A stretch of 11,068 nucleotides of DNA, from the NCBI GenBank assembly GCA_964618805.1, contig CAZUBM010000009.1, positions 73,374-84,441 on the forward strand, written 5' to 3'. Positions 1 through 11,068 of this stretch are shown piece after piece. This stretch comes from an uncultured Nitrososphaerota archaeon (GTDB lineage Archaea > Korarchaeota > Korarchaeia > Korarchaeales > Korarchaeaceae). Numbering within the stretch: the first letter of the stretch is position 1; each line of letters begins with the position of its first letter. Made by a program: the position numbers and the translations under genes. Under the pieces are notes generated by a model. The model was not told where the DNA came from, ran no database searches, and saw only the letters and a program-made list of their open reading frames with translations.

Positions 1-648
1 GTTGCAGGACTAATAGGGATGGAAGAGATCCTTAAAAGGCTAGACAGACACGATGAGGAGCTTGCTAAGTTAAGGGAAGATATGAATAAGGGATTTGAGA
101 GGCATGATAAGGAGCTTGCTAAGCTTAGGGAGGACATGAACAGGGGATTTGCAAGGTACGATGCTGAGCTTGCTAAGCTTAGGGAGGACATGAATAAGGG
201 ATTTGAGAGGCATGATAAGGAGCTTGCTAAGTTAAGGGAAGATATGAATAAGGGATTTGCCCTTATGGAAAGGCACATTTCTGCACTTGGCGCGAGATGG
301 GGATTAATAACAGAAGAAGCATTTAGAGAAGGGCTAAAGGGACTTCTTGAGAAGGAATTTGGCCTAATCGTTGAGAAATGGGAACATTTCGATCAGGAAG
401 GATTTGTTTATGGATATCCGAGTCAAGTTGAGGTAGACACGGCAATCAAAGATGGAAAAGTCATCCTGGTCGAGATTACTTCCCACGCAAGAGCTTCTGA
501 TATTTACACATTCAAGAGAAAGGCGGAATTCTACGAAAAGGTAACGGGTAAAAGTCCTTCTAGACTCCTCGTGATCACTCCATATGCAGAGGAAAAGGCA
601 AAGGAAGCTTCAAAGAGGATGAATGTTGAGATTTATACTGGTGTTTAA
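1..648 (+). CDS. DUF3782-like coiled-coil repeat protein with C-terminal PD-(D/E)XK nuclease-fold domain (probably 5'-partial)
   Basis: The frame is open from base 1 (VAGLIG precedes M at 19, resembling the family's 'AVAGLLG..EIL.RL' motif), so the true start is likely upstream of the window. It continues with 18-aa coiled-coil repeats, 'ALGARWGLITEEAFREG', 'D.EGFVYGYPSQVEVD', 'LVEITS' and 'RKAEFYEKVTG'. Confidence 0.85.
   Translation, partial: VAGLIGMEEILKRLDRHDEELAKLREDMNKGFERHDKELAKLREDMNRGFARYDAELAKLREDMNKGFERHDKELAKLREDMNKGFALMERHISALGARWGLITEEAFREGLKGLLEKEFGLIVEKWEHFDQEGFVYGYPSQVEVDTAIKDGKVILVEITSHARASDIYTFKRKAEFYEKVTGKSPSRLLVITPYAEEKAKEASKRMNVEIYTGV
46..261 (+). repeat. In-frame tandem repeat, 4 x 54 bp (RHDKELAKLREDMNKGFE-like)
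   Basis: Units at 46-99, 100-153, 154-207 and 208-261; the 42-bp blocks 82-123 and 190-231 are identical. Confidence 0.97.
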
Positions 649-761
649 TTTCTCCCTAGTTTACCTAAGAGCAGATCGTCAGTAAGTTGGTTTTTATTAT
701 GGCTAAGAATTAGAGACACGCTATTATTACAAGAAAAGCGCCTATTGAGATCTATCAGTTC

Positions 762-778
762 CCAAAATATTATTTTGG
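762..778. repeat. 8-1-8 inverted repeat overlapping the stop codon of the 770-1972 gene
   Basis: CCAAAATA-T-TATTTTGG read directly from the sequence. Confidence 0.8.
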
Positions 779-1972
779 AATAAATATGCATTCCCTTGGA
801 TATGCGTTCATCACATGGATTGGGCTCTTCTTAAGCTCATCTAAAGCGTCTCTTAACTCCTTCCTCTGCTCAAGAGGCCCAGAGGTCTTAGCATGCTCCA
901 AACCTCTAGGTATCTTTGCGATCTTACATAGCTCATAGCTTGCTACGGTTAAGGTAAAGCCCAGCAGAGCAGCAACGTGTGGGGAGATGGATATGCCCCC
1001 GGCATAGGAGAGAGCAGTAGCAACTGTTCCACTACCAAAACCAGCTACAGCTGCCCCTTTTGTCCCAGCTAAGGCAACTCCTGGAGAGGCTGCTCCTGCA
1101 GTAAAAACGGCTACAGCTACTGCTGTCGCAATCCCTCCAACTATTGCTATGTCCTTTTTGTGCCTTTTGCACCAATTCCATGTTGAAACAGCCTTTCTCT
1201 TCAACCAGCTTACTGCAGAGCCCGCCTTCCTCCTAAGCAGTGAGTAAGTGGAACCTAGCTTCGCCCTTAACCTCCTCGAAATATTAGGAAATTCCTTTCT
1301 TCTCCCATACCTATATCTTCCGTGAAGCCTTCTCCTTCCCACAGCCATCTTGCTCCTTGCTGAAAAGTAGGCCCTTCTAGCATATTCCTTCGCCTTACTT
1401 ACCTTTCCTTTAATCCAGTTATAGGAAGAGCTTACCTTTCTCCTAAGCAAACTCCATGCGGAGGTTAAGCGCTTCTTCGTGCCAAAGACCAGGTCCTTTC
1501 TGGCCTTATCTCCTGAGAAAACTGCTTTTACAGGAGGATCTGCCATAGTTGCTCCTGGACCGTATACTATTACCCTTTTCTGAGCTCCAGAAACCTTTTT
1601 CCCCTCAAGCCTTAGGCAAAGGATTTCGTAAACGCTTAGAAGGTTGTCCTCCCTTCCAAGCTCCTCTACCTCAAGCACCTTGAAGTTCTCATCCCCTATG
1701 AAAACCTGCCATAAAGAGGGATCTCTTCTCCTATCATATCCCAAAAGAATGGACTTTGGGCCCAAATTCCTAACATAAACTAGTGGTTCATCAGTCCCAA
1801 TTCCAGATGCTGCCACAACCTCTATGGAGGTCTGTCCTCCAACCAAATAGGCCCTTTCAACTGCTTTAGAGAACCAGCCCATCAAGGGACCTGAGAAAAG
1901 CAGGAGCGCAACTATGGAAAGAACGAGGATTATCATGCTTAGGGAAATTTTTGATATCCCTAACCTCTTCAT
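770..1972 (-). CDS. Hypothetical membrane/surface protein: class III (pilin-like) signal + pilin/Ig-like domain + cationic amphipathic repeats + Gly/Ala-rich hydrophobic region
   Basis: 400-aa ORF. N-terminus MKRLG|ISKISLSMIILVLSIVALLLF; beta-rich domain with 'VYVRNLG' and 'RVIVYGPG'; K/R-rich aa 166-273; hydrophobic Gly/Ala-rich aa 274-346; TATA-like box about 25 bp upstream. Confidence 0.75.
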   Translation of the reverse strand: MKRLGISKISLSMIILVLSIVALLLFSGPLMGWFSKAVERAYLVGGQTSIEVVAASGIGTDEPLVYVRNLGPKSILLGYDRRRDPSLWQVFIGDENFKVLEVEELGREDNLLSVYEILCLRLEGKKVSGAQKRVIVYGPGATMADPPVKAVFSGDKARKDLVFGTKKRLTSAWSLLRRKVSSSYNWIKGKVSKAKEYARRAYFSARSKMAVGRRRLHGRYRYGRRKEFPNISRRLRAKLGSTYSLLRRKAGSAVSWLKRKAVSTWNWCKRHKKDIAIVGGIATAVAVAVFTAGAASPGVALAGTKGAAVAGFGSGTVATALSYAGGISISPHVAALLGFTLTVASYELCKIAKIPRGLEHAKTSGPLEQRKELRDALDELKKSPIHVMNAYPRECIFIPK

Positions 1973-1990
1973 CGATTTTTTTATTTATTG

Positions 1991-2002
1991 TTTTAATAAA
2001 AA
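1991..2002 (-). promoter_or_regulatory. Putative TATA box for a leaderless or short-leader transcript of 770-1972
   Basis: Minus-strand TTTTTATTAAAA lies 19-30 nt upstream of the ATG at 1972; no RBS is visible. Confidence 0.45.
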
Positions 2003-2234
2003 GTTGTCTCGGTAAAAATAATTGATCCCATCCTACGGAAAGGCCAACAATGATTGTATGACATTTTATGCAGTTAGCCCATAGCATTAACTGGTGATTG
2101 AGAGCGACCCATTTATGCTAATTTCTAATGCGATCAGTTAAAGATCAATGATCACATTTCTGGGAAGCCTTCTTGAGCTAAATGTGTCGAGAATAAAAGA
2201 GAATGAAAAATGGATATAAATAATGGGAAAGGCC

Positions 2235-2244
2235 AAAAAAGAAA
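2235..2244 (-). terminator. Putative archaeal oligo-U terminator of the Zn-ribbon gene
   Basis: Minus-strand TTTCTTTTTT about 10 nt after the stop at 2254. Confidence 0.4.
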
Positions 2245-2253
2245 TGTGCCCCC

Positions 2254-2469
2254 TTATATGGCGATGTAGGCCTTGCATCGGGGGCAGTGTATGTGTTCAG
2301 AAGAATTTTCTGAATCATAGCCACTTATGTTTATTTTCTCCATGTCTATAATCAGATGACACTTTGGGCATTGTATAATCCTCTCATTAGAGTCTAGCGG
2401 ATGTATTGCAAGCAAGAGACCCAGCACTGCGAGGATTGAGGTACCCAGTGCCAAGGTAATTGCGCTCAT
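2254..2469 (-). CDS. Small membrane-anchored zinc-ribbon protein
   Basis: 71 aa; N-terminal hydrophobic helix (ITLALGTSILAVLGLLLAI) and two CxxC knuckles (CPKC, CPRC); T-tract downstream. Confidence 0.7.
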   Translation of the reverse strand: MSAITLALGTSILAVLGLLLAIHPLDSNERIIQCPKCHLIIDMEKINISGYDSENSSEHIHCPRCKAYIAI

Positions 2470-2660
2470 ATCCTTCGCTAATTTGAAATGATTTCGGACT
2501 AATAAATATATCTATATAGAATAGATGTTACTTTAATTCAGTAGAAATCATTTACAAAAGAAATAAACTAGTCAAAATTTCTACCTCAGGTAAAATATAT
2601 ATAAAAAGCGGGTGTTCAGGGAAAATTTTCATGAGAATGGAACGATATTGTAACGCCCGG

Positions 2661-2685
2661 TGCAATCAATTGAATTTTTTATTAA
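2661..2685 (+). promoter_or_regulatory. Putative fur promoter: operator-like TGCAATCAATTGAATTTT abutting TATA-like TTTATTAA
   Basis: 14/18 match to the perfect palindrome at 3235-3252, immediately 5' of an AT-rich TATA-like element. Confidence 0.5.
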
Positions 2686-2742
2686 TCTTTAAGTATTATT
2701 TCTATGCTGCTAATACTAACTAGAAACGATTATGGTGAGAGC

Positions 2743-3180
2743 TTGAAAGTAGGTACAGGTGAACCGAGAGTTAGTTTCGTTGAGAAAGACCTCCTTGAGC
2801 AGCTCCGTAGGACCGGATTAAAGGCCACGATTCAGAGATTTGAGATATTAAAGGTTCTGCTGAGAGAAAAGAAACATCTATCCCTTAAGGAAGTCCATGA
2901 GAAAGTGGGTGAGAGATTGCCAACCATCAGCCTATCTACAGTCTATAATACCCTAAGATCCCTAGTAGATGTTGGTCTACTTAGAGAGCTAAATGTTTCA
3001 GGGGAAACAAGGTATGACATAAATGTGGAGCCTCACGTTGACCTAGTTTGGTTGGACACGGGAGAAATTGAGGACTTCACCGGCATAGATGTTGCTGCGC
3101 TAATAAAAATGGTAGAAGAGAAAACTGGAATGAAAGTAAAGTCCTGGAGAGTGGAATTCCACGGAGTTAAGGGGGAGTAA
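2743..3180 (+). CDS. fur: Fur-family (PerR-like) transcriptional regulator, cysteine-free
   Basis: GLKATIQR..IL, KKHLS..EVH, ISLSTVYNTL..LVD.GL wHTH and RYD....PH. A TTG start at 2743 is preferred over the ATG at 2704 because GGTGA (2734-2738) precedes it. Confidence 0.9.
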   Translation: MKVGTGEPRVSFVEKDLLEQLRRTGLKATIQRFEILKVLLREKKHLSLKEVHEKVGERLPTISLSTVYNTLRSLVDVGLLRELNVSGETRYDINVEPHVDLVWLDTGEIEDFTGIDVAALIKMVEEKTGMKVKSWRVEFHGVKGE

Positions 3181-3210
3181 GGATAAGGGCTAAGGAAAGG
3201 CCGAATCGCA

Positions 3211-3231
3211 CAGCTAAGAAAAGATTAGCTG
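3211..3231. repeat. Hairpin CAGCTAA-N7-TTAGCTG downstream of fur
   Basis: Perfect 7-bp stem with a 7-nt loop, 30 nt after the fur stop. Confidence 0.6.
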
Positions 3232-3234
3232 ATT

Positions 3235-3252
3235 TACAATCAATTGATTGTA
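3235..3252. promoter_or_regulatory. Perfect 18-bp palindrome, candidate transcription-factor operator
   Basis: TACAATCAATTGATTGTA equals its own reverse complement; it is intergenic, and a related copy lies at 2661-2678. Confidence 0.6.
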
Positions 3253-3336
3253 TCGCCGCATAATCGTCTTTTTTATGAAATCGTAGTTCTCCAGTTAGAC
3301 CTTTGTAGAATTTTTGAAGAATTTTGACTATGGCAT

Positions 3337-3354
3337 AGAAAACGATTTATTATA
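3337..3354 (+). promoter_or_regulatory. Putative BRE+TATA (AGAAAACGA TTTATTATA)
   Basis: Purine-rich element followed by a TATA-like box ending about 27 nt before the TTG at 3381. Confidence 0.45.
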
Positions 3355-3380
3355 GGAGAACGTATTAATCGGGGTAGGTA

Positions 3381-3527
3381 TTGACCGTTGAGAAGTCAAA
3401 TGCTATAACAATAGTAATTCAAAGCAAGCCGTTAGAGAAGCCCAGCCCCCTCATCCTTCCCTCTAAAGAGGAAAAAGTTGCCTTAAATTGCCAATTTAAA
3501 TGCCTAGAAATGACAGAGGTGACTTAG
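3381..3527 (+). CDS. Candidate small ORF, 48 aa (MTVEKSNAITIVIQSKPLEKPSPLILPSKEEKVALNCQFKCLEMTEVT), not in the ORF track
   Basis: TTG start downstream of a TATA-like box and GGGGTAGG; the TAG stop lies 4 nt before the next start, and the next gene's RBS GAGGTGA (3516-3522) is inside its 3' end. Confidence 0.35.
   Translation: MTVEKSNAITIVIQSKPLEKPSPLILPSKEEKVALNCQFKCLEMTEVT
3483..3499. promoter_or_regulatory. 8-1-8 inverted repeat overlapping a TATA-like TTTAAA
   Basis: TTAAATTG-C-CAATTTAA, about 33-49 nt upstream of the 3532 start. Confidence 0.4.
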
Positions 3528-3531
3528 GCTA

Positions 3532-3846
3532 TTGACGACACACTTGGGTTTTGAAGACCTACTCGCAAAGGCTGTGGTTGAGACGTTGGAGGAAATACTT
3601 GGAAGCGTAGCTACGGAGGCTATAGTCAGGATGATAGCTGAGCTAAACCAGTCTTCGATAGAGAGCGCATTAAGAAACCCCAAGGCCTTGCACATAGGCC
3701 TTTTAGGGTTGTTCGGAAGCGGGGGAAAGATAATCGAGAGGGTTATCCTTCAGAAGCTTGGGGACAGCATAGAGGTTGAAATTGACCTTGAAGGGAATTT
3801 CTTGGAGGAGATAGAGAAGATAAAGTCCGCTTACTCAAGATTTTGA
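3532..3846 (+). CDS. DUF3227/NitrOD5-like small helical protein
   Basis: Pattern 'AVVETLEEILGS.ATEAI...NPKAL..GL.GLFGSGGKIIERVIL.KL' resembles this archaeal family; strong RBS GAGGTGA 9 nt upstream of the TTG. Confidence 0.65.
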   Translation: MTTHLGFEDLLAKAVVETLEEILGSVATEAIVRMIAELNQSSIESALRNPKALHIGLLGLFGSGGKIIERVILQKLGDSIEVEIDLEGNFLEEIEKIKSAYSRF

Positions 3847-4286
3847 GACTTCTTTATGAGGTTTTCAACCTTAAAGAGGTATCTTGCTGTTTTTACAGCT
3901 TCCTTAGATATTTCTGATGTCTTTCCCTTGTAAATTACTAGATGTTTGACGTTAACGGGTGAGCCAGATATTTTCAGTGCCTCCTCAACAGCATGATGTA
4001 ATTGGACGCAGTGAGGAGATCCATCAACCGATAGGACTAGCAGCTCCTCTATCTTCACCCTTGAGACTATTGAAGCAACCTTCAGCGCGATTAAGTTTAT
4101 GTGCTCGCTTTCAGGACATGCAGCTAGCGAAGTCCTGCCCTTGCACAGCTCTTCCAATATCTCTGGGTGCTCCAACCTCACGCATTCCCCATAGATAAGC
4201 AACCTGGGGTTAGATCTAATTTGCTTAGAAGCTGCATTTGTAGATAGGAGCCTCATGTAGCCGAGAAGCCTGACCTCTGACATCAT
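3831..4286 (-). CDS. Putative iron-sulfur cluster-binding protein (family often annotated '4Fe-4S ferredoxin' though lacking CxxCxxC)
   Basis: Spaced Cys motifs LLIYGEC, AACPE and VDGSPHC resemble the 'LLIAADC..IGCPKLD..MEVPCC' domain of anaerobe Fe-S proteins; 16-bp convergent overlap with 3532-3846. Confidence 0.6.
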   Translation of the reverse strand: MMSEVRLLGYMRLLSTNAASKQIRSNPRLLIYGECVRLEHPEILEELCKGRTSLAACPESEHINLIALKVASIVSRVKIEELLVLSVDGSPHCVQLHHAVEEALKISGSPVNVKHLVIYKGKTSEISKEAVKTARYLFKVENLIKKSQNLE

Positions 4287-4330
4287 TTAGATGCCTTCCT
4301 GAAGCTATTTATTCTATACTTCACACATCC
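4287..4330. promoter_or_regulatory. Compact bidirectional promoter
   Basis: 44-bp gap between divergent starts, with a central AT core TATTTATTCTATA framed by TGAAG/CTTCA and GATG/CATC symmetry. Confidence 0.5.
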
Positions 4331-4987
4331 TTGAGGAGAGAATTGTCCTCGATACCTGAGAAGTTCATAGAATACGCTTTTAGACAAAGGAGGGAGTTCA
4401 TAGAAAGGGCCTTAGATGGGAGCTTGTCCGGAAACGAGTTTCTCATAGCCTTCACAAGGCACACCCCAGCAATAATATCCTATGGAAGAGCTGGCCCAAA
4501 CGGATCGATAAAGGGGATAGGCTTTGTTCAGAAGGAGGAATTCATCAAAAGCACTACGGAGAGGTTAAAGGAATTTTTGGAAGCAAGTAAAGGGACTTCA
4601 AGGGAAGAAGCTATGAAACTAGCGCTAAAGCTACTTTTGGATGAGGTGTACGTTGAGGAAAGGATAGATTTCCTAAAGCTATCAAGTTTGGAGCTGGCAA
4701 AGGGCCATTCCTGGACAAATTTCCTTGAAAACCCCCAGGCTTCTATCCTTTTCTACACCCCTCCTTCAACTTCATTTGAGATAAGGGCAAGAGTAGAGAT
4801 ACATGAAGGCGACGGGTATTGGGAGTACGTAAATGCTGTTCATGACGTATTTCACATGGCAGGAAGGGGAAAGAGGGATTGGAGCAGGACTCCAGCATAC
4901 ATCTTTCTAATCGAGGAGATCTACGATAACAGCGTCGAAGCAATGGGAAGGAGGATATGGTCGGTGGATGATTATGAGAAGGGCTGA
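4331..4987 (+). CDS. FMN-binding split-barrel (pyridoxamine 5'-phosphate oxidase-like) protein
   Basis: 'NGSIKGIGF', 'HSWTNFLENPQASILFY...SFEIRARVEI' and 'AYIFLIEEIYDNS' fit the PNPOx-like family. Confidence 0.7.
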   Translation: MRRELSSIPEKFIEYAFRQRREFIERALDGSLSGNEFLIAFTRHTPAIISYGRAGPNGSIKGIGFVQKEEFIKSTTERLKEFLEASKGTSREEAMKLALKLLLDEVYVEERIDFLKLSSLELAKGHSWTNFLENPQASILFYTPPSTSFEIRARVEIHEGDGYWEYVNAVHDVFHMAGRGKRDWSRTPAYIFLIEEIYDNSVEAMGRRIWSVDDYEKG

Positions 4988-6062
4988 GTCAATTGCCTTG
5001 ATTTTTGCCTTAGCTCTAAACTTCTTGGCAGTCATAACCTTTCAAAAGGGATCTTTCCAAGTTAAAGCGCTCCCTCTTTTCATAGCATCGCTTATAGTGG
5101 TCTCATGGATAATTGGAAGGTCCTCCGACATCTTCGTTGCTGGATTGGAGGATGTTGCAAGAGATCTGGGCTTTCCAAGCTATTCCATGGGAGTTCTAAG
5201 TTCCCTTGCATCCACAATACCAGAACTAACCATGACCCTCATGGCAGTAGCTAAGGGGACTGCTGAGATGGTAGAGGTTGCCATTATAGCATCGCTAAGC
5301 AGCGTAGGAATGGGAATACTTCTGATAAGCTCTGTCACATTTATCTCAAGCCTGAAGTCAGGCAAGGCCTCGATAGAAGTGCCTAGGGAAGTACTTACTG
5401 AGGAGCTGAATGCTGTAGTCTTCACGTTATCGGCATACCTTGTGCTTTCGCTCCTGGCTTTGGCCCACATGGGATTAGGGGAGGAAGGCAGCAGCCTCAT
5501 GCCTAAGGGAGTTGGCATAATCTTAACAGTCGTTTACATATCATATCTCCTTAGGCTGTTTTTCTCAGGGAAAGGGGAAGAGGAAGGAGAGGGAAGGAGG
5601 GATAAGGCTGATATAGGTGAGATAAAAATCTCTTATTCGATCATTAAATTGATAATAGGCCTTTTTGGGATCCTTTTGGCTGGATGGCTCATAGTATCCC
5701 TCACCGAGACCCTGATATCGAGGACTGGCTTCAAGGCAGTGCATGCTGCCCTTGCCCTAGCTGCGGTTGGTACGCTTCCCGAGCACGGGGTGGCCATAGT
5801 GTGTGCTGCAAAAGGAAAGATAGATTTGGCCTTGGGGAACACGATAGGAGGGCTTAGCCAGATAGCACTCCTTGTAGTGGGCCTTATAGCTTCTCTAGCA
5901 CCAGTTCCAATCGATGCATATGTTACGACGCAGTTTGCCGTTACCTCAGCATCAATGTTGATGTTGAAGTTCTTCGTTAGGGACGACGGGAAGATAGATG
6001 TAGGAGAGGCTCTGATGATGGTAGCACTTCAGATCCTTGCATTTGACGTTTTATTGTCGTAA
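4968..6062 (+). CDS. CaCA-superfamily Ca2+:cation (Na+ or H+) antiporter
   Basis: About 10-11 hydrophobic segments with two alpha-repeats (LASTIPEL; VGTLPEHGVAI..A.KGKIDLALGN.IG...QIAL) and a central acidic loop; overlaps the upstream gene by 20 bp. Confidence 0.85.
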   Translation: MIMRRAESIALIFALALNFLAVITFQKGSFQVKALPLFIASLIVVSWIIGRSSDIFVAGLEDVARDLGFPSYSMGVLSSLASTIPELTMTLMAVAKGTAEMVEVAIIASLSSVGMGILLISSVTFISSLKSGKASIEVPREVLTEELNAVVFTLSAYLVLSLLALAHMGLGEEGSSLMPKGVGIILTVVYISYLLRLFFSGKGEEEGEGRRDKADIGEIKISYSIIKLIIGLFGILLAGWLIVSLTETLISRTGFKAVHAALALAAVGTLPEHGVAIVCAAKGKIDLALGNTIGGLSQIALLVVGLIASLAPVPIDAYVTTQFAVTSASMLMLKFFVRDDGKIDVGEALMMVALQILAFDVLLS

Positions 6063-6132
6063 TAAGCAGAATTTTATGATTTAAGGGTTTTGTATGTGGC
6101 TAGAAATGCTTGAAGAAGACCTTCGTTAAAAT

Positions 6133-6148
6133 TGTTAACATATATATG
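6133..6148 (+). promoter_or_regulatory. Putative TATA region of the aminotransferase gene
   Basis: TGTTAACATATATATG about 30-45 nt upstream of the TTG at 6178. Confidence 0.35.
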
Positions 6149-6177
6149 ATACGCTCACAAAATATGCTTGAAGTAAG

Positions 6178-7281
6178 TTGAGCTTTGGACTCTCCATCAG
6201 GGACGTGATGAGGGCTTGTACAAAGCTAAAGAGGGAGGGACATAGGGTAATAGATGCGCACATAGGAGCTCCTTCCCATGATCCCCCCGTACCCGTGGCC
6301 GAGGTTCTTTCAAATTTGGGGGAAGTTGGGAGGGAATATGCACCATTTGCTGGAATCGATGAGCTAAGGGAAGCCCTCTCAAGCTTCGCAAGGACCTACA
6401 TTGGGATAGATGTTGAGCCGGAAAGGGTCTTTGTGACAAGCAGCGGAGTACATGCCATGCTAGTCTCCATAATTGGTTTTAAAGGGAAACACGGGCTTTT
6501 TCCAGCCCCCGCCTTTCCCCTCTACTTCATCCAAACCGATCTCCTAGGCATGAGGTACGACACTTACAATCCAACTGCTCCAGATCTAATATCTGAAATA
6601 ATGGGGAAGGTTAGGGAAGACACGGCTTTCGTCATGCTTAACTATCCACACAACCCCACAGGCTATTACCCTGAAAGAGGGGTTCTAATTGAGCTCTATG
6701 AGAAGCTAAAAGATAGGGGAATTTACGTCATCGATGACGTGGTTTATCACGCAATATACTACGAGGAAAGGCCAGAGTTCGTTGGAGACTGCATGATAGA
6801 TAGCTTTTCTAAGACATTCTCCCTGCCAGGTCTTAGGGTAGGTGTAGTCTATCTGCTTGAGGGAGACCCTATCGAATTTGGAAGGAGGGTTTATGGCACC
6901 ACTGCAGGTGCAAGCGTTCTATCTCAGCTTGTTGGCCTTAGAATGATCAAAGCCCTGAAGCCCAGTTATTTGGAGGATTTAAGGGAATACTACAGGGTTA
7001 AGAGGGATATATTAGTTAAGGGCCTTGAGCAGGCAGGCTTTGAATTTCCAAGGCCTAAGGGCGCCTTTTACATTCTAGCAGAGCATGAAAGAATAAAGGA
7101 CTCCAATGAGTTTGCGAAGAAGCTTTTAGATCCTAGGAGGAAGGTATGTATAGGAGTAGTTCCTGCTCAAAGCTTTAAGGGGAAGGAAAACCAGTTTAGG
7201 ATAAGCTTTGGGAAGCTTAGCAGGAAGGACGCTGAAGTTCTCATTGATGAGCTGGAAAAAGCTGTTAAAAATTCTTCCTAG
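6178..7281 (+). CDS. PLP-dependent aminotransferase class I/II (aspartate/aromatic aminotransferase-like)
   Basis: NYPHNPTG, DDVVY, PLP-lysine motif DSFSKTFSLPGLRVG, PKGAFY and FRISFG. Confidence 0.93.
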   Translation: MSFGLSIRDVMRACTKLKREGHRVIDAHIGAPSHDPPVPVAEVLSNLGEVGREYAPFAGIDELREALSSFARTYIGIDVEPERVFVTSSGVHAMLVSIIGFKGKHGLFPAPAFPLYFIQTDLLGMRYDTYNPTAPDLISEIMGKVREDTAFVMLNYPHNPTGYYPERGVLIELYEKLKDRGIYVIDDVVYHAIYYEERPEFVGDCMIDSFSKTFSLPGLRVGVVYLLEGDPIEFGRRVYGTTAGASVLSQLVGLRMIKALKPSYLEDLREYYRVKRDILVKGLEQAGFEFPRPKGAFYILAEHERIKDSNEFAKKLLDPRRKVCIGVVPAQSFKGKENQFRISFGKLSRKDAEVLIDELEKAVKNSS

Positions 7282-7316
7282 AAAAAAATTTAAGCGAACT
7301 CAGTTGAGGGACTAGA

Positions 7317-7859
7317 ATGAAATTAGTCCTTAAGCCAGTTGGAAAAATCGATGATAAGATCCTTCTGTTCCTAGCAATCCAACTCAAAAGGGTTTTTCCG
7401 GGCATATCGATAGCCATGTCTGAGGCCATTCCGGTCCCAACTTCCTCATATGACTCAAATAGGGATCAACACGTGTCTTCCCTCATACTTGACGAAATTT
7501 TGAGCAGTTTTAGGCCGGAAATTGGGGATAAGGTGCTTGGCATTGCCGATGTTGACGCTTACTCCGGAAATCTGAATTTCGTCTTTGGAGAGGCTTATGT
7601 AAATGGAAGGGCCGCTGTAATCTACCTTAAGAGGCTTAGGCCTGAGTTCTACGGGATGGCACCAGATGAGGGGCTCTTCTTAGAGAGAATTTTGAAGGAG
7701 GCAGTTCATGAGATTGGACATACCCTAGGATTAGGACACTGCGAAAATCCTAGGTGCGTCATGCACTTCAGCAACAGCATACTTGACACGGATTATAAGG
7801 ATTATAACTTCTGCGAGAGATGTAAAAGGATGGTTGAAAGGGCTTTGATGAGATTTTAG
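7317..7859 (+). CDS. amzA: Archaemetzincin (peptidase M54 zinc metalloprotease)
   Basis: LNFVFGEA, HEIGHTLGLGHC....CVMHFSNS..DTD.K...FC.RC (Met-turn plus Cys4 Zn site); upstream AAAAAAATTTAAG promoter-like element. Confidence 0.95.
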   Translation: MKLVLKPVGKIDDKILLFLAIQLKRVFPGISIAMSEAIPVPTSSYDSNRDQHVSSLILDEILSSFRPEIGDKVLGIADVDAYSGNLNFVFGEAYVNGRAAVIYLKRLRPEFYGMAPDEGLFLERILKEAVHEIGHTLGLGHCENPRCVMHFSNSILDTDYKDYNFCERCKRMVERALMRF

Positions 7860-7867
7860 CATTAGGA

Positions 7868-7906
7868 ATTAATTATAAGTTCTCTTAAGCCTGCCTTAAA
7901 GGGGAT
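7868..7906 (+). promoter_or_regulatory. Putative TATA (TTATAA 7873-7878) and RBS-like GGGGAT for 7911-9092
   Basis: Spacing is consistent with an archaeal promoter and a short leader. Confidence 0.4.
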
Positions 7907-7910
7907 TGAG

Positions 7911-9092
7911 ATGAAAAAGAGGTCAGCTTCAGCCCTTCTATCAGCCCTAGTCATCGTTTCCTTCGTCTCAACAATCCATATCTCTGCTTGGTGGGAGGAA
8001 GGACATCAGTTAATGACAATGGAGGCAGTAGAGGTGATCTCACAGGCCCTTCCTGAGTGGGAGGAGTTCTTCCATCATTACGCTTACTTCATAAACGACA
8101 CCGTTACCTGGCCAGACATGGTTTTCAAGGCTTCTGATCCAAAGGAGGAGCCAAGGCACTACTACGATCTTGAGATCCCACCAGAAAAAAGGACTTACGA
8201 GGATGGAGTCCTTCCCTATGCTATTGAAAACTACACTCTGCTTATGGCTGAGGCACTTAAGAAGGGAGATTGGTATGAGGCCCTTGTAAACGCTGGAAGG
8301 GTAACCCACTACATACAGGACGCCCATCAGCCTTATCACTGCACCGTTAACTATAATCCCCTTGGAAAGCACGCGCTTGCAGATTCTTTGGTTGAGAAGC
8401 ACTGGAAAGAGCTTAGAATAGAGGTCTCTCCAGAGCTTCATGTGATTGAAAACCTGACGGATTACGCCATGCAAATAATTATAGACAGCAATGCAAAGGT
8501 TGCAAGGCTAAACGCGACCCTGATAGGTGATCCAGAGGATCCAAACGATGACAAGGAGTGGAGCGATGACCTTAGGGATCTTATAAGCGAGCAAGCGAGC
8601 AGGGCAATAAAGGCCACTGCTGAGCTTTGGTACACAGCCATAGTTATGGCAGGGGTTGAGCCTCCAAGCCTTGAGGGAGTTGATTTCATAAAGGTCGATT
8701 TAGTCGCTCCAAAAGAGGCTAGAACGAGGCTAACAGCAGATGTAAACCTTGAGGATGGGCTAGGAATCCCTGTAGATGCAAAAGTCACTTGGACCCTTGG
8801 GACAGATAGTGGAGAAGCTAGCAAGAGGCCATATCTCACTGGAAACTACCGAATAATAATTACGGGCGACGTTCTATCTAAGTACGCAGGTCAGGAGGTA
8901 ACCCTCTCCGTAAAGACTGAAAGGCCAGGATACACGACTGGAGAGGCATCAGTAACTGTTAAGATAGGAGGAGCTCCGACTCCAACTCCTGGACCTTCAG
9001 CAAAGGGGATGCCTTGGCTGCTGATAACAATCCTAGCCATAATCGTTGTCGTGATATTGATACTCGTACTATGGCTTAGGAGAAGGGGTTAA
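7911..9092 (+). CDS. Secreted, C-terminally membrane-anchored S1/P1 nuclease / Zn-dependent phospholipase C-fold enzyme
   Basis: Sec signal ending ISA|W; putative tri-zinc ligands W27, H32, D69, H83, H133, D137, H143, H154, D158; beta-rich C-terminal domain, PTPTPGP linker, TM helix and RRRG tail. Confidence 0.85.
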   Translation: MKKRSASALLSALVIVSFVSTIHISAWWEEGHQLMTMEAVEVISQALPEWEEFFHHYAYFINDTVTWPDMVFKASDPKEEPRHYYDLEIPPEKRTYEDGVLPYAIENYTLLMAEALKKGDWYEALVNAGRVTHYIQDAHQPYHCTVNYNPLGKHALADSLVEKHWKELRIEVSPELHVIENLTDYAMQIIIDSNAKVARLNATLIGDPEDPNDDKEWSDDLRDLISEQASRAIKATAELWYTAIVMAGVEPPSLEGVDFIKVDLVAPKEARTRLTADVNLEDGLGIPVDAKVTWTLGTDSGEASKRPYLTGNYRIIITGDVLSKYAGQEVTLSVKTERPGYTTGEASVTVKIGGAPTPTPGPSAKGMPWLLITILAIIVVVILILVLWLRRRG

Positions 9093-9095
9093 TGA

Positions 9096-9119
9096 GCCTC
9101 TTCCTCCTTCTTCTTTTTT
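9096..9119 (+). terminator. Pyrimidine-rich/oligo-T terminator between convergent genes
   Basis: CCTCTTCCTCCTTCTTCTTTTTT directly after the stop at 9092. Confidence 0.55.
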
Positions 9120-9133
9120 AATTCTTGCCCTCA

Positions 9134-11068
9134 TCACATGAGTTTACCCATCTTCTCAAGCTCCATAGCCACGTCTGAGAGACCAAGTTCCCTCAATTTC
9201 TCACCTTTAGGAAGGCCTGTCTCGAGATCGCACCCCCTATACGCGTAGTACTCATCTAACATTGTGTCTAGCTCGACGACTTGGCCCTTCGCAGGCCCGG
9301 CTGGCATTGGCTCCTTCAACATCCTTTCTGGCAGCGTATCTTCCTTTCTGCTGAGGCCTTCCCTTATGTTAAAGCATCTCCTAAGGACGCATATCCTCTC
9401 TCCTATTCTAGCAAGCTCCCTAGGATCCCCGTGCTCTGGAACACCTGTCAATGCCCCTAAGAGAGGTGCGAAATCCTCGTAGTAGTATATCATAGGCCAC
9501 ATGGCCCCGTACTTGCACGTTATGATGGAGTCAACGACTGCGTAGAAGTTCTCCGTTACCCAGGTTAAGTATCCCTTCCCCCTAGGATCCAGCCTATCGT
9601 CTATCACCATTTTCTTTGCTTCTTCCTCCCCGAACCTTTCATAAGCAAATTTCGTAGCCCAGGGAAGCTCGTCATACGTGCAAAGTCCTCTAAGATGGTC
9701 TGCTCCTCTTACATTTACAGCGTGGGCCAATCCTATGCTCTTGTGAGCCCTCCCATCTTGGGCACTTGCTTCAAGCCCTTTCACATGGATGACATAACGC
9801 TCGGTCCCTCTTCCTATGGCTTTAGATGCTCTTAATGCTCCCTCAGCAAGCAGATCACCAAATCCGTCTCTATTAGCGATCTTTTGTATTATCTCCGCTA
9901 AGAGGCTCGAGTCTCCCCATCTGAACTCTATGCCACCGGTGTCCTCCTTTGTAAGGAGGCTTTTCTCGAAGCACTCCATGACCCAGCCTATCACCTTGCC
10001 AGTAGAGATCACGTCCAGCCCGTATTCGTTACAAAGCTGATTTGCATGAATTATGGCCTCTAAATCGTCGATGAGTAGGTTGGAGCCTAAAGCAACGAGC
10101 CCTTCGTACTCTGGACCCCCTGCAAGCGTGCACTTGTAGCTACCAGCCTTTATGTGGTGAACCATCTTGCACTGAATGAAGCAATCGAAGCAGGACTTCT
10201 TGCTTATCCTGTATTTCTTCAAGCTCTCCCCGTTTATTGCTTCAGCCCTTTCGAAGATCCCAGACCAATGGTTCTTCGTTGGAAGCCTCCCTATCTCGTA
10301 GAGGACATCTACCAGGTAGGGGGTTCCGTATCTTCGCAGCGTTTCCTCTGAGATCTCCCACCATATGCCTGAAGTAGCCTTCTCATACATGGCCTTAGCT
10401 GCTTCGTAGAAGGCATCCGGATCTGCTGGTTTTACGCCCTTGCTCCCTCTAACAGCAATTGCCTTTAGCCTCTTGCTTCCCATTACAGCCCCCATTCCTG
10501 TCCTTCCTGCAGCGTCATAGAAGTCCGCTATGACGTTAGCGTATCTTACCAGCTTTTCTCCAGCTGGTCCTATGCATGCAACCTGTATGCTTGGGTCTCC
10601 CATCTCTTCTTGTATGGTCAATATCGTCTCCTTTGTGCTCTTACCCCAAAGGTGAGATGCATCCTTCAGCTCAACGTAATCATCGTCTATCCACAGATAG
10701 ACTGGCTTCTCGCTTCTACCATGGATTATTATCATGTCATAGCCAGCGTACTTTAGCTCCGGTCCAAAGTGGCCACCAACGTGGGACTCGCCCCATATAC
10801 CAGTAAGAGGGGACTTCGAAGCTATCATCCACCTGCCAGTCGCGTGGGCAAAGGTCCCTGTTGCTGGCCCTAAAGCAATAACTAACAAGTTTTCAGGACT
10901 AAATGGGTCAATTCCTGGCTTTACCCTGTCCCAGAGCACCTTTGCAGCGAAGCCAGAGCCTCCAAGGAAATCCCTTGCCCAACTATATGGAAGCTCCTTC
11001 TTCGCTATGCTCATGCTTGAGAGGTCTATCTCCAGGTAGAATCCGGCATAGCCTCCTAGTCTAGCCAT
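9134..11068 (-). CDS. aor: Tungsten-dependent aldehyde:ferredoxin oxidoreductase family protein (AOR/FOR/WOR)
   Basis: KSPLTG, GPELKYAGYD, CIGPAGE, GRTGMGAVMGSKRLKAI, Fe-S motif CFDCFIQC plus distal TCKY, GPEYE, GLDVISTG, RGADHL and EDTLPER; the subfamily cannot be determined by eye. Confidence 0.95.
   Translation of the reverse strand: MARLGGYAGFYLEIDLSSMSIAKKELPYSWARDFLGGSGFAAKVLWDRVKPGIDPFSPENLLVIALGPATGTFAHATGRWMIASKSPLTGIWGESHVGGHFGPELKYAGYDMIIIHGRSEKPVYLWIDDDYVELKDASHLWGKSTKETILTIQEEMGDPSIQVACIGPAGEKLVRYANVIADFYDAAGRTGMGAVMGSKRLKAIAVRGSKGVKPADPDAFYEAAKAMYEKATSGIWWEISEETLRRYGTPYLVDVLYEIGRLPTKNHWSGIFERAEAINGESLKKYRISKKSCFDCFIQCKMVHHIKAGSYKCTLAGGPEYEGLVALGSNLLIDDLEAIIHANQLCNEYGLDVISTGKVIGWVMECFEKSLLTKEDTGGIEFRWGDSSLLAEIIQKIANRDGFGDLLAEGALRASKAIGRGTERYVIHVKGLEASAQDGRAHKSIGLAHAVNVRGADHLRGLCTYDELPWATKFAYERFGEEEAKKMVIDDRLDPRGKGYLTWVTENFYAVVDSIITCKYGAMWPMIYYYEDFAPLLGALTGVPEHGDPRELARIGERICVLRRCFNIREGLSRKEDTLPERMLKEPMPAGPAKGQVVELDTMLDEYYAYRGCDLETGLPKGEKLRELGLSDVAMELEKMGKLM

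Follow-up and report, generated by a model that had tools for sequence, protein, structure and literature searches.

Archaeal type IV pilins and archaellins, such as those of the Saccharolobus pili (6w8x and 6nav), the Pyrobaculum pilus (8fk7) and the archaellins 7ofq and 9eq7, have a basic leader ending in Gly, a hydrophobic helix and an Ig-like head, after which they stop. Type IV pilins can also be modular. In PilB and PilC of Streptococcus sanguinis, CofB and TcpB, an N-terminal pilin module is combined with a grafted functional module, which is a soluble domain, e.g. a vWA or a lectin domain, and these modular pilins are thought to be located at the filament tip (Raynaud et al. 2021, PMC8179133). 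The modular pilins described are bacterial, and the word 'archaea' occurs nowhere in that article.

A second type of system that is relevant here is formed by the polymorphic toxins and contact-dependent inhibition systems, which are composed of an N-terminal trafficking part, a basic C-terminal domain and a small acidic downstream gene (Zhang et al. 2012, PMC3482391; for archaeal predictions, PMC8416519). The words 'pilin' and 'pilus' occur 0 times in 300,000 characters of Zhang et al. (PMC3482391), and pilin is not among the trafficking modes surveyed in that portion. What is proposed for archaea on cell-cell antagonism and on self/non-self recognition consists largely of predictions that have rarely been tested (PMC8416519), and an archaeal type VI-like system was reported only in 2024 (PMC11566945).

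Here, we analysed a stretch of 11,068 nucleotides from an uncultured Korarchaeota archaeon (the window). An ORF on its minus strand (770..1972) encodes a protein of 400 aa, P0001, which a first-pass annotation had presented as a pilin-like protein fused to a cationic, membrane-active-looking module. P0001 has the leader, helix and head of the archaeal pilins but runs 250 residues further, and complete members of its family run 400 residues or more further. As in the bacterial modular pilins, an N-terminal pilin module carries a graft; whereas the bacterial grafts are soluble domains, that of P0001 consists of highly basic helices and a hydrophobic Gly/Ala block, to which the complete members add a domain that matches no family and a dedicated partner gene. 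The complete relatives also have the three-part organisation of the polymorphic toxins, and their family resembles these systems further in its orphan partner genes, its truncated or frameshifted copies and its mosaic identity. Unlike polymorphic toxins, the relatives match no toxin or immunity domain and have a single family of C-terminal domains, and the window copy lacks both the domain and the partner. The main new result, based on sequence comparison, is that the window copy is a truncated member of this family. The features discussed below are listed in Table 1.

Table 1. Features of the pilin-fusion gene and its surroundings, in window coordinates.
Feature	Position	Strand	Basis
AT-rich stretch upstream of the gene, with TTTTATTAAAACAATAAATAAAAAAATCG immediately before the ATG	1973..2010	-	read from sequence
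Leader MKRLG, aa 1-5, class-III-type signal, predicted cleavage after G5	1958..1972	-	sequence pattern
Pilin alpha-1, long hydrophobic N-terminal alpha-helix, aa 6-45	1838..1957	-	AF2, hydropathy
Beta-sandwich pilin head, aa 46-147, family motifs VYVRNLGP and VYGPGAT.ADPP	1532..1837	-	AF2, Foldseek, identity
Basic helical linker, aa 148-273, net charge +36, ending in invariant WCKRHKK	1154..1531	-	composition, AF2
Gly/Ala-rich hydrophobic region, aa 274-352, about three hydrophobic segments	917..1153	-	hydropathy, composition, AF2
Post-membrane tail, aa 353 to ~383, homologous to complete relatives (..KTSGPLEQRKELRDALDELKKSP)	826..916	-	BLASTP, blastn
Unique C-terminal end (..IHVMNAYPRECIFIPK and stop codon), without counterpart in relatives	770..825	-	BLASTP, blastn
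Inferred deletion scar, 174 nt	652..825	.	blastn anchors vs L053
Convergent flanking gene, DUF3782 and PDDEXK_10, synteny anchor, outside the system	19..648	+	Pfam

The pilin module

The three motifs quoted in the first-pass annotation are all present in P0001: MKRLGISKI (aa 1-9), VYVRNLG (aa 65-71) and WNWCKRHKKDIAIVGGIATAVAVAVFTAGAASPG (aa 265-298). The N-terminus, MKRLG/ISKISLSMIILVLSIVALLLFSG (the slash marks the predicted cleavage point), fits a class III signal, with a short basic leader that ends in Gly and is followed by a hydrophobic run, and the leader is predicted to be cut at this point by a prepilin peptidase. The strict form of this putative signal, [KR]..G/[IVLA]S plus a hydrophobic run, is matched by P0001 as it is by 24 of the 34 family rows. 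The Lys at position +3 had been regarded as atypical, a reservation that is contradicted by the family: in the 24 matching rows this residue is Arg in 20, Lys in two, Gln in one and Asn in one, and it is hence basic in 22.

The AF2 model of P0001, built on an alignment of 36 rows, contains a helix over aa 6-45 (pLDDT ~92-95 over aa 11-30 and 73-79 over aa 31-50) and eight strands within aa 49-144, with pLDDT >90 for the sandwich (aa 51-140). Foldseek returned 12 matches for the head at E <= 0.001, and those ranked 1-11 among the matches listed are archaellins, archaeal T4 pilins or FlaG (E 1.4e-4 to 8.5e-4). P0001 is not hit by any of the pilin models in Pfam or NCBIfam. The head domain is 29-56% identical to standalone pilins of ~150 aa, the closest subfamily being 54-56% identical, and these standalone relatives stop after the globular domain, as the first-pass annotation had stated for archaeal pilins. 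Three pilin genes homologous to the head are located in the same genome as the window (G000:C7), where they lie between a Peptidase_A24/Arc_PepC_II gene and genes for a T2SSE ATPase and a T2SSF (TadC-like) protein. The genome check for a T4P ATPase and a prepilin peptidase that had been suggested was positive, with three T2SSE and two A24 matches over the family cut-off. It should be noted that genes for the T4P assembly machinery are absent from the window, and that the link to this machinery is provided by G000:C7. Together, the fold, the homology to pilins of a T4P locus and the conservation of the leader establish that the N-terminal third of the protein (145 aa) is a real archaeal pilin module, as originally proposed.

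The structural comparison of the head also bears on the alternative view that P0001 is a resident membrane protein: here the N-terminal helix would serve as an anchor, the sandwich would bind the S-layer in the manner of FlaF/FlaG, and the Gly/Ala helices would re-enter the membrane, so that the C-terminal domain of the complete members would be cytoplasmic and act with the partner in signalling, regulation or at the pilus base. The soluble domains of FlaG/FlaF superpose best on the head (rmsd 3.3-4.3 Å, with 3.3 Å over 110 columns; TM-score by target 0.55-0.60), filament subunits give an rmsd >10 Å with a differently oriented helix, and if the head lies outside, the odd number of hydrophobic segments behind it would place the C-terminus in the cytoplasm, alongside the signal-less partner. 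However, the head is nearest to putative major pilins and to the closest standalone subfamily mentioned above rather than to FlaF/FlaG-type genes, the strongly basic linker would still be outside the membrane, and a patchy, decaying and multi-copy distribution is unlike that of a structural part of a machine. We consider a resident membrane protein quite unlikely.

The basic and hydrophobic extension

The stretch that follows the head is indeed extremely rich in Lys and Arg, as had been noted, with 19 Lys and 21 Arg in 126 residues (32%), and the net charge of the linker ranges from +19 to +36 in all five full-length members. In the AF2 model, the linker of P0001 forms helices at aa 159-221 and 231-270 (pLDDT 50-88). 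It contains an internal duplication of ~70 aa and, at the DNA level, a repeat, D1, whose copies at 1192-1239 and 1402-1449 are 71% identical over 48 nt with a spacing of 210 nt. The composition then changes: Gly and Ala make up 40% of aa 274-353, where the net charge is +1, and the final 47 aa have a net charge of +2. The maxima of 19-residue hydropathy are located at aa 6-29 (2.4) and aa 276-294 (2.0), and moderate hydrophobicity extends to ~aa 350. Helices are modelled in this region at aa 272-293, 318-323 and 331-351, although the model is of low confidence between aa 292 and 330. P0001 retains all the family-invariant residues of the Gly/Ala-rich region, which are T291, G293, G298, A300, S322, G325, S328 and G338.

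Another possible explanation of this architecture is an assembly chimera near aa 150, which the first-pass annotation had listed among the findings that would refute its reading, or a frame artefact, either of which would join a pilin gene to unrelated sequence. The genome is a metagenome-type assembly of 62 contigs, and standalone pilins closely related to the head exist. However, the same module order is repeated in P0002, P0004, P0005, P0006 and L042, and the junction itself, VYGPGAT.ADPP.K followed by the basic linker, is present in these five, which come from various sources. In addition, a 3431-nt Logan contig (run X1), which represents the same sample processed by a different assembler, spans window positions 300-2400 with 0 differences. 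Its recurrence in independent assemblies shows that the fusion is no chimera, and we regard an artefact at this junction as highly improbable.

P0001 has no significant match in the family libraries, in line with the earlier statement that its architecture corresponds to no described family; its extra 250 aa after the head have no significant match in Pfam, NCBIfam, PADLOC or PHROGs. No description of the pilin-fusion family was found in the literature searched; Makarova et al. 2019 (mBio, archaeal polymorphic toxins), which may hold related architectures, was outside that scope. The family is extremely rare and confined to Korarchaeota-like assemblies. Only five full-length fusion proteins, all Korarchaeota-like, were obtained at E <= 0.001 from 8000 scored candidates (5.8 billion clusters), and matches to the downstream modules occur in three of 40 genomes of the class, all of genus g1. 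A stand-alone or split form of the middle part (P0001 aa 150-360) was not found among 932 candidate proteins of 30-219 aa, and a scan of genome contigs yielded no confirmed relative. A metagenome scan recovered the family member L042, plus L043, a 126-aa protein with AWCKRHKK and a membrane helix on an unrelated contig; L043 was rejected as a homologue, since by our own estimate a match to a 7-residue pattern is expected by chance in such a collection.

The window copy and its complete relatives

Complete members of the family continue beyond the Gly/Ala-rich region with a Pro-rich spacer and a basic alpha/beta domain of 150-250 aa, and a conserved acidic gene of ~185 aa follows nearby. P0001 lacks the C-terminal, toxin-like domain of its relatives, and downstream of its gene there are 122 nt of non-coding DNA and then the convergent gene, with no partner gene. 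The view that the Gly/Ala-rich segment is the functional end of the family does not hold, as the complete members add the alpha/beta domain and the partner gene that are missing from the window.

Both of these parts are present at the syntenic locus of a sister genome, L053, and a comparison of the two loci locates the difference. The 174 nt of the window scar stand against 1657 nt at L053, which encode the C-terminal domain, the acidic partner and a membrane ORF of 82 aa, leaving a gap of ~1.48 kb in the window. This interval is delimited by two blastn anchors, one between window 937-826 and L053 29-140 (70.5%) and the other between window 651-549 and L053 1798-1900 (94%). The gap probably reflects a deletion in the window, because every other member keeps the missing parts. 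No remnant of the three missing ORFs was found at the window locus by tblastn at E below 0.1. At the protein level, P0001 aa 337-390 are 55% identical to P0011 aa 1-55 (BLASTP, E 5e-15), and the flanking gene is 88% identical over 154 aa to L053:1804-2340, i.e., the fusion protein changes fast beside a conserved flank. Where its frame exits homology, P0001 ends in an unrelated stretch of ~15 residues. Should the family be an effector system, the gene in the window would be a disarmed remnant, and we propose that it be annotated as a C-terminally truncated pilin-fusion protein and not as a complete effector.

The truncation raises the question of whether the window copy is, whatever the function of the family, a non-functional remnant, that is, a pseudogene in the making whose frame is open by chance. 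The loss of the C-terminal domain along with the partner gene and the ORF of 82 aa, the unrelated residues at the C-terminus and the visible decay of other family copies are consistent with this explanation. However, the frame of 400 codons is intact, none of the family-invariant residues has been lost, the duplication has remodelled the linker without breaking the frame, and a promoter-like AT-rich stretch is present right before the ATG. This stretch is possibly the TATA-box region of a leaderless transcript. We consider a pseudogene rather unlikely, although it is an explanation to be taken seriously. A scan of the window for sigma-70 promoters was inapplicable because the host is archaeal.

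Partner gene, C-terminal domain and possible function

The partner protein is acidic, signal-less and conserved, and its gene is located directly downstream of the fusion gene in G000:C3, G004:C233 and G004:C139. Partner-like genes were found at ten places, in four of the five genomes of the genus, and several of these are orphans. In G000:C4, a 79-aa pilin stump is immediately followed by a partner gene, and frameshifted family copies are present in G003:C127 and G004:C139. The C-terminal domains and the partners are oppositely charged (+7 to +34 and -6 to -20, respectively).

Identity is unevenly distributed along the protein. P0001 and P0004 are 81% identical in the pilin head, 33% in the linker, 40% in the membrane region and 28% in the tail, and the membrane region of P0001 is nearer to that of P0002 (49%) than to that of P0004, while the pilin head shows the reverse. 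This mosaic pattern hints at recombination. The first-pass annotation had suggested looking for paralogues that share the pilin half and have different C-termini. The outcome was partly positive, as paralogues and orthologues do differ downstream of this half. All C-terminal domains found belong to one family: the 13 matches obtained in 1.84 billion representatives are all alignable and homologous, and no repertoire of unrelated toxin folds was seen among them. Among three cognate pairs, the same pair has the highest identity for both the partner and the C-terminal domain, and the order of the other two pairs is mismatched (n=3).

The C-terminal domains have a conserved motif, D-x(9-10)-E-x-[EK] ... 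H-I-[IL], at a beta-hairpin followed by a helix. In the model of the P0002 domain (pLDDT 62), D481 and E490/E492 are located on adjacent strands, with a helix after them. PD-(D/E)xK nucleases have an alpha-beta-beta-beta-alpha-beta core with D...(D/E)xK on the second and third strands; in the relatives' domain, the Lys is present only in P0004, and the other C-terminal domains have ExE. Fold matches of the model are at background level, with none at E <= 0.001 in Foldseek, where Hjc has an E value of 0.5. The best VIA Z score was 7.2, the top matches being GNAT, methyltransferase and Nudix folds mixed with a few nuclease folds; the nuclease folds 2zyz, 1y88 and 2vld scored Z 5.7, 5.3 and 5.1, whereas unrelated folds scored up to Z 7.2. 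The predicted complex of the P0002 C-terminal domain and P0003 (score 0.01, mark 0.32) is evidence neither way.

Searches of Pfam, NCBIfam, PADLOC and PHROGs with all family members gave no match to toxin, immunity, defence or pore-former families, and PDB sequence profiles gave nothing below E 0.05 for the family, the C-terminal domain or the partner; their best hits (E 0.06 for the whole family, 0.052 for the C-terminal domain, where the hit was the RAP30 winged helix, and 0.36 for the partner) were discarded as noise. The claimed resemblance of the segment around the invariant tryptophan to pre-toxin segments and glycine-zipper pore formers was likewise unsupported in every sequence or fold search, which returned sub-threshold tape-measure matches only. 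In the ESM Atlas, the scores of P0001 aa 150-400 (0.80-0.81) are at chance level, and P0013 aa 115-314 reached 0.90-0.92 against DUF1122 and unnamed clusters. The DUF1122 lead was dropped, as PF06557 had no match in 43 genomes of this phylum, among them the genomes with family members.

On balance, the complete family members may plausibly constitute a pilin-borne effector/immunity-like cassette, of which the window gene would be an effector-less remnant, and we put this forward as a tentative reading. The pilin module would carry the complete protein via the prepilin-peptidase/T4P route to the cell surface or the pilus tip, where the basic helices and the hydrophobic segment could help to engage or cross the envelope of a neighbour. 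The basic C-terminal domain would be the effector, possibly acting on nucleic acid, and the acidic partner would neutralise it inside the producer, so that the complete system would be a contact-dependent toxin/immunity-like cassette. The window gene product would at most still be displayed and membrane-engaging, and the gene may be decaying. Several observations argue against this reading. Besides the unmatched toxin and immunity families and the background-level fold matches of a model of moderate quality, a single C-terminal-domain family differs from the unrelated folds of classical polymorphic toxins, conservation of the partner equals or exceeds that of the putative toxin domain, and a canonical ExK is restricted to one protein. 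Moreover, the topology poses difficulties: an extracellular linker with a charge of +36 runs counter to the positive-inside rule, and a subunit with three hydrophobic segments would be hard to extract into a filament. In the window copy, the domain that a toxin reading depends on is itself missing.

A non-antagonistic modular pilin would account for some of these observations. In this case, the basic helices, together with the C-terminal domain in the complete members, would be displayed at the tip for adhesion, for binding of extracellular DNA or the S-layer, or for DNA uptake, and the acidic partner would act as a chaperone in the cytoplasm, keeping the basic cargo in solution until it is exported. 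The charge of the linker in all five members suits the binding of polyanions, and the unmatched toxin families are consistent with such a role. On the other hand, orphan partner copies, stumps followed by partner genes and frameshifted copies are unusual for adhesins or DNA receptors, and adhesion does not need a hydrophobic block of 80 aa with invariant small residues. We consider this explanation unlikely.

Within the cassette reading, a further proposal is that a type IV pilin serves Korarchaeota of this genus as the delivery vehicle for a contact-dependent effector: the protein would be displayed on a pilus, tape-measure-like basic helices and the Gly/Ala segment would breach the membrane of a neighbour, a new nuclease-like domain would be released into the target cell, and the acidic protein would protect the producer. 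We regard this proposal as doubtful. If true, pilus-borne toxin delivery would be a mode undescribed in either prokaryotic domain, and an arms race would have left its traces in orphan immunity genes and in disarmed copies, of which the window gene would be one. The toxin/immunity reading as such would, if true, imply a new route of delivery as well as two protein families that are new; if it is false, the family would still show clearly that, in an uncultured lineage, a pilin has been reused as a handle for export or display. The family would in addition extend the modular-pilin principle from bacteria to archaea, with an unusual cargo consisting of a membrane-engaging block, a domain of unmatched fold and a partner gene.

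The comparison with tape-measure proteins is based on the middle part of the family, which, like the phage tail tape-measure proteins, has helical Lys/Ser/Trp-rich stretches followed by Gly/Ala-rich hydrophobic segments; in the basic linker of P0001, a Trp is present in WCKRHKK. Weak matches to tape-measure families in PHROGs were obtained for P0002 (aa 160-264, phrog_58, E 1.7e-4 over 105 aa), P0006 (phrog_167, E 0.007) and P0004 (phrog_12798, E 0.096), and an N4 gp53-like chain was matched by the A1 profile (E 0.06). P0001 itself has no tape-measure match in PHROGs, and there are no phage genes within the window. These scores are within the range given by composition alone, and they might be a lead on how the middle part behaves rather than a sign of membership. 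The window also contains an intron-containing tRNA, which was detected by Rfam and missed by ARAGORN.

Layout and pilin module of the window protein

P0001, the product of the window gene, is a modular archaeal pilin-like protein, and every sequence string quoted for it in the first-pass annotation was found in its ORF. The basic linker contains an internal duplication (DNA repeat 1192-1239 vs. 1402-1449, 48 nt at 71% identity, spacing 210 nt), which gives the protein two SxxSLLRRK...W[IL]K[GR]K units. The ATG is immediately preceded by AT-rich DNA. A 71-aa ORF (2254-2469), likewise on the minus strand and 280 nt upstream of the gene, encodes a membrane helix at its N-terminus and two zinc-ribbon-like CxxC pairs, with weak Pfam matches only. 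Elsewhere in the window, positions 7911-9092 (plus strand) encode a 393-aa protein with a signal-like N-terminus, a Pro/Thr-rich stretch near its end and a C-terminal membrane anchor, whose matches to S1/P1 nuclease and Zn-phospholipase C are weak and under the curated cut-offs.

Layout and composition of P0001
Feature	Position	Strand	Length	Property
P0001 ORF	window 770..1972	-	400 aa	
Leader MKRLG	aa 1-5			
Strongly hydrophobic stretch	aa 6-34			by hydropathy
Basic linker	aa 148-273			40 Lys/Arg in 126 residues, net charge +36
Hydrophobic block	aa 274-353			Gly+Ala 40%, near-zero charge
C-terminal tail			47 aa	mixed charges

The N-terminal third of P0001 is a pilin module. An AF2 model built on a 36-row alignment (A3) has a helix at residues 6-45 and a beta-sandwich at aa 49-144, the latter with pLDDT >90. 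Foldseek against the PDB gave 12 matches at E <= 0.001 for this part, and all 11 of those listed (ranks 1-11) are archaellins (7ofq, 9eq7, 7txi), archaeal type IV pili (6w8x, 8fk7, 6nav, 8q30) or FlaG; Pfam and NCBIfam pilin models matched neither P0001 nor its relatives. The closest superpositions on the head are those of the FlaG and FlaF soluble domains (rmsd 3.3-4.3 A), and a rival explanation is that the protein is a resident FlaF/FlaG-like membrane protein with its C-terminal domain in the cytoplasm. Five further places in the same genome (G000) are matched by aa 1-145, three of them in a cluster on contig C7 with Peptidase_A24/Arc_PepC_II, T2SSE ATPase and T2SSF genes; genome-wide, two A24 and three T2SSE matches score above the family cut-offs. 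The strict leader pattern fits 24 of 34 family rows, and since the +3 residue in 22 of these is basic (Arg in 20, Lys in 2), the earlier caveat that Lys at +3 is atypical falls. The expectation that archaeal pilins end past the globular domain holds here, as standalone relatives terminate at ...VYGPGGTQTEYLYRGG or ...VYGPGATVAEYLLNKP, immediately past the head.

The T2SSE-type pilus ATPase of the C7 locus (L054:9003-11744; G000:C7:75002-77746; 914 aa) is split by an intein containing a LAGLIDADG homing-endonuclease domain (Pfam Intein_splicing, LAGLIDADG_3). Judged from the translations, an 88-aa ORF (G000:C7:73846-74112) is very similar to the N-terminus encoded by the ATPase gene starting at 75002, and it is flanked by two near-identical pilin genes (73163, 74218), pointing to segmental duplication of a pilin gene together with the ATPase 5' end (73846-74790 vs. 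75002 onward).

A rare fusion family and its C-terminal domain

P0001 belongs to a tiny Korarchaeota-type family. When 5.8 billion clusters (220-700 aa) were searched by word-seeded HMMER, 8000 candidates were scored and five proteins reached E <= 0.001: the query, P0002 (its paralogue in G000), and P0004, P0005 and P0006, the last named Candidatus Korarchaeota archaeon by one source. Their module order is identical, and VYVRNLGP, VYGPGAT.ADPP.K, WCK.HKK and the small residues of the hydrophobic block are invariant in all five. Among 40 class genomes, 16 gave some match in a profile search, and matches extended past the pilin head in three only (G000, G003 and G004, all of genus g1); a metagenome scan added one further member (L042). 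An assembly chimera near aa 150, which the first-pass annotation had named as a threat to its reading, is ruled out because the fusion recurs in other members and because a contig from an independent assembler, likely from the source sample, covers window 300-2400 with 0 differences. The fusion is real, rare and lineage-specific.

A 126-aa protein on a metagenome contig of an unrelated organism (L043:6064-6444) reads ...STKAWCKRHKKAILIVGG..., close to the family linker/membrane junction, and its neighbours are small ORFs of phage- or plasmid-like look; it is probably a chance or convergent match.

Complete members have 555-621 aa and continue past the hydrophobic block with a Pro-rich spacer and an alpha/beta domain. 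An exhaustive HMMER profile search with this domain over 1.84 billion representatives found 13 matches, all members or fragments of one closed family. For the C-terminal part of P0002, AF2 produced a model of moderate quality (pLDDT 62), which gave no Foldseek match at E <= 0.001; with VIA-align against 48,161 chains, the best Z was 7.2, and nuclease folds (Z 5.1-5.7) lay amid unrelated folds, in the background range according to the tool's note. The model places a conserved D-x(9-10)-E-x-[EK] ... HI[IL] motif, whose Lys occurs in P0004 only, in a hairpin that precedes a helix, an arrangement compatible with a putative PD-(D/E)xK-like site. A search for stand-alone homologues of the middle part found none, and the relatives' middle part gave only weak matches to tape-measure proteins.

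Truncation of the window copy

P0001 lacks the C-terminal domain, and its gene lacks the partner gene. Downstream of P0002 (G000:C3, 565 aa), an acidic 185-aa ORF, P0003, begins after 39 nt. A sister locus (L053) on G004:C233 starts within the window-gene orthologue (P0011 aa 1-55 vs. P0001 aa 337-390, 55% identity) and runs on through a C-terminal domain of ~240 aa to a P0003-like gene of 182 aa, a membrane ORF of 82 aa and finally a DUF3782/PDDEXK_10 gene, which shares 88% identity with window ORF 19-648. Between two blastn anchors (window 937-826 = L053 29-140; window 651-549 = L053 1798-1900) there are 174 nt in the window vs. 1657 nt in the sister locus, and tblastn detected nothing left of the three missing ORFs at that place. 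Since every other member has kept the C-terminal domain, a deletion of ~1.48 kb probably occurred in the window lineage. For this copy alone, simple decay is a rival explanation.

Within the window DUF3782/PDDEXK_10 gene (plus strand), a 54-nt unit is tandemly repeated over positions 50-260 (3.9 copies, 82% match), so that the protein contains a series of HDKELAKLREDMNKGFER units; the sister orthologue has 179 aa vs. 209 aa in the window, with apparently fewer units.

The acidic partner and the role of the family

The family shows conflict-cassette-like behaviour. Partner-like genes occur in 10 places in four of five genus genomes, five of them in G004, and several are orphans adjoining housekeeping genes; a partner family search gave 4 matches among 27 candidates. 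Close to the end of G000:C4 (L051:1237-2171), a 79-aa pilin stump stops shortly past a degenerate VYVRKLG motif, and immediately downstream of it is a partner-like gene of 207 aa with a 22-aa insertion, an orphan-partner arrangement. Frameshifted family copies are present on G003:C127 and G004:C139. Net charges are +7 to +34 for C-terminal domains, +19 to +36 for linkers and -6 to -20 for partners. The fusion protein changes far more rapidly than the flanking gene: between the sister loci, identity is 55% in the former vs. 88% in the latter. Identity between P0001 and P0004 is a mosaic (head 81%, linker 33%, membrane block 40%, tail 28%), and the P0001 membrane block is nearer to P0002 (49%) than to P0004 (40%). 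Across three cognate pairs, partner similarity and C-terminal-domain similarity peak in the same pair; because n=3 and the order fails for the other two pairs, this is no more than a hint of co-divergence.

Our tentative reading, to which we give somewhat less than an even chance, is that the family in its complete form is a pilin-borne effector/immunity-like system, of which the window gene is the disarmed remnant. No toxin or immunity domain was recognisable, and there is one C-terminal domain family without a repertoire of differing toxin folds; a further difficulty is that a +36 linker would lie outside the membrane and that the hydrophobic segments would resist extraction into a filament. 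A rival is a non-antagonistic modular pilin serving adhesion or DNA binding. Modular pilins are documented in bacteria (PMC8179133); a survey of polymorphic toxins, in the text available, mentions no pilin-based trafficking mode ('pilin' and 'pilus' having 0 occurrences) and calls such systems rare in archaea (PMC3482391); and a 2021 account presents archaeal systems as predicted and uncharacterised (PMC8416519). The protein is an archaeal modular pilin with a cargo that the literature consulted does not describe, and an earlier description may exist among archaeal toxin predictions (Makarova et al. 2019). The family is of moderate to high interest, the truncated window copy of modest interest.

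Upstream of P0002, Rfam identifies a 124-nt tRNA gene (L014:314-437, on G000:C3), probably intron-containing and missed by ARAGORN; it is followed by a 76-aa ORF resembling archaeal histones, then by ~730 nt of non-coding, AT-rich DNA and P0002. This region may be an insertion hot spot.
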